NCBI GenBank assembly: GCA_963731035.1 | Contig: CAVSUY010000003.1 | Location: 49,012-113,011 of the forward strand | Direction of reading: 5' to 3' | Source: an uncultured Gammaproteobacteria bacterium | GTDB lineage: Bacteria; Pseudomonadota; Gammaproteobacteria; Arenicellales; JAANXG01 | DNA: 64,000 nucleotides | Shown here: piece by piece, positions 1-64,000 of the stretch | Layout of the letters: each line of letters starts with the position of its first letter | Position numbering within the stretch: position 1 is the stretch's first letter | Translations under genes and position numbers: made by a program | Notes under the pieces: generated by a model | Database searches by the model: none | Told to the model about the DNA's origin: nothing | The model's input: only the letters and a program-made list of their open reading frames with translations

Positions 1-1
1 G

Positions 2-517
2 AACATCGACGCCTCCCGCCACGCCAGGGAACGCACCCCGGCCGCTCAATATCTGGCATCGAGCTACTACGAGCGCTGGCTGGCCGGACTGGTAACGCTG
101 ATGCTCGAGCACGGCCTGGTCACCGAAGCCGAGCTCGCTACTGGCAGGCCCGGCGCGGCCGCACTCACTCCAGCGGTAGCCGCCGCCGAAGTGCCGGCCG
201 TTTTGGATCGGGGCGGGCCGAGCGTCCGGGCCGAGGGCCGGCCGGCGGGGCTCGCGGCCGGCCAGCGTGTCCGGGCGCGCAATATCAACCCCGAAACACA
301 CACCCGGCTACCGCGCTACGTCCGCGGGAAAACCGGTGTCATCGAGCGCGACCACGGCGTCCACGTGTTCGCCGATTCCAATGCCCACTTTCAGGGCGAG
401 CAGCCACAGCATCTGTACAACGTGCGCTTCGAGGCCGTCGAGCTGTGGGGTGAGTCCGCCGCGTTTCGCGGCGCCGTACACCTCGACCTGTGGGAATCAC
501 ATCTTGAAGGCTTCTGA
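2..517 (+). CDS. nthB: Nitrile hydratase beta subunit (5' end outside the window)
   Basis: Frame open from base 2: NIDASRHARE..YLASSYYERWL..HTRLPRYVRGKTG..HLYNVRFEAVELWG..HLDLWESHL, all NHase beta motifs. Confidence 0.93.
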   Translation, partial: NIDASRHARERTPAAQYLASSYYERWLAGLVTLMLEHGLVTEAELATGRPGAAALTPAVAAAEVPAVLDRGGPSVRAEGRPAGLAAGQRVRARNINPETHTRLPRYVRGKTGVIERDHGVHVFADSNAHFQGEQPQHLYNVRFEAVELWGESAAFRGAVHLDLWESHLEGF

Positions 518-872
518 GCTGCCGCTGGATGCGCTGGGGCCACTGCCGCGGGACGAGGACGGACCGGTCTTTGCGGAGCCCTGGCAGGCCAGCGCCTTCG
601 CCATGGCTGTGAAGCTGGCCGAGGCGGGCTCCTTCACCTGGAGCGAGTGGGCGCGGGCCTTCGGCGCCGAGCTCGAGGCGGCGCGCGACCTGCGGCCCAA
701 CGAACCCGCGACCTACTACGAGCACTGGCTTGCTGCGCTCGAGAAGCTGCTGGCGAGGAAGGGGCTGGCCGAGCCCGGTCGCCTGATGGGCCTGAAATCG
801 GCATGGACCGAGGCCTACGAGCGGACCCCCCACGGCGAGCCCGTAAGGCTCGACGTCACACCGAGCGGTTAG
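504..872 (+). CDS. Nitrile hydratase accessory (P14K-like) protein
   Basis: LPRDEDGPVFAEPWQASAFAMAVKL..FTWSEWA..YYEHWLAALEKLL..TPHGEP; the probable TTG start at 504 overlaps the end of nthB (the ORF-track start at 267 is too long). Confidence 0.88.
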   Translation: MKASELPLDALGPLPRDEDGPVFAEPWQASAFAMAVKLAEAGSFTWSEWARAFGAELEAARDLRPNEPATYYEHWLAALEKLLARKGLAEPGRLMGLKSAWTEAYERTPHGEPVRLDVTPSG

Positions 873-932
873 GACCGACACCGGTCGCCGTTCCGAGTAA
901 ACGAATAAACCGGGACGCAGCTGGCGAGCGGC

Positions 933-1607
933 ATGAACAATCAGTCACCGCCGGAGAACCACAGTAGTATTCGATGGCTCCGGGTGGCGGCCGCCGTCTG
1001 CGTAGCCATCACCCTCTACCTGGTGGGCAGGCACCTGGCCCATGGGCTCGTGGAGCAGTTCGATCTGCACATCCACGCCGCGAACGAAGCGATGGTTTTT
1101 CGGGCCATCGTGATGGCCACGGCATTCTATATCGTTCTGACTGCGATACCGTTCATGCCGGGGTTCGAGATCGGCCTCGGCATGCTCATGATGTTCGGCG
1201 CCGAGATTGCGTTCCTGGTATACGTGAGCACGGTTGCCTCTCTCACGCTGGCCTACCTCCTGGGAAGACTGCTTCCCGTGGAAGCAGTGGCCAGGATGTG
1301 CGGGGCAATGGGCCTGACCAGGGCGCGGCAATTCGTCGAGCGTCTCGCACCGCTTTCCGCAGAGGAGCGGATGGATTGGCTGGTGCGCGAGTCTCCGGTG
1401 CGGCTGATGCCTGGTATCGTGCGCCATCGCTATCTGCTGCTGGCGGTGCTGTTCAACCTCCCCGGCAACATGGTGATCGGCGGCGGCGGAGGAATTGCCT
1501 TGTTGGCCGGCATGACACGACTGTTCCCGCTAGTGCCCTACCTGTTGACGGTGGCCCTGGCGGTGGCCCCGGTACCGTTGATCGTCCATTTCACGGACTG
1601 GTGGTAA
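933..1607 (+). CDS. Membrane protein, DedA/VTT (TVP38-like) superfamily
   Basis: Several hydrophobic helices; AIPFMPG and LFNLPGN..GGGGGIALLAG re-entrant-helix-like motifs. Confidence 0.6.
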   Translation: MNNQSPPENHSSIRWLRVAAAVCVAITLYLVGRHLAHGLVEQFDLHIHAANEAMVFRAIVMATAFYIVLTAIPFMPGFEIGLGMLMMFGAEIAFLVYVSTVASLTLAYLLGRLLPVEAVARMCGAMGLTRARQFVERLAPLSAEERMDWLVRESPVRLMPGIVRHRYLLLAVLFNLPGNMVIGGGGGIALLAGMTRLFPLVPYLLTVALAVAPVPLIVHFTDWW

Positions 1608-1647
1608 CCGGAAAGCGCGATCCGGGCTCGGTCCGTCTCTGCCCGGC

Positions 1648-2943
1648 TTAGTTGTTCTGGGGCACCACGTGATCGATGGTGATGTCGATGGTCTTCGAGC
1701 TGCCCGGCGAAACCGGCCCGACCTCGCCTTCCAGGTCGCCGGGCTGGGCTATCGGTTGTCCGCTGCTCGAGACTCGGGCGCCGACCTTGACCTGTTTGAA
1801 TCCCGAGAGCTTGAGCTGAGGCATCATCGCCTGGGAGTCGTCCAGGGTGACCGTAACGGGCAGGTCCGCGACGGTCTTCCTCACCACCGCCAATGGCATG
1901 GGCGGCCCGCTCACGGCTTTGGCGAAGATGAACACGGTCGCCTGGCCGTCGGCGCTGTTCTTGAGCGACGGATCCAGCCCCACGCTGACCGTCAGTGACG
2001 CACCGGTCGCCGCGGCGGCCGCGGACGGTGCCGCCGCCGAGGCAACGCCGGTGCCGCCGCTGGATGCGACGGTGCCGGGCATGGTTTCCCCGCCTTTGCC
2101 GAAGCCCTTGTCGGCGAGCTTCTGGAGCATGTCCTTGACCTGCTGCAGCGGCTCTCCCTTCAGCATGGGCTCGACTCGTTGGTAGTAGGTCAGCGCGGTC
2201 CCGTAATCCTGCGCCTGGTAGGCAGCGGTCGCCGCCATCCACAGCGCCTGGGCATGGTTCGGGTCTTTCTCGAGGGCGCGTTTCACCAGCTGCGTCGGCT
2301 CGCCGGAGAGGTCGCCGCCGCGGGTCATGGCCAAGGCAGTGGCTTCCCGCACCAGCACCTCGGGTTCGTCGCCGACCAGCTGACGCAACTGGCGGAAGGC
2401 GTCGACGGCCTTGTCGTAGCGCTTCAATACCATGTAGCTGCGACCGAGCATGAACCAGCCGTCGGCGTCCTGGGGGTTCGCCTTGAGGCGCGCCGCGAGC
2501 TTCGACACCATCCCTTCCACGTCCGCCGCCGTGGGATGTCCCGCGGCCACGCCGGCCGCCGGGTTGTCGGTGGCACCAGAGAGCAAAGCCCGGGGCTGGC
2601 CCAGCGACAGGTAGAGCAGGCCGCTCAACACCGGTATGAACACCACCACCGCGATGGTGAGCCAGCGACTGCCGGGTCCGCCGCGCTGTCCACCGCCGGC
2701 CTGCTCCGGCAAATCGTCGGCGAGCTGGGCTTCCAGGTCGCGCACCTGCTCCGTGTACTCGTCATCGCTGATCTCGCCGTCGCGGTTCTTCTGCTTGAGC
2801 TCGGCGAGACGTTCGCGGCTGAGGGCGATCACGTCGTCCCGCTGGTCTTCCGAGCCGGCGCTGGTCTCGCGCATCAGCGGATAGAGCACCAAAGCAAGTG
2901 CCGTGAGCAGCAGCACCGTGGCCGCGATGAAGAATCCGATCAC
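1648..2943 (-). CDS. ccmI: Cytochrome c biogenesis protein CcmI (TPR)
   Basis: N-terminal TM helix, TPR region (NPQDADGWFMLGRSY), C-terminal GPPMPLAV..LDDSQAMMPQLKLS domain; last gene of the ccm operon. Confidence 0.9.
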   Translation of the reverse strand: MIGFFIAATVLLLTALALVLYPLMRETSAGSEDQRDDVIALSRERLAELKQKNRDGEISDDEYTEQVRDLEAQLADDLPEQAGGGQRGGPGSRWLTIAVVVFIPVLSGLLYLSLGQPRALLSGATDNPAAGVAAGHPTAADVEGMVSKLAARLKANPQDADGWFMLGRSYMVLKRYDKAVDAFRQLRQLVGDEPEVLVREATALAMTRGGDLSGEPTQLVKRALEKDPNHAQALWMAATAAYQAQDYGTALTYYQRVEPMLKGEPLQQVKDMLQKLADKGFGKGGETMPGTVASSGGTGVASAAAPSAAAAATGASLTVSVGLDPSLKNSADGQATVFIFAKAVSGPPMPLAVVRKTVADLPVTVTLDDSQAMMPQLKLSGFKQVKVGARVSSSGQPIAQPGDLEGEVGPVSPGSSKTIDITIDHVVPQNN

Positions 2944-2946
2944 CGG

Positions 2947-3423
2947 TCAGTCCTCCAGCAGGCTGCGTGCTTGTCGCCGCTTGTCGTCGCTCAGCTCTTC
3001 GGTGCCTGCGCGGCGCCGGCGCACCAGCATCACGACGACACCGAGCCCGATGGCCAACAGCAGTCCCGGGCCGGCCCACAACAGCACGGTGATGGGCTCA
3101 AAGCGGGGACGATAGAGTACGAATTGACCATAGCGCGCCGTCATATAGTCGAGCACTTCCTGCTCGTTCGCTCCCTTTTCCACCATTTCGTAGGCCTCCT
3201 GGCGCAAATCGCCCGCCAGGTCGGCACTGGAGGCCGCCAGGTTTTCGTTCTGGCAGACCAGGCATCTGAGCTCTCCGATGAGCTTCTCGTAAAGCTGCTT
3301 CCTGGCCGGGTCGTCGAAGTGACGAGCCTCGATGAGCGCGTAGGCCGCGGAGTTGATGGCCAGCAGGATTGCCAACAGCACGAGGCGCAGTCTGTATCGG
3401 TCAACATTGACGACAGGGGACAC
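2947..3423 (-). CDS. ccmH: Cytochrome c biogenesis protein CcmH
   Basis: LRCLVCQNENLAAS..ARYGQFVLYRP motif; the probable GTG start overlaps the ccmG stop. Confidence 0.9.
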   Translation of the reverse strand: MSPVVNVDRYRLRLVLLAILLAINSAAYALIEARHFDDPARKQLYEKLIGELRCLVCQNENLAASSADLAGDLRQEAYEMVEKGANEQEVLDYMTARYGQFVLYRPRFEPITVLLWAGPGLLLAIGLGVVVMLVRRRRAGTEELSDDKRRQARSLLED

Positions 3424-3962
3424 TAGGATTCCTGTAGAGACTTGATCTTGGGTATCAGGACTTTGGTAAGAGCGGAGTGGTCCACTGGTCCGATGTACTT
3501 GTAGCGCACCACGCCGAGACGATCGATGAGGAAAGTCTCCGGCACGCCATACACGCCCCAGTCGATGCCGACGCGTCCGTCGAGGTCCATGACCGACATC
3601 GTGTAGGGGTTGCCGAGGTCGGCCAGCCACTCGCGCGCGTCGGCGGGCTTGTCCTTGTAATTGAGCCCCACGATCGGCGCGATCTTCTGCGCCGCGAGCT
3701 GCTTCATCACCTCGTGCTCCGCCCGGCAGGATACGCACCAGGATGCCCACACGTTCAGCACCCACACCTTGCCGTGCATGTCGGTGGGGCTGAACTGGCT
3801 GCTTGGATTCGACAGGCGCGCCAACTGGAACGCCGGCGCCGGCTCACCGATCAGGGGCGAGGGGACTCTCCGGGGATCCAGGGTGAGGCCGATTGCCAGC
3901 ACCACCACCAGGAACACGAATACACCGGCCGGGAGCCAGTACTTCAGCCGCCCGGACGTCAC
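3423..3962 (-). CDS. ccmG: Thiol:disulfide oxidoreductase CcmG/DsbE
   Basis: NVWASWCVSCRAEH and GVYGVPETF motifs; GTG start overlaps the ccmF stop. Confidence 0.92.
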   Translation of the reverse strand: MTSGRLKYWLPAGVFVFLVVVLAIGLTLDPRRVPSPLIGEPAPAFQLARLSNPSSQFSPTDMHGKVWVLNVWASWCVSCRAEHEVMKQLAAQKIAPIVGLNYKDKPADAREWLADLGNPYTMSVMDLDGRVGIDWGVYGVPETFLIDRLGVVRYKYIGPVDHSALTKVLIPKIKSLQES

Positions 3963-5941
3963 GAAACGGCGCCCCCCTTCAATTCTTCGGCGGCGAACAC
4001 CGCCTCGCGGCGGGTCGCCCGGTAGCGCCTGTCGCTGGCCGCCAACGCCCCACCCAGCGCCATGAACAGGGCACCCATCCAGATCCAGCGGATGAAGGAC
4101 TTGTAATAGACCCGCAGCGTCCAGTGACCGTCGTTGCCCACCGGATCGCCGAGGGAGACGTACAGGTCGCGCGTCAGCCCGGGATTGATGGCCGCCTCGG
4201 TCATGGGATTGGTGTTGGCCTCGTACACGCGCTTCTCCGGCGTCAGCGTCATCAGTTGCTTGCCGTTCTGCGACACCTCGACCCGGCCGCGGCGCGCTGT
4301 GTAGTTGGGTCCCGGTACGGTGCTGACACCCTCGAACGTGAAGTCGTAGCCAGCGGCGTGATAGACCCCGCCCGGAGCCAGGCTGACGTCCTCCTCGACG
4401 CTGTAGATATTGGTCAGCGTGATGCCGACGATGAATACGCCGATGCCGGCGTGGGCCAGGCTCATGCCCCAGAATCCCCGCGGGATGGTCCGCAAGGCGG
4501 ATACCTTGTTCGGCTTGTTGGCCAGGCGGGCGTAGATGCCATAGACGGAGCTCGCAATCACCCACAGGGCCACGATCAGTCCGAAAGCCGCGGTCCAGGA
4601 GAACCCGGCGTACATCGCGAACGGCAGCACCGCGCCGAGTGCGACACTGGCCGCCAGTACCCAGCGCAGCCGCATCACCAGCTCGCGGAGCTGGTCCTTC
4701 TTCCACCTGCTGAGCGCCCCGATCCCGACCAACAGCGCCAGGGGCAGCGCCAGGGGAATGAACATGCTGTTGAAGTAGGGCGGCCCGACGGAGATCTTGG
4801 CGATATCGAAGGCGTCCAGGACCAGCGGGTACAGGGTGCCTAGCAGCACCATCGCCGCCAGCACCACCAGCAGGACGTTATTCAGCAGAATGAACGTTTC
4901 CCGTGACACCAGCTCGAAGCTGACGTGAGAGCGGATGTTGGGCGCCCGCCAGGCATACAGGCCCAGAGACCCGCCGATGACCACGGCCAGAAACATCAGT
5001 ATGAAGATGCCGCGAGCGGGGTCGGTGGCGAAGGCGTGCACCGAGGTGAGCACGCCGGAGCGCACCAGGAAGGTACCGAGCAGGGACAGCGAGAACGCGA
5101 ACACCGCCAGCAGCACGGTCCAGGCCTTGAATACTCCTCGGTTCTCGGTGGCCGCCAGGGAGTGAATCAGTGCCGTGCCCACCAGCCAGGGCATGAACGA
5201 GGCGTTCTCCACCGGATCCCAGAACCACCAGCCCCCCCAGCCGAGCTCGTAATAGGACCACCAGCTACCGAGGGCGATGCCGATGGTGAGGAACAGCCAG
5301 GCCACCAGTGTCCAAGGGCGGGTCCAGCGTGCCCAGGCGGAGTTGAGCCGGCCGCTCAGCATGGCCGCCACCGAGAAGGCGAAGGCTACCGAGAAGCCGA
5401 CATACCCGGTGTAGAGCATGGGCGGATGGATGGCGAGACCGGGATCCTGCAGCAACGGGTTGAGATCACGCCCCGAGGTAGCGGCGGGCAGCAGGCGCTC
5501 GAATGGGTCGGAGGTGAATAGGGTGAACATCAGGAAGCCAATGCTGATGAAGCCCATCACCCCCAGGACGCGGGCAATCACGTACTCCGGCACGCTGCGG
5601 CTGAATATCGATACCGCTCCCGTCCATATGCCGAGAATCAGCAGCCACAGCATCAGCGAGCCTTCGTGGGCGCCCCAGACGCCTGAGATCCGGTAGATGA
5701 GCGGTAGATCGACGTTGGAGTTCTCGGCCACGTAGGCCACCGAGAAGTCGTGGGTGATGAAAGCGTAGGTGAGGCACCCATAGGCGATCATCACCATCAG
5801 CATGTTGGCTCGGGCCGCGGGGCGCGCCACCGCGACCCAGGTGCCGTAGCCCCGGGCCGCACCGACGATGGGCACGAAGGTCTGAACGATCGCGACGACG
5901 AGCGCCAGGATCAGTGCGAAATGGCCGATTTCGGGGATCAT
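3959..5941 (-). CDS. ccmF: Heme lyase CcmF
   Basis: MIPEIGH start, WGGWWFWDPVENAS (WWD) motif, 660 aa. Confidence 0.97.
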   Translation of the reverse strand: MIPEIGHFALILALVVAIVQTFVPIVGAARGYGTWVAVARPAARANMLMVMIAYGCLTYAFITHDFSVAYVAENSNVDLPLIYRISGVWGAHEGSLMLWLLILGIWTGAVSIFSRSVPEYVIARVLGVMGFISIGFLMFTLFTSDPFERLLPAATSGRDLNPLLQDPGLAIHPPMLYTGYVGFSVAFAFSVAAMLSGRLNSAWARWTRPWTLVAWLFLTIGIALGSWWSYYELGWGGWWFWDPVENASFMPWLVGTALIHSLAATENRGVFKAWTVLLAVFAFSLSLLGTFLVRSGVLTSVHAFATDPARGIFILMFLAVVIGGSLGLYAWRAPNIRSHVSFELVSRETFILLNNVLLVVLAAMVLLGTLYPLVLDAFDIAKISVGPPYFNSMFIPLALPLALLVGIGALSRWKKDQLRELVMRLRWVLAASVALGAVLPFAMYAGFSWTAAFGLIVALWVIASSVYGIYARLANKPNKVSALRTIPRGFWGMSLAHAGIGVFIVGITLTNIYSVEEDVSLAPGGVYHAAGYDFTFEGVSTVPGPNYTARRGRVEVSQNGKQLMTLTPEKRVYEANTNPMTEAAINPGLTRDLYVSLGDPVGNDGHWTLRVYYKSFIRWIWMGALFMALGGALAASDRRYRATRREAVFAAEELKGGAVS

Positions 5942-6399
5942 TGTCCGTGTGCTCGCTTGAACTCCGCGGCGATGTCCTTGGCCTTGGCGTTCTTCAAGGC
6001 GTCGGCCACCTCCGGCGGCATGTATTTGGAATCGTGCTTGGCCAGGACCTCGTCCGCCTGGAATACCCCCTCGCCATCGATCACCCCCTGGGCTACGATG
6101 CCTTGCCCTTCACGGAACAGGTCCGGAAGGATACCACTGTACTGCACGGCGACGGTCTGGTTGCCGTCGGTTAGATCGAACCGAACGTCGACTCCGCTGC
6201 GGTGCACGCTGCCGTTCACCACCAGTCCGCCGACCCGGAAGCGCTTGTTGGTCGGCAAGTCGCCGGCCTTGACCTGGGAGGGGGTCACGAAATAGAGCAA
6301 GTTCTTCTGAAACGCAGTGAGGGCCAACGCTGTCGCCGTGCCGATACCTATCACCACCAGCACCACGACCATGAGCCGCCGTTTCTGGCGCGGGCTCAT
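5938..6399 (-). CDS. ccmE: Heme chaperone CcmE
   Basis: LPDLFREGQG and VLAKHDSKYMP motifs. Confidence 0.95.
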   Translation of the reverse strand: MSPRQKRRLMVVVLVVIGIGTATALALTAFQKNLLYFVTPSQVKAGDLPTNKRFRVGGLVVNGSVHRSGVDVRFDLTDGNQTVAVQYSGILPDLFREGQGIVAQGVIDGEGVFQADEVLAKHDSKYMPPEVADALKNAKAKDIAAEFKRAHGQ

Positions 6400-6566
6400 G
6401 ACGATTCTCCCCGCACCAGGGCGTCACGCCTCAGGTGTTCGAGTACGCGGCGCTTCTTGCGCACGGCCCACATGACGTTTCCCGACAGCACGATGAAAGC
6501 GAGCGCGAAGGACGTCCAGACGTAGAACGCGTACCCGCCCATGTAAAAGAATTCGCTCCAGTTCAT
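6396..6566 (-). CDS. ccmD: Heme exporter protein CcmD (56 aa, below the ORF-track cutoff)
   Basis: Manual translation MNWSEFFYMGGYAFYVWTSFALAFIVL..; ATGA overlaps with both ccmC and ccmE. Confidence 0.9.
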   Translation of the reverse strand: MNWSEFFYMGGYAFYVWTSFALAFIVLSGNVMWAVRKKRRVLEHLRRDALVRGESS

Positions 6567-7300
6567 AACGACCTTACGACTTCACCAACCCATTGACTGC
6601 GGTGCTCCCGCTCGAGCAGCTCGTAGCGAACCCGATACAGGAGCAGCGCCCCGAAATAGAACATAAAAGCCAGCGCCATGAGCAGCAAAGGTATGAGCAT
6701 GCTCACCGCAATCGACGGGGCCCCGAACTTGGTTACCGTCGGCCCCTGGTGCAGGGTGTTCCACCACTGCACGGAATAGTGAATGATTGGGACATTGACC
6801 ACACCAACGATTGCCAATATCGCCGCCGCCCGCTCGCCGGACTGGCGCTGCTCGAAAGCGTTGTACAGGGCGATGATCCCAAGGTAAAGAAACAACAACA
6901 GCAGCTCGGAGGTCAAGCGGGCGTCCCACACCCACCAGGTGCCCCACATGGGTTTGCCCCAGAGAGAGCCCGTGGCCAGGGCCAGAAACGTGAACGAAGC
7001 CCCGATGGGGGCCGAACACAGGGACACCACGTGGGCCAGCTTGATCCGCCAGACCAGGCCGATGGCCGCGGACACGGCCATCACCGTATATACGAACAGC
7101 GACATCCACGCCGACGGCACGTGGATGAACATGATGCGGTAGCTGTCGCCCTGCTGATAATCCGGTGGCGCCACGAACAGGCCGAGATACAGACCCACCG
7201 CCATCAGCACGACCGCCACCGCGGCCAGCCATGGAATCCACCTGCCGGCGGTGCCGAAGAACTCGCGCGGCGACGCGAGTCGATGAAACCATTTCCACAT
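6563..7300 (-). CDS. ccmC: Heme ABC transporter permease CcmC
   Basis: MWKWFHRLASP start; WGKPMWGTWWVWDARLTS and WWNTLHQG motifs. Confidence 0.96.
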   Translation of the reverse strand: MWKWFHRLASPREFFGTAGRWIPWLAAVAVVLMAVGLYLGLFVAPPDYQQGDSYRIMFIHVPSAWMSLFVYTVMAVSAAIGLVWRIKLAHVVSLCSAPIGASFTFLALATGSLWGKPMWGTWWVWDARLTSELLLLFLYLGIIALYNAFEQRQSGERAAAILAIVGVVNVPIIHYSVQWWNTLHQGPTVTKFGAPSIAVSMLIPLLLMALAFMFYFGALLLYRVRYELLEREHRSQWVGEVVRSL

Positions 7301-7417
7301 ACGCTGTGTTACTGCATTGTGACCGTTCCCCCCTATTGTCCGGGAAACGGTCATCAATTCACAGTTTCCCGACGAGGGGAACCTGTCGGAAAATTTTGCG
7401 GAGCATCGGTCAAATCG

Positions 7418-8077
7418 TTATTCCAGGGCAACTCTCAGCGCTCCCGAGATGGCGAAAGGCGCCAGTGTGAGGGCCAATGCCAGCAGCGCGGCCAGCAGAT
7501 ACATTTGGCCTGAAGCATCCAATCCGTTCGCCGTCAGGTCCACCGCGCCCGCCCCCATGATCAGCACAGGCACGTACAGCGGCAGAATCAGCAGGGCCAG
7601 CAGGACCCCCCCCCGTTTCAGCCCCACCGTCAGGGCGGCGCCGATGGCGCCCACCAGGCTCAACGTCGGCGTTCCCAGGAGCAGGGTGACGAACAATACC
7701 CTGAGGCTGTCGCCCTCCAGGAACAACGCGCTGCCCAGCACCGGCGACAACAGGCACAGCATCAGGCCGGTGATGATCCAGTGGGCCAGGACCTTGACCA
7801 ACGCCACGGCATACAAGGGGTAGTTGGCCAGCGCGAATTGCTCCAGAGCCCCGTCCTCGTAGTCGGAGCGGAACATGTGCTCCAGGGACAGAAGCGTGGC
7901 GAGCAGTGCCGATACCCAGACGATCCCCGGGGCCGCGAGGGCCAGCTTATTGGGACCCACGCCCAACCCCAGCGGAAACAGGGATACCACGATCACGAAG
8001 AACGCCAGCGGGTTGACCCATTCGGACCGTCGCCGGTAGGCGAGCTGCAGTTCACGTTTGAATATCGCCTTAAACAT
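7418..8077 (-). CDS. ccmB: Heme exporter permease CcmB
   Basis: FRSDYEDGALEQ and LILPLYVPVLI motifs. Confidence 0.95.
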   Translation of the reverse strand: MFKAIFKRELQLAYRRRSEWVNPLAFFVIVVSLFPLGLGVGPNKLALAAPGIVWVSALLATLLSLEHMFRSDYEDGALEQFALANYPLYAVALVKVLAHWIITGLMLCLLSPVLGSALFLEGDSLRVLFVTLLLGTPTLSLVGAIGAALTVGLKRGGVLLALLILPLYVPVLIMGAGAVDLTANGLDASGQMYLLAALLALALTLAPFAISGALRVALE

Positions 8078-8081
8078 GGAG

Positions 8082-8720
8082 CTACGCCGTCAGCGAAAGT
8101 TCCCGGCACATCCCGGCCAGGTCGCGGTCCACCAGCGGTTGGTGGCTGGCGAACAGGCACAGGCCGCCGGCGCGCCGGTGCTCGTCGAGCAGCTTCTCCA
8201 CGATGCCCCTGCCGCGCTCGTCCAGGGAAGTGAACGGTTCGTCCAGCACCCAAAAGGACCGCACCGCCAGAAGCAGGCGGGCCAGGGCGGTGCGCCGGCG
8301 CTGGCCCGCGGACATTTGGCCGGCGGGAATATCGCGGCAGGCTTCCAATCCGAGCTGCTCGATGGCCGGGTCCACAGCCTGCGGATCGCCCCCCGCCAGG
8401 CGGGCATGGAAGGCCAGGTTTTCCCGGGCGCTGAGTTCAGCTTTGAAGCCGTCGCGATGCCCCACGTAGGCGCATTGCCGCTTGAATTGCTCGGAGCTGC
8501 GGGTGACCTCGCCGTGCCACAGCACGGAGCCGGCCTCCGCCAGCGCCAGGCCGCAGACGATGCGCAGCAGACTGGTCTTGCCGCAGCCGTTGGGACCGGT
8601 CACCTGGGCCAGCTCGCCGGACGCCATCTGGAGGTTCAATTCCCGGAACAGCAGCCGGTCCCCTCGCACGCAGGCGAGGCCCCGGATCTCGAGCTCAGTG
8701 CTGTTCTGCGCTGCCGGCAT
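8082..8720 (-). CDS. ccmA: Heme ABC exporter ATPase CcmA
   Basis: GPNGCGKTSLLR Walker A, MSAGQRRR signature, VLDEPFT; start uncertain. Confidence 0.93.
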   Translation of the reverse strand: MPAAQNSTELEIRGLACVRGDRLLFRELNLQMASGELAQVTGPNGCGKTSLLRIVCGLALAEAGSVLWHGEVTRSSEQFKRQCAYVGHRDGFKAELSARENLAFHARLAGGDPQAVDPAIEQLGLEACRDIPAGQMSAGQRRRTALARLLLAVRSFWVLDEPFTSLDERGRGIVEKLLDEHRRAGGLCLFASHQPLVDRDLAGMCRELSLTA

Positions 8721-8871
8721 GGGATGAAGCGGTCTTGTCTGGGAGAACATCCGAAGAAGGCAGCGGAACATACCATGGCCGGCCGGGACAGGCTATCGCG
8801 GCTTCTGGATCTTCGAAGGAATCGTGGCTGTACTGGGATCGGTCCCGACGAACCCGGCATATCCCTGTCCA

Positions 8872-8950
8872 CGGGGGGCAAAGCCGCTCCTGCAATTCTC
8901 GGGTTGCCTCGGTGCCGATCCCCGGATCGTAGGAGCGGTTTTAGCCGCGA
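8872..8950. repeat. REP doublet, family A (GTAGGAGCGGYTTCAGCCGCGA)
   Basis: Degenerate minus copy at 8872-8893, 35-nt linker, plus copy gtaggagcggttttagccgcga at 8929-8950. Confidence 0.75.
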
Positions 8951-9111
8951 TCCCACCCCAATCCAGGCGATTTTGTCTTGAGTTCGTGAAGTTTCAGCGA
9001 TTAGACTTGAGTCCAAACCACTTGGCCGAACCGGGGCGCCGACCCAATCCATTTGCGCAAACTGACGTTACTCCTCACCCCTGTGCGGGCCGCTGCCCGC
9101 TTTTCCCGCTC

Positions 9112-10476
9112 GTGACCCGAAAGGTATTTGTACAGACTTTCGGCTGCCAGATGAACGAGTACGACTCGTCACGCATGGTGGACGGCTTGCGCGCCTCGCA
9201 CGGGATGGCCCTCGCCCAGCGGCCGGAGGATGCCGACGTTCTGTTGTTGAACACCTGTTCGGTGCGCGAGAAGGCCCAGGAGAAGGTGTTCTCGCAGCTT
9301 GGACGCTGGCGGGAGTTGAAGCAGGACAATCCCGAGTTGGTCATCGGCGTCGGCGGCTGTGTAGCCAGCCAGGAGGGCGACGCGATATTGGCCCGGGCAC
9401 CCTTTGTCGACCTGGTGTTCGGGCCCCAGACCCTGCACCGTCTGCCCGCGCTGCTGAACGAGGTCTACGCCTCCCGGCGACCGCAGGTGGACGTCAGCTT
9501 CCCGGAGATCGAGAAGTTCGACTGCCTGCCACCCCCTCGCAAGGAGGGAGTGACCGCCTTCGTCTCCATCATGGAAGGGTGCAGCAAGTACTGCAGCTTC
9601 TGCGTGGTGCCCTACACCCGCGGCGAGGAGTTCAGCCGCCCCTTTGATGATGTCCTGGCGGAGGTCGTCGGGTTGGCGGAGCAGGGCGTGCGCGAGGTCA
9701 CCCTGCTGGGACAGAACGTGAACGGCTACCGCGGCCGTATGCACGGTGGCGACCAGGCGGACTTTGCCCTGCTGCTGCGCTACGTGTCCGAGATCGACGG
9801 CATCGAGCGTATCCGTTACACCACCTCGCATCCCGTCGAATTCAACGACAACCTGGTCGATGTCTACGGCGATCTCGACAAGCTCGTCAGCCACCTCCAC
9901 CTGCCCGTGCAGTCGGGCTCGGACCGGATCCTGACAGCCATGAAGCGCCGCTACACCGCCCGCTCCTACCGGGCACTGGTGGAACGGCTGCGGGCGCTCC
10001 GTCCGCACCTGTCGCTGTCCTCGGATTTCATCGTTGGTTTCCCCGCAGAGACCGAGGCTGACTTCGAGGCCACCATGGACCTGATCCGGGATGTGGGTTT
10101 CGATCAATCCTTCAGCTTTGTCTACAGCCCGCGACCGGGCACTCCGGCGGCCGATCTGGCAGACGACGTGTCGCTCGAGACCAAAAAGCACCGCCTGTCC
10201 CGTCTTCAGAAGGTCATCAACGGCCAGGCCGCGAAGATCAGTGAGGGCATGGTAGGGACCGTGCAGCGGGTGCTGGTGGACCGTCCTTCGAGAAAGGACC
10301 CCAAGCAATTGTCCGGACGCACCGACAACAACAGGGTCGTGAACTTCGACGGCCCGCCCGGGCTCATTGGCCGATTTGCCGACGTGGTGATTGCCGAGGC
10401 ACTGCCCAATTCCCTGCGTGGCCGGCTTCATTCCGCGGACCTGTCTGGGTCTTCCTCCTTGAAGGCGACGGCCTGA
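9112..10476 (+). CDS. miaB: tRNA methylthiotransferase MiaB
   Basis: [11 protein letters not shown], radical SAM motif [14 protein letters not shown]-terminal TRAM domain; GTG start at 9112. Confidence 0.96.
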
Positions 10477-10495
10477 GCCGCGATATCCCCAGTCG

Positions 10496-11464
10496 TTGAG
10501 CCAACGCCCTCCACTTACCTTCTCCCTGTCTCCGGCCGACAATCAGCGGCTGGCGCTGCTGTGCGGCCAGTTCGACGACAATCTCCGGTTCATCGAAAGC
10601 TACTTCGACGTCAAGATCAATAATCGCGGCCCGGTATTCAGCATCACCGGCGACCCCGAGCATGCCCAGCGCGCGGAGCGGTCGCTACAGGAGCTGTATA
10701 CGGTTACCGAGAAGGACCAGGAGTTCAATGAGGCTACGGTTCAAAGGATTCTGAAGAACATTGGCAACGACGAGGAGGCCGAGCCGGTCCGTAACACCAG
10801 CGTGCGAACCCCGAAGAAGCAGGTCCGCCCGCAGAACGAGCGCCAGCGGATCTACATCGAACGCATCCTGACCGAGGACGTGTGCTTCGGCGTCGGCCCC
10901 GCCGGTACCGGCAAGACCTTCCTGGCGGTGGCCTGCGCGGTGCAGGCTCTGGTGCGTGACGAGGTGCACCGCATCGTTCTCACCCGGCCGGCCGTGGAAG
11001 CCGGCGAACGCCTGGGGTTCTTGCCGGGAGACATCGGCCAGAAGGTGGACCCTTATCTGCGGCCGCTTTACGATGCCCTGTACGAATGCTTCGGCTTCGA
11101 CAAGGTCGCGCGCCTCATGGAGAAGAACGTCATCGAGCTGGCACCCCTGGCTTACATGCGTGGACGCACCCTGAGTGATTCCTTCGTGATCCTGGACGAG
11201 GCCCAGAACAGCACCACCCAGCAGATGCTGATGTTTCTCACGCGCATCGGTTTCGGCTCCAAAGCAGTGATCACCGGCGACATGACCCAGACGGACCTGC
11301 CGCCGGGCACGACATCGGGCCTGCGCCATGCCGTGCAGACACTGGCCAAGGTCAAGGGGGTGAGCGTGACCCACTTTAAGCCGATGGACGTCGTCCGCCA
11401 TCCGCTGGTGCAGCGAATCATCGAAGCCTACGAGGCCAGCAACGGAGAGGGGGATAAATCCTGA
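10496..11464 (+). CDS. ybeZ: PhoH-like ATPase YbeZ
   Basis: GPAGTGKT, RPAVEAGERLGFLPGD and AYMRGRTL motifs; synteny with miaB. Confidence 0.95.
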   Translation: MSQRPPLTFSLSPADNQRLALLCGQFDDNLRFIESYFDVKINNRGPVFSITGDPEHAQRAERSLQELYTVTEKDQEFNEATVQRILKNIGNDEEAEPVRNTSVRTPKKQVRPQNERQRIYIERILTEDVCFGVGPAGTGKTFLAVACAVQALVRDEVHRIVLTRPAVEAGERLGFLPGDIGQKVDPYLRPLYDALYECFGFDKVARLMEKNVIELAPLAYMRGRTLSDSFVILDEAQNSTTQQMLMFLTRIGFGSKAVITGDMTQTDLPPGTTSGLRHAVQTLAKVKGVSVTHFKPMDVVRHPLVQRIIEAYEASNGEGDKS

Positions 11465-11465
11465 G

Positions 11466-11924
11466 GTGGCCCTGCATACGGTGGTGCAGCGCGCCTGTCG
11501 GACTCCCGCCGCACCCGGCACCCGACATATCCGACGATGGGCGAGCGCTGCTTTCCAGGCGTCCGGTCCCCAGGACGGCGATATGGAGCTGACAGTGCGC
11601 ATCGTCGACGAAGACGAGGCTGGGGCGCTCAACCGGACTTACCGCGGCAAGGACTACGCGCCGAATGTGCTGTCGTTTCCCATGAACGCGGGGAAGGAAA
11701 CCGGAACCGGGCTGTTGGGGGACGTGGTGATCTGCGCGCCGGTGGTGGAACGCGAGGCCGCGGAGCAGGGCAAAGTGCCGGAGGCCCACTGGTCCCACCT
11801 GGTGGTCCACGGAGTGCTGCACTGCTGCGGCTTCGAGCACGATACCGAGGAAAAGGCAGAGCCCATGGAATCCCTGGAGCAGCGGATTCTGGCTGAATTC
11901 GGATTTCGGGACCCCTATACTTAG
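11466..11924 (+). CDS. ybeY: rRNA maturation RNase YbeY
   Basis: LNRTYRGKDYAPNVLSF and the HGVLHCCGFEH metal motif. Confidence 0.93.
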   Translation: MALHTVVQRACRTPAAPGTRHIRRWASAAFQASGPQDGDMELTVRIVDEDEAGALNRTYRGKDYAPNVLSFPMNAGKETGTGLLGDVVICAPVVEREAAEQGKVPEAHWSHLVVHGVLHCCGFEHDTEEKAEPMESLEQRILAEFGFRDPYT

Positions 11925-11945
11925 TGCCAAGGGGTACTTAGCTCG

Positions 11946-12830
11946 ATGAACAATAAAGACGAGCCTCCGAGTAGGCCCTGGTGGAGCGGTCCGTGGCGGC
12001 GCCTTCGACGTTGCCTGGGCGGCTCGCCACAGACGCGGGAGGAGGTGCTGGAGATCATTGCGGCGGCGCGCCGTGGCGGGGTGCTGGACCAGGAAACCCA
12101 GGACACCATCCAGCGCGTGCTGCAGGTCGCGGAGCTGCGCGTGCGCGACATCATGATCCCGCGCCCCAAGATGGTGGTGGTGGACCGCTCCGACTCTCCG
12201 AAGGAGCTCCTCCCCGTGCTGATAGAAAGCTCCCATTCACGTTTCCCGGTGGTGGACGGCGAGCGCGACAAGGTCGTCGGGATTCTGTTGGCCAAGGACC
12301 TGCTGCGTTATTTCGAGAATGGCGAGTCCGGCGTCTTCAACATACGGGACATGCTCCGTCCTGCGGTGTTTATCCCGGAAAGCAAGCGCTTGAACGTGCT
12401 GTTGAATGAGTTCCGTGCCAGCCGCAACCACATGGCGGTGGTGGTGGACGAATACGCAGGCGTCGCGGGGCTCGTGACCATTGAGGATGTGCTCGAACAG
12501 ATCGTCGGCGATATCGAGGATGAGCACGATATCGACGAAGAGGCCGACATGATCCTGCAGCGCGGCGAGAACGAGTACGTGGTCAAGGCGCTGCTGCCGC
12601 TCGAGGATTTCAACGAGCACTTTCACACGACCTACGACGACGCCGAGGTGGATACCCTGGGCGGCCTGGTGATTCAGAACCTTGGCCACGTGCCCAAGCG
12701 CGGGGAGAAGCTGCAGATCGACCAGTTCAAGATCGATGTGCTGCACGCCGACAGCCGGCGCATCTACTTGCTCAAGGTCATTGTCGTCCCGAACTATGTT
12801 CCGTCTGAAACTCCGTCAAACGGGTTTTGA
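11946..12830 (+). CDS. corC: CBS/CorC magnesium-cobalt efflux protein
   Basis: HSRFPV and HMAVVVDEYAG..VTIEDVLEQIVGDIEDE motifs. Confidence 0.93.
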   Translation: MNNKDEPPSRPWWSGPWRRLRRCLGGSPQTREEVLEIIAAARRGGVLDQETQDTIQRVLQVAELRVRDIMIPRPKMVVVDRSDSPKELLPVLIESSHSRFPVVDGERDKVVGILLAKDLLRYFENGESGVFNIRDMLRPAVFIPESKRLNVLLNEFRASRNHMAVVVDEYAGVAGLVTIEDVLEQIVGDIEDEHDIDEEADMILQRGENEYVVKALLPLEDFNEHFHTTYDDAEVDTLGGLVIQNLGHVPKRGEKLQIDQFKIDVLHADSRRIYLLKVIVVPNYVPSETPSNGF

Positions 12831-12872
12831 CCGAGGCGTCTCGAGCTCGATGAGTTGGAGCATCCTGGACAA

Positions 12873-12952
12873 TCGCGGTTGAAACCGCTCCTGCAATTCG
12901 AAGATCCGCACCATGCTGAAACCACGGGTTGTAGAAGCGGTTTCAGCCGCGA
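12873..12952. repeat. REP doublet, family A
   Basis: tcgcggttgaaaccgctcctgc (12873-12894), 36-nt linker, gtagaagcggtttcagccgcga (12931-12952). Confidence 0.8.
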
Positions 12953-13035
12953 TGGGTCCGCCGCCACAATCGGGTCGACGCTACTGCGATCGTACCCTCG
13001 ATTCGCAATGCCGTCGTAGCATCGCAACGGCCGGA

Positions 13036-14586
13036 ATGCGATCATCCGGAATCCGGCTGACCCCTGACTCGGAGACGATCCCGATTAATTCCCTGCCCGC
13101 TCAACTGCTGGCCGCCGTCGTCGCCGGCTGCATTGGAGTCTTCGGCTTCGGACCCTTCGACTACTTCTGGGCCGCGCTGGTGTCCGCCGCCGCCGTCACC
13201 TGGTTGTGGTGGGACGCAGCTCCGCGGCGCGCAGCATGGCTCGGTTTCGCCTACGGCGCAGGACTGTTCGGCGCCGGTGTTTCCTGGGTATACGTCAGTA
13301 TGCACGTCTACGGCCACATGTCCCCCTGGATGGCGATATTGGCGGTCATGGTGTTCGTGGCCATCCTGTCCCTTTATCCGGCGCTCGTGGGCTGGATATA
13401 CCGCGGGATCCTGGCGCGCCACCGCGTTGCGGGCACCGTAGTCGGCCTGCCGGCGCTGTGGGCGCTGGGCGAATGGGTCCGCAGTTGGGCGTTTACCGGT
13501 TTTCCCTGGCTCAGCCTGGGTTATAGCCAGGTCGATTCCTGGTTGAGGGGCTGGTCGCCGGTGCTAGGCATCTACGGCGTATCGTGGCTGACGATGCTGA
13601 CCGCGGTGCTGCTGGTATGGATCGGCAAGTACCGGGACCGGCGCCGATGGTATGCGGCGTCCGCCGCCGCGATCATGTGGCTGGCGGGCCTGGTTCTCGG
13701 CCAGGTGATGTGGACGAACCCGGTCGGCAAGCCCGTGAAGGTGGCGCTGGTGCAGGGCAACGTTTCATTGGAGGAGAAGTGGGCCGCTGACAGGCGACCG
13801 GCGATCATGAAGCGCTACCTGGTTTTGAGCAACCACCTGGAGGACCGGGACCTGATCGTATGGCCGGAGGCTGCGCTGCCCTATTTCATCGACGAGGTGG
13901 ACGACCGCGTCTGGCGGAGCATGCGCCAACATCCCGCCGATTTCATCCTGGGCGTGCTGGAGCGCGAGTCGGACGGCCACGAGCTGCACGTGTTCAATAG
14001 CGTAGTGGCCATCACCCACGGAGCCCCGCAGGTATATCGCAAGGCCCATCTCGTGCCTTTCGGCGAGTATCTGCCGCTCAGGCCCTTGTTCGGCTGGGTG
14101 ATCGACTATCTCCACATCCCGATGTCGGATTTCAGTGCCTGGCCCGGGCCGGACCAGGGCCCGTTGAAGGCGGGCGGCACCCTGGTCGGGGTGACTATCT
14201 GTTACGAGGATGCTTTTCCCGAAGACCTCATGAAGTCGCTGCCCGCGGCCGAGATCCTGGCGAACGTCAGCGAGGACGCCTGGTTCGGTCTTTCCCTGGC
14301 GCCGGGCCAGCGCATCCAAATGGCACGGATGCGCGCCATAGAGACCCAGCGCCCGATGCTGCGCGCCGCCAACACCGGCGTATCGGCGATCATCGACGAC
14401 GAGGGCACCATCACTGCCCGCTCCCGGCAGTTCGTGGAAGCCGTAGTAAAGGGCTCGGTGCAGCCGAGAAAAGGCTCGACCCCGTTCATCTTCTGGGGCA
14501 ATCGGGGGATCGTGTCCTTGGCGGGGCTCCTGCTGTTGCTGGCCGTGGTGGTCAATATCCGCAGCCGCGAGACTCAACCCCGGTAG
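13036..14586 (+). CDS. lnt: Apolipoprotein N-acyltransferase
   Basis: FTGFPWLSLGYSQ; catalytic triad motifs WPE, YRKAHLVPFGEY and ICYED; start uncertain. Confidence 0.94.
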   Translation: MRSSGIRLTPDSETIPINSLPAQLLAAVVAGCIGVFGFGPFDYFWAALVSAAAVTWLWWDAAPRRAAWLGFAYGAGLFGAGVSWVYVSMHVYGHMSPWMAILAVMVFVAILSLYPALVGWIYRGILARHRVAGTVVGLPALWALGEWVRSWAFTGFPWLSLGYSQVDSWLRGWSPVLGIYGVSWLTMLTAVLLVWIGKYRDRRRWYAASAAAIMWLAGLVLGQVMWTNPVGKPVKVALVQGNVSLEEKWAADRRPAIMKRYLVLSNHLEDRDLIVWPEAALPYFIDEVDDRVWRSMRQHPADFILGVLERESDGHELHVFNSVVAITHGAPQVYRKAHLVPFGEYLPLRPLFGWVIDYLHIPMSDFSAWPGPDQGPLKAGGTLVGVTICYEDAFPEDLMKSLPAAEILANVSEDAWFGLSLAPGQRIQMARMRAIETQRPMLRAANTGVSAIIDDEGTITARSRQFVEAVVKGSVQPRKGSTPFIFWGNRGIVSLAGLLLLLAVVVNIRSRETQPR

Positions 14587-14606
14587 GTCGGCATTCATCC
14601 CGACCT
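14583..14606 (+). repeat. REP family B copy (GTAGGTCGG..CCGAC)
   Basis: gtaggtcggcattcatcccgacct; its GTAG contains the lnt stop codon. Confidence 0.65.
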
Positions 14607-14616
14607 GCTCGCTCGT

Positions 14617-14653
14617 CGTCATTGCGAGGCGGCGTAGCCGCCGCGGCAATCCA
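14617..14653 (+). repeat. Palindromic repeat family C (CGTCATTGCGAGG..CGCGGCAATCCA)
   Basis: 37-nt element whose two ends match the reverse complement of 54903-54939. Confidence 0.7.
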
Positions 14654-14938
14654 GAGGTCCAATCGCAGTAATCCAAACAACGTGGAGGATGCTGTGTGAT
14701 GTCGGAGTACGGATTGTTCGCAGGAGTGCCCTGCATGAACCGGGGAGGGGTTTGCGCGGGACGCCACGGGTACCTCCCTGTAGGCTCGCCTCCCCCCAAC
14801 CCATGCTCTCCCCAGTCCATTCAACTACCGATCAACGACGGACGCAGTGCAAATTCACAGGCCGTTTGCGCTCAACCTGACCCTTTCCGCAAGCAGGAGA
14901 GGGTACCGGAAAGGTAACAAGGAGTTGGTTTGTTGCCG

Positions 14939-16147
14939 TTACAGGTGGGCCAGTGCCTGTTCCATGTCGGCACACAGATCTTCTGGGTCTTCGATGCCGA
15001 CGGAGAATCTGAAGACGCCGTCGCCGGCGTATTCTCGGTAGGAGCGTTCCTGGGCCGCAGTGAGCTTGAAAGTGGTCTCCAGCATGTCGGCGGTGGGGAT
15101 GTAGAACAGCAGGCTCCGGTGGTGGCCGAGGGACACCGCGTAGTGGATGATGTTGAGGTGCTCGGACAGGATGCGGGCGGCGGCGGGGCCGTCCTGGACC
15201 TGGAAAGAGATCATGCCCGAGTTGTTCTTCATTTGCATTTGCGCCAGCTCACGCTGCGGGTGTGAAGCTAATCCCGGGTAGATCACACGCTTGATCTTCG
15301 GATGGGATTCCAGGAACACGGCCACCGCCTGGGCGGCGCGTTCGTGGGCCTCCATGCGGATCGGCAGGGTCGCCAGGCCGCGCATGATCAGCCAGGCGTT
15401 GAAAGGGCTGATGACGCCGCCGATTCGGACAGCGATCTTACGGCGCAGGTCCGACAGAAGCTCGCGGCCGCCGATGACGGCGCCGCCCAGCGCGTCGCCG
15501 TGGCCGCCCAGGTACTTGGTCAGGGAATGGAGAACCAGGTCGGCGCCGAGCTCGATGGGACGTGTGGCGATCGGCGTGGCGAAGGTCGAATCCACCGCCA
15601 GCAGGGCCCCTGCTTGCCGGGCGATATCCGCTACGGCTTCGATGTCCGTCAGGCGGAGGATCGGGTTGGCCGGGGTCTCGGCATAGACCAGCCGGGTGCC
15701 CGGGGTGACCGCAGCGCGGACTTCGTCGAGGTCGGCCATGTTGACCTTGGTCACCTTCACGCCGATCTCGGGAAACATGTCGTTGGTGAGCTCGGATGCC
15801 GCCGCGTAGGCCACGTCGCTGATGACCAGGTGATCGCCGGGCTTGAGCAGGTGAAAGAACAACGCCGACACCGCCGCCATCCCGGAAGCAAAGGCCATGC
15901 AGGATTCGCCGCCTTCCAGCAGCGCCAGCTTGCGCTCCAGTTGATCGACGGTGGGATTGGACCAGCGCGTATAGAAGAACGGCGTGTCCTCCGACAGGCC
16001 CTCGACCGAGAAAGCGGCCTCGGGATCGGCGATGAAGGTCGAGGACATGACGAGATTCGGTGCTGAGGCCCCGGTGACCGGGTCTGGAGCCTCGCCGCCA
16101 TGCACGGCGATGGTCTTGGGTTTGGCGTTGGATGGGAGCTTGGTCAT
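14939..16147 (-). CDS. PLP-dependent trans-sulfuration enzyme (methionine gamma-lyase / cystathionine gamma-synthase family)
   Basis: YTRWSNPT, FASGMAA, ETPANP, VDSTFATP and HSLTKYLGGHGD (PLP lysine) motifs. Confidence 0.9.
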   Translation of the reverse strand: MTKLPSNAKPKTIAVHGGEAPDPVTGASAPNLVMSSTFIADPEAAFSVEGLSEDTPFFYTRWSNPTVDQLERKLALLEGGESCMAFASGMAAVSALFFHLLKPGDHLVISDVAYAAASELTNDMFPEIGVKVTKVNMADLDEVRAAVTPGTRLVYAETPANPILRLTDIEAVADIARQAGALLAVDSTFATPIATRPIELGADLVLHSLTKYLGGHGDALGGAVIGGRELLSDLRRKIAVRIGGVISPFNAWLIMRGLATLPIRMEAHERAAQAVAVFLESHPKIKRVIYPGLASHPQRELAQMQMKNNSGMISFQVQDGPAAARILSEHLNIIHYAVSLGHHRSLLFYIPTADMLETTFKLTAAQERSYREYAGDGVFRFSVGIEDPEDLCADMEQALAHL

Positions 16148-16261
16148 CGGCTGTTCCTGTTTGATGTGCGTCTTGTCGGTGGGGCATAGCGCCCGTGGAT
16201 TGTCTTGTAATCGTGGCTGACGGCAATCGCTCCCCGCGATTCGCCGCCCTTTCCCCGCTCG

Positions 16262-16341
16262 TGGAGGTCGAAGCCGCTCCTACGATCCGAGGTTCCGCGC
16301 GGTGCCAAAGCCCCGGATCGTAGGAGCGGCTTCAGCCGCGA
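16262..16341. repeat. REP doublet, family A
   Basis: ..gaagccgctcctac ending at 16283, 36-nt linker, gtaggagcggcttcagccgcga at 16320-16341. Confidence 0.8.
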
Positions 16342-16367
16342 TTAAACCCGACCCGCAGTCGCGCACC

Positions 16368-17408
16368 TCAAAAGCGGTCGATAACCAGGATCCCAGGCTC
16401 GCGGCGTCGGTCCAGGCGCGGCAGTTCGACCGCAGCGGCTTCCAGCGTGATGGTATCCGCGACGAGGGCTTCCGGTTCCAGGCGTCCGTCGAGGATCATA
16501 TCCAGCATACCGTCATAGCGGTGCGCCTGCATGCCGTGGCTGCCGACGATCTCCAGCTCACCGGCGATGATCGCGTCCACGGGCAGTGCGGGGCGCGGGT
16601 CCTCGGTTCCCATCAGTCCCACCTGGATATGCCGGCCCCGCTTGCGCAGGCACTCGATGGAATTGGAACAGGTTTGCGGGTGTCCCAGGGCGTCGATGGA
16701 CAAGTGGGCCCCATGCCCCGTCGCGTTCTTCACGCGCCCGGGAACGTCCCGCTCTTTGGCGGCGTTAATGACGACTTCCGCGCCGAGCCGCCGTGCCAGG
16801 TCCAGTATGCCCTCGTCGACGTCGACGCCGATCACCCGTGCGCCCAGGGCGCGGGCGATCATGATTGCCGACAGCCCGACACCCCCGCAGCCATGGACCG
16901 CCAGCCATTGACCCTCGCCCAGTCCACCCTGATCCACAACCGCCCGGAAGGCGGTCGCGAATCGGCACCCCAGACTTGCACCCACCACGAAGCTGACCGG
17001 CTCCGGAAGCGGTACCAGGTTGGTATCGGCGAAATCCACCGCTACCAACTCGGCGAAGGAGCCCCAGTGGGTGAAGCCCGGCTGAAACTGGTTGTCGCAG
17101 ACCTGGTGGTCTCCCTGCCGGCAGTAGACGCAGTGCCCGCAGCCGCACACGAAGGGCAGCGTCACGCGATCCCCTGAATGCCAGCGCGTCACCTCGGCGC
17201 CGACGGCCTCGACAACTCCCGTCAACTCGTGCCCGGGCACGTGGGGCAGGGTGATCGAGGGATCGTGCCCCATCCAGCCGTGCCAGTCGCTGCGGCACAA
17301 ACCAGTCGCGCGCACCGCAATCACGACGCCGTGCTCCGGCGGGCGCGGGTCCGGTACTTCGCGAATGGTGAGAGGCTGCCTGAACGCGTCGAAGACGGCG
17401 GCTTTCAT
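16368..17408 (-). CDS. Zinc-dependent alcohol dehydrogenase (MDR family)
   Basis: [11 protein letters not shown], structural-zinc motif CGHCVYC..C, HGCGGVG. Confidence 0.92.
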
Positions 17409-17429
17409 CGAGTATTCCGGGACAGGATC

Positions 17430-18773
17430 CTAGGTCAGAAAAAGGGCGGCCAGTCCCAGCACCGAGAAGAAACCCACCACATCCGTAACGGTGGTCAGCG
17501 CGACTCCGCCGGCCAGGGCAGGGTCGATGCCGAGCCTGTCGATGACGATGGGCAGGGCGACGCCGGCTAGCGCAGCGAACACCAGGTTCACGAATATCGC
17601 CGCCGCGACCACGAGGCCCAGCTCGAAGTCGTGGTACCAGACGATGGCCACCAGAGCCACGACGATCGCCCACACCACACCGTTCAGGCTGCCCACCAGA
17701 AACTCCTTTCTCAACACCTTCCAGGCGTTGGCGCCCGAGATGATCCCGGTTCCCAGGCCGCGGATCACCACGGTCAGGGTCTGGGTGCCGGCGTTGCCTC
17801 CCATGCTCGCCACGATGGGCATCAACACTGCAAGCGCCACCAGGCGCTGGATGGTGGTCTCGAACTGCCCGATGACCATGGACGCGATAATGGCCGTGAC
17901 CAGGTTGACGCCGAGCCATACCGAGCGGCTTCGGGTCGTGTATCGCACCGGCGCAAAAATGTCCTCGTCCTCGCTCAAGCCCGCCCGCGCCATGACCGAG
18001 CGGTCCGCGGTCTCGCGGATCACGTCCACGACGTCGTCGATGGTGATGCGGCCGATTACCTTGTAGTCGTCATCTACGACGGGTGCCGAGATCAGGTTGT
18101 ATTTCGAAAACTGTTCGGCGACTTCCTCCTCGGAGTCCAGTGCCTTGAACACCTTGGGCTCGTTGTCGAAATGGTCCATGACACGGTCGCTCGGCGACGC
18201 GGTGAGCAGGGCGGCGAGGCGAAGGATGCCGCGCAGCCGCATCTTGCGGTCCACCACGAACAGCTTGTCGGTGTGATCGGGCAGCCGTCCGAGGATACGC
18301 AGGTAGCGGATCACCACGCGGATGGGAACGTTGCCGCGTACCACCAGCGTATCGACGTCCATCAGGCCGCCGGCGGTGTCCTCCGGGTAGGAGAGGACCT
18401 CGCCCAGTCCTGCGCGCGCGGCTTTGTCTACCGTGAACAGGACGTCCGCCAGGACCTCGTCCGGGAGCACCGGGATCAGGTCGGCGATGTCGTCGGTGTC
18501 GAGCTCCCGGATCGCGGCCACCATCTCCGCCTTGTCCGTATCGGCGAGCAGGTCGGCCTGCACGCCTTCCGAAACCTCTACCAGGACTTCGCCTTTCGTG
18601 GCGGTGTCGATCTCGACCCAGGCCAGGTCGCGCTGCTCCGGCGTCAGGCTCTCCAGCAGCCGGGCGATGTCCGCCGGATGAAGGCCCGCAAGCATCGTCC
18701 TGATGGCCGGGCGGTCCTCGGCATCGATCGCTTCGATCAGGCGGTCGAGCTGCTCTTCGGGGAGATCGGCCAT
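17430..18773 (-). CDS. mgtE: Magnesium transporter MgtE
   Basis: LHPADIA, YPEDTAGGLM, ASMGGNAGTQT and DPALAG..TTVTDV motifs. Confidence 0.95.
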   Translation of the reverse strand: MADLPEEQLDRLIEAIDAEDRPAIRTMLAGLHPADIARLLESLTPEQRDLAWVEIDTATKGEVLVEVSEGVQADLLADTDKAEMVAAIRELDTDDIADLIPVLPDEVLADVLFTVDKAARAGLGEVLSYPEDTAGGLMDVDTLVVRGNVPIRVVIRYLRILGRLPDHTDKLFVVDRKMRLRGILRLAALLTASPSDRVMDHFDNEPKVFKALDSEEEVAEQFSKYNLISAPVVDDDYKVIGRITIDDVVDVIRETADRSVMARAGLSEDEDIFAPVRYTTRSRSVWLGVNLVTAIIASMVIGQFETTIQRLVALAVLMPIVASMGGNAGTQTLTVVIRGLGTGIISGANAWKVLRKEFLVGSLNGVVWAIVVALVAIVWYHDFELGLVVAAAIFVNLVFAALAGVALPIVIDRLGIDPALAGGVALTTVTDVVGFFSVLGLAALFLT

Positions 18774-18908
18774 GGCGCTTAGTATCCTGGCGGCACGCGG
18801 TCAACGGGCGGAGCGCTCAAGTTAGCATACTTCATTCCGCGGTATCCAATTCAGGGGGGCGCGACCGGCGACGATGACGTGTCGGTCGAACCTTCGGCAG
18901 ATGACGGT

Positions 18909-20636
18909 TCAGGAACGATCCAGGGCCGTGACGAGATCGCGGATATCCTGGCTGTTCCTGCATTCGAGGACTTGTTGCGCGACGTGTTCCGAGGCGGCCA
19001 CTTCCGTGCCCAGGACCTTCTTTTTGACTTCCAGCAGCACTGCGGCATCCATGCTGAAAATGCGCAGTCCCAAGCCCAGCAGCAGCTTGGTGAACTTCGG
19101 ATCACCGGCCATCTCGCCGCACATCGTGACCGGTATGTTCGCCCGCCGGCCGGCGTCGATGGTCATCTTGATGAGCCGCAGAACGGAAGGGTGCAGGGGA
19201 TCGTAGAGGTAGTTGACTTCGTCATCCACGCGGTCGATGGCCAGAGTGTACTGAATGAGATCGTTGGTTCCGATGGACAGAAAGTCGAGCCGCGACGCGA
19301 ACAGGTCCGCGCAGACCGCTGCCGCGGGAACCTCGATCATGCCGCCTATGGGCAGGTCCTCGTTGAACTGCTTTCCTTCCCGCCGGAGCTCTCCCTTGAC
19401 TTCCTCGATGAGGTCCATGACCTGCGTCAGCTCGTCGAGGTTGGAGAGCATGGGGATCATCATCTGCACCTGCCCGCAGGTGGAAGCGCGAAAGATGGCC
19501 CTGAGCTGGGGCTTGAACAGTGATGGTTCCTTAAGGCACAAGCGCACCGCACGCAGTCCCAGGGCGGGATTGGTGGGGTCTTCGCCGCGCCCGCCGTCCA
19601 CCTGCTTGTCGGCACCCAGGTCCAGGGTTCGGATGGTGACCGGGTTCTTCATCTGTTTCATGACCCGGCAATAGGCGGTGAACTGTTCCGTTTCCTGGGG
19701 CGGCCGGGAGCGGTTCATGAACAGGTACTCGGTGCGGTACAGGCCGACGCCGTGGGGATTCGCCTTCATCGCCGAGTCGATATCCCCCGGCAGCTCGATA
19801 TTCGCCAGCAGGGTGACCGCTACCCCGTCCCTGGTGACGGCGGGCTTGGAGACCAGCGTCTGGAGCTCGAGCTGTTTGGCTTCGACATACCGGCGCCGCC
19901 GCTCGAAGGCCTGCAGGATCGCTTCGTCCGCTCCTGCCATCACGATCCCGCGCTTCCCATCCACCACCACCACTTCGTCGTGGTCGATATAGCGCGTCGC
20001 CCCGTGCAGGCCGACGATGGCGGGTATGTTCAGGCTCCGGGCCAGGATGGCGGTGTGCGAGATCGGCCCGCCGAGGTCTATGGCGAAGGCGGCCGTCTTG
20101 TGGTTTTTGAGCAAGACGGCGTCCGCCGGCGACAGATCGTGGGCGATGATGATCCGGCCTTCCAGCTGATTCGTGATGTGCCCGAGCGTTTCGTGACGGA
20201 TGTTGAGGAGGTTTCGCTGGATGCGGTTCACCACGTGCTCTACGTCCTGGCGCTTGCTGCGAAGGTATTCGTCGTCCATGGCGTCGAATGCCTCGATGAG
20301 AGCCGATGAATGGATCTGCAGAGCGCGTTCGGCATTGAGATTCATGGTTCGGATCGTCTCGATCGGCTGGTCGACGATCAGCGGGTCCTGGAGCATCAAC
20401 ACATAAGCGTCGATGAAAGAAGCGCTCTCCGACGGGGCGCCTGCAGGGATGTTGGCGGCGATGTCTTCGAGCTGCCTGCGGGCCTTTCTTAGAGCCTTTC
20501 GAAATCGCTCGATCTCCTGTTTCTGCTCGCTCTCCGGTATGGAGTATTCCGGTATGTTGACTGTTCCGCCGCTGAGCACAAAGGCCCTGCCAATGGCGAT
20601 GCCCTTACCGACGCCGGCTCCGTGCAGTATGAGCAT
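18909..20636 (-). CDS. ptsI: PTS enzyme I (no GAF domain)
   Basis: SHTAILARS phospho-His, GLYRTE, SIGTNDLIQY and MCGEMAG motifs; 575 aa. Confidence 0.93.
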   Translation of the reverse strand: MLILHGAGVGKGIAIGRAFVLSGGTVNIPEYSIPESEQKQEIERFRKALRKARRQLEDIAANIPAGAPSESASFIDAYVLMLQDPLIVDQPIETIRTMNLNAERALQIHSSALIEAFDAMDDEYLRSKRQDVEHVVNRIQRNLLNIRHETLGHITNQLEGRIIIAHDLSPADAVLLKNHKTAAFAIDLGGPISHTAILARSLNIPAIVGLHGATRYIDHDEVVVVDGKRGIVMAGADEAILQAFERRRRYVEAKQLELQTLVSKPAVTRDGVAVTLLANIELPGDIDSAMKANPHGVGLYRTEYLFMNRSRPPQETEQFTAYCRVMKQMKNPVTIRTLDLGADKQVDGGRGEDPTNPALGLRAVRLCLKEPSLFKPQLRAIFRASTCGQVQMMIPMLSNLDELTQVMDLIEEVKGELRREGKQFNEDLPIGGMIEVPAAAVCADLFASRLDFLSIGTNDLIQYTLAIDRVDDEVNYLYDPLHPSVLRLIKMTIDAGRRANIPVTMCGEMAGDPKFTKLLLGLGLRIFSMDAAVLLEVKKKVLGTEVAASEHVAQQVLECRNSQDIRDLVTALDRS

Positions 20637-20639
20637 CGG

Positions 20640-20909
20640 CTATTCCTCCTCGCCGAACAGGTCGTCGATCAAGGTCGCCACGGACTCCATCGCCTGCGTT
20701 TCGTCCTCTCCTTCAACGTGCAGCTCCAGCTCGGTACCCTGGGAAGCGGCGAGCATCATGACGCCCATGATGCTCTTGGCATCGGCGCTCTTGACGCCGT
20801 TGAGGACCGTTACGGTGCTTTCGAAGCGGCCGGCCGTGTTCACGAGCTTCGCCGCCGCCCGCGCGTGCAGGCCCAGCTTGTTTCTGATAGTGACGGTTTG
20901 TCGAAGCAT
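20640..20909 (-). CDS. ptsH: Phosphocarrier HPr/NPr
   Basis: NKLGLHARAAAKLV and DAKSIMGVMML motifs. Confidence 0.92.
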   Translation of the reverse strand: MLRQTVTIRNKLGLHARAAAKLVNTAGRFESTVTVLNGVKSADAKSIMGVMMLAASQGTELELHVEGEDETQAMESVATLIDDLFGEEE

Positions 20910-20963
20910 CGATTACGGTTGCAGACTGGTCGTGAAGATATTAAATCAGAAACCCGTATTCCT

Positions 20964-21035
20964 GTAGGTCGGGATTTTATCCCGACAAATGCGTGGGCGA
21001 CCCCGGCGCCGATGTCGGTATGAACGCCGATCTAC
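20964..21035. repeat. REP family B inverted doublet
   Basis: gtaggtcgggattttatcccgaca (20964-20987) faces a minus copy gtagatcggcgttcataccgaca (21035-21013), which contains the rapZ stop. Confidence 0.72.
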
Positions 21036-21901
21036 ATGTCCGGCGTATGCGGCATCTCGCGGTGACGCACCTGCACGTGAAACGGTTTGTCGGCGAAGTG
21101 AGCCGCGAGTCGGTCCGCTACGTACACCGAGCGGTGCTGACCGCCCGTGCAGCCGATCGCTACCGTGATATAGCTGCGGTTCTCGGATTGGAACGCCGGC
21201 AGCCAATATTCGACGAAGTCGCGTATCTGCCTGATCATCTCGCCCACGCGTTCCGATTTGCCGAGGAACTCCCGGACCGCCGGATCAAGGCCGGTCAGCG
21301 GTTTCAGGGATTCCTCCCAATGGGGGTTGGGCAGGCAGCGCACGTCGAAGACGAAATCCGCGTCCCGGGGAACGGAGTGCTTGTATCCAAATGACTCGAA
21401 CAGCAGGGTGAGCGACTCACCGATCTCGCGGCCCGCGAAATCCCTCACCAAGCCCCGCAGCTCCTGGGGTGTGGTGTCGCTGGTGTCGATTCGCCGGGCG
21501 GCGGCCATCGCCAGGGGCTCCAGCAGCTCTTTCTCCCGGCGGATGCCTTCGACCAGGGCGGTGCCCTGGTCTGTGAGGGGATGCTTGCGGCGGGTCTCGC
21601 TGAAGCGCTTGACCAGTATTTCCTCGTTGGCTTCGAGGAACAAGATCCTGCAGTCCAGTCCCAGGTGCTCCAACTCTTCGAGATTCGCAGGCAAGGCACG
21701 AAGGAACCGCCGGTTCCTCGAATCTATGCTGACGGCGCAATCCTTCAGCCCATCCTCCTGCTGGTTCATGAAGTCCTCGGCGAACCGCGACAGCAGGTTG
21801 GCAGGCAGGTTGTCGATGCAGTAACAGCCGAGGTCCTCCAATGCCTGCAACGCAATGGACTTGCCCGACCCGGAGAGCCCGCTGACGAGAAAAAAATTCA
21901 T
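21032..21901 (-). CDS. rapZ: RNase adapter RapZ
   Basis: GLSGSGKS, DNLP, RFSETRRKHPL, FDVRCLPNP and IGCTGGQHRSV motifs. Confidence 0.95.
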   Translation of the reverse strand: MNFFLVSGLSGSGKSIALQALEDLGCYCIDNLPANLLSRFAEDFMNQQEDGLKDCAVSIDSRNRRFLRALPANLEELEHLGLDCRILFLEANEEILVKRFSETRRKHPLTDQGTALVEGIRREKELLEPLAMAAARRIDTSDTTPQELRGLVRDFAGREIGESLTLLFESFGYKHSVPRDADFVFDVRCLPNPHWEESLKPLTGLDPAVREFLGKSERVGEMIRQIRDFVEYWLPAFQSENRSYITVAIGCTGGQHRSVYVADRLAAHFADKPFHVQVRHREMPHTPDM

Positions 21902-21937
21902 CCCATGACGAGATAATTACTCGAATCGACCGTGATT

Positions 21938-22402
21938 CTAACTGGTTTCCATTTCCTTCAGTGTGGAAAAGACCTCGTCTTTGTCTTTTGCCCGCAGCAG
22001 TCTGTCCCTGGTGCGGGCGTCACTGAGGAGTTCCGCGAGCTGCGCCAGTATCTGCAAATGGGTCTCGGTGGCGTCCTCGGGAACCAGGAGCCCCACCACG
22101 ATCTGCACGTCCTGGCGGTCCGGGGCCTGGTAATCCAGGGGTTCGGCGAGCACGGCGAAGGCGACTATGGCGTCGTCGATGTCGCCCAGTCGTCCGTGGG
22201 GAAGCGCCACGCCGTGGCCCACCCCCGTGCTGCCCAGCCGCTCGCGCTCGAGGAGAACCCGGAATATCGCCTGCTCGCTCACCGCGGTCTCCCGGGCGAG
22301 CATGGCGGCGATATGTTCCATCAGCCGTTTCTTGCTGGTGACCTGGCACCCGAGGTCGATTCTGGCAGGGCTGAGAAGATCAGCGATGCGTACTGACTGC
22401 AT
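21938..22402 (-). CDS. ptsN: PTS EIIA-Ntr
   Basis: RERLGSTGVGHGVALPHGR motif; synteny with rpoN. Confidence 0.9.
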   Translation of the reverse strand: MQSVRIADLLSPARIDLGCQVTSKKRLMEHIAAMLARETAVSEQAIFRVLLERERLGSTGVGHGVALPHGRLGDIDDAIVAFAVLAEPLDYQAPDRQDVQIVVGLLVPEDATETHLQILAQLAELLSDARTRDRLLRAKDKDEVFSTLKEMETS

Positions 22403-22508
22403 ATGGTCGTCTATCTAGTTATGTGGTCTATTGTAGCCGTACACTAAGGCCGCTGAACGCGGCCCGGTGACGCGGGGCATGCGTCAGACAGCCCCTTTCA
22501 GCAGCCGC

Positions 22509-22832
22509 TCAGGCGGGCTGATTCTTCGCCGCGCCCTCGTTTTTGTGATGGTTGGAGTTCTTTCCCTTCTGTTTTCTCACCTGGTTGTCCAGCTTGTCTA
22601 CCATGGCGTCGATAGCCGCGTACATGTCGTCGGCCTCCGCGTTGGCGTGCATGGTGGAGCCTTTCGTGCTTATGGTTACCTCGGCGCAGTGTCGCATCTT
22701 TTCCACGTGCAGCACCACATTCGAAGTTGAAACGTTGTCGAAATGCCGTTCTATGCGCTCCATTTTAGATTTGACATATTCCTTCAGGGCCGGAGTGACA
22801 TCCATGTGTTGTCCGCTGATGATGGTTTGCAT
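22509..22832 (-). CDS. hpf: Ribosome hibernation promoting factor
   Basis: ISGQHMDVTPALKEYV..DMYAAIDAMVDKLDNQ. Confidence 0.93.
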   Translation of the reverse strand: MQTIISGQHMDVTPALKEYVKSKMERIERHFDNVSTSNVVLHVEKMRHCAEVTISTKGSTMHANAEADDMYAAIDAMVDKLDNQVRKQKGKNSNHHKNEGAAKNQPA

Positions 22833-22861
22833 GTGACGACCTCGCTGGTCTCTGTGTGTAT

Positions 22862-24289
22862 TCACAAGGATTTCCGCCGACTGGACGGCGGAATATTCAA
22901 TCCTTCCCGGTACTTGGCGACTGTCCTGCGGGCGACATTGATCCCGTCCTGGTTGAGTAGCTGTGTAAGCTTGCTGTCGCTATAGGGCTTGTCCGACGGC
23001 TCCTCGTTTATCAGCTTGCGGATGCGCCACTGAATCGCCGTGGACGACGTGACGTCTCCGCTACTGGTGCTCAAACCCGCGGAGAAGAAGTACTTGAGCT
23101 CGAATACGCCCCGCGGCGTCAGCATGTACTTATTGGTAGTGGCGCGGGAAATGGTCGATTCGTGCAGGTCCAGAGCATTGGAGATGTCGTTGAGGACCAT
23201 GGGTTTCATCGCCGTCTCTCCCTGCTCCAGGAATTCCTGCTGCCGCTTGACGATCGCCGTCGCCACGCGGAGAAGGGTGTCATTCCGGTTTTCCAGGCTC
23301 TTCACGAACCAGCGCGCCTCCTGCAGCTGGTTCTGGATGTACTGGTGGTCCGTGGCGCGCCGGTCCTTCGCGATTTCGCTGTACAACTCGTTGACGCGAA
23401 TGCGCGGCAGCGCTTCCGGATTAAGCTCGATTCTCCACCCGTTGTGGTCCTGGCTCACGAGTATGTCGGGAATGACGTAGTCGGGGGTGCTGGATGCTAT
23501 CGACGTGCCGGGACGAGGGTTGAGCCCCTGAATCAGGTCGATGGCCTTTCGGATCTGGCTCTCGCTGCTGTTGGTGCGCTTTCTAAGCTGAGCGAGATCC
23601 CTCGTTCCGAGACACTCGAGGTGATCCTCGACGATACGCCGGGCCAGGCCCAGGCTCTCGGTCTTCGAGTCCAGCTGGTGCAGTTGGACACAGAGACATT
23701 CCTGCAGGCTGCGCGCACCGACGCCGACCGGGTCGTAGTTCTGAATCTGATGCAGCACCGCTTCGATCTCGTCGATATCGGCCTGGGCGTCGATGGATTG
23801 TCCGATCTCCTCCAGATCGCAGGTCAGATAGCCGTCGTCGTTGATGGAATCTATGATGGCGGCGGCGATTTCCTGGTCCGTTTGCGAGAACGGCGTCAGG
23901 CTCATCTGCTCGGTCAGATGGTCCTTGAGCGACGGCGGAGTGCTGTTGCGCTGGTCGATATCGAAGGCGGCAGCGTCATGGGACCGCGGCGCCGCATGCA
24001 GATACAAGGGCTCGGCTCCGTAGATCTCGCGCTCGTCCCCGTTGGCGTCGTATTCGTTGGCTTCGTACTCCGTACCGTTGGCATCGTCTGAATCCTTGGA
24101 TGCGGTCGCGGTGTCTTCGGCATCGCCGGGGAAATCATCATCCTCCTCCAGCAGCGGGTTTTGTTCCAAGACTTCCTGCATCTCTTGGCGGAGGTCCACG
24201 GAAGACAGCTGCAGCAGTCTGATGGCTTGCTGCAACTGCGGCGTCAACGCAAGCCTCTGCCCCAGTTTGAGCTCTAGGGACTGTCTCAT
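22862..24289 (-). CDS. rpoN: RNA polymerase sigma-54
   Basis: LTPQLQQAIRLLQL, HESTISRAT and the RpoN box ARRTVAKYRE. Confidence 0.97.
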   Translation of the reverse strand: MRQSLELKLGQRLALTPQLQQAIRLLQLSSVDLRQEMQEVLEQNPLLEEDDDFPGDAEDTATASKDSDDANGTEYEANEYDANGDEREIYGAEPLYLHAAPRSHDAAAFDIDQRNSTPPSLKDHLTEQMSLTPFSQTDQEIAAAIIDSINDDGYLTCDLEEIGQSIDAQADIDEIEAVLHQIQNYDPVGVGARSLQECLCVQLHQLDSKTESLGLARRIVEDHLECLGTRDLAQLRKRTNSSESQIRKAIDLIQGLNPRPGTSIASSTPDYVIPDILVSQDHNGWRIELNPEALPRIRVNELYSEIAKDRRATDHQYIQNQLQEARWFVKSLENRNDTLLRVATAIVKRQQEFLEQGETAMKPMVLNDISNALDLHESTISRATTNKYMLTPRGVFELKYFFSAGLSTSSGDVTSSTAIQWRIRKLINEEPSDKPYSDSKLTQLLNQDGINVARRTVAKYREGLNIPPSSRRKSL

Positions 24290-24407
24290 GAGTGGCCGTG
24301 TGTCATGAAATCGCCACGCCTGCAGTTACCTCGACGCAAAGCCCGGCTCCAAGTGGAAGTCAACGAAGAATGAACGCACCCTTTCCGTATTCATTCTAGC
24401 AGACAAA

Positions 24408-25133
24408 TCAGAGGCGAAAATTCTCTCCGAGATAGACCTGACGAACGTCCGGATTCACCACGATTTCCTGGGGCGTGCCTGACGCAAAAACGCGACCCTC
24501 TGTCAGGATGTAGGCACGATCGCATATTCCCAAGGTTTCCTGCACATTGTGATCGGTAATGAGGACGCCGATGCCCTGGTCTCGCAGGAAAGCGATAATG
24601 TTCTGGATATCGCCGACGGAAATGGGATCAATTCCGGCAAAGGGTTCATCCAGCAGGATGAAATGTGGATTGATGGATAGCGCACGCGCGATTTCGACCC
24701 GGCGTCGTTCCCCGCCGGACAGGCTGATGCCCAGCGACTTGCGCTTGTGCGAGATTCCGAACGCTTCCAGCAGCTCGGATACGCGGTGCCTGATTTCTTC
24801 GCGGTCCAGCTCGGGCTGCGCCTCCAGTACTGCGGTGATATTGTCCTCGACGCTGAGCCTGCGAAACACCGAAGGTTCCTGGGGAAGGTAGCCGATCCCG
24901 AGGCGGGCGCGCTCGTGCATCGGCAAGTCCGATATCCGGTAATCGTCCAGGTAGATTTCACCGCTGTCGCGGCGAATCAAGCCCACGATCATGTAGAAGC
25001 AGGTGGTTTTTCCGGCGCCGTTCGGCCCCAACAGGCCGACGACTTCGCTGCTGCTGACCTGCACGTTCACGTGATCGACCACCTGCAGACCCTTGTATTC
25101 CTTGCAAAGGTCCGTCGTCCCCAGAGTGCTCAT
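24408..25133 (-). CDS. lptB: LPS export ATPase LptB
   Basis: [27 protein letters not shown] and LITDHNV motifs. Confidence 0.96.
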
Positions 25134-25828
25134 TCCTTCTTCTTTTTGTGCTTCTTGGTTTTCTCGCCGGTCGCTTCCTTCGCTGCGCTGCCTCCGGACG
25201 AGGTTCCCGCGCCCGCAGCCGACGATCCATCGGTCCCCGAGCCGCCGCTGCCGGACGCACCGCCGGCACCCGGCTGGTCTTGCGGAAGGATGGTCACGTG
25301 GGCACGTTTGGGCTTCTTCTCCTCCTTCTGCGTCGTCGTCTTGTCCCCGCCTTCCGCCTTCTTTTGCTGACGCTCCGACTGCACGGTCATCTTATCGGTG
25401 TCCATGTGGTAGACGATCTGTTTGCCCTGGGCGGTGTTCCCGGCTTGTTTCATCAAGGCGTCCTCGATCAGGGTCAGGGTGTTTTTGGTCTCGTTCAGCA
25501 CGATGGTGTCCCCCTCGCCGTAAACGTCCGCGTCCTTGCCATCCGGGCGCTGCTTGAAGGTAGCCGGCGTGCCCCAGGAAGTGGCGGTCTGAATTTCCTG
25601 GCCGGAGTCGTCGTACTGCACCACGATCTTGTCACCTGTGATTTTCAAGGTGCCCTGAACCACCACCACGTTGCCCTTGTAGGTCCTCGTGCCGGTGCGA
25701 AAGTCGAACTCCACCTCGTCGGCGTCGATGGTGGCCGGCTTGCTGCGGTCTGACGTGAGCGCGTTCACGGGCAGTGCGTTCAGCCCCAGATACAGAGCCA
25801 CGGCGAGCATCGAGAACCGCATGTACAT
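25130..25828 (-). CDS. lptA: LPS transport periplasmic protein LptA, with an unusual C-terminal tail
   Basis: Signal peptide, [34 protein letters not shown]; lies between lptC and lptB. Confidence 0.88.
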
Positions 25829-25829
25829 T

Positions 25830-26303
25830 TCACGAAGTACCATTTTTCTTTTCACGATCGAGAAAGATGCGCAGCTTGTCCGTGGTTAGCACGCCGCCAC
25901 CATTGTTCTCGGCGGTGCTGCCCGCCGGCGCCTGCCCCTGGATGACGCGCACGTTGCCGGTAAGAAGTATCTCGTTGCCATTGGACGACATCCAGCCGGA
26001 CTCCGAATAGGTGTGGCGCGGCGCCACGCCGGGCTTGTACTGAATGATGTGCGGGGTGTCCAGCAGGGCGGTATCGTCGTCCGGGTAGTGCACCATGCGT
26101 TCGGCCTCGATGATGTACTTGCGCCGGCCCTCCTTGTCCATGCCGACGGCGGTGAAGTTTTCCATGTAGTAGTCCGGATCATGGCGCTCGTTTCCAGTGA
26201 ACTTCTTCACCGGTTGCTCGATGAAACCGAACTGTAGCCACACGCTGAGCAGACCCAGGCACGCGAACACGCTGATGTAGATGATCTTTTCGAGAAACTT
26301 CAT
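25830..26303 (-). CDS. lptC: LPS export protein LptC (short)
   Basis: N-terminal TM helix, PDYYMENF..AERMVHYPDDD..LTGNVRV; synteny. Confidence 0.85.
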   Translation of the reverse strand: MKFLEKIIYISVFACLGLLSVWLQFGFIEQPVKKFTGNERHDPDYYMENFTAVGMDKEGRRKYIIEAERMVHYPDDDTALLDTPHIIQYKPGVAPRHTYSESGWMSSNGNEILLTGNVRVIQGQAPAGSTAENNGGGVLTTDKLRIFLDREKKNGTS

Positions 26304-26872
26304 GGCGTCATCGAAAACTTCATGTGCTGGTCGATGATATCGTCAAACTTCCGTTGTGCATACAGGACCGCGTCGCACACTTCGCGCGCCGCGCCGCGGC
26401 CGCCGGCCGACGGGGTGACCCAATGGGCGACATGGCGTACGGCATGGTGGGCGTCGGCCACGGCAATGCCGAGGCCACACCGCAACATGACCGGGATGTC
26501 GACCAGATCGTCGCCGACGTAGCAGCATCGCGCCTGGTCCAGCCCACATCTGCCCGCCAGCGAATGAAACGCCCGGACCTTGTCCTCTACACCGGTCTCC
26601 AGGTAGCGGATACCGAGTTCCCCGGCGCGGGCGGTCAACGCGGGTGAGCTGCGGGCGCTGATGACGGCGACCTCGAGGCCGGACTCACGCAACAGCTTGA
26701 TGCCCTGGCCGTCGCGCACATGAAATTGTTTGTATTCCTCTCCGCCGGGTCCGTAGACCAACGAGCCGTCCGTGAGGACGCCGTCAACGTCGAAGATGAC
26801 GAGCGATACCGCTTTCGCCTTGTCGGCGACGTCGTCGGGAATGGCGAAAGGCAGCGGCCATACGCCGGACAT
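26300..26872 (-). CDS. kdsC: KDO-8-phosphate phosphatase
   Basis: FDVDGVLTDG, YVGDDLVD and GGRGAARE motifs. Confidence 0.93.
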   Translation of the reverse strand: MSGVWPLPFAIPDDVADKAKAVSLVIFDVDGVLTDGSLVYGPGGEEYKQFHVRDGQGIKLLRESGLEVAVISARSSPALTARAGELGIRYLETGVEDKVRAFHSLAGRCGLDQARCCYVGDDLVDIPVMLRCGLGIAVADAHHAVRHVAHWVTPSAGGRGAAREVCDAVLYAQRKFDDIIDQHMKFSMTP

Positions 26873-27873
26873 CAAACAACGCCCGCCCGCAGCAGGTCGT
26901 GCATATTCAAGGCGCCCTCGACGCGCCGGTCGGTGGATACGACGAATATGCCGTTGATCGACCTCGTTCTCATCAAGGTCACCACTTCGGCAGCCAGCAT
27001 ATCGCCGTTGACGGTGACTGGATCGCCGGTCATGACATCGTGAATCGGACAGCGATTCAGGTCGACCGGGATATTGAGAGCCCGGCGCAGGTCGCCGTCG
27101 GTGAATACCCCCACCAGGCGCCCCCCTGCGTCGACGACCCCGGTCATTCCCAGGTGCTTGCTGCTCATCTCCAGCAACGCGTCACGGACCACGGCGTCCT
27201 CGCGGACCAGCGGAATGTCGGTGCCACCGTGCATGATGTCCCTCACGTACAGCAGCAGGCGACGGCCCAGCACGCCGCCGGGATGCGAACGTGCGTAGTC
27301 TTCGGCCGTGAGTCCACGCGACTGGAATATCGCTACTGCCAAGGCGTCGCCCATGGCCAGGGTCGCAGTGGTGCTGGTGGTTGGCGCCAGATTCAGGGGG
27401 CAGGCTTCCTTGCTCACGCTCACGTCGAGAAGAACGTCGGACTGCCTGGCCAGCGTCGATGCGGGACTCCCGCACAGGGCCACCAGCTTCACCCCCATCC
27501 GCTTGATGATTGGCAGTATCGTCAGGATCTCCGGCGTCTCGCCGGAATTGGACGCGGCAATGACCAGGTCCGCGGGGGTAATCATGCCGAGATCGCCGTG
27601 GCTGGCCTCGCCGGGATGCACGAAAAACGCCGGGGTTCCGGTGCTGGCGAGGGTGGAAGCCACCTTTCCCGCAATGTGCCCGGACTTCCCGATTCCCACC
27701 ACCACGACGCGGCCGCGGCAGGTGAGAATCAACCGGCAGGCGCGCTCGAAGCTCCCGTCTATGCGGTCCGCCAGTGCGGCCACCGCCTGAGACTCCGCCA
27801 TCACCACCGCGCGGCCGGTCTCTATCAGGGGAGAGGCGGTGACGCTGCCGGGTTTCGAGGATGTGGCGCTCAT
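26872..27873 (-). CDS. kdsD: Arabinose-5-phosphate isomerase
   Basis: GIGKSGHIAGK, HPGEASHGDLG, EACPLNLAPT motifs and CBS domains. Confidence 0.95.
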   Translation of the reverse strand: MSATSSKPGSVTASPLIETGRAVVMAESQAVAALADRIDGSFERACRLILTCRGRVVVVGIGKSGHIAGKVASTLASTGTPAFFVHPGEASHGDLGMITPADLVIAASNSGETPEILTILPIIKRMGVKLVALCGSPASTLARQSDVLLDVSVSKEACPLNLAPTTSTTATLAMGDALAVAIFQSRGLTAEDYARSHPGGVLGRRLLLYVRDIMHGGTDIPLVREDAVVRDALLEMSSKHLGMTGVVDAGGRLVGVFTDGDLRRALNIPVDLNRCPIHDVMTGDPVTVNGDMLAAEVVTLMRTRSINGIFVVSTDRRVEGALNMHDLLRAGVV

Positions 27874-28042
27874 CGGGGGCGAGTATAGCTCAGTGTACCC
27901 CGTCACCAATATTGACCCATACAGAGCGCGCCTGAGTCGGCAACACAAGGCGCGCTCCCTGCGGGCTTCCCGGAAACGGGTCAATGCTAGTGGCGGGGTG
28001 CACCAGCACCGCTGCCGGGGAAGCGGTGCGGCCGGCAGGCCC

Positions 28043-29014
28043 TCAGGCCGGTGCCGAGAGCGCGAGGAAGGCGAGGTAGGCCGCGTAGAGGCAAAGAAAT
28101 ATCGCGCCGTGTACGCGGTTAATGCTTCTGCGGCTCCAGGCCAGCACCGCGAACACCATGTAAATCCCTATCATGACCGGCCAGTCCCGGTATACCGCCG
28201 CCGCATCCACAGTGGACGGATCGATCGTGCCGGCGACCCCCACGACCCCCAACATGTTGAAGGTATTGGAGCCCAGGATATTGCCGATGGCGATATCGGG
28301 TTCATTCTTGCGGGCGCTGGCCAGGGCCGCAGCTGCTTCCGGGAGGCTGGTTCCCACGGCGACCACGGTCAGACCGATCACGAGATCGCTGACGTGGAAC
28401 GCCTCGGCGATACGCACCGCCCCTTCCACCAGCACCCTCGAGCTGAGCAGGAGGACCACCAGCCCGACGATCGTCCAAACCAGCGCGCGGCCGATCGATT
28501 GCCCGGCCGGAATGGCCTGCTCCAGCTCTATGCTGTACCGGTCCCAGCGCCCTCTGTGCCCGCGGAAGACCAGTGCGGTGAGGAACAAGGCCAGGAAACA
28601 GATCAGCAGCAGCCCTTCCACCCGGCTGATCTCGAGGTCATACAGGACAACACCTGTCACCAGCATCGCTACCAGGCACAGAGGAATCTCCTGCCGCAGG
28701 ATCCGCGAATGGATGGTTAGCGGTGCCGCCAGGGCGGCCAATCCGAGCACCAGCGCCACGTTGGCGATGTTCGATCCCAGGGCGTTGCCCACTGCCAGGC
28801 CGGAGTCGCCCTGCCAGGCGGCGTTGGCGGAAACCAGCAGCTCGGGCGCGGAGGTGCCGAAGCCCACGATCACGATGCCCACCATCAGCACGGAGACCCC
28901 CAGCGACCGCGCCAGGGCCGTCGATCCCGCGACGAATCGGTCGGCGCTCCACGCCAGGCCGATGAAACCCGCTATGACGTATATAGAAGGTATGGCGAGG
29001 GAACCGTTCAGCAC
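28043..29014 (-). CDS. yrbG: Calcium/sodium antiporter (YrbG family)
   Basis: Alpha repeats GTSAPE..GNALGSN and GTSLPE..GNILGSN. Confidence 0.9.
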   Translation of the reverse strand: MLNGSLAIPSIYVIAGFIGLAWSADRFVAGSTALARSLGVSVLMVGIVIVGFGTSAPELLVSANAAWQGDSGLAVGNALGSNIANVALVLGLAALAAPLTIHSRILRQEIPLCLVAMLVTGVVLYDLEISRVEGLLLICFLALFLTALVFRGHRGRWDRYSIELEQAIPAGQSIGRALVWTIVGLVVLLLSSRVLVEGAVRIAEAFHVSDLVIGLTVVAVGTSLPEAAAALASARKNEPDIAIGNILGSNTFNMLGVVGVAGTIDPSTVDAAAVYRDWPVMIGIYMVFAVLAWSRRSINRVHGAIFLCLYAAYLAFLALSAPA

Positions 29015-29165
29015 GTGTTCAGTCCCGGCCGTCTAGAGTGCATCATCGTGAGCAACCATAGAAAAATCCACCAATCAGCCACCATTTCCTGCACCCGGAC
29101 CGGCGGCGCTTTGATAGAATCGCGGCTCTTTTGCGGCAGCGACTGCCGATCCTCCCGGATCATCC

Positions 29166-29969
29166 ATGACCGAACCCCTGCTTGAAATCAAAGACGTCCA
29201 CTTTTCCTTCGGTGAGAACGAGATATACCGGGGACTGAATCTGCAGGTCCGCAGGGGCCAGGTGGCGGCCATTATCGGCCCCAGCGGCTGCGGGAAATCC
29301 ACTTTGTTGAACTTTGTAGGTGGAAGATTGTATCCGAATTCGGGGTCGGTGATGTGCGACGGTGTCGAGGTTTCCAAGCTGCGGCGCAAGGCTCTGTTCG
29401 AGTTCCGCCGCAAGCTCGGCATGATGTTCCAAACCAGTGCCCTGCTAACCGATTTCTCCGTGTTCGGCAACGTGGCTTTCCCGATCAGGCAGAACACTGA
29501 TTTGTCCGAGGTGCTGATCCGGCACTTGGTATTGATGAAGCTGGAGATGGTGGGGCTGCGAGGTGCACGGGACCTGATGCCGGCGGAACTTTCCGGCGGC
29601 ATGGCTCGCCGCGTCGCCCTGGCGCGGGCCATCGCCATGGATCCTATGTTGGTGATGTACGATGAACCGTTTACGGGTCTGGATCCCATCTCCATGGGCG
29701 TCATCGTCAAGCTCATTCGCGAGGTGAACGATACTTTGGGGATGACCTCCCTGGTGGTGACTCACGACGTGCGCGAGGCTTGCACCATCGCTGACTACAT
29801 GTACCTGCTCGGCAATGGCAAGGTCATTGGCGAGGGTACTCCCGACGAGATGTTAAAGTCCGACATTCCAGAAGTGCGTCAGTTCATGAACGGACTTCCG
29901 GACGGTCCGGTTCGGTATCAGTACCCGGCCCCCGACTACGCGGACGACTTCATGGCGGGCCGGGCATGA
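29166..29969 (+). CDS. mlaF: Mla ABC ATPase
   Basis: [23 protein letters not shown] and [10 protein letters not shown] motifs. Confidence 0.94.
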
Positions 29970-30739
29970 ACTCTATCCAGCAGCTCGGCGCCTGGACCCT
30001 GGCCAGTGTCTCGCGCTGGGGCCGAGCGGCCATATTCCTGGGACAGGCCCTGGCCAGCTGTGCCTGGACACTGCGCCGGATCAGCTTGCTCGTGCACCAG
30101 ATGTTCTCCGTGGGAGTCCTGACCCTGATGATCATCGTGGTGGCCGGACTGTTCGTTGGCATGGTCCTGGGATTGCAGGGATACAATACCCTGGTCGACT
30201 TCGGCGCTGAGACCTCGCTGGGGCTGGTGGTGGCTCTGTCCCTGACCAGGGAGTTGGGCCCGGTGTTGACGGCACTGCTGTTCGCCGGCCGGGCCGGCTC
30301 CGCACTGACGGCGGAAATCGGCCTGATGAAGGCCACCGAGCAGCTGGCCGCCATGGAAATGATGGCGGTGGACCCGATCAAACGCGTGGTGGCGCCGCGC
30401 TTCCTGGCCGGGGTCATCGCCATGCCCCTGCTGACCGCGATGTTCACCACCGTCGGTATCTACGGCGGCTACCTGGTGGGGGTTTCGCTGCTGGGCGTGG
30501 ATAGTGGAACCTACTGGTCCGCCATCCAGGGCGGCGTGGACCTATACTCCGACATATTGAACGGCGTGATCAAGAGCCTGGTATTCGGCTTCGTGGTTAC
30601 CTGGATCGCCGTTTTCGAGGGGTACGACGCCAACCCCACATCCGAAGGCGTCAGCCGGGCGACGACGCGAACCGTTGTTAATGCGTCGCTGTGCGTCCTG
30701 GCCCTTGACTTTATTTTGACATCACTAATGTTCGACTGA
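29966..30739 (+). CDS. mlaE: Mla permease
   Basis: [32 protein letters not shown]. Confidence 0.95.
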
Positions 30740-30746
30740 TGCGCTC

Positions 30747-31217
30747 ATGAAAAACAAAGGCATACTTGAATTCTGGGTTGGAATATTCGTGCTCGCGGGC
30801 GTTGCGGCGCTGGGCTTTCTGGCTTTCAAGGTCGGCAGCTTCTCGGCCGGCGAATTCACCGATACCTACACGGTTACCGCGAAGTTCGGAAACGTCGGCG
30901 GCTTGACCACCAAGGCGCCGGTTAATATGGCCGGAGTTCACGTAGGCAGGGTATCCGCGATCAGCATCGATCCCAAGACCTACAATGCCGTGGTCAAGAT
31001 GAGCATCAACAGCAAGTATGACAACCTGCCGACGGACACCAGTGCCTCCATACTGACCCAGGGACTGCTGGGCGCCCAGTTCGTGGGGCTGGAACCCGGT
31101 GGCGACGACCAATACTTGAAGGATGGAGATGAGATTACATTGACCCAGTCCGCTGTGGTGCTTGAGCAACTGATCAGCCAGATGTTGTTCAGCAAAGCGG
31201 GAGGAGAGAGCCAATGA
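30747..31217 (+). CDS. mlaD: MCE protein MlaD
   Basis: FGNVGGL..APV..GV.VG.V, ILTQGLLG and TQSAVVLEQLI motifs. Confidence 0.94.
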   Translation: MKNKGILEFWVGIFVLAGVAALGFLAFKVGSFSAGEFTDTYTVTAKFGNVGGLTTKAPVNMAGVHVGRVSAISIDPKTYNAVVKMSINSKYDNLPTDTSASILTQGLLGAQFVGLEPGGDDQYLKDGDEITLTQSAVVLEQLISQMLFSKAGGESQ

Positions 31218-31819
31218 GGCGAATCTGCTTTCTATTGTGTTTATGCGTGAGCCTGGTGGCGGGGGCCACTGCCGCAATGCCGCCCGATCAGCTCATCAAG
31301 GATACGACCAACAAAGTTCTGAAGGAGCTCACCGAAAACCGGGCCGAGCTACAGAAAGACCCGCAGCGCCTGTACCAGATGGTGAACGATGTGGTGCTGC
31401 CCCATTTCGACTTTGAGCGCATGTCTCGATACGTGCTGGGCAAACACTGGCGCCAGGCCACCGACGATCAGCAGCAGAAGTTCGTTGGCGAGTTCAAGAC
31501 CCTGCTGGTCCGCACCTACGCGACTGCGTTGTTTGAGTACACGGGGCAGGAGATCGACTACAAACCTTTCCATCACGCCGAAGGCGACAGCAAGGCAGTG
31601 GTAGAGACGGAGGTCCAGCGCTCCGACGGACCGCCGATCCCGATCGACTACTCGCTGACGCAGAACAGCGAGGATTGGAAGGTCTACGACATCAAGATCA
31701 ATGGCCTGAGCCTGGTGACCAACTATCGCGCCCAGTACGGGCGCATCATCGAGACTCAGGGCATGGATGCGCTGATCGGCGAATTGACGAAGAAGAACGA
31801 GGAGTTGATGAAGCAGTGA
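31214..31819 (+). CDS. mlaC: Phospholipid-binding protein MlaC
   Basis: PHFDFERMSRYVLG and WKVYDIKINGLSLVTNYR motifs. Confidence 0.92.
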   Translation: MRRICFLLCLCVSLVAGATAAMPPDQLIKDTTNKVLKELTENRAELQKDPQRLYQMVNDVVLPHFDFERMSRYVLGKHWRQATDDQQQKFVGEFKTLLVRTYATALFEYTGQEIDYKPFHHAEGDSKAVVETEVQRSDGPPIPIDYSLTQNSEDWKVYDIKINGLSLVTNYRAQYGRIIETQGMDALIGELTKKNEELMKQ

Positions 31820-32118
31820 GTCTCAGGCTGGATACCGAAGATCCCGAAACCTGGAAAGTGTCGGGCGAGATGACCTTCACCAGCGTGCCCGCGATCCAGG
31901 ACCAGAGCCCTGAGCTGTTCTCGTCGCCGCCGCGGTCGCTGGACCTCGCCGGCGTCGAGCGCATCGACAGCGCCGGAATCGCGCTGGTAATGGAATGGGC
32001 GCGCCGAGCCAAGGTCGCCGGCGTAACCATGCGCCTCGTCAATGTGCCTCCCGGCATGACTGCCCTGTCCAAGACCACGGGTCTCGACCGCCTGCTGAAC
32101 ATCGACGGCTCCTCCTGA
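31816..32118 (+). CDS. mlaB: STAS domain protein MlaB
   Basis: LDLAGVERIDSAGIAL; GTG start overlaps the mlaC stop. Confidence 0.88.
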   Translation: MSLRLDTEDPETWKVSGEMTFTSVPAIQDQSPELFSSPPRSLDLAGVERIDSAGIALVMEWARRAKVAGVTMRLVNVPPGMTALSKTTGLDRLLNIDGSS

Positions 32119-32129
32119 CACGCCGGCCC

Positions 32130-33059
32130 ATGGCGCCCGTCCCCGCTGTTTTCATCGAAAACGCCCACAAGCGTTTTGGTCCGGTCAAAGCCTTGAACGG
32201 CGTGTCTTTCGCCATCGAGCAGGGCGAATTCTTCGGGTTGCTGGGACCCAACGGTGCCGGCAAGTCGACGCTGATCAACTCTCTTGCCGGCCTGGTGCGG
32301 GTCGACCGGGGCCGCCTGGAGATCATGGGCCACGACGTTGTCACCGGCTATCGCCGTGCCCGCATGAACGTCGGCGTGGTGCCCCAGGAACTGGTCTACG
32401 ACCCGTTCTTCACGGTAAGGGAGTTTCTGCGTTTTCAGGCCGGCTATTTCGGGGTGGCAAAACGGGCCGGCGAAGGCTGGATCGACGAGCTGCTGGACGC
32501 CCTTGATCTAACCGACAAGGCCGACGTCAACATGCGGGCCCTGTCTGGAGGCATGAAGCGCCGGGTGCTGATCGGCCAGGCCCTGGTGCACAAGCCGCCG
32601 GTGGTGGTTCTGGACGAGCCCACGGCGGGCGTGGATGTCGAGCTTCGGCAGCACCTGTGGAGCTTCATTCGCCGCCTGCACGCCGAGGGTCATACCATCG
32701 TCCTCACCACCCACTACCTCGAGGAGGCGGAGCAGCTCTGCGGCCGGATCGCGATCATCGACCACGGCGAGCTGGTGACCCTGGAGAGCAAGTCAGCTCT
32801 GCTGGCCCGCGGCATCTTCCGCACCCTGCGGGTGGTGACGGCCGGGGAGATCGACGAGATTCCGCCCTCCGTGCGCGACAAGGTCAAGGCCGTGCACGGC
32901 TGCTGCATGGACCTGCGCCTGCGCCGGGACAGCGACTCGGTGCTCGAGGTCCTGGACACCATTCGCAACGCCGGCATCGACGTGCGCGACATCTACATGG
33001 AGGAAGACGATCTGGAGGACGTCTTCATGCAGCTTACCCGGCGGAGGGAGCCGGCGTGA
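32130..33059 (+). CDS. yadG: ABC transporter ATPase (YadG-like)
   Basis: GPNGAGKST, LSGGMKRRVLI and LDEPTAGVDVELR motifs. Confidence 0.85.
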   Translation: MAPVPAVFIENAHKRFGPVKALNGVSFAIEQGEFFGLLGPNGAGKSTLINSLAGLVRVDRGRLEIMGHDVVTGYRRARMNVGVVPQELVYDPFFTVREFLRFQAGYFGVAKRAGEGWIDELLDALDLTDKADVNMRALSGGMKRRVLIGQALVHKPPVVVLDEPTAGVDVELRQHLWSFIRRLHAEGHTIVLTTHYLEEAEQLCGRIAIIDHGELVTLESKSALLARGIFRTLRVVTAGEIDEIPPSVRDKVKAVHGCCMDLRLRRDSDSVLEVLDTIRNAGIDVRDIYMEEDDLEDVFMQLTRRREPA

Positions 33060-33811
33060 AAGGAATGCTGTGGCTGTTCTACAAGGAACTGGTCCGCTTT
33101 TCCAAAGTGGGCTTTCAGACGATGTTGGCTCCGGTCATTACAGCGATGCTTTACCTGCTGGTGTTTTCCCACGTACTCCACGATCGGATACAGGTGTTCG
33201 AGGACGTCCCATACACCGCCTTCCTGATTCCCGGCCTGATGATGATGAGCATCATTCAGAACGCTTTCGCCAACAGCTCTTCCAGCCTGATCCAGTCCAA
33301 GGTGACGGGAAATCTGGTGTTCGTCCTGATCACGCCTTTGTCGTATCTCGAAATATTCTGTGCCTACGTCGGCGCCGCCATCGTCCGCGGGATGGCGGTG
33401 GGGGCTGGTATTTTCCTGGTGGCGGTTTTGTATGTGCACGTACCGGTCTATAATCCGTTGGTAATAGTATCGTTCGCAATTCTGGCGAGCGGCGTGCAGG
33501 GAGTCCTGGGCGTGATCGCCGGGATCTGGGCGGAGAAGTTCGACCAGCTGGCGGCTTTTCAGAATTTCGTCATCATGCCCTTGTCGTTCCTGAGCGGCGT
33601 GTTTTATTCCATTCATTCGCTGCCGGAAATCTGGCAGGCGATGTCAAAATTCAACCCGTTTTTCTATATGATTGACGGGTTCCGGTACGGGTTCTTCGGC
33701 CAGTCCGACATGCCGGTGGCGGCGAGTCTGGCATTCAGCGCGGTGGCATTCGCCGCGCTTTCCGCCGTCGCCCTGGTCATGCTGAACCGCGGCTACAAGC
33801 TGCGCCAATAG
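33056..33811 (+). CDS. yadH: ABC-2 permease (YadH-like)
   Basis: FLIPGLMMMSIIQNAFANSSSS and FLSGVFYSI motifs. Confidence 0.85.
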   Translation: MKGMLWLFYKELVRFSKVGFQTMLAPVITAMLYLLVFSHVLHDRIQVFEDVPYTAFLIPGLMMMSIIQNAFANSSSSLIQSKVTGNLVFVLITPLSYLEIFCAYVGAAIVRGMAVGAGIFLVAVLYVHVPVYNPLVIVSFAILASGVQGVLGVIAGIWAEKFDQLAAFQNFVIMPLSFLSGVFYSIHSLPEIWQAMSKFNPFFYMIDGFRYGFFGQSDMPVAASLAFSAVAFAALSAVALVMLNRGYKLRQ

Positions 33812-33871
33812 CCCATGCCGGTCGCCGGTGCGGCACGTCCCCGCCCGGCAATGCGGTCCGATAAAGGTGCA

Positions 33872-34117
33872 ATGACGATGGTGATGCCACAGCAGATCAA
33901 GCAATGGATAGAGACGGCGCTGCCCGGCTCGGAGGTTGAAATCGACGGCGATGGCCGCCATTTCCAGGCCATCGTTTCGTGTGGGGAATTCGCAGGGAAG
34001 ACCCGCATTCAGCAGCATCAGATGGTATATGATGCCCTTGGCGACAAGATGAAGGCTGAGATTCACGCGCTGTCCCTGCGCACCCTGATTCCCAAACACG
34101 GGGATCGTCAATCCTGA
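33872..34117 (+). CDS. BolA/IbaG family protein
   Basis: GDGRHF..QQHQMVYDAL..IHALSLRT; start uncertain. Confidence 0.9.
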   Translation: MTMVMPQQIKQWIETALPGSEVEIDGDGRHFQAIVSCGEFAGKTRIQQHQMVYDALGDKMKAEIHALSLRTLIPKHGDRQS

Positions 34118-34151
34118 TAGCTCTTACGAGGCACAAGACGAGGTTCAAGCA

Positions 34152-34469
34152 ATGAGCGACGTCAAAGAACGCATCAAACAGACGGTGGAATCGAACAGTG
34201 TCGTGCTGTTCATGAAAGGGTCTCCTCAGTTCCCGCAGTGCGGGTTCTCCGGCCGGGCCGTGCAGCTGCTGCAAGCCTGCGGTGTCGAGTTCGCATCCGT
34301 GGACGTGCTGTCGGATCCCGAGGTTCGCGAGGGGATCAAGCAATACTCCAACTGGCCCACCATTCCGCAGCTCTATGTCAATGGGCAGTTCTTCGGCGGG
34401 AGCGACATCATGATGGAGATGTACGAAAGCGGCGAGCTTGGAAAGGCCCTGCAAGCGGAAACCGTCTGA
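34152..34469 (+). CDS. grxD: Monothiol glutaredoxin Grx4
   Basis: LFMKG, CGFS, WPTIPQLYV and GGSDI motifs. Confidence 0.95.
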   Translation: MSDVKERIKQTVESNSVVLFMKGSPQFPQCGFSGRAVQLLQACGVEFASVDVLSDPEVREGIKQYSNWPTIPQLYVNGQFFGGSDIMMEMYESGELGKALQAETV

Positions 34470-34498
34470 GCGCCTGGTTCGGGGACGGCGCCTGGTGA

Positions 34499-35827
<1,329 letters not shown>

Positions 35828-35838
35828 CACTTCCTCGA

Positions 35839-36501
35839 ATGGAGGCACCGGTCAAAATAGCCCTGGCCAAGGGCCGCATTCTGGACGAGGCGCTGCCCTT
35901 GTTCGCGCGCGTGGGCTTGAATCCCCTGGAGTCGCCCAACGAAAGTCGCAAGCTGGTACTGGATACGGAATCAGGCAAAGCCCAGCTGGTGATCATCCGC
36001 AGCGCGGATGTCCCAACCTACGTGCAGTTCGGCGCTGCCCATCTGGGGATCGTCGGCAAGGACGTGCTGGTGGAGCACGGCGGAGCCGACCTGGCGGAGT
36101 TGCTGGACCTGGGTATTGCCGCCTGCCGGCTGGTGGTGGCCGAGCCCAGGTCGCTCGCCGAGCGCGACGACCCTGGAAGCTGGCGGCGTTTGCGGGTCGC
36201 CACCAAGTATCCGAACATTACCCGACGCCACTTCGCGGCCAAGGGTGTTCAGGCGCAGATCATCAAGTTGTACGGCTCCATGGAACTGGCGCCGCTGGCC
36301 GGCCTGTCCGACCGGATCGTCGATCTGGTCGATACCGGCGGCACCTTGAAGGCGAACGACCTGGTCGAGGTCGAGCCGGTCATGAATGTGAGCGCCCGCC
36401 TGATTGCCAATCTGGCCGCGCTGCGCATGCAGTCCGGCGCCCTCGAGGAAGTCATACAGCTGATACGAGGCGCCGTGGCGACCGGCCGGAAGGGTCAATA
36501 G
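35839..36501 (+). CDS. hisG: ATP phosphoribosyltransferase, short form
   Basis: IALAKGR, SRKL, VATKYP and [25 protein letters not shown] motifs; about 220 aa. Confidence 0.94.
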
Positions 36502-36526
36502 ACGGTGCAAGACTGAGTCTTTCGAA

Positions 36527-37843
36527 ATGAACGATAACGATAGGCAAGTCATTCGGCAGCTCGATGCCGGTTCTCCCGGTTTCGCCGCGACGTTCGAGGC
36601 GCTGCTCGATCGCAAGGAGGACGACCAGGACACGGTGACCGCCACGGTGCAGGACATCATCAAACGAGTCCGCCGCGACGGCGACCGCGCCTTGCTCGAC
36701 TACACCGCGCGGTTTGACGGCATTGAGCTGGCGACGGCGGCCGAGCTGGAGCTGAGCGGCGCGCGGTTGGGCGAGGCGGTGGAACGCATCGCCGCTGACG
36801 AGCGCGAAGCCCTGGAACGGGCCGCCGCCCGGATCCGCGCCTACCACGAGCGCCAGGTCCAGTCCTCCTGGAGCTACGAGGAGAGCGACGGCACCCGGCT
36901 CGGCCAGCGTGTGACACCGCTCGACCGGGTCGGCCTCTACGTACCCGGAGGCAAGGCCGCCTATCCCTCCAGCGTGCTGATGAACGCCATACCCGCCAAG
37001 GTCGCCGGCGTGCCGGAACTGGTGATGACGGTGCCGACGCCGGGCGGCCGCATCAACGAGCTGGTCCTGGCGGCGGCGCGCATCGCGGGCGTGGACCGCG
37101 TGTTTCGTGTCGGTGGCGCCCAGGCGGTGGCCGCTCTGGCCTACGGTACCGAGACCATTCCCGCGGTGGACAAGATTGTAGGGCCGGGGAACATCTATGT
37201 CGCGACCGCCAAGCGCCTGGTATTCGGCCAGGTGGGCATCGACATGATCGCGGGACCCTCCGAAGTCGCAATCGTCGGCGACGGCAGCGTGGCGCCGGAG
37301 TGGGCCGCCATGGACCTGTTCGCCCAGGCCGAGCACGACGAACTGGCGCAGTCCATACTGATATCCCCCGACCGAGGCTATATCGAGCGAGTGGCCGGCG
37401 CCGTGGAGCGGTTGCTGCCCCGGATGGAGCGCCGCGATATCATAGCCGCAGCGCTGGCGGGACAAGGCGCGCTGATAGTGGTCCCGGATCTCGAGGAGGC
37501 GGCGCAACTGGTCAACCGCATCGCCCCGGAGCACCTGGAGCTGTTGATGGCCGATGCCGATGAATTCGTCGAGCACGTGCGCCACGCCGGTGCCATATTC
37601 ATCGGCCCGTACAGCGCGGAGGCACTGGGGGATTATTGCGCGGGCCCGAATCATGTCCTGCCTACCTCTGGAACCGCGCGCTTCAGCTCCCCACTGGGCG
37701 TCTACGATTTCCAGAAGCGCAGCAGCATCATCGCCTGTTCCCAGGCGGGCGCGCGCGCTCTGTCAGGCACCGCGTCGGTGCTGGCCCGGGCCGAATCACT
37801 CACTGCCCATGCCCGTTCCGCGGAGTATCGTGGTGGTGACTGA
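36527..37843 (+). CDS. hisD: Histidinol dehydrogenase
   Basis: [31 protein letters not shown] and [13 protein letters not shown] motifs. Confidence 0.97.
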
Positions 37844-37865
37844 CCCGGCCGGCGGAACCTCGCGC

Positions 37866-38930
37866 ATGGATGCCCGGCAGCTGGCATCGGAAGTGGTGCG
37901 CCCCGGTGTACGGGCTCTGAACGCCTACCATGTGGACAACGCGCGCGGCGTGCTGAAGCTGGATGCGATGGAGAATCCCTACGGCCTGCCGCAGTCACTG
38001 CGCCACGCCTGGCTGGAGGCGCTGCGGGATGCCGAGCTGAATCGCTACCCGGATGCGTCCGCTGCGGCGCTCAAGGACAGGCTGGGTGCCGCGCTCTCGC
38101 TTCCCGAGGGCGCAGCGGTCCTTCTCGGCAATGGCTCCGACGAGATCATTCAGATGGTGCAGATGGCGGTAGGCGGTCCGGTGCTGGCGCCGGTCCCCAC
38201 CTTCGTCATGTACCAGATGGCTGCCCGGTTCCTGAACCTGGAGTTCGCCGGCGTGCCGCTGGGACCCGATTTCACCCTGGATGGCGACGTCATGGCCGCC
38301 GCGCTGCGGCGCCACCGCCCGGCGGCGGTGTTCATCGCCTACCCCAACAATCCCACAGGCAACCTGTTCGAAGAGCAGGCAATGCGGCGAGTGGTCGAAG
38401 CCGCCCCCGGCCTGGTGGTGATCGACGAGGCGTACCACGCCTTCGCCGGACGTTCGCTGATTGGCTGGGTGCACGAGTACCCCAACGTGGTGGTGATGCG
38501 CACCCTGTCCAAGCTCGGTCTGGCCGGACTGCGCCTGGGCTTCGCCGTGGGAGATCCGGCGTGGATCGGTGAGTTCGAGAAGGTGCGGATGCCGTACAAC
38601 ATCAACGTACTCTCCCAGCGCAGCACGGTATTCGCCCTGGAACACCTGGACGTGTTCATGGAGCAAGCGGCCAGGATCAGGAAACAGCGAGGCCGGGTAT
38701 TCAGCGCTTTGACGGAGGCAGGATGGGAGTGTTTTCCCAGCGATGCGAATTTCATTCTGTTCCGGAGTAGCGGCAGGAGTGCCGGCGAGGTTTATCGCTC
38801 TCTCCTGGAGCAGGGAGTGCTGATCAAAAACCTGGACGGTTCGCAACCGGGACTCGAGGGCTGCCTGCGGGTTTCCATCGGCACGCCCGAAGAGAACGAT
38901 CGTTTCCTGGCGGCGATCGGTCGTTGCTGA
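37866..38930 (+). CDS. hisC: Histidinol-phosphate aminotransferase
   Basis: KLDAMENP, GNGSDE, PNNPTG, IDEAY and RTLSK..AGLRLG motifs; alternative GTG start at 37836. Confidence 0.94.
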   Translation: MDARQLASEVVRPGVRALNAYHVDNARGVLKLDAMENPYGLPQSLRHAWLEALRDAELNRYPDASAAALKDRLGAALSLPEGAAVLLGNGSDEIIQMVQMAVGGPVLAPVPTFVMYQMAARFLNLEFAGVPLGPDFTLDGDVMAAALRRHRPAAVFIAYPNNPTGNLFEEQAMRRVVEAAPGLVVIDEAYHAFAGRSLIGWVHEYPNVVVMRTLSKLGLAGLRLGFAVGDPAWIGEFEKVRMPYNINVLSQRSTVFALEHLDVFMEQAARIRKQRGRVFSALTEAGWECFPSDANFILFRSSGRSAGEVYRSLLEQGVLIKNLDGSQPGLEGCLRVSIGTPEENDRFLAAIGRC

Positions 38931-39064
38931 TACCGTGCCGGCCATCCAGCAGCCCGGGGAGGCACGGCGGAACGGCGCCGGAATGCCGGCTGTTTCCATA
39001 GCTAATTCCGGCCGCGTTTTGCTATATTCGCAGTGCTCAAGACCATTTGTATCCCAGCCGCCCA

Positions 39065-39661
39065 ATGTCCTCCACCCGTGAAGCCAGCGTCGACCGCGCG
39101 ACCAGGGAAACCCGGATCAGCGTGGCGGTGAATCTCGACGGCGACGGCACGGGCAGCTTCTCCATCGGCATTCCGTTCCTGGAGCACATGCTCGACCAGG
39201 TGGCCCGCCACGGCATGGTCGATATAAAGGTCGAAGCGCAGGGGGACCTCGAGATCGATGCCCACCATACAGTGGAAGATATTGGTATCACCCTCGGCGA
39301 GGCGATGGCCCGGGCCGTCGGCGACAAGTCCGGCATCCAGCGCTACGGGTATGCGTACGTACCCCTGGACGAGGCCTTGAGCCGCGTGGTCCTGGACTTC
39401 TCCGGGCGCCCCGGCCTGGAGTACGCGGTGACTTGGCCCCGAGCCCGCATCGGCGACTTCGATGTGGATCTGTTCCGGGAATTCTTTCAGGGCTTTTGCA
39501 ACCACGCCGACGTGACCCTGCACATCGACAATCTGCGGGGCCGCAATGCGCACCACATCGCGGAGACCGTGTTCAAGGCATTCGGACGGGCCCTGCGTAT
39601 GGCGGTGGAGATAGACAGCCGGCGAGGCAGTGCGGTGCCGTCCACCAAAGGGACCCTGTAG
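39065..39661 (+). CDS. hisB: Imidazoleglycerol-phosphate dehydratase
   Basis: [15 protein letters not shown] and NAHHIAE motifs. Confidence 0.95.
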
Positions 39662-39702
39662 CCCCAAACCGTGCAGCCGCACCGGCGAAGCACCTGCCAA
39701 TC

Positions 39703-40374
39703 ATGAATCGTATCGCAGTCATCGATCTGGGAACCGGAAACCTGCGTTCCGTTGCCCGGGCCCTGGAAACGGCGGGCGGATCGAGCTGCGAAGTCAAGAT
39801 CACCGACGACGCCTCCGACGTTTCCCGGGCGGACCGGGTCGTGTTCCCGGGCCAGAGCGCCATCGGATCGGTAATGAACAGGTTGCGCGACAATCCGGGG
39901 CTGCTCGATGCGCTGGCCGTGGCGGTCGAAAGCAAGCCCTTTCTCGGCATATGCATCGGCCTGCAGGCGCTCTATGCCCACAGCTCCGAGGACGGCGGGG
40001 TGGCGGGGCTCGGCGTCCTGCGCGGCGAGGTCCGGCACTTTCTGGAAGCCGGCGGCGAGCGGGCCGAAGTGCTGACCGACGAGGCCGGGCGCAGGCTCAA
40101 GATCCCCCACATGGGGTGGAACAATGTCCGCCAGATCTGCGTCCACCCACTGTGGCGCGGTATAGGCCAGGACGCCTGGTTCTACTTCGTGCACAGCTAC
40201 TGTGCCTTTCCCGGCGCCCGCGAAGAAGTCTACGCCACCACGGCCTATGGCCTCGAGTTCGCCGCGGCCGCAGGCAGAGACAACGTATTCGCCGTCCAGT
40301 TTCACCCCGAGAAGAGCCAGCGAAACGGACTGGCAATGCTGGGCAACTTCATCGCGTGGGACGGGAACCCGTAG
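39703..40374 (+). CDS. hisH: IGP synthase glutaminase subunit
   Basis: GNLRSV, LGICIG, IPHMGWN, YFVHSY and QFHPEKS motifs. Confidence 0.95.
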   Translation: MNRIAVIDLGTGNLRSVARALETAGGSSCEVKITDDASDVSRADRVVFPGQSAIGSVMNRLRDNPGLLDALAVAVESKPFLGICIGLQALYAHSSEDGGVAGLGVLRGEVRHFLEAGGERAEVLTDEAGRRLKIPHMGWNNVRQICVHPLWRGIGQDAWFYFVHSYCAFPGAREEVYATTAYGLEFAAAAGRDNVFAVQFHPEKSQRNGLAMLGNFIAWDGNP

Positions 40375-40413
40375 GAATTCCTTCGACAACTCCAACAAAG
40401 GCGCTGAAGCTCG

Positions 40414-41151
40414 ATGCTACTCATACCGGCAATAGACATCAAAGGCGGCAAATGCGTCCGCCTCAGGCAAGGCAAGATGGACGACGCAACGGTGTATGAA
40501 GACGACCCCGTCGTCGCGGCGCGCAGGTGGGTCGACGCGGGAGCCGAGCGCCTGCACGTCATAGATCTCGACGGCGCCGTGACCGGGGAGCCGGTCAACT
40601 CCGACGCCGTGCGGGGCATCGTGGAACAGTTTCCCGGAGTGCCCGTCCAGGTCGGGGGCGGCATTCGAAATGAGCAGACCATTGACACCTACCTCGAGGC
40701 CGGCGTCCAGTACGTCATTCTCGGCACCAAGGCCGTGAACGAGCCGCACTTCGTCAGCGATATATGCGTCGAGTTCCCAGGTCACGTCATCGTCGGGCTG
40801 GACGCCAGGGATGGAAAGCTGGCGGTGGAGGGGTGGTCCAAGCTGTCCAAGCACGACGTCATCGACCTGGCGCACCGGCTGGAGACCGACGGTGTCGAGG
40901 CCATTATCTATACCGACATCTCCCGCGACGGGATGCTCACCGGCGCCAACATCGAAGCGACCCGCCGGTTGGCGGAATCGGTGCGTGTACCGGTGTTCGC
41001 GGCGGGGGGCATCGCCAGCCTTGACGACCTGCGACGGTTGCTGGAAATCGCCGACGCTGGCGTCGGCGGGGCCATTACCGGCAGGGCGATATACGACGGC
41101 TCGCTGGATTTTGCCGCCGGAATCAAGCTGCTGCGGCAGGGCGGCGGGTAA
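40414..41151 (+). CDS. hisA: ProFAR isomerase
   Basis: [17 protein letters not shown] and [10 protein letters not shown] motifs. Confidence 0.96.
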
Positions 41152-41921
41152 TGGGACTGGCCAAGCGCGTAATCCCCTGCCTCGACGTGGACAATGGCAG
41201 GGTCGTCAAGGGCGTTCGCTTCGTGGACATACGGGATGCCGGCGACCCTGTGGAGGTGGCGAGGCGCTACGACGAGCAGGGTGCGGATGAAATCACCTTC
41301 CTCGACATCACCGCCAGCTCCGATGCCCGTCAGACCATGGTGCACGTGGTTGAGGGGGTGGCGGACCAGGTCTTCATTCCACTCACGGTGGGCGGCGGCA
41401 TCCGAAGCGTCGAGGACATCCGTACTATGCTGGCGGCGGGAGCGGACAAGGTGTCCATCAACACCGCCGCAGTCAACAATCCGCAGTTGGTACGCGAAGC
41501 CAGCAGGCGGTTCGGCGCCCAGTGCATTGTGGTGGCCGTGGACGCCAAGCAGGTCTGCGCAGGTGAGTCGCCTGCGTGGGAGGTCTTTACCCACGGGGGC
41601 CGGCGCGCTACCGGCTTGGACGCGGTGGAATGGGCGACTCGGATGGCCGAGTACGGCGCCGGGGAAATTCTGCTGACGAGCATGGACCGGGACGGAACCC
41701 GGGACGGGTTCGATCTGGCCCTGACCCGTTCGGTCTCGACTACGGTTGCGGTTCCAGTCATCGCCAGCGGCGGGGTCGGTAACCTCGATCACCTCGCCGA
41801 CGGCATCGTCGAGGGCTGCGCGGACGCCGTGCTCGCCGCATCCATTTTTCATTTCGGCCAGCACACGGTGCGCGAGGCCAAAGAGCGTATGGCGGCCCGG
41901 GGCATCGAGGTGAGGCTGTAA
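41151..41921 (+). CDS. hisF: IGP synthase cyclase subunit
   Basis: [16 protein letters not shown] and [10 protein letters not shown] motifs. Confidence 0.97.
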
Positions 41922-42052
41922 CACCGTCGAAAACGACCCTTGCGGCGGGGGCGCTGTCCGGAATTAGTCGGAAATACCGTCGCACCGTCGTGTAAACTTC
42001 GCTTCTCGCGATGCCGGCCGTAGGTCCTCAGTCCCGACAGGTGCGACGAACG

Positions 42053-42448
42053 ATGACGACAGCGACCCAGCAATGGTTGGACGACGTCCGCTGGAACGAG
42101 GAAGGTCTGGTTCCGGTGGTGGCCCAGGACGCGGCCAGCGGAAGGCTGCTGATGCTGGCCTGGATGGATCGGGAAGCGCTGAGGCTGACCGCCGAAACCG
42201 GCCGCGCGGTGTACTGGTCGAGATCGCGGCAGGGGCTCTGGCGCAAGGGTGAGCGTTCCGGCCATAACCAGCTCGTCAAGGAGCTGCGCTTGGACTGCGA
42301 CAACGACACCGTTCTGCTCAGCGTGGAGCAGGTCGGCGGTATCGCCTGCCATACCGGACGGGAGAGCTGCTTCTACAAGAAGCTCGAAGATGGGGGTTGG
42401 CGGACGGTGGAGGCGCCGCTCAAGGATCCGGACGAGATTTACGGATGA
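42053..42448 (+). CDS. hisI: Phosphoribosyl-AMP cyclohydrolase
   Basis: [21 protein letters not shown] and [10 protein letters not shown] motifs. Confidence 0.95.
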
Positions 42449-42480
42449 TGATGTTTGTACGCAAGACTGGTGGGTGACCC

Positions 42481-42843
42481 GTGACGGGTATAGACTTGAA
42501 CGATCTGGCGTCGGTCCTGGAAAAGCGCAAGCAGGCCGATCCCCGCTCCTCCTACGTCGCGAAGCTCCACCATGAAGGTCTGAACGCGATTTTGAAGAAG
42601 GTCGCGGAGGAGTCGTTCGAAGTGTTGATGGCCGCCAGGGACGGAGACCGGGAGCAGCTGGTTTATGAAACCGCGGATCTGTGGTTTCATACGCTGGTGT
42701 TGTTGTCCCACGAAGGCCTGGGGCCGCGCGACGTATTGGCGGAACTGGCCCGGCGATTCGGTACGTCGGGGCTCGAGGAGAAGGCCCGGCGTGGCATCCC
42801 GGAAAGTCCGGACCGGGAGAATCCGGGTCAGGGAGATCCCTGA
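42481..42843 (+). CDS. hisE: Phosphoribosyl-ATP pyrophosphatase
   Basis: SSYVAKL, KKVAEE and YETADLWFH motifs. Confidence 0.94.
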
Positions 42844-42987
42844 TCAATTCGGATCTTGCGGTTCTGCGCTGCCGTGCAGACGGATGTTGATTTTCGTGTC
42901 CTGGCAATTCATGAATCTGAATCGTTCAGGGCTTTTCGTAGAACTTCTTGTAGAATGGGCGTTTGTTCCTGACGTTGGGAGAAATTT

Positions 42988-43290
42988 ATGGGTCTAGGTG
43001 GCATTAGTATCTGGCAACTGCTGATCATTCTGGTGATTGTCCTGTTGTTGTTCGGCACCAAGAAGCTGCGCAATATCGGCGGTGACCTGGGTGGCGCGAT
43101 CAAGAGTTTCAAGAAGTCGATGAAGGAAGGCGACGAAGAGGAAGACGAAGAAGGCGAAGGCGAAGAGGAGACCGACGAAGCGGGCGCCAGAATCGAGGAC
43201 CAAGGCGAGTCGCGCAAGGAGGAATCGCACAAAGAGAAAGGGGAAGGCGCTCGGTCCGGAAACGGGGCGGCGAAACAGAAGCAGTCCTGA
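42988..43290 (+). CDS. tatA: Tat translocase TatA
   Basis: [31 protein letters not shown]. Confidence 0.95.
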
Positions 43291-43320
43291 AGCCGAACCG
43301 TCTGATAATCACCCTCCTCC

Positions 43321-43665
43321 ATGTTTGACATCGGGTTCTTCGAGCTGTGCGTCATCGGCATCGTGGCGTTGCTGGTGCTCGGGCCCGAGCGCCTGCCGCG
43401 CGCCGCGCGGACTGCGGGCATGTGGGTGGGGCGGGCCAAACGCATGGTCGCGCAGGTCAAGCGGGACATCGACGAGGAGCTGCGCCAGGAAGAGCTGCAT
43501 GAGTTGCGCGACGCCAAGGAGACGCTGTCGAAGACCCGGGAGAGCATGAATTCGTTCAGGGATGAGCTCAACAAACAGATTGATACAGAGTCGGATGCCA
43601 GCCGGAAGCCGAAGGCGCCCGAGTCCGAGACTCCCGCGGACTCCAAGCCCAAGGATACGGAATAG
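43321..43665 (+). CDS. tatB: Tat translocase TatB
   Basis: MFDIGFFEL..VLGPERLP. Confidence 0.95.
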   Translation: MFDIGFFELCVIGIVALLVLGPERLPRAARTAGMWVGRAKRMVAQVKRDIDEELRQEELHELRDAKETLSKTRESMNSFRDELNKQIDTESDASRKPKAPESETPADSKPKDTE

Positions 43666-43697
43666 ACATCGCCGGGCTCTGACACCCTTCGCATTCC

Positions 43698-44468
43698 ATG
43701 GCTGATCTGGACCCAGACGACAACAACAAGGACTCATTCATCTCGCACCTGGTCGAGTTGCGCGACCGTATTCTGCGTAGTCTGGTGGTGGTCCTGGCCC
43801 TCGTCGTGATAATGGCGCCGTTCGCCAATGATCTGTATGTGATCTTCGCCCACCCCCTCATGTCGATCCTGCCCAAGGGCGACACCATGATCTCCACCCA
43901 GCCCCACGGGCCGTTCTTGGTGCCTCTGAAACTGGTGGTGTCCCTGGCTGTGATCGCCGCCATGCCGTATCTGTTGTACCAGATGTGGGCGTTTGTGGCG
44001 CCCGGGCTGTACGAGAACGAGAAAGCGATCGCCGTGCCGCTGCTGATCTCCAGCACGGTGCTGTTCTACCTCGGCATCCTGTTCGCCTACTTCGTGGTGT
44101 TCCCGCTGGTGTTCGCGTTCTTCACCAGGACCGCGCCGGAAGGGGTGGCGGTGATGACGGATATCGACGCCTATTTCAACTTCTGCATGAAGTTGTTCTT
44201 TGCCTTCGGCGCCTGCTTCGAGGTGCCCATCGCCATTATCATTCTGGTGAAGCTGGGACTCACCACCCCGCAAGCCCTGGCTGCCAAGCGGCCTTACATC
44301 ATCGTCACCGCGTTCGTGGTCGGCATGCTCATGACACCCCCGGACATCTTCTCCCAGACCATGCTGGCGGTACCGATCTGGATCCTGTTCGAGTTCGGAC
44401 TGTGGTTTGCCAGGCGGATACGCCCGCGGGGGCAGGACGAGGAAACCGAAGCCGAAGACGCCGGCTGA
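43698..44468 (+). CDS. tatC: Tat translocase TatC
   Basis: SHLVELRDR, YQMWAFVAPGLY..E and TPPD motifs. Confidence 0.96.
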   Translation: MADLDPDDNNKDSFISHLVELRDRILRSLVVVLALVVIMAPFANDLYVIFAHPLMSILPKGDTMISTQPHGPFLVPLKLVVSLAVIAAMPYLLYQMWAFVAPGLYENEKAIAVPLLISSTVLFYLGILFAYFVVFPLVFAFFTRTAPEGVAVMTDIDAYFNFCMKLFFAFGACFEVPIAIIILVKLGLTTPQALAAKRPYIIVTAFVVGMLMTPPDIFSQTMLAVPIWILFEFGLWFARRIRPRGQDEETEAEDAG

Positions 44469-44530
44469 TGGCCAGTCCTGCGCTCGCGCGCCTTGGCGAT
44501 GGGCATGTCCGATCCCGCTGAACGCTGCGT

Positions 44531-46534
44531 GTGAGTGTGACAAGGGGTACTTGGTTGCTCAATCCTCCCCAACGACGAGCCGTCGAGCATGAAGGCAGTG
44601 CACTTCTGGTGCTCGCCGGCGCCGGCAGCGGTAAGACCCGGGTCATTGCCGGCAAGGTCCTGCACCTGATACGCCAACGGTGCGCCGATCCCCATTCCAT
44701 CCTCGCGGTAACTTTCACCAACAGGGCCGCGCGGGAAATGCGCGACCGTCTCAACCGGGAACTCGATAGCGACAACGCGGCGGCTCTGAACATCTCGACC
44801 TTTCATCGCTTCGGATTGGGTTTTCTCCACCGGCACGGAGACGCTGCGGGGTTGCGAACGCCGTTTTCGATCCTCGACAGCGCCGATTCCTCGCTGGTGG
44901 TGAGCGAGCTGATGCGGGACCAGCTGTCCGGCGAGCGCGGGATCGGAGAGCGCGTTCGGCAGCGAATTTCCTGGTGGAAGAACGACTGGATCGGTGCGGC
45001 GCAGGCTGCCTCCATGAGCCATGACGATCCCGTGGCCCGGGCCGCCGCCCGGGTCTACGGGGATTACAATCGTCAGCTTCGCGCCTACAATGCGGTAGAT
45101 CTCGACGACCTCGTCTACCTACCGGCCGAGTTGCTGGCCGGCGATGACGAGCTGCGCCATGAGTGGCGGGGCAAGATCCGCCATGTGCTGGTGGACGAGT
45201 ACCAGGACACCAACAATACCCAGTACGAGCTGATCCGCCTGCTGGCGGGCGATGGCGCCGGACTGACGGTGGTGGGGGACGACGATCAGTCGATCTACGC
45301 CTGGCGCGGCGCGCGCCCGGAAAACCTCGCCCGCCTGCGGCACGATTTCCCGGGCCTCGAGGTGGTCAAGCTGGAGCAGAACTACCGGTCAACCGGCCGG
45401 ATCCTGGCTGCCGCCAACGGCCTGATCGCCCACAACGAACGGGCGTTCGAGAAACGCCTGTGGTGCGCCCTCGGCCACGGGCCCGCCATTCGCGTGCTGA
45501 CCGCGGACAACGAGGAGCGGGAAGCGGAGCGCATTGCCGGCGCGCTGCTGCACCATCGGTTCCAGAACCGCGGTGCGTTCGCCGACTACGCGATCCTGTA
45601 CCGTTCGAACTATCAGTCACGGATGCTCGAGCAGAAACTGCGGGAGATGCGTATTCCCTATGAAGTCAGTGGCGAGCTGTCGTTCTTCGACCGGCGGGAG
45701 ATCAAGGACGTTCTCGCCTATCTCCGCCTGGTGGTGAACCCGGACGACGACAACGCCTTCCTGCGCACCGTCAATGCACCGCGCAGGGGTATCGGGCCGG
45801 TAGCTCTGGAGCGGCTGGGAGCTGCCGCCGGCCGGGCGGGGACGGCGCTGCTGCGCGCGGTGCAGGCGCCAGAGGCGGCTGAGGCGCTGAGCGTCCGGCA
45901 GATGGCCCCCTTGGTGCGGTTCTCCGACTGGATCCGGGAGCTGGGCGAGCGGGCCGCCGCCGAGCCGCCGCTGGACGTGGTCAAGTCACTGCTGTCGGAG
46001 ATCGACTACGACGGCTGGCTCCTGGAGACTTCCGGCGGCGCCGATCAGGCCGAGCGCCGGCGGGACAACGTCGGTGAGTTGCTGGACTGGATCGGCCGCC
46101 TGCAGCGCAACGAGCCGGCCGCGGACCTGGGGGACCTGCTGGCGCACGTGGCGCTGGTGGGACAGCTCGATCGCGAATCCGACGAGGAACGCGATGCGGT
46201 CACCTTGATGACGCTGCATGCTGCCAAGGGGCTGGAGTATCCGTACGTCTTTATCTGCGGCCTGGAGGAAGAGTTGTTGCCGCATCAGAACAGTATGGAG
46301 CACGCCATCGAAGAAGAGAGGCGGCTGTTGTACGTGGGCATCACCCGGGCGCAGCGGGAGCTGATCCTGAGCTGGGCCCGAACCCGGCGCCGCCGCGGCG
46401 AGGTGGTGGAGCGCCTGCCCAGCCGGTTTCTGGACGAACTGCCCGCTGAGTTGCTGGCCTGGGACGACGCCGAGGCCCGCAATGATTCGGTGGGACAGGC
46501 ACATCTGGACAATATCAGGACACTTCTGGGGTAG
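44531..46534 (+). CDS. rep: SF1 DNA helicase Rep/UvrD
   Basis: LAGAGSGKT, LVDEYQDTN, VGDDDQSIYAWRGA, LEQNYRS and TLHAAKGLE motifs; 667 aa with no UvrD C-terminal tail. Confidence 0.85.
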   Translation: MSVTRGTWLLNPPQRRAVEHEGSALLVLAGAGSGKTRVIAGKVLHLIRQRCADPHSILAVTFTNRAAREMRDRLNRELDSDNAAALNISTFHRFGLGFLHRHGDAAGLRTPFSILDSADSSLVVSELMRDQLSGERGIGERVRQRISWWKNDWIGAAQAASMSHDDPVARAAARVYGDYNRQLRAYNAVDLDDLVYLPAELLAGDDELRHEWRGKIRHVLVDEYQDTNNTQYELIRLLAGDGAGLTVVGDDDQSIYAWRGARPENLARLRHDFPGLEVVKLEQNYRSTGRILAAANGLIAHNERAFEKRLWCALGHGPAIRVLTADNEEREAERIAGALLHHRFQNRGAFADYAILYRSNYQSRMLEQKLREMRIPYEVSGELSFFDRREIKDVLAYLRLVVNPDDDNAFLRTVNAPRRGIGPVALERLGAAAGRAGTALLRAVQAPEAAEALSVRQMAPLVRFSDWIRELGERAAAEPPLDVVKSLLSEIDYDGWLLETSGGADQAERRRDNVGELLDWIGRLQRNEPAADLGDLLAHVALVGQLDRESDEERDAVTLMTLHAAKGLEYPYVFICGLEEELLPHQNSMEHAIEEERRLLYVGITRAQRELILSWARTRRRRGEVVERLPSRFLDELPAELLAWDDAEARNDSVGQAHLDNIRTLLG

Positions 46535-46688
46535 CCCGCCGACCCCAAACCCAGGAGCGTTTGCTATAATCGCGCGCTACTGCCGGGAAGCCGAATCTAA
46601 AGCCATAACCCAACCGGTCCGTGGTCCCCGGCCTTAAGTGTCCCCTATTGGCGGAAACATAATTCGAAATCACTCGTCAGGAGTACTC

Positions 46689-47288
46689 ATGGCCGAAGAT
46701 CATGTAGACAAGCATCGGCGCCGTTTCCTCACAGCTGTCACGACCGGCGTAGGTGCGGTTGGGGGCATCGCAGCGGCGGTCCCCTTCGTGGTGAGTATGA
46801 CCCCCAGCGCGCGGGCGAGAGCGGAAGGGGCGCCGGTCCGGCTCGAGATCGGCAAGCTGGAGGCCGGCCAGATGCTGCGCGAGCAGTGGCGCGGTCAGCC
46901 CATCTTCGTGGTCAACCGAACCAAGGCAATGCTGGATTCCCTCGACAAGGATACGGATCTGCTTCTGGATCCCAAGTCCACCGCCGACCAGCAACCTTCC
47001 TACGCGGATAACAAGTACCGGTCGATCAAGCCGGAGTTCCTGGTGGTGATCGGGGTATGCACGCACCTGGGATGCGTCCCGGTCCAGAAGTTCACCATGG
47101 GTGCTGATTCTGGGATGGGCGCGGACTGGCCGGGCGGCTTCTTCTGCCCCTGCCACGGCTCCAAGTACGACCTCTCCGGACGCGTGTTCAAGAATGTGCC
47201 CGCGCCGCTCAATCTGCCGATTCCGCCATACAGGTTCGAGACCGACACGACCGTGGTCGTGGGCGAAGATCCCAAAGGAGCAGCGTGA
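46689..47288 (+). CDS. petA: Rieske Fe-S subunit of the bc1 complex
   Basis: RRRFL Tat motif, CTHLGC and CPCHGS. Confidence 0.96.
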   Translation: MAEDHVDKHRRRFLTAVTTGVGAVGGIAAAVPFVVSMTPSARARAEGAPVRLEIGKLEAGQMLREQWRGQPIFVVNRTKAMLDSLDKDTDLLLDPKSTADQQPSYADNKYRSIKPEFLVVIGVCTHLGCVPVQKFTMGADSGMGADWPGGFFCPCHGSKYDLSGRVFKNVPAPLNLPIPPYRFETDTTVVVGEDPKGAA

Positions 47289-48659
47289 TGGCCAAATTGC
47301 TTGCATGGGTGGACGAGCGTTTTCCACTGACCAAGGTGTGGAACGAGCACCTCGCCGAATACTACGCCCCCAAGAACTTCAATTTCTGGTACTACTTCGG
47401 CTCCCTCGCGCATGCTGGTGTTGGTGCTGCAGATCGTTACCGGCATCTTCCTGACCATGCATTACAAGCCGGACGCGGATAAGGCGTTCGCCTCGGTGGC
47501 CTACATCATGCGCGATGTCCCCTGGGGTTGGCTGATGCGCTACCTGCACTCGGTGGGCGCCTCGATGTTCTTCGTGGTGGTTTACCTGCACATGTTCCGC
47601 GGTCTGCTGTACGGCTCGCACCGTGGTCCCAGAGAGCTGGTCTGGCTGCTTGGCTGCGTAATATTCGTGGCGCTGATGGCGGAGGCCTTCATGGGCTACC
47701 TGCTGCCCTGGGGCAATATGTCCTACTGGGGAGCGCAGGTCATCATCTCCCTGTTCGGCGCGATACCTTATGTCGGCGACGCCTTGTCGGAATGGATTCG
47801 GGGCAGCTTCGTAGTAACGGACGCCACTCTTAACCGGTTCTTCGCCTTCCATGTGATCGCGATGCCCCTGATCCTGGTGGGATTGGTGTTCCTGCATATC
47901 GTGGCGCTGCACAAGGTGGGCTCCAACAACCCGGACGGCATCGACATCAAGAAGAACAAGGACGCCAACGGCATCCCGAAAGACGGCATACCGTTTCATC
48001 CCTATTACACGGTGAAGGATCTCGTGGGCGTGGTAGGTTTTCTGATCATCTACCTGTCGATCGTGTTCTTCGGGCCGGAGTTCTTCGGGTTCTTCCTGGA
48101 GAAGGACAACTTCACTCCGGCGAATCCATTGCAGACGCCCGTCGACATCGTGCCGCTGTGGTACTTCACCCCTTTCTATTCGATTCTGCGCGCCACGACC
48201 GAGGACCTGATGTTGTTCGTGCGCGGCTTGGTCGTTCTCGCCGTGATCGTCGCTTTCGTCCGTACAAAGGGCTTCACTGGTCGCGTGGTGGCGGCCGTTA
48301 TCGGGATCGCGCTTCTCATCGGCACCTTCGTGTTCGTCCCGAAGTTCTGGGGGGTGATTTTGATGGGGTCGTCACTGGTCGCCTTGTTTCTGCTTCCCTG
48401 GCTGGATCGGTCCCCGGTGCGGTCGATCCGGTATCGCGGCTGGATGTACAAAACAGCGCTGACGGTGTTTGCGTTGAGCTTCATTATCCTCGGGTACCTC
48501 GGCATGCATAAGCCGAATGAATTCAGCCTGTTCCTGTTCAAGAACGTTATATGGGCGCAAGCCTGCACCTTGGTCTATGCCTTGTTCTTTATCCTGATGC
48601 CGCTGTACAGCGTGTGGGATAAGACCAAACCTGAACCGGAAAGGGTGAATTTCAAATGA
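47288..48659 (+). CDS. petB: Cytochrome b, frameshifted near 47411 (probable sequence error or pseudogene)
   Basis: The N-terminus YAPKNFNFWYYFGSLA and the continuation MLVLVLQIVTGIFL..RYLHS..GYLLPWG.MSYWG..RFFAFH..PLWYF lie in different frames. Confidence 0.9.
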
Positions 48660-49372
48660 AGAAGTTAATGCTAATACTCATCCTGGCCGTGGTCCCCGTT
48701 CTTTGCCAGGCAGCGGAGGAATCGGAGCCCCTGGACTCGGTATACATCAATCTGGACGACAAGGCTTCGCTGCAACATGGCGCCACACTGTTCGTGAACT
48801 ACTGCTTGTCGTGCCACAGCGCGGCGTTCATGCGCTATCGCCGGATGGGCGATGATCTGGGCATCAGTGAGCAGAACCTGCGCAAGTACATGATGTTCGC
48901 TGCCGACAAACCCGGCGATCTCATGAAGGTGGCGATGCCCGCAGCCGAGGCCAAGAAATGGTTTGGGACGGCGCCGCCGGACCTGTCGCTGATTGCCCGC
49001 CAGCGCAAGCCCGAGTGGATCTATACCTACCTGCGGAGTTTCTACCGTGATCCGAGCACCAAGACTGGCTGGAACAATACCTTGTTTCAAAACGTGGCGA
49101 TGCCCAACGTGCTTTACACCCTCCAGGGCGTACAGCGCCTGGCGGGCCATGACGAGGACGGGCGACCCCAGTTCGAGTTGGAGAAACCCGGCAGTTTGAA
49201 GCCGGAGGAATACGACAAGGCGATTCAGGACCTGACCAATTTCCTGGTCTACCTCGGTGAACCGGCCAAGCTCGAACGCTACAAGGTCGGCGGCATCGTA
49301 CTGCTGTTCCTGGTGGGTTTCTTTACGTTGGCTTCGTTCCTGAAGAAGGAATTCTGGAAGGACATACACTAG
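48656..49372 (+). CDS. petC: Cytochrome c1
   Basis: NYCLSCH, PPDLSL, VAMP motifs and a C-terminal TM helix. Confidence 0.95.
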   Translation: MKKLMLILILAVVPVLCQAAEESEPLDSVYINLDDKASLQHGATLFVNYCLSCHSAAFMRYRRMGDDLGISEQNLRKYMMFAADKPGDLMKVAMPAAEAKKWFGTAPPDLSLIARQRKPEWIYTYLRSFYRDPSTKTGWNNTLFQNVAMPNVLYTLQGVQRLAGHDEDGRPQFELEKPGSLKPEEYDKAIQDLTNFLVYLGEPAKLERYKVGGIVLLFLVGFFTLASFLKKEFWKDIH

Positions 49373-49415
49373 TCCATCCATCAGTGGGCTCTCGAGCCGG
49401 AAACTAAGAGAGGTT

Positions 49416-50045
49416 ATGGTTACATCAGCGGGTCGCCGGTCGGTGATGGCGCTGTTTTCCGCGCCCGACTGCATATTCAGTCACAGTTGTCGGTTCGTGC
49501 TGGTCGAGAAGGCCGTCGACTGCGACATCGTCGACGTCAGCGACCGGGAAGCGGCCTACGAACTGGCGGAGCTGAATCCATACAATGAGACCCCCACGCT
49601 GGTCGACAGGGAACTGGTGATTTACGGCGGTCAGATCATCATCGAGTACCTGGAGGAACGCCTTCCCCACCCGCCCCTTATGCCCGTCGATCCTGTGAAC
49701 CGGGCCAGGGCCCGTCTGATGATGATGCGTTTCGAACGTGAATGGATCAGCACTTACGCCAGGGCGGTGGAGTCCGGGAGACGCCTGACGGATGAACAGC
49801 TCAAGGAAATGCGCGACGGCCTGATCTCCATGTCACCGGCGTTGGCGGAGCAGCACTACATGCTCGGCGACGAGTTCAGCCTGGTGGATTGCGTGGTCGC
49901 TCCGTTCCTGTGGCGGCTGCCGGCCATGGGGATCGAGCTGCCCCACCAGGCGCGCTCCGTCACCGACTACGGGAAGCGGTTGTTCGACCGGCCGGCGTTC
50001 AGCGCCAGCCTCACCGACTTCGAGAGGGAGATACACCGCACGTGA
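49416..50045 (+). CDS. sspA: Stringent starvation protein A
   Basis: LNPY..PTLVDREL..EYLEERLPHPPLMPV; synteny with petABC. Confidence 0.9.
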   Translation: MVTSAGRRSVMALFSAPDCIFSHSCRFVLVEKAVDCDIVDVSDREAAYELAELNPYNETPTLVDRELVIYGGQIIIEYLEERLPHPPLMPVDPVNRARARLMMMRFEREWISTYARAVESGRRLTDEQLKEMRDGLISMSPALAEQHYMLGDEFSLVDCVVAPFLWRLPAMGIELPHQARSVTDYGKRLFDRPAFSASLTDFEREIHRT

Positions 50046-50428
50046 TCTCTACGAAGCCGTATCTTATCAGGGCCATCCGCGACTGGGCGCTGGACAACAG
50101 TTTCACGCCCCAGATCCTGGTAGACGCCACCGTCGATGGGGTCCGGGTCCCGCAAAGTCATGTGTCCGACGGGCAAATCGTGCTGAACATTGCCGACCAG
50201 GCAGTGGAGACGCTGGAGATGGGCAACGATTTCCTCTCCTTTGCCGCCCGGTTCAACGGCTCGCCTCACAATATCGACGTGCCGGTTGAATCGGTGCTGG
50301 CGATCTTCGCGAGAGAAAACGGCCAGGGCATATTCTTCAAGGAGCCGGACGGTTCCCCCGATCCGGACGGGAACGACGGGCAGGACTCCGTGAAGTCCCC
50401 CAAGCCCAATTTGAAGCTGGTGAAGTAG
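50042..50428 (+). CDS. sspB: ClpXP adaptor SspB
   Basis: STKPYLIRAI..DNSFTP..IVLNI..ARENGQG..PNLKLVK. Confidence 0.93.
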   Translation: MISTKPYLIRAIRDWALDNSFTPQILVDATVDGVRVPQSHVSDGQIVLNIADQAVETLEMGNDFLSFAARFNGSPHNIDVPVESVLAIFARENGQGIFFKEPDGSPDPDGNDGQDSVKSPKPNLKLVK

Positions 50429-50495
50429 GAGAACAGGCCGCGGAAAGGGTCCGGGGTTCCCGGCGCCCTGGATTCGCGCGTGGCTCCGGGTGAGC

Positions 50496-50524
50496 CTTGA
50501 ATCCACGAACTTCCATCCCCATCA
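50496..50524 (+). promoter_or_regulatory. Sigma-32 (RpoH) promoter of hslVU
   Basis: CTTGAAT-N14-CCCCATCA against the consensus CTTGAAA-N13/14-CCCCATNT. Confidence 0.75.
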
Positions 50525-50577
50525 ACGATTTTCTACGTCTCGACATTCAACCAGTCCAACTTTCGGGAAGCATCCGC

Positions 50578-51126
50578 ATGTCATACGACCCACACGGGAC
50601 GACTATCCTTTCCGTGCGCCGCGACGACCAGGTGGTTATCGGGGGAGACGGACAGGTCTCCCTGAACACCACTGTGATGAAGAGCAATGCCCGCAAAGTG
50701 CGGCGCTTGTTCAAAGACCGTGTGCTGGCGGGTTTCGCAGGCGGTACCGCCGATGCCTTCACCCTGTTCGAGCGGTTCGAGGGCAAACTGGAGAAGCACC
50801 AAGGCAACCTCATGCGCTCCGCGGTGGAGCTGGCTAAGGACTGGCGTACGGACCGAATGCTGCGGCGGCTGGAAGCGCTGCTGGCGGTTGCCGACATGGA
50901 GGCGTCCCTGATTATCTCCGGCAACGGCGACGTCATTGAGCCGGAGGCCGGCATCATGGCGATCGGCTCCGGTGGGCCCTATGCCCAGTCGGCGGCGAGG
51001 GCACTGTTCGAGAACACCGAGCTGGATGCGCGGACCATCGTCGAGAAGAGTCTGAACATTGCCGCCGATATATGCATCTATACCAACAGCAACCTCACTA
51101 TCGAAACACTGGGAGGCTCCGACTGA
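50578..51126 (+). CDS. hslV: Protease subunit HslV
   Basis: [31 protein letters not shown]. Confidence 0.96.
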
Positions 51127-51127
51127 T

Positions 51128-52459
51128 ATGTCGTCGTTGACGCCGAGAGAGATCGTCGAAGAGCTGGACAAGCACATCATCGGCCAGGACGCCGCCAAGC
51201 GCGCAGTGGCCATTGCCTTGAGAAACCGGTGGCGCCGGCGGCAGGTGCCCGATGAAACGCTGCGGACCGAGATCACTCCCAAGAACATCCTGATGATCGG
51301 GCCCACGGGTGTTGGCAAGACGGAGATCGCGCGCCGCCTTGCCAGGATGGCGCACGCGCCCTTCACCAAGGTCGAGGCCTCCAAATTCACCGAAGTGGGC
51401 TACGTTGGACGCGACGTCGACTCCATCGTCCGGGATCTCATGGACATCGCGGTCAAGATGTCCCGCGAGGATGCCATGAACAAGGTGAGGCCCCGGGCCG
51501 AGGATGCTGCCGAGGAGCGGGTTCTCGACATACTCGTGCCTCCCGCTCGGCAGTACGATGGGGCTACCGTCGAGTCCGGCGACGACAGCGCCGGCCGCCA
51601 GCACTTCAGAAAGATGCTGCGCGAGGGCACGCTGGATGACCGGGAGATCGAAATCGAGGTCTCCCAGGCGGGCATGGGGGTGGAGATTTTCGGACCTCCC
51701 GGCATGGAGGAGATGACGAGTCAGCTGCAGAACATGATGCAAAACCTCGGCGGCCAGCGTAAGAAGCACCGCAAGGTTACGGTCAAGGCTGCTATGAAGC
51801 TCCTGACGGAGGACGAAGCGGCGAAGATGATCAACGAGGAGGAGACCAAGGAAGGGGCCCTGGAGCGGGTAGAGCAGGATGGGATCGTCTTCCTGGACGA
51901 GCTGGACAAGATCGTGGGTCGTTCGGAAACCCATGGTCCCGATGTCTCACGGGAGGGCGTGCAGCGGGACCTGCTGCCGCTGGTGGAAGGCTCCACCGTC
52001 TCCACCAAGTACGGGATGGTCCGCACCGACCATATCCTGTTCATCGCTTCCGGCGCTTTCCAGCTCAGCAAGCCCTCCGATCTTATCCCCGAGCTCCAAG
52101 GCCGGCTGCCGATTCGCGTGGAGCTGGATGCCCTGACGGCGGACGATTTCGTACGCATCCTGACGGAGACCGACGCTTCCCTGACCGAGCAGTACACAGC
52201 GTTGATGGCGACCGAGGATCTGAGCCTGCGGTTCACCGAGGACGGGGTTCGACGCATCGCCGAGGTCGCCTTCCGGGTGAATGAACAGACCGAGAACATC
52301 GGCGCCCGGCGCCTGCACACGGTGATGGAGCACGTCCTCGAGACCGTGTCCTTCGAGGCCACGGACCGCGCCGGTGAAGTTACCATCGATGCCGGGTACG
52401 TCGACGAGCACCTGGGCGACATCCTCCAGGACGAAGATCTAACGCGCTACATTCTGTAG
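51128..52459 (+). CDS. hslU: ATPase subunit HslU
   Basis: [29 protein letters not shown] and [11 protein letters not shown] motifs. Confidence 0.97.
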
Positions 52460-52490
52460 CGCCATCTTCAACGGTCCGGTTCCCGAAGCC

Positions 52491-52569
52491 CGGATCGTAG
52501 GAGCGGCTTCAGCCGCGATAGACACGTCCACGCCAAGAAGATCGCGGCTGAAGCCGCTCCTACGATCCG
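52491..52569. repeat. REP family A inverted doublet (perfect 29-bp arms)
   Basis: cggatcgtaggagcggcttcagccgcgat (52491-52519), 21-nt spacer, exact reverse complement (52541-52569). Confidence 0.88.
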
Positions 52570-52605
52570 CGGTTTCCGACCCGGGCGTCTCCACGGCAGC
52601 CCGCA

Positions 52606-52633
52606 CTTGAAATCTCCCTGCCGGACACCATAT
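52606..52633 (+). promoter_or_regulatory. Sigma-32 promoter of the first Hsp20
   Basis: CTTGAAA-N13-CACCATAT. Confidence 0.75.
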
Positions 52634-52689
52634 CGGAATCAACCACGCAGCGACGTGCTGCATTGATGACCATTTTAGGAGGTTTCCAA

Positions 52690-53148
52690 ATGAACCAGTT
52701 AGCTCGCACACCTGAAAGCGGCTCCCTGTGGGGCGCCCTCGATGACTTCGACAGCCTGTTCGACGATTTCTGGCGTCCGCTTGGCCGTGCTCGCCAGGGC
52801 GCCGGAAACGGTGGGGCCTTTGCTCCGGCCCTCGACGTCACCGAAACCGAGAGCGAGTACCGCGTGCGCGCGGACTTGCCGGGTATCAAGAAAGATGACC
52901 TGGACATCAGCATTCAGGACGGGGTGTTGACCATCAACGCCGAAACCAAATATGAAGACGAGGCGAAGAAGGAAGGCCGGCTCATCAGGCAGGAGCGCCG
53001 GTATGGGAAGTTCGTGCGGTCCATGCGCCTCGGCGACTCCGTGGACGTCAGCAAGGTGAAGGCCGAATACAAGGACGGAGTGTTGAGCCTGGTGCTGCCC
53101 AAGGCCGAGGAAGTCCGTCCGAAGCGCATAGACGTCAAGGTCGGCTGA
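52690..53148 (+). CDS. Hsp20/alpha-crystallin protein 1
   Basis: PALDV.E..ADLPG..ERRYGKFVRS..AEYKDGVL.L.LPK. Confidence 0.94.
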   Translation: MNQLARTPESGSLWGALDDFDSLFDDFWRPLGRARQGAGNGGAFAPALDVTETESEYRVRADLPGIKKDDLDISIQDGVLTINAETKYEDEAKKEGRLIRQERRYGKFVRSMRLGDSVDVSKVKAEYKDGVLSLVLPKAEEVRPKRIDVKVG

Positions 53149-53179
53149 ACACGGTCTGCGCTTTCGCGATCCAGCCAAG

Positions 53180-53207
53180 AAAAGGCCGCCTAAGGGCGGC
53201 CTTTTTT
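53180..53207 (+). terminator. Intrinsic terminator (possibly bidirectional)
   Basis: aaaaggccgcc-taag-ggcggcctttttt. Confidence 0.85.
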
Positions 53208-53255
53208 GTCGGCGGAGCGCCCGTTGGGGAACGGCGGCACCGCGACTGTGGAATG

Positions 53256-53269
53256 ATGACTCAGATCAA
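53256..53269 (+). promoter_or_regulatory. Putative FNR/Anr/Dnr box upstream of the second Hsp20
   Basis: ATGAC-TCAG-ATCAA against TTGAT-N4-ATCAA (8/10 match). Confidence 0.5.
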
Positions 53270-53424
53270 TGTCCGGTGCGCGGCGGCGTTGTATCTTGCG
53301 CTCGCATCAGCACCGGGTCGGTTCTTCCACCCCGCGACTTTGCCAGCCCGGGCTGGCGGAAAATCGTCCTTGGTTTCGATACAGCCCCGGCAGCGCATGG
53401 GCGGTAACCATTTGGAGGCTAGCA

Positions 53425-53868
53425 ATGAAAGACATTACCCAAAGCTCCGAGCGTCGGACCCCCAGGGGGTTGTTCGGCGACTTCGACGACATATTCGATG
53501 ACTTCTGGCGTCCCGTCCGGCGCGAAAACGGAGGCGCCTTCGCGCCCGCCGTGGACGTGAGGGAGTCCGACGCCGAGTATCGCATCCGCGCCGATCTCCC
53601 GGGTGTCGAGAAAGACGACCTCGACATCAGCCTGCAGGACGGCGTGCTTACCATCAACGCCGAGACCAGGCAGGAGAAGAAGGAAGAGAAGGAAGGCCGT
53701 GTCATTCGCCAGGAGCGCCGCTGCGGCAAGTTTGTCCGCTCCATGCGACTTGGCGACACCGTGGATGCCGACAAGATCAAGGCCGAATACAAGGACGGCG
53801 TGCTGGATCTGGTCCTGCCGAAGACCGAGAAGGTGAAGGTCAAGAAAATCGACGTCCAGGTCAAATAG
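53425..53868 (+). CDS. Hsp20/alpha-crystallin protein 2
   Basis: Paralog of the preceding gene; GGAGG RBS before the ATG at 53425. Confidence 0.94.
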   Translation: MKDITQSSERRTPRGLFGDFDDIFDDFWRPVRRENGGAFAPAVDVRESDAEYRIRADLPGVEKDDLDISLQDGVLTINAETRQEKKEEKEGRVIRQERRCGKFVRSMRLGDTVDADKIKAEYKDGVLDLVLPKTEKVKVKKIDVQVK

Positions 53869-53891
53869 CTCCATTTACATTGCGTTGTCTT

Positions 53892-53919
53892 GGGGCCGCA
53901 TTGCGCGGCCCCTTTTTTT
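53892..53919 (+). terminator. Intrinsic terminator
   Basis: ggggccgc-attgc-gcggcccc-ttttttt. Confidence 0.85.
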
Positions 53920-53927
53920 GGGTATAG

Positions 53928-54866
<939 letters not shown>

Positions 54867-54883
54867 GCGCCGTCTTTGCGTTC

Positions 54884-54939
54884 CGTCATTGCTATGTCTG
54901 TCTGGATTGCCGCGTCGCCTTCGGCTCCTCGCAATGACG
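54884..54939 (-). repeat. Palindromic repeat family C
   Basis: The reverse complement of 54903-54939 is cgtcattgcgaggagccgaaggcgacgcggcaatcca; a second cgtcattgc at 54884 closes a hairpin. Confidence 0.7.
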
Positions 54940-54964
54940 CCGGCACTGTCGCCGCACGAGACCG

Positions 54965-55672
54965 TTAAAGCGCGGCGGCGTCGTCCGGATGACCTGCCGC
55001 CAGCAGGCAGGCGCGGGTGTTATCCAGCAATCTCCGCTGGAGTTCTTGCACCAATCCCTGTTCGTCTTCAGCCAGCTGCTCGCGGTTCACGTACAACGGC
55101 TCGCCCACGTACTCGTAGAGGGTGGTGAAGCACTTGGGAATCTTGTGTCGGTCCCAGGTTCGCGTCCGCCACTGCCTTGCGGCGTTGATCTCGTACGGCA
55201 CGATGGGACAGCCCGCCAGGGCCGCGATCCACAGCACCCCCGTCTGGCACCGATACGCCGGGCCCCGCGGGCCGTCGGGGGTCATGGCGCCGTTCGAGCC
55301 CGCGCGCAGGGCCCGCACCATTTCCCGGGCCGCCCGCCGGCCGCTGGAGGAAGACGAGCCGCGCACAGCGATGTTGCCCGCCTTCTCGATGCCCCTGGCG
55401 ATGAACTCCCCGTCGCGACTGGCGCTGGCCATCATGGCCACCCCTCGATTGCGCATTCGGCACACGAAGATAGCGGTGTTATTGTGCCAACCGGTTAGCA
55501 GCAACGGCTGACCGGCGTGTTCCAGCTCCAGGAGGTGTTCCCCGCCCACGGTCCGCAGTGTGCAGGTGCGAAGGATGCCGGTCATTACCCACTTGTACAG
55601 TGCCGGGACCACCACCAGAGCGACTGCGTTCAGCACGGTGGCGGTGGCTGGACGCGCCCGGGCCGGGGTCAC
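54965..55672 (-). CDS. DUF374 / lysophospholipid acyltransferase-family protein
   Basis: WH, SASRDGEFI, VRGSSS, TPDGPRGP and WDRHKIP motifs. Confidence 0.85.
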   Translation of the reverse strand: MTPARARPATATVLNAVALVVVPALYKWVMTGILRTCTLRTVGGEHLLELEHAGQPLLLTGWHNNTAIFVCRMRNRGVAMMASASRDGEFIARGIEKAGNIAVRGSSSSSGRRAAREMVRALRAGSNGAMTPDGPRGPAYRCQTGVLWIAALAGCPIVPYEINAARQWRTRTWDRHKIPKCFTTLYEYVGEPLYVNREQLAEDEQGLVQELQRRLLDNTRACLLAAGHPDDAAAL

Positions 55673-56742
55673 CGGTTCCTGCCGCCGCCGGTGAGTTGGG
55701 ACACCTGCTTCTCGAGGTTCCGCACGCGCTGCAACAAGTCGTACAGCTTCCTGAATACCGACATGTTCCGGGTGTACTCGCGGAACGGCTGGGTCGGCCC
55801 GGCGGCGTACATGCCGGGCTCGGTGATGTCCTCGGTGACGCCGGCGCGGTGCACCAACACAACGTCGTCGGCGATGACCTTGTGATCGAGAACGCCGGTC
55901 TGTCCGCTCGCGATCACCCGTTTGCCGAAGCGTGTCGAGCCCGATATGCCGGTGTGCGCCACGAGAATGCAGTCCTCGTCGATGAATACGTTATGTGCCA
56001 AATGACACAGGGCGTCTATCTTGGTGCCTCGGGCGACCCGGGTCTCGTGATAGGTGGCGCGATCAATGGTGACGTTGGCCGATATCAGGACGTCGTCCTC
56101 CAGCACAACGATGCCTTTCTGTGGAATACGGTGGTAGTGCTTGTTCTCGTCGCGGGCGAAGCCGAAGCCCTCGGCGCCGATGACGCAGCCGGGCTTGAGC
56201 CTGACCCGTCGCCCGATCCGGCAGTAGCTCCCCACGAAAACGCCGGCCAGAACCAGGGTGTCGTCACCGATGACGGCGCCGGTCTCGATAACGGCGTTGG
56301 ACTGCACCACCACTCGTTCCCCCAGCACCACGTTGCTCCCGATTACCGCGCAGGGTCCGACGGTAGCGCTGTCCGGAACCTTCGCGGTGTCGTGGACCAC
56401 CGCGCCGGGGTGGATGCGCGGCCACTCGTGGTCGTGATAGTCGGTGTCGTCGAAGGCCTGGCGCATGAAGGCATGGGCCAGCTTCACATCGTGGCTCACC
56501 ACGATACCCAGCTCCTCGACGTCTTCGAGGGCGTCGGCAATTGCCTGGGTCGTGACCAGCGCCGCCGGCGGCGAGCGTCTCAGGGATTCGACCCGGTCCG
56601 GGTCGTCGGTGAATACGAGGCTGCCGGCGGTGTACTGCTCCGCGGGCGAGAATTCGCTGAACCTCACGTCCGGCCGGCGCACCTCCAAGGCATAGGGCGT
56701 GTTCTTGAACTGTTCATACAATTCGCCGATGGAGATATTCAT
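55669..56742 (-). CDS. lpxD: UDP-3-O-acyl-glucosamine N-acyltransferase (LpxD family)
   Basis: Hexapeptide repeats, VIGAEGFGF, IPQKGIV, TIDRAT and KIDALCHLAHNV motifs. Confidence 0.85.
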   Translation of the reverse strand: MNISIGELYEQFKNTPYALEVRRPDVRFSEFSPAEQYTAGSLVFTDDPDRVESLRRSPPAALVTTQAIADALEDVEELGIVVSHDVKLAHAFMRQAFDDTDYHDHEWPRIHPGAVVHDTAKVPDSATVGPCAVIGSNVVLGERVVVQSNAVIETGAVIGDDTLVLAGVFVGSYCRIGRRVRLKPGCVIGAEGFGFARDENKHYHRIPQKGIVVLEDDVLISANVTIDRATYHETRVARGTKIDALCHLAHNVFIDEDCILVAHTGISGSTRFGKRVIASGQTGVLDHKVIADDVVLVHRAGVTEDITEPGMYAAGPTQPFREYTRNMSVFRKLYDLLQRVRNLEKQVSQLTGGGRNR

Positions 56743-56774
56743 TGCTGTCGCGCCGTTCCCCGTAGTCGCCCACT

Positions 56775-56798
56775 GTAGGCCGGCATTTTACGCCGACA
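56775..56798 (+). repeat. REP family B copy
   Basis: gtaggccggcattttacgccgaca; the MFS gene stop lies in its loop. Confidence 0.6.
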
Positions 56799-58068
56799 TC
56801 CCCGTCTGACCATGCGCCGCGCCTGTGTGCGGAATGCTTACCCTGGCCAACAATAGCGCGCCGGCGGCGAACATGACCAGCAATATCAGGATGGAAACCC
56901 GGTTGCTGCCGCTGAGCACCGCCGTCCAGCCCACCAGCACTGGTCCCAGCACCGCCGCGAATTTGCCCAGCAGGTTGTAGAAACCGAAGAATTCCGCCGC
57001 AGCCTGCCGGGGAATCAGTCGCGCGTAAAGGGAACGGCTCAGCGCCTGGACTCCGCCCTGGACCAGCCCGATGGAGACCGCCATGCCGTAGAACTCCCAG
57101 GTCCGGTCCATGAAGTACGCCCACATCGTGATCATCATGTATACCGCGAGTCCGATCAGTATGCCCGTCTTCGGACCCAGTCGCTGGCCGAGCCAACCGA
57201 AGCCCAGCGCCGCCGGAAAGCCGACGAACTGGACGATCAGCAGGGCCGCGATGAGGTCCCCGGCATGAAATCCGAGCGCCAGGCCGTAGTCCACGGCCAT
57301 GACGACGATGGTATCGAGGGCGTCGATATAGAGCCAGTACGCCACGAGGAACATCACGACCTTACGGTATCCGCGCACCTGTCCTACCGTGACGCCGAGC
57401 TGACGCCATCCCGCGCGCACCGCTTCCAACCAGCCGCCGCCGGCGCGTCGCCGGCGCTCGTTCACATTCCGCGCCAAGGGCACGGTAAACGCGGCCCACC
57501 AAAGGGCGGTAGCGAGAAACGAAACCTTTACCGCGCCCTCGATGGAGGTGAGACCGAACCACCGGGGATGGAGCGTCATCAATACGCAGTATGCGAACAA
57601 CAACCCACCCCCGAGATAGCCGAGCGCGAAGCCCAGGGACGAAGCCCACTCGTAGCGGGCCGGCGGGACGATGTTGACGATCAGGGAGTCATAAAATACG
57701 TTGGCGCCCGCGAAGCCGACCACGGCCGTGACGTAGACCGCCGCCGCCATCTCCCACTGGCCCTTGGCTATGACTGCCAGCCATCCGGTGAACGTCACAC
57801 CGATGACAGCAAAGAACAGCAGCAGGCGCTTCCTGTATGCTCCCTGGTCGGCGATCGCTCCCAGGACCGGGGCCATGGCCAGCACCAGCAGGCTGGCCAT
57901 CGAATTGGCCACGCCGAGCCGGAATGTGCTCTCGGTCGCGGCGACCCCGACGCTCCAGTACTCCTTGAAGAAGATCGGGAAGAACCCCGCAATCACGGTA
58001 GTGGCGAACGCGGAATTAGCCCAGTCGTAAAGCGCCCAGGACCAGACCTTCTTGCTGTTTCGGGTCAC
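56788..58068 (-). CDS. MFS transporter (Atg22/UMF1-like)
   Basis: SWALYDWANSAF, GYLGG and QALSRSLY..EFFGFY motifs. Confidence 0.88.
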   Translation of the reverse strand: MTRNSKKVWSWALYDWANSAFATTVIAGFFPIFFKEYWSVGVAATESTFRLGVANSMASLLVLAMAPVLGAIADQGAYRKRLLLFFAVIGVTFTGWLAVIAKGQWEMAAAVYVTAVVGFAGANVFYDSLIVNIVPPARYEWASSLGFALGYLGGGLLFAYCVLMTLHPRWFGLTSIEGAVKVSFLATALWWAAFTVPLARNVNERRRRAGGGWLEAVRAGWRQLGVTVGQVRGYRKVVMFLVAYWLYIDALDTIVVMAVDYGLALGFHAGDLIAALLIVQFVGFPAALGFGWLGQRLGPKTGILIGLAVYMMITMWAYFMDRTWEFYGMAVSIGLVQGGVQALSRSLYARLIPRQAAAEFFGFYNLLGKFAAVLGPVLVGWTAVLSGSNRVSILILLVMFAAGALLLARVSIPHTGAAHGQTGMSA

Positions 58069-58089
58069 CGGCGCGGGCCCGTTGGCTGT

Positions 58090-58377
58090 CTACTCGTGGG
58101 CGATGGGCTTTTCGGTAAACAGATAGTCCCTCAATTGCTTGTCCAGCACCCCGTCCCGGCGCCGAATCCACTCCAGAACCATGGCGGCGTGCTCCTTTTC
58201 CTCGTCCCGATTATGGGCCAGTATGGCTGCGAGCTCCTTGTCCTTGCAGGCGTCGACGCGCTGGTTGTACCAGTCTATCGCTTCGAGCTCCTCCATCAGG
58301 GACGTGATGGCGCGATGCATGTCACGCGTTTCGTCGGACATCTCCTCGATCGGCTCGTGGTAGCCTTCGTTCGCCAT
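58090..58377 (-). CDS. Encapsulin-associated-type ferritin-like protein (EncFtn), 95 aa
   Basis: GYHEP..RDMHRAITSLMEELEAIDWYNQR..ILAHNRDEEKEHAAM.LEWIRR.D; GGAG RBS. Confidence 0.9.
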   Translation of the reverse strand: MANEGYHEPIEEMSDETRDMHRAITSLMEELEAIDWYNQRVDACKDKELAAILAHNRDEEKEHAAMVLEWIRRRDGVLDKQLRDYLFTEKPIAHE

Positions 58378-58553
58378 AGAAGTATCTCCAGGAAAATTGA
58401 CAGTATCGACGTATATTACGTGGGATTCAGTCGCGAATAAACGCCTGTTGAAATCCGGTTTTTGCATACTATCATTGAGCTTCGATCATTCAGGCGCCGC
58501 ACCGCAACGGGAGGCGGCACCGGACATTCATCATCGGAACGGGAGGACGAACC

Positions 58554-58781
58554 ATGTTGGACAAGCACGAACAATGGCGGGCGCTGTGCGATGAGCACGA
58601 GGTCGCCCGAGCCGGCTACTTCGCGAATTCACGCCTGCTGACGGACAAGTATGCGCGGGTGTTTCAGGGTGACCGGAACGCGGCGCCTACTGAGCAGGAG
58701 ATCGAGCGCGCCCGGGCAGCGCGTGAAAAATGGGAGGAGGTGAGACAACGCATGGATGATTTCGTGTTGCGAAACACCTAG
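58554..58781 (+). CDS. Hypothetical small helical protein (75 aa)
   Basis: Strong GGAGG RBS before the ATG; amphipathic helical sequence; no family recognised. Confidence 0.6.
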   Translation: MLDKHEQWRALCDEHEVARAGYFANSRLLTDKYARVFQGDRNAAPTEQEIERARAAREKWEEVRQRMDDFVLRNT

Positions 58782-58832
58782 CGGGGCCCGTCCGGTTCGC
58801 CATCGGCGTGAACTGAACGAGCAGGGGAGGGA

Positions 58833-59084
58833 GACGCGGCGTCCGCCTTTCGAACGGTGCTGTCCCTGGCCCCGACATCTTTGCTGGCACGCAACAACCT
58901 GCCCTACCTGCTTGCCCCGGGAGGGCTGCATGGACCAGGCTCTCGAGGAGACCGACGAGGCTTTGGACCAGGCCGGCGGCGAGAATGCCGACCTCAAGAA
59001 GACGCTGCTTCAGACGCGCTCCGAGATCGAGTCCCGGGAGCAGTCGGGTGCCGCGGCGTCCGGCTCCTGTCCCCGAAGGAAATC
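58833..59084 (+). pseudogene. Frameshifted C-terminal TPR gene remnant
   Basis: DAASAFRTVLSLAPTSLLARNNLPYLLA, then an extra C at about 58915-58918, then REGCMDQALEETDEAL; no convincing start. Confidence 0.55.
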
Positions 59085-59161
<77 letters not shown>

Positions 59162-59255
59162 GTGTCGGACCGACACGCCTCATTGTAACAAGAGGCGTGG
59201 CGGCCCCGGCAGCGCGCTATGGGCGAGATGCCGCGACGACCCCCGGAAAACGACC

Positions 59256-59666
59256 TTACGGGCCGGAGACGCCGTCGCTGCAGCTGGCGCCCAGGTTCAG
59301 CGGGAGGGTGTACGAGTCGGTGATGGTGAATGGCCCGACTCCGCCACACTGGTAATAGATATCTCCCGAACAATTGGCCACCTTGACGGTCAGGGTCACC
59401 TGTACTGTGTTGTCCGTGACCAACTCGACGGTGACGCGGCTGCTTGTGACGTCGCAGCCGCCCCAAGTGCCTTGGTCGAAATTCGAAAAGTGGACCTCCG
59501 ATCCATCCCAGTCGTTCACATGGCCGATGCGTGCCGGCACGGGATAGGTGAGATAGGTATAGGGCATGTCGCCAAACCAGACGTCCAGCCTCGCCGTGCT
59601 GCCGCCTCCCACCGCACCATCGACGCAGACCTCGATGGACTGCTCAAAAGAGTAGTTGCACGCCAT
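59256..59666 (-). CDS. Hypothetical beta-rich protein with six Cys and no signal peptide
   Basis: 136-aa ORF with an AGGGGG RBS; Thr/Ser/Gly/Val-rich with strand-like patterns. Confidence 0.7.
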   Translation of the reverse strand: MACNYSFEQSIEVCVDGAVGGGSTARLDVWFGDMPYTYLTYPVPARIGHVNDWDGSEVHFSNFDQGTWGGCDVTSSRVTVELVTDNTVQVTLTVKVANCSGDIYYQCGGVGPFTITDSYTLPLNLGASCSDGVSGP

Positions 59667-59685
59667 TGTCGCTTACCCCCTTTGG

Positions 59686-59910
59686 CTAACTGTAGGCACC
59701 GACGATTCCAGCCACGGAAGCTCGCTGGGTGATCTGGAATCCCGACGTCTGTGCGTGAGCCGGCAAGGCGACAGCCTTGACGATCGGCTCGGACCAATGG
59801 GACAAGGTCACCCCGCCCACACCCACTGCCAGGCCCTTGACCACGCCTCGACGGCCGGTGCGCGGTCGCTTGTCCGATGTTTTGGTGGAAGAACTGCTCG
59901 AGTCGTTCAT
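59686..59910 (-). CDS. Twin-arginine 'LPAHAQTS' motif small protein (74 aa)
   Basis: GRRGVVKGLAVGVGG..WSEPIVKAVALPAHAQTS; GAGGGGG RBS upstream of the ATG at 59910. Confidence 0.8.
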   Translation of the reverse strand: MNDSSSSSTKTSDKRPRTGRRGVVKGLAVGVGGVTLSHWSEPIVKAVALPAHAQTSGFQITQRASVAGIVGAYS

Positions 59911-60032
59911 CTGTTGAACCCCCTCTGATGAGATGGCGGGCACCATTGGAAACCCCCTGCGTTGGTGTGCCCCTGTATGCGCCGGGGACCGCCCCGGACG
60001 TGCTTATGCAAGCTACTGGATTCCCTGTGTCC

Positions 60033-60060
60033 ATTATTGGGTTTTCCAGGACCAAGTCAA
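60033..60060 (-). promoter_or_regulatory. Putative sigma-70 promoter for the two small genes
   Basis: Minus strand TTGACT-N16-AATAAT in a high-GC background, overlapping the GT stop codon. Confidence 0.45.
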
Positions 60061-62510
60061 TTGAAAAAATGGCCCAGAGCGCGTATCCAGGATTGCCGGG
60101 TCTCATCCGCGTCGTGATGGGCGAGCACCTGCTCGAATTCCGCGGCCAGCCTTGCCCGGGCCTCCCGCGCGAGCCTCGGCAGGTCCGAGAACACCCGTTG
60201 CAGGGCCTCGATATCCACTCCCGCTTCTTGTCCGATACCGCCCTGCATCCACCGGAAAGCAGGCCGTGCCGGGCGAGGAGGCCCCGGCGGCACCAGGATT
60301 ATGCCTGGCAGATGACGCAATTCCGCATGGACGTGGGCATCGAGGAGAACGACCGGCTTGCCCAGGTGCAGCGCCTCGCGCGGGGTGACGGACCAGCCTT
60401 CTCCCGAGGACAGGAAACAGTAGACGTCGAGCCCGCTCATCCATTCGAGGTATTCCCCCCGGCTGAGGGACGCGACCCGCAGCTCGATATTGCCGCAGTC
60501 GAGGGCCGATTCGATCCGGCGGTGCTCTTCCTGGGCCTCCCGGTCCCGGGGCTCGGTGCGAGTGTGGATCCGAAGCCGGAAATCGGGGTGTCCGCCAAGG
60601 ACGGCCGCGAAGGCCTCCGCCGTCAACGCGAGGTTCTTGCGTGGCCACAGGCCAGCCGACATGCCGAGCGTCAATGGTTGTCCGGAGTCGTCGCCCCCGG
60701 CCACTGGCGGGCGAACCACGTACTCGTAGGGATGGGGCAGCTTAACGAAACGAACCTCGTGCTCCCGCAGGTAGTCTTCGAGCAGTGACGAGGTGATGAT
60801 GGTCAGATCATAGGCGCGGACGAGATCCAGCATTGGGTTCCACAGCCGGTCCGTCTCCCACATCAGGTAGACGGCGCAACAGGCGGCGAAACGCCCCCGC
60901 ATGTCGAGAACCCGGTCGATCTGCTCGCGGATCGACTTTTCACCGCCCGGCAAACCTACCACGTCCAGGTACAGACAGTTCTGGAACAGGTCTGGACGCT
61001 GCTCGTGTACATAGCTCGAGAGCCCGTCGTAGAGCTCGGGTGAATAGCTGGACACACGTTCGTCGAGACTCTTGTAGCGGATCCCGGACCCGTTGAAAAC
61101 CAGGCGATCCAGAAGACGCAGGTGGGCGCCGACCCCGTCACGGGGATAGTCCCAGCCGGAGTACACGATGCTCGAGAATCCGAGTTGCTCGCCGGCGTCG
61201 ATCGCCGCGCCAGGATCCGCCGTCGCCCGGGCGCGGCGCTCGGCGTCCTGGCGATAGCGCTCGCATTCACCGGGATCGAGACAATGCCCCGCCAGACGCT
61301 CGAACTCCTCGACGCCGCACTCCAGGGCCGACCGGGCGATCTCGATTATCGGTTGGAGTACCCTGGGCCAGGCATATCGTCGGCGCACGTCGGCGCCGGC
61401 AGTAACGAGCTTGTCGCGCTCCTCCGTCCAGTGGTCCACGGCATGACGCAACTTTGCGATCAGGTCCTCCTCGTCCACGGCACAGTATCGCCCGCACTGG
61501 TGATCGACGCGCGGCGCCCGTATGACGCCTCCGGGCCGCAGGCAAATGGAGTTGTCTCTGTCGAGGTAGTCCGCCATGCCTCCCGTCGCCGGCGCGATTA
61601 CCGGCGTCTCGCAGGCGATGGATTCGAGCGGCACGAGCCCGAAGCCCTCGCCTTTGGAGGGGTGGACGGTGCAATGCACCTCGGAATACACCCGCGCGGC
61701 ATCCCTCAGGCTCAGGGCCCCCGGCGGATCGAATTCCACCAGGCGGCCGTAGTCCGGCCAGCCTGGACAGGCGGGCAGCCAGCGACGGTCACCGATTCGT
61801 AGACGAAGGACGATGTCGTCCCGCCCCTCGAACGCGATCTGGAAGCAGCGTATCAATTCCCGGTAGCCCTTTCTCTCCGCTACCAGGTGACTGCGTAAGC
61901 TGTTGTAGAAGACGAAGCGCCCGTTCGGCCGCAATCCCTCGATCAGGCGATGCTGCGGATGCACGCCGTGCGGCACGACCATGACGGGGCTCGTGACCCC
62001 GGACCGCAGGAACGCCATCCTGCAGGAACGCGAGGGCACCACGATCAGGTGAAATCGATTGCAGGCTCGCACCCATTCCGGGAGGATCTGATCCGTCTCG
62101 CAGACACAGATCCCTATCCTGATGTCATGCGAAAAGAAGAAATCCGGCGCATGGGTGGGAAAGCCGAAAAATATCCCCACCCGCGCCCGCCGGTTGAGCC
62201 CGGTGAGATGTGACAGCACGGGATCGCTTGGTTCCGGACCGGCATAGTTGCACAGGGCAAGCTCCGTGATTTCATCTGCGAGAGCGTGCGCCAACGCACC
62301 GAATACGTTCGAATACGAATCGGTGCCCGCCAGGTAGCCATAAAGCTGAAGGCGGGCGTCCGGCCTGTGGCGGCCCCCAAAGGATATCTTTGGCGGTGCG
62401 TCGGGCGGACTGAAATTGAATTGGAAGTGTGCGCGGCGCACTTGTCCGAGAGTGTGGGCCCGCGTCCCGGGCTCAGCCGCGATCGTCGCGGCGGGCCTTG
62501 CCGGTCGCAT
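60057..62510 (-). CDS. Glycosyltransferase with two tandem GT4 (GT-B) modules
   Basis: Two EX7E motifs (EGFGLVPLE, EGWSVTPRE); N-lobes with VCETD and MWETD; start uncertain. Confidence 0.85.
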   Translation of the reverse strand: MRPARPAATIAAEPGTRAHTLGQVRRAHFQFNFSPPDAPPKISFGGRHRPDARLQLYGYLAGTDSYSNVFGALAHALADEITELALCNYAGPEPSDPVLSHLTGLNRRARVGIFFGFPTHAPDFFFSHDIRIGICVCETDQILPEWVRACNRFHLIVVPSRSCRMAFLRSGVTSPVMVVPHGVHPQHRLIEGLRPNGRFVFYNSLRSHLVAERKGYRELIRCFQIAFEGRDDIVLRLRIGDRRWLPACPGWPDYGRLVEFDPPGALSLRDAARVYSEVHCTVHPSKGEGFGLVPLESIACETPVIAPATGGMADYLDRDNSICLRPGGVIRAPRVDHQCGRYCAVDEEDLIAKLRHAVDHWTEERDKLVTAGADVRRRYAWPRVLQPIIEIARSALECGVEEFERLAGHCLDPGECERYRQDAERRARATADPGAAIDAGEQLGFSSIVYSGWDYPRDGVGAHLRLLDRLVFNGSGIRYKSLDERVSSYSPELYDGLSSYVHEQRPDLFQNCLYLDVVGLPGGEKSIREQIDRVLDMRGRFAACCAVYLMWETDRLWNPMLDLVRAYDLTIITSSLLEDYLREHEVRFVKLPHPYEYVVRPPVAGGDDSGQPLTLGMSAGLWPRKNLALTAEAFAAVLGGHPDFRLRIHTRTEPRDREAQEEHRRIESALDCGNIELRVASLSRGEYLEWMSGLDVYCFLSSGEGWSVTPREALHLGKPVVLLDAHVHAELRHLPGIILVPPGPPRPARPAFRWMQGGIGQEAGVDIEALQRVFSDLPRLAREARARLAAEFEQVLAHHDADETRQSWIRALGHFFN

Positions 62511-62805
62511 CTGCGGGGGGCGATAGGGCCGGCCATTTTCCCTCGGGGCACGCGAATCCCGCGTACCAGGTTTTGATGCCCATGGCGCAGAGGCAGCGAC
62601 GGCATTGGGTGGTTACGGGAACGAACTCCTCGCAGTCCTGGCAAATGGCATAGCGCTCCCACTTGACTTCTCTCGGAACCCGCCAGAACTTCTCGTTCAA
62701 GCGCCGCCAGCGTGCCTTGCCCACCTTGATCCAGGCGGTCCACGCCCATTGCGTTTCGCGCTGATCCGGCTGTGAGTCGTCAGGTTCGTGTTGGAACTCG
62801 TTCAT
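62473..62805 (-). CDS. Small Cys-rich protein, DUF6171-like
   Basis: R..ICxxC..QCxxCxCxMxxK..CPxxKW pattern; family name is from recall. Confidence 0.7.
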   Translation of the reverse strand: MNEFQHEPDDSQPDQRETQWAWTAWIKVGKARWRRLNEKFWRVPREVKWERYAICQDCEEFVPVTTQCRRCLCAMGIKTWYAGFACPEGKWPALSPPADATGKARRDDRG

Positions 62806-62886
62806 GCCCTGCTCATGGGAATGCTGCCCCGCCCGGCCCGGTGCGGCCGGGGAATTGGTATAGAATCATCCGCTGTGGCTAACCCA

Positions 62887-64000
62887 ATGGATTCCTGCTC
62901 GCTCAGGGTGTTTGAAGCGGGAATCTGGCTCTTTTATCACAACTCACCATGGCCCGCTATCTTGATTGACTCCTCCACCGTCGTGCGTCCGAGATTGCAC
63001 GTATTCACGATGGCAAACGAGCGCCATGGCGGATTCCTGAGCTCATGCGGGCTGATGAGACGCCTGCAGTCGCACTTCCACGTCGATGCCTGGCCGCTAA
63101 CCGGCGCGACACCCGACGAGAATGCCACCGCGCTGCGCGAAGCAGCGGACGAGGTCCACTTGGACGGTGGCGTCCCTGCCTGCGACATCCGCGGCCACGT
63201 CCTCTTCTACATGAACGACTATCCACCGCTGTTCAGCAACTTTTCCCGGCAGTGGCAGCGGGCGCTCCGGGATGCGGCCAGTGTACAGATCGCGTTCAAC
63301 CGGACTCTGGGCAGCCTGCCCCGTGAACACTGGCTCGCACGGCAAGTCACCCGGATCTATTTTCATGATTCGTGGATGGGTGAATCCTGGCGCTTTTTGA
63401 CCAATGAGTCACCGCTGGCAGACATACCGGCCGAGGTGTTGGCGCCGCCCGCCGATCTCACACGTTTCCTGCGCATCTCCGCGCCGCGGTCCGGGCCCGT
63501 GGTGGTTGGCCGCTTCGCCGGTGATGCCAGCGTTCCGCGCAACGCCGTCGAACTCTACCGGCAGCTCTCCGACAACGTGCCGGAGGCCGAGTGGTGGTTT
63601 ATGCCGGCGCCTGCCGCGCTGGAAGAGGTATTCGGCGGCGACCGTCGATTCCGATTTTTTGCCCGGAACGCCATGGACCCCGTCGAGTTTCTTTCATCCT
63701 GCCACATCGCCGCACTGACCTATTGGGCCGGCGTCCCGGTGCCCGGGCCGCGCTCGCTGATGGAGGCCATGGCGGCGGGCTGTGCGCCGGTGGTGATCGA
63801 CCGCGAGGGACCGCGCGACCGGGTCATTCACGGGGAGTCAGGGTTCCGGACCAATGACGACCTGGAGTTCATCGACTACATCGCGAGGTTGGCGCGGGAT
63901 CCGGTGCTGCGCGATCGTATCGCCGCGGGTGCCAGGGAACGGGCGCGGCGGTGGGGTCCGGATGTATGGGTAGAGCGGATCGTGGCAAACAGCCTCGGGC
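62887..64000 (+). CDS. GT4-like glycosyltransferase (3' end outside the window; absent from the ORF track)
   Basis: Manual translation: open from ATG 62887 (or TTG 62962 / GTG 62983) to the window end; VVGR..PGPRSLMEAMAAGCAPVV..GPRDRVIHGESGF..LARDPVLRDRIAAGARERA. Confidence 0.82.
   Translation, partial: MDSCSLRVFEAGIWLFYHNSPWPAILIDSSTVVRPRLHVFTMANERHGGFLSSCGLMRRLQSHFHVDAWPLTGATPDENATALREAADEVHLDGGVPACDIRGHVLFYMNDYPPLFSNFSRQWQRALRDAASVQIAFNRTLGSLPREHWLARQVTRIYFHDSWMGESWRFLTNESPLADIPAEVLAPPADLTRFLRISAPRSGPVVVGRFAGDASVPRNAVELYRQLSDNVPEAEWWFMPAPAALEEVFGGDRRFRFFARNAMDPVEFLSSCHIAALTYWAGVPVPGPRSLMEAMAAGCAPVVIDREGPRDRVIHGESGFRTNDDLEFIDYIARLARDPVLRDRIAAGARERARRWGPDVWVERIVANSLG

Follow-up and report, generated by a model that had tools for sequence, protein, structure and literature searches.

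What is made by a locus that sets a 74-aa twin-arginine peptide and a small six-cysteine protein beside a DUF6171-like protein and three GT4 glycosyltransferase modules? The locus lies in a 64,000-nucleotide stretch of DNA from an uncultured gammaproteobacterium (the window), whose genome is referred to as G000; all other G numbers denote relatives among 243 genomes of the order. The cassette, found in several sediment bacteria, looks like an undescribed way to decorate and export small proteins. The reading preferred here, based on gene content and given a probability of about 45%, is a dedicated system that would glycosylate small proteins in the cytoplasm and then export them through the twin-arginine translocation (Tat) pathway.

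In the proposed mechanism, the peptide and six-Cys genes would be transcribed as a single unit from a promoter of their own. The cytoplasm would make a CDP-activated hexose, probably C-methylated, for which the glycosyltransferases would have three candidate acceptors: the peptide tail, the conserved QTS adjoining the cleavage site and the six-Cys protein. Tat admits substrates that are folded or bulky, and the modified, folded cargo would therefore leave by this route. Signal peptidase would cleave after AHA, and the six-Cys protein would either travel out as a 'hitchhiker' on the peptide or remain in the cell as a helper. The observations themselves are the gene content, a conserved cassette, a lack of membrane steps and contigs in RNA libraries; that the proteins are glycosylated and depend on Tat, and what the product is, are predictions from gene content.

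Locus, recurrence and transcription

All five genes were recovered by ORF calling where the initial annotation had placed them (Table 1). Its observation of similar G-rich ribosome-binding sites was also confirmed: each of the small genes has a Shine-Dalgarno sequence (AGAGGGGG and AAGGGGG, respectively) at a distance of 8-9 nt from its ATG.

Table 1. Features of the cassette and associated elements in the window (positions are those of the window unless a contig is named)
Feature	Coordinates	Strand	Remarks
tRNA-Arg(CCG)	59085..59161	−	Left edge of cassette
Six-Cys protein, 136 aa	59256..59666	−	ORF; contigs from RNA libraries cover the gene
Short twin-arginine (Tat-type) peptide, 74 aa + stop	59686..59910	−	ORF; leader family; orthologues
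86-aa ORF containing the peptide	59686-59946	−	Translation probably begins at the ATG at 59910; 74-aa product with RRGVVKG
Sigma-70-like promoter candidate, TTGACT-16-AATAAT	60033..60060	−	For the peptide and six-Cys pair
Double-GT4 fusion, 817 aa	60057..62510	−	Glycos_transf_1 and Glyco_trans_1_4, two stretches each
DUF6171-like Cys-rich protein, 110 aa	62473..62805	−	Overlaps the 817-aa GT4 ORF by 38 nt
Third GT4, divergent	62788..64000	+	Glycos_transf_1, E 6.2e-10; ORF ends 29 nt past the window
TatC	G000:C3:92754-93386		Inside the window; 224.5 bits

The cassette, taken as a short Tat peptide followed by a signal-less small Cys protein with a GT4 alongside, occurs in 9 of the 243 genomes, which as related genomes are not independent samples. 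This count is the union of seven genomes with the six-Cys family and eight with the third GT4 at E<=1e-20, six having both. In all nine, the short Tat-type peptide gene lies directly upstream of the gene for the small signal-less Cys protein and a GT4 lies within ~1.5 kb; the DUF6171-like protein is present at seven of the nine loci. Every one of the eight genomes with an orthologue of the third GT4 has it adjoining such a peptide and small signal-less protein. The loci range in G+C from 42.7% to 70% and their flanking genes vary, while the flank order in G003 (a tRNA-sized gap, a 76-aa ORF and EncFtn) matches that of the window. Co-occurrence in other genomes was the check that the initial annotation had proposed for itself, and this recurrence puts the gene set beyond chance.

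The cassette is not uniform between genomes. G091 combines the pair with the double GT4 and DUF6171, and lacks the third GT4 (E<=1e-20) and, within 13.6 kb, sugar-nucleotide genes; the ORFs called in G013 and G015 included neither DUF6171 nor the NTP-transferase. A second cassette type, present on contig C18 of G000 and in G003 and G092, follows the same logic as the window cassette: a short LPAHAQTS peptide is accompanied by a signal-less protein of 83 aa and by a GT4 resembling the N-terminal half of the 817-aa enzyme.

A putative promoter of its own had been noted for the small-gene pair. The candidate, with 10 of 12 matches to the promoter consensus, does sit just upstream of the peptide gene; one such site in the region is the chance level (0.9 expected from shuffled sequence), and position alone counts in its favour, which makes it suggestive. 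Its TTGACT is kept at the same place in G003, and RNA contigs from four runs end at 60003-60013, just downstream of it, a weak hint of a promoter. All four metatranscriptome runs have contigs over 59052-60013, two of which bridge both small genes, a sign that these are expressed, with the limit that RNA-library contigs may include DNA and give neither strand nor level. Contig cover of the GT genes in the four runs is confined to 61426-61633, 62621-62904 and 62989-63100, and missing cover is not interpretable as low expression.

The twin-arginine leader family

From its N-terminus on, the 74-aa peptide runs through an n-region, the sequence RRGVVKG, a Gly-rich h-region and the family motif W..P.V..V.LPAHAQTS (59743-59796); a tail of 18 aa (59689-59742) completes it. 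Its leader, RRxLLK…WxxPVVxSVxLPAHAQTS, is common to 55 genes of G000, the peptide gene included, and is modelled in neither Pfam nor NCBIfam. The Tat consensus is S/T-R-R-x-F-L-K, and a corresponding context is found in the peptide (RRGVVKG) and in the family (RRxLLK), where one arginine is invariant and the other is present in at least 90% of members. The h-region is weakly hydrophobic, with a top 19-residue Kyte-Doolittle value of 0.95 in the peptide. AHA precedes QTS; in an alignment of 32 members, the H and the A after it never vary, and the A before it is kept in at least 90%. TIGR01409, the NCBIfam Tat-signal model, matches 3 of 32 paralogues at E<=0.01 and gave no match to the window peptide at E<=0.1, the model being short and such signals often scoring low. 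In G041 and G049 the equivalent peptide has no LPAHAQTS leader and bears an ordinary Tat signal, RRKFIKT…ASA, instead, so the leader probably stands in for a Tat signal. The twin-arginine assignment of the initial annotation is upheld, the leader being Tat-type and the genome encoding TatC; export via Tat is the predicted function.

Two further descriptions of the peptide had to be revised. It had been called a micro-precursor, but it does not stand alone, being a short member of a 55-gene family whose mature parts are mostly 90-170 aa. The Ser-rich stretch that had been noted sits before the RR, in the signal part that would be cleaved away, and the 18-aa tail of G000 is not strikingly rich in Ser/Thr (3 of 18 residues), being uncharged and rich in Gly, Ser, Thr and Ala. 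The tail after the leader measures 12-29 residues; the 'tail' of G041 and G049, behind their ordinary Tat signal, is ~57 aa long. A database search with the 74-aa peptide returned just three proteins of near length, too few to give a frequency for the short form.

Genes for the leader family lie near modifying enzymes in G000. A Pfam match to GT4, GT2 or JmjC_2 is found within 3 kb of 23 of the 55 leader genes; when placement was randomised 1000 times, the count averaged 5.1 and never exceeded 13. Their neighbours include O-FucT, Sulfotransfer_2, GT18, GT2+GT25 fusions and a Stealth+GT2+LicD fusion, and the glycoprotein theme suggested for the locus is echoed by Pfam families named for it (O-FucT, GT18, GT25). 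The link is weaker outside G000: in the complete genome G031, 6 of the 7 leader genes cluster in a 20-kb island, where only 1 of the 50 GT2/GT4 matches lies.

In a wider reading, tentative and on balance somewhat unlikely, the LPAHAQTS leader would mark a previously unrecognised bacterial secreted-glycoprotein route and the cassette peptide would be a new kind of carrier, for a signal-less, disulfide-rich protein. Dozens of proteins per genome would then be glycosylated in the cytoplasm, some also hydroxylated or sulfated, and exported folded through Tat. The enzymes would be soluble and would include families with eukaryotic-type names (O-FucT, GT18, GT25, Stealth) as well as JmjC hydroxylases, and the carrier, a leader plus about 20 residues, would ferry a separately encoded protein across the membrane.

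Glycosyltransferases and sugar genes

The 817-aa protein scores above cut-off against PF00534 and PF13692 (64.2 and 70 bits; E 1.4e-17 and 3.4e-19). Its halves (N, ~residues 1-430; C, ~431-817) are encoded separately at a paralogous locus of contig C18, and full-length orthologues are present in G003 and G091. Compared with the sequences of solved structures, it returned generic GT-B matches alone (E about 1e-4, sucrose-phosphate-synthase-like). The third GT4 also exceeds the cut-offs of both models (39.3 and 30.9 bits) and had no match among solved-structure sequences at E<=0.01; since its homologues align only from about residue 66 onward, its true start is probably near 62.96-63.01 kb. SdgA was the sole adhesin O-glycosyltransferase model to appear (E 0.061).

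The 110-aa protein has six invariant cysteines (CxxC-x9-CxxCxC-x12-C) and a conserved KFWRVP stretch, and it probably binds metal. The label 'DUF6171-like' given to it holds through homologues only: the window protein and its G003 orthologue had no Pfam match even at E<=10, whereas homologues in G024 and G037 (E 1.5e-18 and 9.4e-14 in a protein search) score 28.8 and 28 bits against the DUF6171 (PF19668) cut-off of 27. Five of the 243 genomes match PF19668 at E<=1e-3, and two pass the cut-off. A structural model of the protein (pLDDT 74.5) gave a best Z of 2.9.

Nucleotide-sugar synthesis genes had been reported as absent. This is correct within the window; past its right end come GT2 and 2OG-oxygenase genes first, and then, beginning ~2 kb beyond base 64000, the nucleotide-sugar genes. 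The genes on this side encode a glucose-1-phosphate cytidylyltransferase-like enzyme, an NAD-dependent epimerase/dehydratase, two C-methyltransferase-like enzymes and the 2OG oxygenase. Against the glucose-1-phosphate cytidylyltransferase model, the NTP-transferase scores 288 bits, the cut-off being 300. The CDP-hexose, C-methyltransferase and GT2 set (NTP-transferase, epimerase, two methyltransferases, GT2) is conserved with the pair in five genomes, G000, G003, G041, G049 and G077.

No membrane segment was found in any of the 11 cassette proteins (19-residue Kyte-Doolittle value of at least 1.6); the top values were 1.42 in G000 and 1.54 in G041. Pfam scans of the window genes and of the ten genes rightward found no wzx, wzy, ABC-transporter or initiating-transferase family. 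In line with the initial annotation, the glycosyltransferases do not belong to an ordinary LPS/EPS cluster: the conserved set lacks a membrane protein, flippase, polymerase and initiating transferase. Soluble GT4 enzymes can also modify lipids or small molecules, and the absence of membrane proteins is for this reason not proof of a protein acceptor.

The best-surviving alternative, which we consider unlikely, is that the enzymes make a glycolipid, a soluble glycoside or a polysaccharide, with membrane steps encoded elsewhere, and that the peptide and six-Cys protein are a periplasmic accessory that binds, shapes or senses the glycan, for example as a lectin. Glycan clusters typically contain GT4 and GT2 enzymes and a CDP-hexose pathway, and a separate large glycan cluster on contig C21 of G000 could provide the membrane steps. 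The NCBIfam matches of the enzymes are to transferases of EPS and teichuronic-acid type, all far below cut-offs. The six-Cys protein is moreover predicted to be a small beta protein, a common shape of binding proteins. Three observations speak against it: no locus examined has a membrane protein in the co-conserved set, the unrelated 83-aa partner has the same peptide-partner-GT4 arrangement, and leader genes elsewhere adjoin families named for protein glycosylation.

The small-protein pair

The six-Cys ATG lies 19 nt after the peptide stop, and an in-frame TAA two codons before it fixes the N-terminus of the protein. This N-terminus is not hydrophobic (top Kyte-Doolittle value 0.82) and carries no signal peptide, so that either the carrier model or a cytoplasmic role is needed, a point to which the initial annotation gave no thought. 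The family is rare and standalone, with lengths of 122-144 aa, a MxxNCY start and six conserved cysteines; all 13 aligned members begin at or near MxxNCY. No member with a signal peptide or fused to the leader was found in a library of 1.84 billion proteins.

An AF2 model of the protein is all-beta with eight strands (pLDDT 82.2, pTM 0.77). It had no PDB match at E<=0.001 (Foldseek), the best Z of a wide search with VIA (4.7 for 7cwj, with 5xmz and 4aud close behind) was within background, and the ESM Atlas offered no usable feature match and a top structural TM of 0.53. A complex prediction with the peptide, from the W motif to the end, scored 0.01 against a mark of 0.32 and neither supports nor opposes binding. 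That the protein might be a detached mature domain of the leader family was considered and rejected, BLAST and HMM searches against the paralogues having found nothing (best E 0.06, 49 sequences).

A second alternative, distinctly unlikely in our judgement, takes the tail of 18-29 aa as a RiPP-like product, which would be glycosylated with the leader as dock, exported by Tat and freed by the cut at AHA, while the six-Cys protein would stay cytoplasmic as a scaffold, chaperone or immunity factor. The precursor is indeed short, its leader strongly conserved and its tail variable, and a promoter candidate of their own would drive precursor and helper together. Domains resembling PqqD, a type that recognises RiPP leaders, also occur within 220 bp of leader genes elsewhere in the genome (C3_123722, C10_3014, C10_4893). 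Pfam scans, however, found no PqqD, peptidase or ABC-exporter family among the cassette proteins; the nearest PqqD is in a 737-aa protein ~12 kb past the cassette and ~14 kb from the peptide gene, adjoining a different leader gene. The mature parts of most of the 55 family members are too long to be called peptides, the G041/G049 'tail' has about 57 aa, and six conserved cysteines without CxxC spacing would be more in keeping with an exported protein held by disulfide bonds than with a helper in the cytoplasm.

In G003 the six-Cys protein is 43% identical to that of G000, and the two genomes share the split, with a TAG stop, a G-rich Shine-Dalgarno sequence and an ATG in a different frame; on such comparisons we judge the split to be old and clean. 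The notion that the small genes are halves of one leader-family gene, parted by a frameshift or assembly error and beside the GT genes by coincidence, could appeal to their summed length (74 + 136 aa, usual for a family member) and to at least two short leader ORFs, C7:3511 and C7:181172, each overlapping at its end with an ORF in another frame that seems to continue it. The notion is nevertheless highly improbable and was rejected, given the split in G003 and in seven further genomes, the TAA in the six-Cys frame between peptide stop and ATG, the alignment of 11 full-length representatives (122-144 aa) from residues 1-11, the standalone nature of the family throughout the protein library and its lack of similarity to paralogue mature parts.

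Cytoplasmic glycosylation followed by Tat export, the preferred reading, can be set against known systems. To our knowledge, bacterial proteins glycosylated in the cytoplasm leave by Sec-type, accessory Sec, two-partner or autotransporter routes. A full-text literature search found no paper that connects dedicated cytoplasmic glycosyltransferases with a natural family of Tat substrates and, supplements aside, none on the LPAHAQTS motif, DUF6171 or a natural Tat-linked glycosylation or RiPP system. Serine-rich-repeat adhesins are glycosylated by the GT4 enzymes GtfA/GtfB and exported by accessory Sec (SecA2/SecY2). They share with the cassette soluble GT4s encoded beside a protein substrate and, as predicted here, cytoplasmic glycosylation before an export suited to the cargo. 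The cassette differs in its twin-arginine export signal, in its proposed substrates, the 74-aa peptide and 136-aa Cys protein, neither of which has serine-rich repeats on inspection of the sequence, and in bringing its own CDP-hexose, C-methyltransferase and DUF6171-like genes.

CDP-hexose O-antigen and EPS clusters have cytidylyltransferase-like, epimerase/dehydratase, C-methyltransferase-like, GT2 and GT4 enzymes in common with the cassette. In contrast to them, the conserved cassette has no initiating transferase, flippase, polymerase, chain-length regulator, exporter or membrane protein, and it always has a Tat peptide and small partner. If the preferred reading is true, it would be a compact, entirely soluble toolkit to make and export glycoproteins. 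Glycocins, glycosylated bacteriocins such as sublancin with its SunS-type GT2, likewise combine a small leader-bearing ribosomal peptide with a neighbouring glycosyltransferase and prominent cysteines at the locus. Their double-glycine leaders and peptidase-domain ABC exporters have no counterpart in the cassette, in which the enzymes are mainly GT4 and the cysteines are in a separate protein.

In Tat hitchhiker pairs, a signal-less subunit is carried by a partner with an RR signal, as in the hydrogenase HybO/HybC and in DmsA/DmsB. The cassette resembles them in that a signal-less protein is encoded beside, and would be co-transcribed with, an RR-signal protein; binding of the two is here hypothetical. 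Known carriers are full-size, cofactor-bearing subunits, whereas the carrier here would be a signal peptide plus 12-29 residues, which, if the reading is true, would give the Tat field a natural minimal carrier peptide.

PEP-CTERM/exosortase, NHLP and Nif11-leader proteins form large paralogous families with one common sorting or leader sequence. Like the LPAHAQTS family, they have dozens of paralogues per genome with one targeting sequence and unrelated mature parts, and they occur in environmental bacteria, often beside glycosyltransferase genes. TIGR03088, the model of a glycosyltransferase from the PEP-CTERM system, matches the 817-aa protein (E 2.8e-07) far below its cut-off. The LPAHAQTS element differs in being N-terminal and twin-arginine in type, in lacking an identified exosortase-like or peptidase partner and in having no Pfam or NCBIfam model. 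Glycosylation before Tat export, if true, would explain an unusually conserved signal across a large unannotated secreted-protein family of sediment Gammaproteobacteria, and the leader profile from the family alignment is usable now to find such proteins in metagenomes.

The peptide gene and its six-Cys partner

The cassette under study combines a short twin-arginine peptide and a six-Cys protein with group-1 glycosyltransferases (GT4), a DUF6171-like protein and sugar genes beyond base 64000. The source genome (G000) is assembled in 28 contigs (4.396 Mb, 97.5% complete), and the window corresponds to C3:49012-113011. The ATG at 59910 is the likely peptide start, favoured by three features: it has AGAGGGGG 8 nt ahead of it, leaves 19 residues before the RR and matches the arrangement of the G003 orthologue. 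The six-Cys gene has its own ATG, preceded by AAGGGGG, 19 nt past the peptide's TAG. Its frame differs from that of the peptide and an in-frame TAA lies two codons upstream of its ATG; therefore, the two ORFs are not readable as one.

Coordinates of cassette genes and of related features in G000 and other genomes of the order (window positions unless a contig, C, or fetched locus, L, is named; L002 is the right-hand part of contig C3)
Feature	Position	Strand	Description
Six-Cys protein gene	59256-59666	-	136-aa ORF, six Cys
Peptide ORF	59686-59946	-	86 aa; 74 aa from the probable ATG
Double-GT4 gene	60057-62510	-	817-aa ORF; two group-1 glycosyltransferase modules (Pfam)
Cys-rich (DUF6171-like) gene	62473-62805	-	110-aa ORF; 38-nt overlap with the 817-aa ORF
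Third GT4 gene	from 62788, ends 29 nt beyond the window	+	one group-1 glycosyltransferase module (Pfam)
tRNA-Arg(CCG)	59085-59161
EncFtn gene	58090-58467	-	encapsulin-associated ferritin-like protein (TIGR04535, 133.6 bits); adjoins the cassette
75-aa ORF	58554-58781	+	no family match; near-identical start in the syntenic G003 ORF L040:12310-12540
TatC gene	43743-44375	+	the genome's sole TatC match (224.5 bits); ~15 kb from the cassette
432-aa protein gene	L002:12725-14023	+	hydrophobic N-terminal segment; C-x-x-C-H near start; no match in Pfam or NCBIfam
Pyruvyl-transferase gene starts	L002:14155-14658, L002:16723-17226		near-identical copies of the first ~160 codons, either side of the AsmA-family gene
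Pyruvyl-transferase/PqqD fusion	L002:16723-18936		737 aa; polysaccharide pyruvyl transferase, PqqD domain, C-terminal part with SGGxDS motif
Contig-end leader-family gene	L002:18959-19345		29 bp from the 737-aa fusion
Leader genes, examples	C3:3959-4423, C6:5997-6269, C11:1142-1570, C19:3982-4488
Leader genes with second motif, examples	C9:98651, C11:25744, C12:68333, C7:246976
JmjC_2 genes near leader genes	C7:37263, C13:21247, C12:70106, C7:224745, C22:8097		protein-hydroxylase type
Leader protein region	L014:2167-5862 (C6:5166-8861)		Thr/Pro-repeat mature part; between Sulfotransfer_2, O-FucT and 2OG-Fe(II) oxygenase
Short Pro-rich leader ORF region	L015:3568-5339 (C17:145567-147338)		beside a TAG-containing GT2 fragment, a 2OG-oxygenase fragment and UDP-galactopyranose mutase
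DUF6171-like gene region, G027 contig C7	L043:6457-9738		<2 kb from a leader-family gene; different family of the order
Short leader ORFs with overlapping ORF	C7:3511-3660, C7:181172-181387		each followed by an other-frame ORF reading as continuation

No family was matched by the three small cassette proteins (136, 86 and 110 aa) in a Pfam scan, and the DUF6171 membership of the 110-aa protein is marginal. An EncFtn homologue is also encoded in G024, ~1.7 kb from a DUF6171-like gene.

A full HMMER scan of 1.84 billion representative proteins returned 15 relatives of the six-Cys protein at E<=0.001, none of them with the leader ahead of the six-Cys region. Of these, eleven measure 122-144 aa and can be aligned from the first residues onward, so that the family is a standalone one; the remaining four comprise a fragment of 59 aa, a protein of 174 aa and two long ones (1649 and 869 aa) that match in part or repeatedly. 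The family alignment has a conserved MxxNCY start and six conserved Cys with no CxxC spacing, and the AlphaFold2 model is confident (pLDDT 82.2, pTM 0.77) and all-beta. The protein carries no signal, yet by the spacing of its six Cys it looks like an exported disulfide-bonded protein.

Many metagenome runs from salt marsh, soil and sediment contain the cassette stretch, and four metatranscriptome runs contain part of it. Contigs of the latter over 58900-63100 cover 59052-60013, which takes in the tRNA plus the genes for the six-Cys protein and the peptide; such contigs give no information on strand or level, and DNA may be present in RNA libraries. Both small genes are bridged by one contig in run X18 (59352-60003) and one in run X19 (59310-59815). 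Contigs stop at 60003 or 60013 in all four runs, without a loose end there, 20-30 nt downstream of a promoter-like site (60060-60033), a weak hint of a transcript start near 60003-60013.

Conservation of the cassette across the order

Nine loci from profile searches of the order's 243 genomes were fetched and scanned. Each of the nine has a gene for a short Tat-type peptide directly upstream of a gene for a small signal-less protein. Co-occurrence in other genomes had been proposed as a check by the initial annotation, and the genes do co-occur. Seven genomes have a six-Cys family member as the partner (profile matches in G000, G003, G041, G049, G077, G088 and G091, 7/243, spanning four genera and three families). 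In G013 and G015 its counterpart has four Cys and 116-117 aa, starts similarly and is not detected by the six-Cys profile. At the level of sequence, the split of peptide and six-Cys ORFs into two genes is clean and conserved.

An LPAHAQ-type leader with a tail of 18-29 residues is found in G000, G003, G013, G015, G077, G088 (two tandem pairs) and G091. The peptides of G041 and G049 have a textbook Tat signal (RRKFIKT…ASA) in place of this leader and a tail of ~57 residues. Of the sequence arguments that the unusual leader functions as a Tat signal, this replacement at the same position is the strongest. The leader peptide itself has the sequence features of a Tat signal, to which the leader, by this comparison, appears equivalent.

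The enzymes accompany the pair to varying extents. The third GT4 is matched at E<=1e-20 in eight of the 243 genomes (G000, G003, G041, G049, G077, G088, G013 and G015); G000, G003 and G091 carry the double GT4 in full, and G088 has a C-half fragment at a contig start. A DUF6171-like protein is encoded in 7/9 loci, with none among the called ORFs of G013 and G015. The sugar set (NTP-transferase, epimerase, two methyltransferases and GT2) accompanies the pair in G000, G003, G041, G049 and G077; G013 and G015 possess the epimerase, a single methyltransferase and GT2, and the 13.6 kb fetched from G091 hold no sugar-set gene. The G+C content of the loci ranges from 42.7% to 70%, and flanks are alike between G000 and G003 only.

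A second cassette type, found on G000 contig C18, in G003 and in G092, combines a short LPAHAQTS peptide (12-16-residue tail), an unrelated 83-aa signal-less protein and a GT4 resembling the N half of the 817-aa enzyme. On C18 the halves of the window's fused GT4 are two separate genes. The second-type GT4 of G003 is split over two overlapping frames and may be broken.

To the right of the third GT4 lie genes for GT2, a 2OG-Fe(II) oxygenase, two C-methyltransferase-domain proteins (both Methyltransf_14, one additionally Methyltransf_13), an NAD-dependent epimerase/dehydratase and a nucleotidyl transferase scoring 288 bits against the glucose-1-phosphate cytidylyltransferase model (cut-off 300). 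The statement in the initial annotation that no nucleotide-sugar synthesis genes are visible therefore holds within the window only. It had also raised an ordinary LPS/EPS cluster continuing rightwards as grounds against its proposal: the nucleotide-sugar genes are indeed there, but an ordinary glycan cluster was not seen and the conserved set contains no membrane proteins.

Hydropathy analysis indicates that, apart from the signal of the peptide, all conserved components are soluble. In all 11 co-conserved proteins no 19-residue window reaches 1.6 (maximum 1.42 in G000 and 1.54 in the G041 orthologues). Pfam showed no flippase, polymerase, exporter or initiating-transferase family among the window genes and the rightward genes. 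As judged from these loci, the pair is co-conserved with soluble glycosyltransferases and a putative CDP-hexose pathway, with no membrane steps.

Farther right are the 432-aa protein, an AsmA-family protein between duplicated pyruvyl-transferase starts, the 737-aa pyruvyl-transferase/PqqD fusion and, at the contig end, a second LPAHAQTS-motif gene. The twofold start may be a duplication or an assembly repeat. The SGGxDS motif of the fusion, which we take to be PP-loop-like, has no supporting family match.

Proposed glycosylation before Tat export and its alternatives

Our preferred reading, to which we assign a probability of 0.45, is cytoplasmic glycosylation followed by Tat export. The sugar would be added in the cytoplasm, either to the six-Cys protein or, on the peptide, to the tail or the conserved QTS; the cargo would afterwards be exported by Tat and then cut after AHA. 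The six-Cys protein is signal-less yet exported-looking, and its co-export with the peptide would be the simplest reconciliation. This carrier role is a tentative and rather doubtful part of the reading; its closest resemblance is to Tat hitchhiking.

Alternatively, the enzymes may make a non-protein glycoconjugate to which the pair is accessory, which we consider unlikely. The absence of membrane proteins fits a soluble acceptor, and a peripheral-membrane lipid acceptor would also be compatible with it; the gene content of the cassette is not that of an EPS/O-antigen cluster. The probability is low that the product is a RiPP-like glycopeptide with the signal-less six-Cys protein as a cytoplasmic helper, and the cassette does not have the gene content of a glycocin-type RiPP cluster. 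A broken gene is highly improbable, given the in-frame TAA between the ORFs and the conservation of the split.

For glycosylation coupled to Tat export, the closest functional resemblance is to GtfA/GtfB systems, in which serine-rich adhesins are glycosylated before accessory-Sec export; neither small protein of the pair has the serine-rich repeats of such a system. In kind, it would be a glycosylation of proteins by dedicated enzymes in the cytoplasm, tied to one particular route of export. Should the carrier-peptide idea hold, the system could be more than a variant of cytoplasmic glycosylation plus export. Full-text literature searches found no description of the leader, of DUF6171 or of natural Tat-linked glycosylation.

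The leader family and its genomic neighbours

The pattern W..P.[VIL]..[VIL].[LVI]P.[HQ]A occurs at 49 places in the six-frame translation of G000, nearly all after an RR. An alignment of 29 leaders gave the consensus RRxLLKxxxAGGGxxxxxxxxPxxWxxPVVxSVxLPAHAQTS (invariant R, W, P, P, H and A), and the profile built from it identified 55 leader genes in G000. Most members extend 90-170 residues past the motif; seven, including the window peptide, are short (9-22 residues). Mature parts are largely unrelated, just 16/49 having a paralogue match at E<1e-3.

The leader family is unannotated. In 32 members Pfam matched no family to the leader and NCBIfam gave the generic Tat-signal model alone (3/32). 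In a collection of 5.8 billion proteins there are 69 relatives; all source names given are 'hypothetical protein', and just three have a precomputed Pfam domain (PF13884 twice, PF01483 once). The leader is present in 25 of 41 close relatives, G000 included, with matches in, among others, G000 (55), G003 (45), G002 (26), G027 (20), G039 (19) and G032 (16). In an even sample of the class (17 candidates scored per genome), it was found in 6/401 genomes, three of them outside the order.

In G000, leader genes often lie beside modifying enzymes. Matches within 3 kb of a leader gene were compared with 1000 random placements; because leader genes cluster in islands and 18/55 lie within 10 kb of a contig end (random mean 6.3), the following counts are not independent events: 9/37 for Glycos_transf_1 (random mean 2.9; reached in 2/1000 trials), 10/46 for Glycos_transf_2 (3.7; 1/1000), 5/6 for JmjC_2 (0.49; 0/1000), and 23/55 leader genes with a neighbour from any of the three (mean 5.1, maximum 13). 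On rough gene calls, a leader gene is found no more than 5 kb from 7/11 paralogues of the window's GT4 (hypergeometric p 2.8e-5). The complete genome G031 has six of its seven leader genes in one island, and just 1/50 glycosyltransferase matches falls there.

Neighbours include GT2+GT25 fusions, a Stealth+GT2+LicD+cytidylyltransferase fusion, a GT18-like protein upstream of the C18 peptide, a GDP-fucose protein O-fucosyltransferase family member (O-FucT, 83 bits, at L014) and a UDP-galactopyranose mutase adjoining a Pro-rich leader-family member. Iterative jackhmmer searches found PqqD-like domains in C3_123722, C10_3014 and C10_4893, each 8-220 bp from a leader gene, and in C6_42452, which adjoins the leader gene C6:42885-43508; the match in C10_383 is weak. 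In G027, a sulfotransferase-like gene and an 89-aa PqqD-like protein, both labelled by eye, likewise lie less than 2 kb from the DUF6171-like gene.

About 14 of the 55 leader genes carry a second motif, ~[IVW]LD.[LIF]..P.A.A (eight matched by pattern, about six more judged by eye), 17-40 residues past QTS. The intervening Gly-rich segment is like the tails of the short peptides, and the segment may represent a propeptide, with cleavage at a second site. The two short leader ORFs on C7 that run into an overlapping ORF are, in contrast to the window pair, probably frameshifted genes or assembly errors.

Follow-up and report, generated by a model that had tools for sequence, protein, structure and literature searches.

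A short twin-arginine precursor gene with a separate signal-less partner gene in Arenicellales as a candidate Tat hitchhiker pair

Hitchhiker export by the Tat (twin-arginine translocation) route is known from E. coli HybO/HybC and PaoABC, where the known carriers are redox-enzyme subunits that are folded and bear a cofactor (PMC4273604; PMC13673990). The locus described here lies in a 64,000-nt stretch of DNA from an uncultured gammaproteobacterium of the order Arenicellales (hereafter, the window) and resembles these systems in that one product bears a twin-arginine signal and the partner encoded by a neighbouring gene has no export signal. It differs from them in having a mature carrier of 13–32 residues, a partner without a recognisable cofactor motif and a complex that is putative. 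RRE-dependent RiPP precursors (lasso peptides, PQQ, linear polyphosphorylated peptides) provide a second point of comparison, W/YxxP being an established RRE recognition sequence (PMC12710340; PMC13381572). Shared with these precursors are a WxxPx[V/I] leader, a variable core, modifying enzymes and an RRE beside several paralogues; by contrast, the motif here is located inside a twin-arginine signal, most members of the family are 90–170-aa proteins, and this locus showed neither an RRE nor a dedicated protease or transporter. The terms ‘Tat’ and ‘twin-arginine’ are absent from the main text of PMC13381572. A literature search of incomplete coverage, with subscription papers mostly outside it, returned no description of the leader family, of peptide-sized carriers or of a peptide core carrying a signal-less partner via Tat.

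The putative carrier gene occupies positions 59686..59910 on the minus strand and encodes 74 aa plus a stop codon, as supported by its translation and by orthologues; the first-pass annotation had quoted this protein without a strand, and it was found reading from 59910 to 59686. An alternative in-frame ATG at 59946 would give 86 aa, and a G-run precedes both ATGs; the start at 59910 was favoured because the orthologue in genome G003 has the same 19 residues ahead of its RR. All the previously reported features were seen in the translation: a 53-aa leader (59752..59910, minus strand) with RR (59853–59848), a Gly-rich h-region, WxxPxV (59796–59779) and LPAHA, followed by a 21-aa core (59689..59751, minus strand) with an N-terminal Gln, five Ser/Thr and no Cys, which is the proposed donor β-strand. 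Leader landmarks in alignment positions are R20-R21, W39-x-x-P42-x-V44 and AHA ending at A53, the predicted cleavage site being placed from the AxA motif. Tat features of the carrier comprise G-RR-GVVK, the h-region and the AxA site; its TIGR01409 score was 12.3 bits (cut-off 16.7), and five of 15 relatives scored passed this model. With a permissive window, RR was present in 10/10 carriers, 64/67 representatives and 49/49 genome paralogues long enough to score. A search for the Tat translocase, which covered TatC, detected this component in the genome (E = 2.5e-66).

Among 28 aligned short forms, W39 and P42 were invariant, which bore out the expectation of a conserved leader with a variable core. 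The cores contained no Cys (10/10), carried almost no charge, had a high content of Thr, Gly, Ser and Ala (29% Thr+Ser), and often ended in hydrophobic residues with Phe. No Pfam or NCBIfam family was found for the carrier or for its partner, and for the carrier ESM Atlas gave nothing but unnamed clusters. Sublancin-type glycocins combine a Cys-containing core and a double-glycine leader with a C39-ABC exporter and a GT2 peptide glycosyltransferase; a glycocin identity was rejected on the Cys-free cores, the AxA site and a scan of the cluster proteins that turned up no C39-ABC exporter.

The partner gene (59256..59666, minus strand) starts 19 bases downstream of the carrier and is preceded by a purine-rich ribosome-binding site (59676..59683, minus strand). 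Its product of 136 aa has six Cys, seven predicted β-strands and no signal. A TAA stands in the partner frame three codons ahead of the ATG, so a single frameshift cannot fuse the two genes. Orthologous loci likewise retain the stop, the spacer and a separate ATG, with gaps of 13–128 nt in all three phases, and both ORFs were free of indels and base changes in the sequencing runs compared (two of DNA, two of RNA). The 74-aa ORF is thus a genuine, conserved gene and no truncation; the outcome raised earlier as potentially fatal, homologues that are all long together with a premature stop in this copy, was not what was found, since the short form itself is conserved.

This partner type was detected in seven of 243 genomes of the order, distributed over three families, and among 400 genomes drawn from the class its profile matched the window's own genome and none of the 399 others, one further genome being unscored; metagenome contigs yielded one identical locus and one chance match. 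An RR gene touches the partner in 7/7 genomes having this partner type. A leader gene with a 22–32-aa core precedes the partner in G003, G053 and G493, and twice in G503, and cores of orthologues across the three families were 21–32 residues long. None of 21 partner-family rows (some of them near-duplicates) showed RR in the first 35 residues, and none had more than one K/R among its first ten; one partner frame in G054 has a possible upstream hydrophobic extension, which is absent from the G466 orthologue. In total, 17 one-to-one carrier-partner pairs were tabulated, with gaps of 10–128 nt (n = 16 measured pairs, one G503 gap being outside the count). The partners carry widely spaced, mostly even-numbered Cys and are acidic and Ser/Thr-rich, as is typical of exported proteins.

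A second class of pairs, found via GT4 glycosyltransferases, consisted of 14–19-aa cores with signal-less proteins of 83–97 aa in G000 contig 18, G039, G461 and G027; no leader was seen at the GT4 locus of G500. The pair on G000 contig 18 (L042, 2363-5866) is the second carrier-partner pair of the same genome as the window, and the GT4 halves there are separate convergent genes. Pairing was also followed in a fresh set of leader matches, comprising 20 of 30 loci (ten best matches were skipped as already known or refetched wider) and 18 fetched regions. Seven of nine cores of up to 30 aa were followed by a signal-less ORF of 85–127 aa with 2–4 Cys, the two misses being one Gly/Ser repeat and one frameshifted long form; seven cores of 38–53 aa, mostly Thr/Pro/Ser-rich, came without such a partner. 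The new element is the non-repetitive short core followed by a separate, signal-less, Cys-bracketed β-protein. Mucin-like Thr/Pro/Ser repeat cores of 38–53 aa with the same leader and no partner gene were noted at L101, L104, L105, L113 and G000 C6:5910.

Copy numbers of the two genes appeared to correspond. G503 encodes two of each; in G054 and G466, a single plain Tat gene, unrelated to the other carriers and with a mature part of 57 aa, is flanked by two partners and passes TIGR01409. A weak pattern of 13 residues was common to six single-partner cores (p about 0.03), and the mature part of the plain carriers in G054 and G466 held two matches to it, 16–17 residues apart (shuffle p = 0.001 and 0.012, calculated post hoc in genomes of the same genus, with regex patterns selected after inspection). 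A direct self-repeat test in these double carriers was not significant (p = 0.10 and 0.37). Core length correlated with partner length (rho = 0.76, n = 17; rho = 0.75, n = 14 without near-duplicates), a relationship confounded by kinship within two or three clades. The mature part of the plain carriers (L010 9352-9603, L022 1001-1252) opens with a brief hydrophobic stretch whose last residues are LLDE, followed by two strand-like repeats.

That the leader motif recurs in many bacterial proteins had been put forward earlier, and this held: the RR/WxxPxV/LPAHA leader gave 56 profile matches in the genome (55 after removal of one remnant), and of 243 genomes from the order, 92 gave a match to the short-form profile. 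The median core of the genome's leader genes was ~138 aa, with passengers mostly ~140 aa, and cores of up to 30 aa were present in 34 of 70 representative matches (one match being spurious and some possibly fragments). Taxonomically named homologues were Arenicellales, and sequencing runs holding the locus were mostly salt-marsh metagenomes. Because it mostly heads proteins of 90–170 aa, the leader is a shared secretome tag and not a RiPP-specific leader; the first-pass interpretation as a RiPP-like precursor is partly supported. Among cores of up to 44 aa in G000, a partner was present in two of nine, the others being frameshifts, remnants, repeats or unexplained; the short-core paralogues C7:3283 and C7:181046 are frameshifted long forms.

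Leader genes lay close to putative modifying enzymes: 25 of 55 were within 3 kb of a GT2, GT4, JmjC, TTL or PqqD match, compared with 8.3 when positions were drawn at random on those contigs, for enzyme families picked after viewing the neighbours and with TTL and PqqD singly not significant. Five of six JmjC matches in the genome, and two of three TTL-like ATP-grasp matches, were within 3 kb of a leader gene; sites in G000 are C7:37263, C13:21247, C12:70106, C7:224745 and C22:8097. Three of seven PqqD genome matches lay within 60 bp of a leader ORF, as did two weaker RRE-like domains. Neither Pfam PqqD nor a genome-built profile detected an RRE in the module (window GT4s, partner and Cys-rich protein), from which a divergent RRE could escape, and the nearest RRE match was ~16 kb away, beside another leader gene. 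The proposal that WxxPxV acts as an enzyme-recognition tag is supported at the level of the family, by the known W/YxxP sequence, the adjacent PqqD matches and the enzyme enrichment, and not at this locus, where no RRE was found.

Upstream of the pair, the window encodes a double-domain GT4 of 817 aa (60057..62510, minus strand), homologues of which flank most carrier-partner pairs, a Cys-rich protein of 110 aa (62473..62805, minus strand) and a second GT4 that runs off the window and has an uncertain start (62788..63999, plus strand). A homologue of a window GT4 was found beside six of seven pairs detected via the leader, and none was present in the 6 kb examined at the G500 pair. The Cys-rich protein was present in 7/7 genomes with this partner type, one orthologue matching DUF6171 below the cut-off; three weaker homologues had no carrier-partner pair in the 3-kb loci examined. 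Beyond the window follow a GT2, a 2OG-Fe oxygenase, two C-methyltransferases, an epimerase and a glucose-1-phosphate cytidylyltransferase-like gene, and much of this enzyme block recurs in G003, G054, G466 and G493. Judged from these enzyme families, the block may produce a C-methylated nucleotide sugar and glycosylate protein; alternatively, the sugar genes may contribute to a surface polysaccharide. In serine-rich adhesins, GtfA/GtfB carry out GT4-type O-glycosylation of protein in the cytoplasm before export. The present loci are similar in encoding a GT4 beside a Ser/Thr-rich, putatively secreted substrate with a specialised signal, and dissimilar in the Tat-type signal, the lack of accessory Sec genes in the loci examined and the small β-protein in place of a long repeat adhesin.

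RNA contigs spanning both ORFs were recovered from four metatranscriptomes of four studies, with ends at 60003 or 60013, and a sigma-70-like promoter match (10 of 12) is located upstream of the two-gene unit (60033..60060, minus strand). This gives a weak hint of a two-gene transcript, from contigs whose strand and ends were not readable and from runs located using this very stretch. No RNA covered 60020-61222 in the four runs, which on its own is not evidence, since it was the covered stretch that served to find the runs.

The structure model of the partner (pLDDT 84, pTM 0.79) had seven strands. Its fold matches were weak (Z 3.5–5.0) and included Alt a 1-like and avidin-like barrels; the best (Z 5.0, rmsd 3.9, 102 aligned residues) was at the level of a common arrangement. 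A PDB sequence search with the partner profile gave nothing below E = 0.29, and ESM Atlas gave a TM score of 0.53 at best. In the model of a long paralogue, based on a five-row alignment, residues 1–38 were unplaced (pLDDT about 40), and the domain after a second AxA-type motif had seven strands and matched eight-stranded barrels (Z 6–7.8). Streptavidin could be aligned only from residue 25–26 on, both to the partner model (Z 3.5, rmsd 4.6, 98 aligned) and to the long-paralogue model (Z 6.9, rmsd 2.8, 81 aligned), and we take this to leave out its first strand. Small eight-stranded β-barrels (avidin/streptavidin, hemophilin/TbpB barrels, Alt a 1-like) are thus the top fold matches for both, at common-arrangement scores and with identities of 3–20%, so that function is not transferable.

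A second AxA-type motif occurred within the first 70 residues of 13 of 45 long paralogues, compared with 0.36 expected in shuffles, and a hydrophobic-x-G-[TNDS]-aromatic-like segment preceded it in nine of 19. The motif resembles a signal-peptidase site and could be an internal processing site. In long paralogues (e.g. L046 4334-4729, minus strand) its end lies 31–46 residues inside the mature part, and in most cases a strand containing Cys comes next. Homology was not detectable among the three partner size classes or between them and the long-paralogue domains (hhalign probability <3%); describing the pair as a split form of a fused protein is therefore an analogy only. The mature part of a long paralogue had no relatives in 19 other genomes of the family.

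Taken together, we give about an even chance to the reading that the 21-residue core completes the 136-aa partner as its missing β-strand and that the pair leaves by Tat as a hitchhiker complex, probably glycosylated by the adjacent GT4. The core would bind the partner in the cytoplasm by strand complementation; the GT4 enzymes would glycosylate one or both chains, perhaps with a C-methylated CDP-sugar and with WxxPxV as a docking tag for modification; Tat would move the complex out, signal peptidase would cut after AHA, and the Cys residues of the partner would oxidise to disulfides after export. The product outside the cell would most likely be a surface or secreted small β-barrel glycoprotein. 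Previously it had been argued that a 21-mer would need Tat only if modified or partner-bound, and the second option is now the better supported, by the dedicated signal-less partner gene downstream. Chaperone-usher pili are assembled by donor-strand complementation, in which a short β-strand from one chain completes an incomplete β-fold of another, as is proposed here; in the present case, no evidence of an Ig-fold, usher or chaperone was found, the route would be Tat, and a gene of its own encodes the putative strand.

If correct, a peptide of 13–32 residues suffices to carry a separate protein through Tat, which would make it the smallest natural hitchhiker carrier we found described and would explain export of signal-less Cys-rich proteins that localisation predictors miss. 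It would also tie RiPP-style leader recognition and cytoplasmic glycosylation to Tat quality control in an unannotated family present in 92 of 243 genomes from this order, and the small two-gene unit might serve as a compact tag for folded-protein export. More tentatively, and with the balance somewhat against it, the pair may be viewed as an Arenicellales export adaptor, in which a Tat leader plus one strand would complete a separate barrel so that only the assembled, glycosylated protein passes; the same leader, on being read by RRE domains, would direct a secretome of ~55 proteins to modification in the cytoplasm, and the long members that have a second AxA motif would be fused versions able to cleave themselves.

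The main rival, which we consider unlikely, is a glyco-RiPP precursor: the GT4s would decorate core Ser/Thr, Tat would export the free glycopeptide, and the partner would stay inside as a chaperone, adaptor or immunity protein. It is consistent with the WxxP motif as an RRE recognition sequence (PMC12710340; PMC13381572), the conserved leader and variable core, the Thr+Ser content and the co-occurrence of GT4 and sugar-synthesis genes, and such a core might be served in trans by discrete RREs encoded at other sites of the genome. Against this, Ser/Thr positions past QT[ST] are not conserved, the carriers of G054 and G466 lack WxxP and still have partner and GT4, the genome-built profile found no RRE in the window GT4s, partner or Cys-rich protein, and the Cys spacing and acidic, Ser/Thr-rich composition of the partner are those of exported proteins.

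Quite unlikely is a core acting as a self-assembling β-strand subunit of a fibre or amyloid-like surface material; on this view the partner, whether exported along with it or not, would be the core's dedicated chaperone or its cap. One carrier strand per partner, as the copy numbers suggest, and a core length that follows partner length speak against it; the uncharged, Gly/Thr/Ala-rich cores, often with a hydrophobic end and Phe, would suit such a subunit, as would recovery of the two-gene unit, and not of the next 1.2 kb upstream, in four metatranscriptomes, although contig depth is unable to show high expression. We consider it about as unlikely that the leader is an uncleaved anchor, of the kind known from Rieske subunits (PMC13673990): the c-region is indeed long (29–35 residues from RR to the site) and unusually conserved, but AHA followed by QT[ST] is near-invariant, as expected for a signal peptidase site, and the h-region is mildly hydrophobic (best 11-residue mean 1.4–2.2). 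The reading that a premature stop or frameshift has split a long Tat substrate, leaving the partner as its detached C-terminal part, was suggested by the ~138-aa median core and the two frameshifted paralogues, and was rejected as having next to no probability, being contradicted by the conserved two-gene layout, the TAA that blocks joining by one frameshift and the unaltered ORFs in the sequencing runs.

Downstream, the module is bordered by a tRNA-Arg(CCG) gene (59085..59161, minus strand), also present in G003. A search for Slam (PF04575) gave no match in the genome, and none in the controls either. Positions 58686-59073 of the window hold a C-terminal remnant (residues 253–370) of a C39-peptidase/TPR protein, which G003 has intact at the corresponding position and which has no other copy in the genome. 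An encapsulin-associated ferritin-like gene (58090-58467, minus strand; TIGR04535 above cut-off) was found with no encapsulin recognised adjacent to it. Two tandem genes at 52663-53868, which we take to be small heat-shock-like and to follow hslVU-like genes, had RNA-contig cover in each of the four runs.
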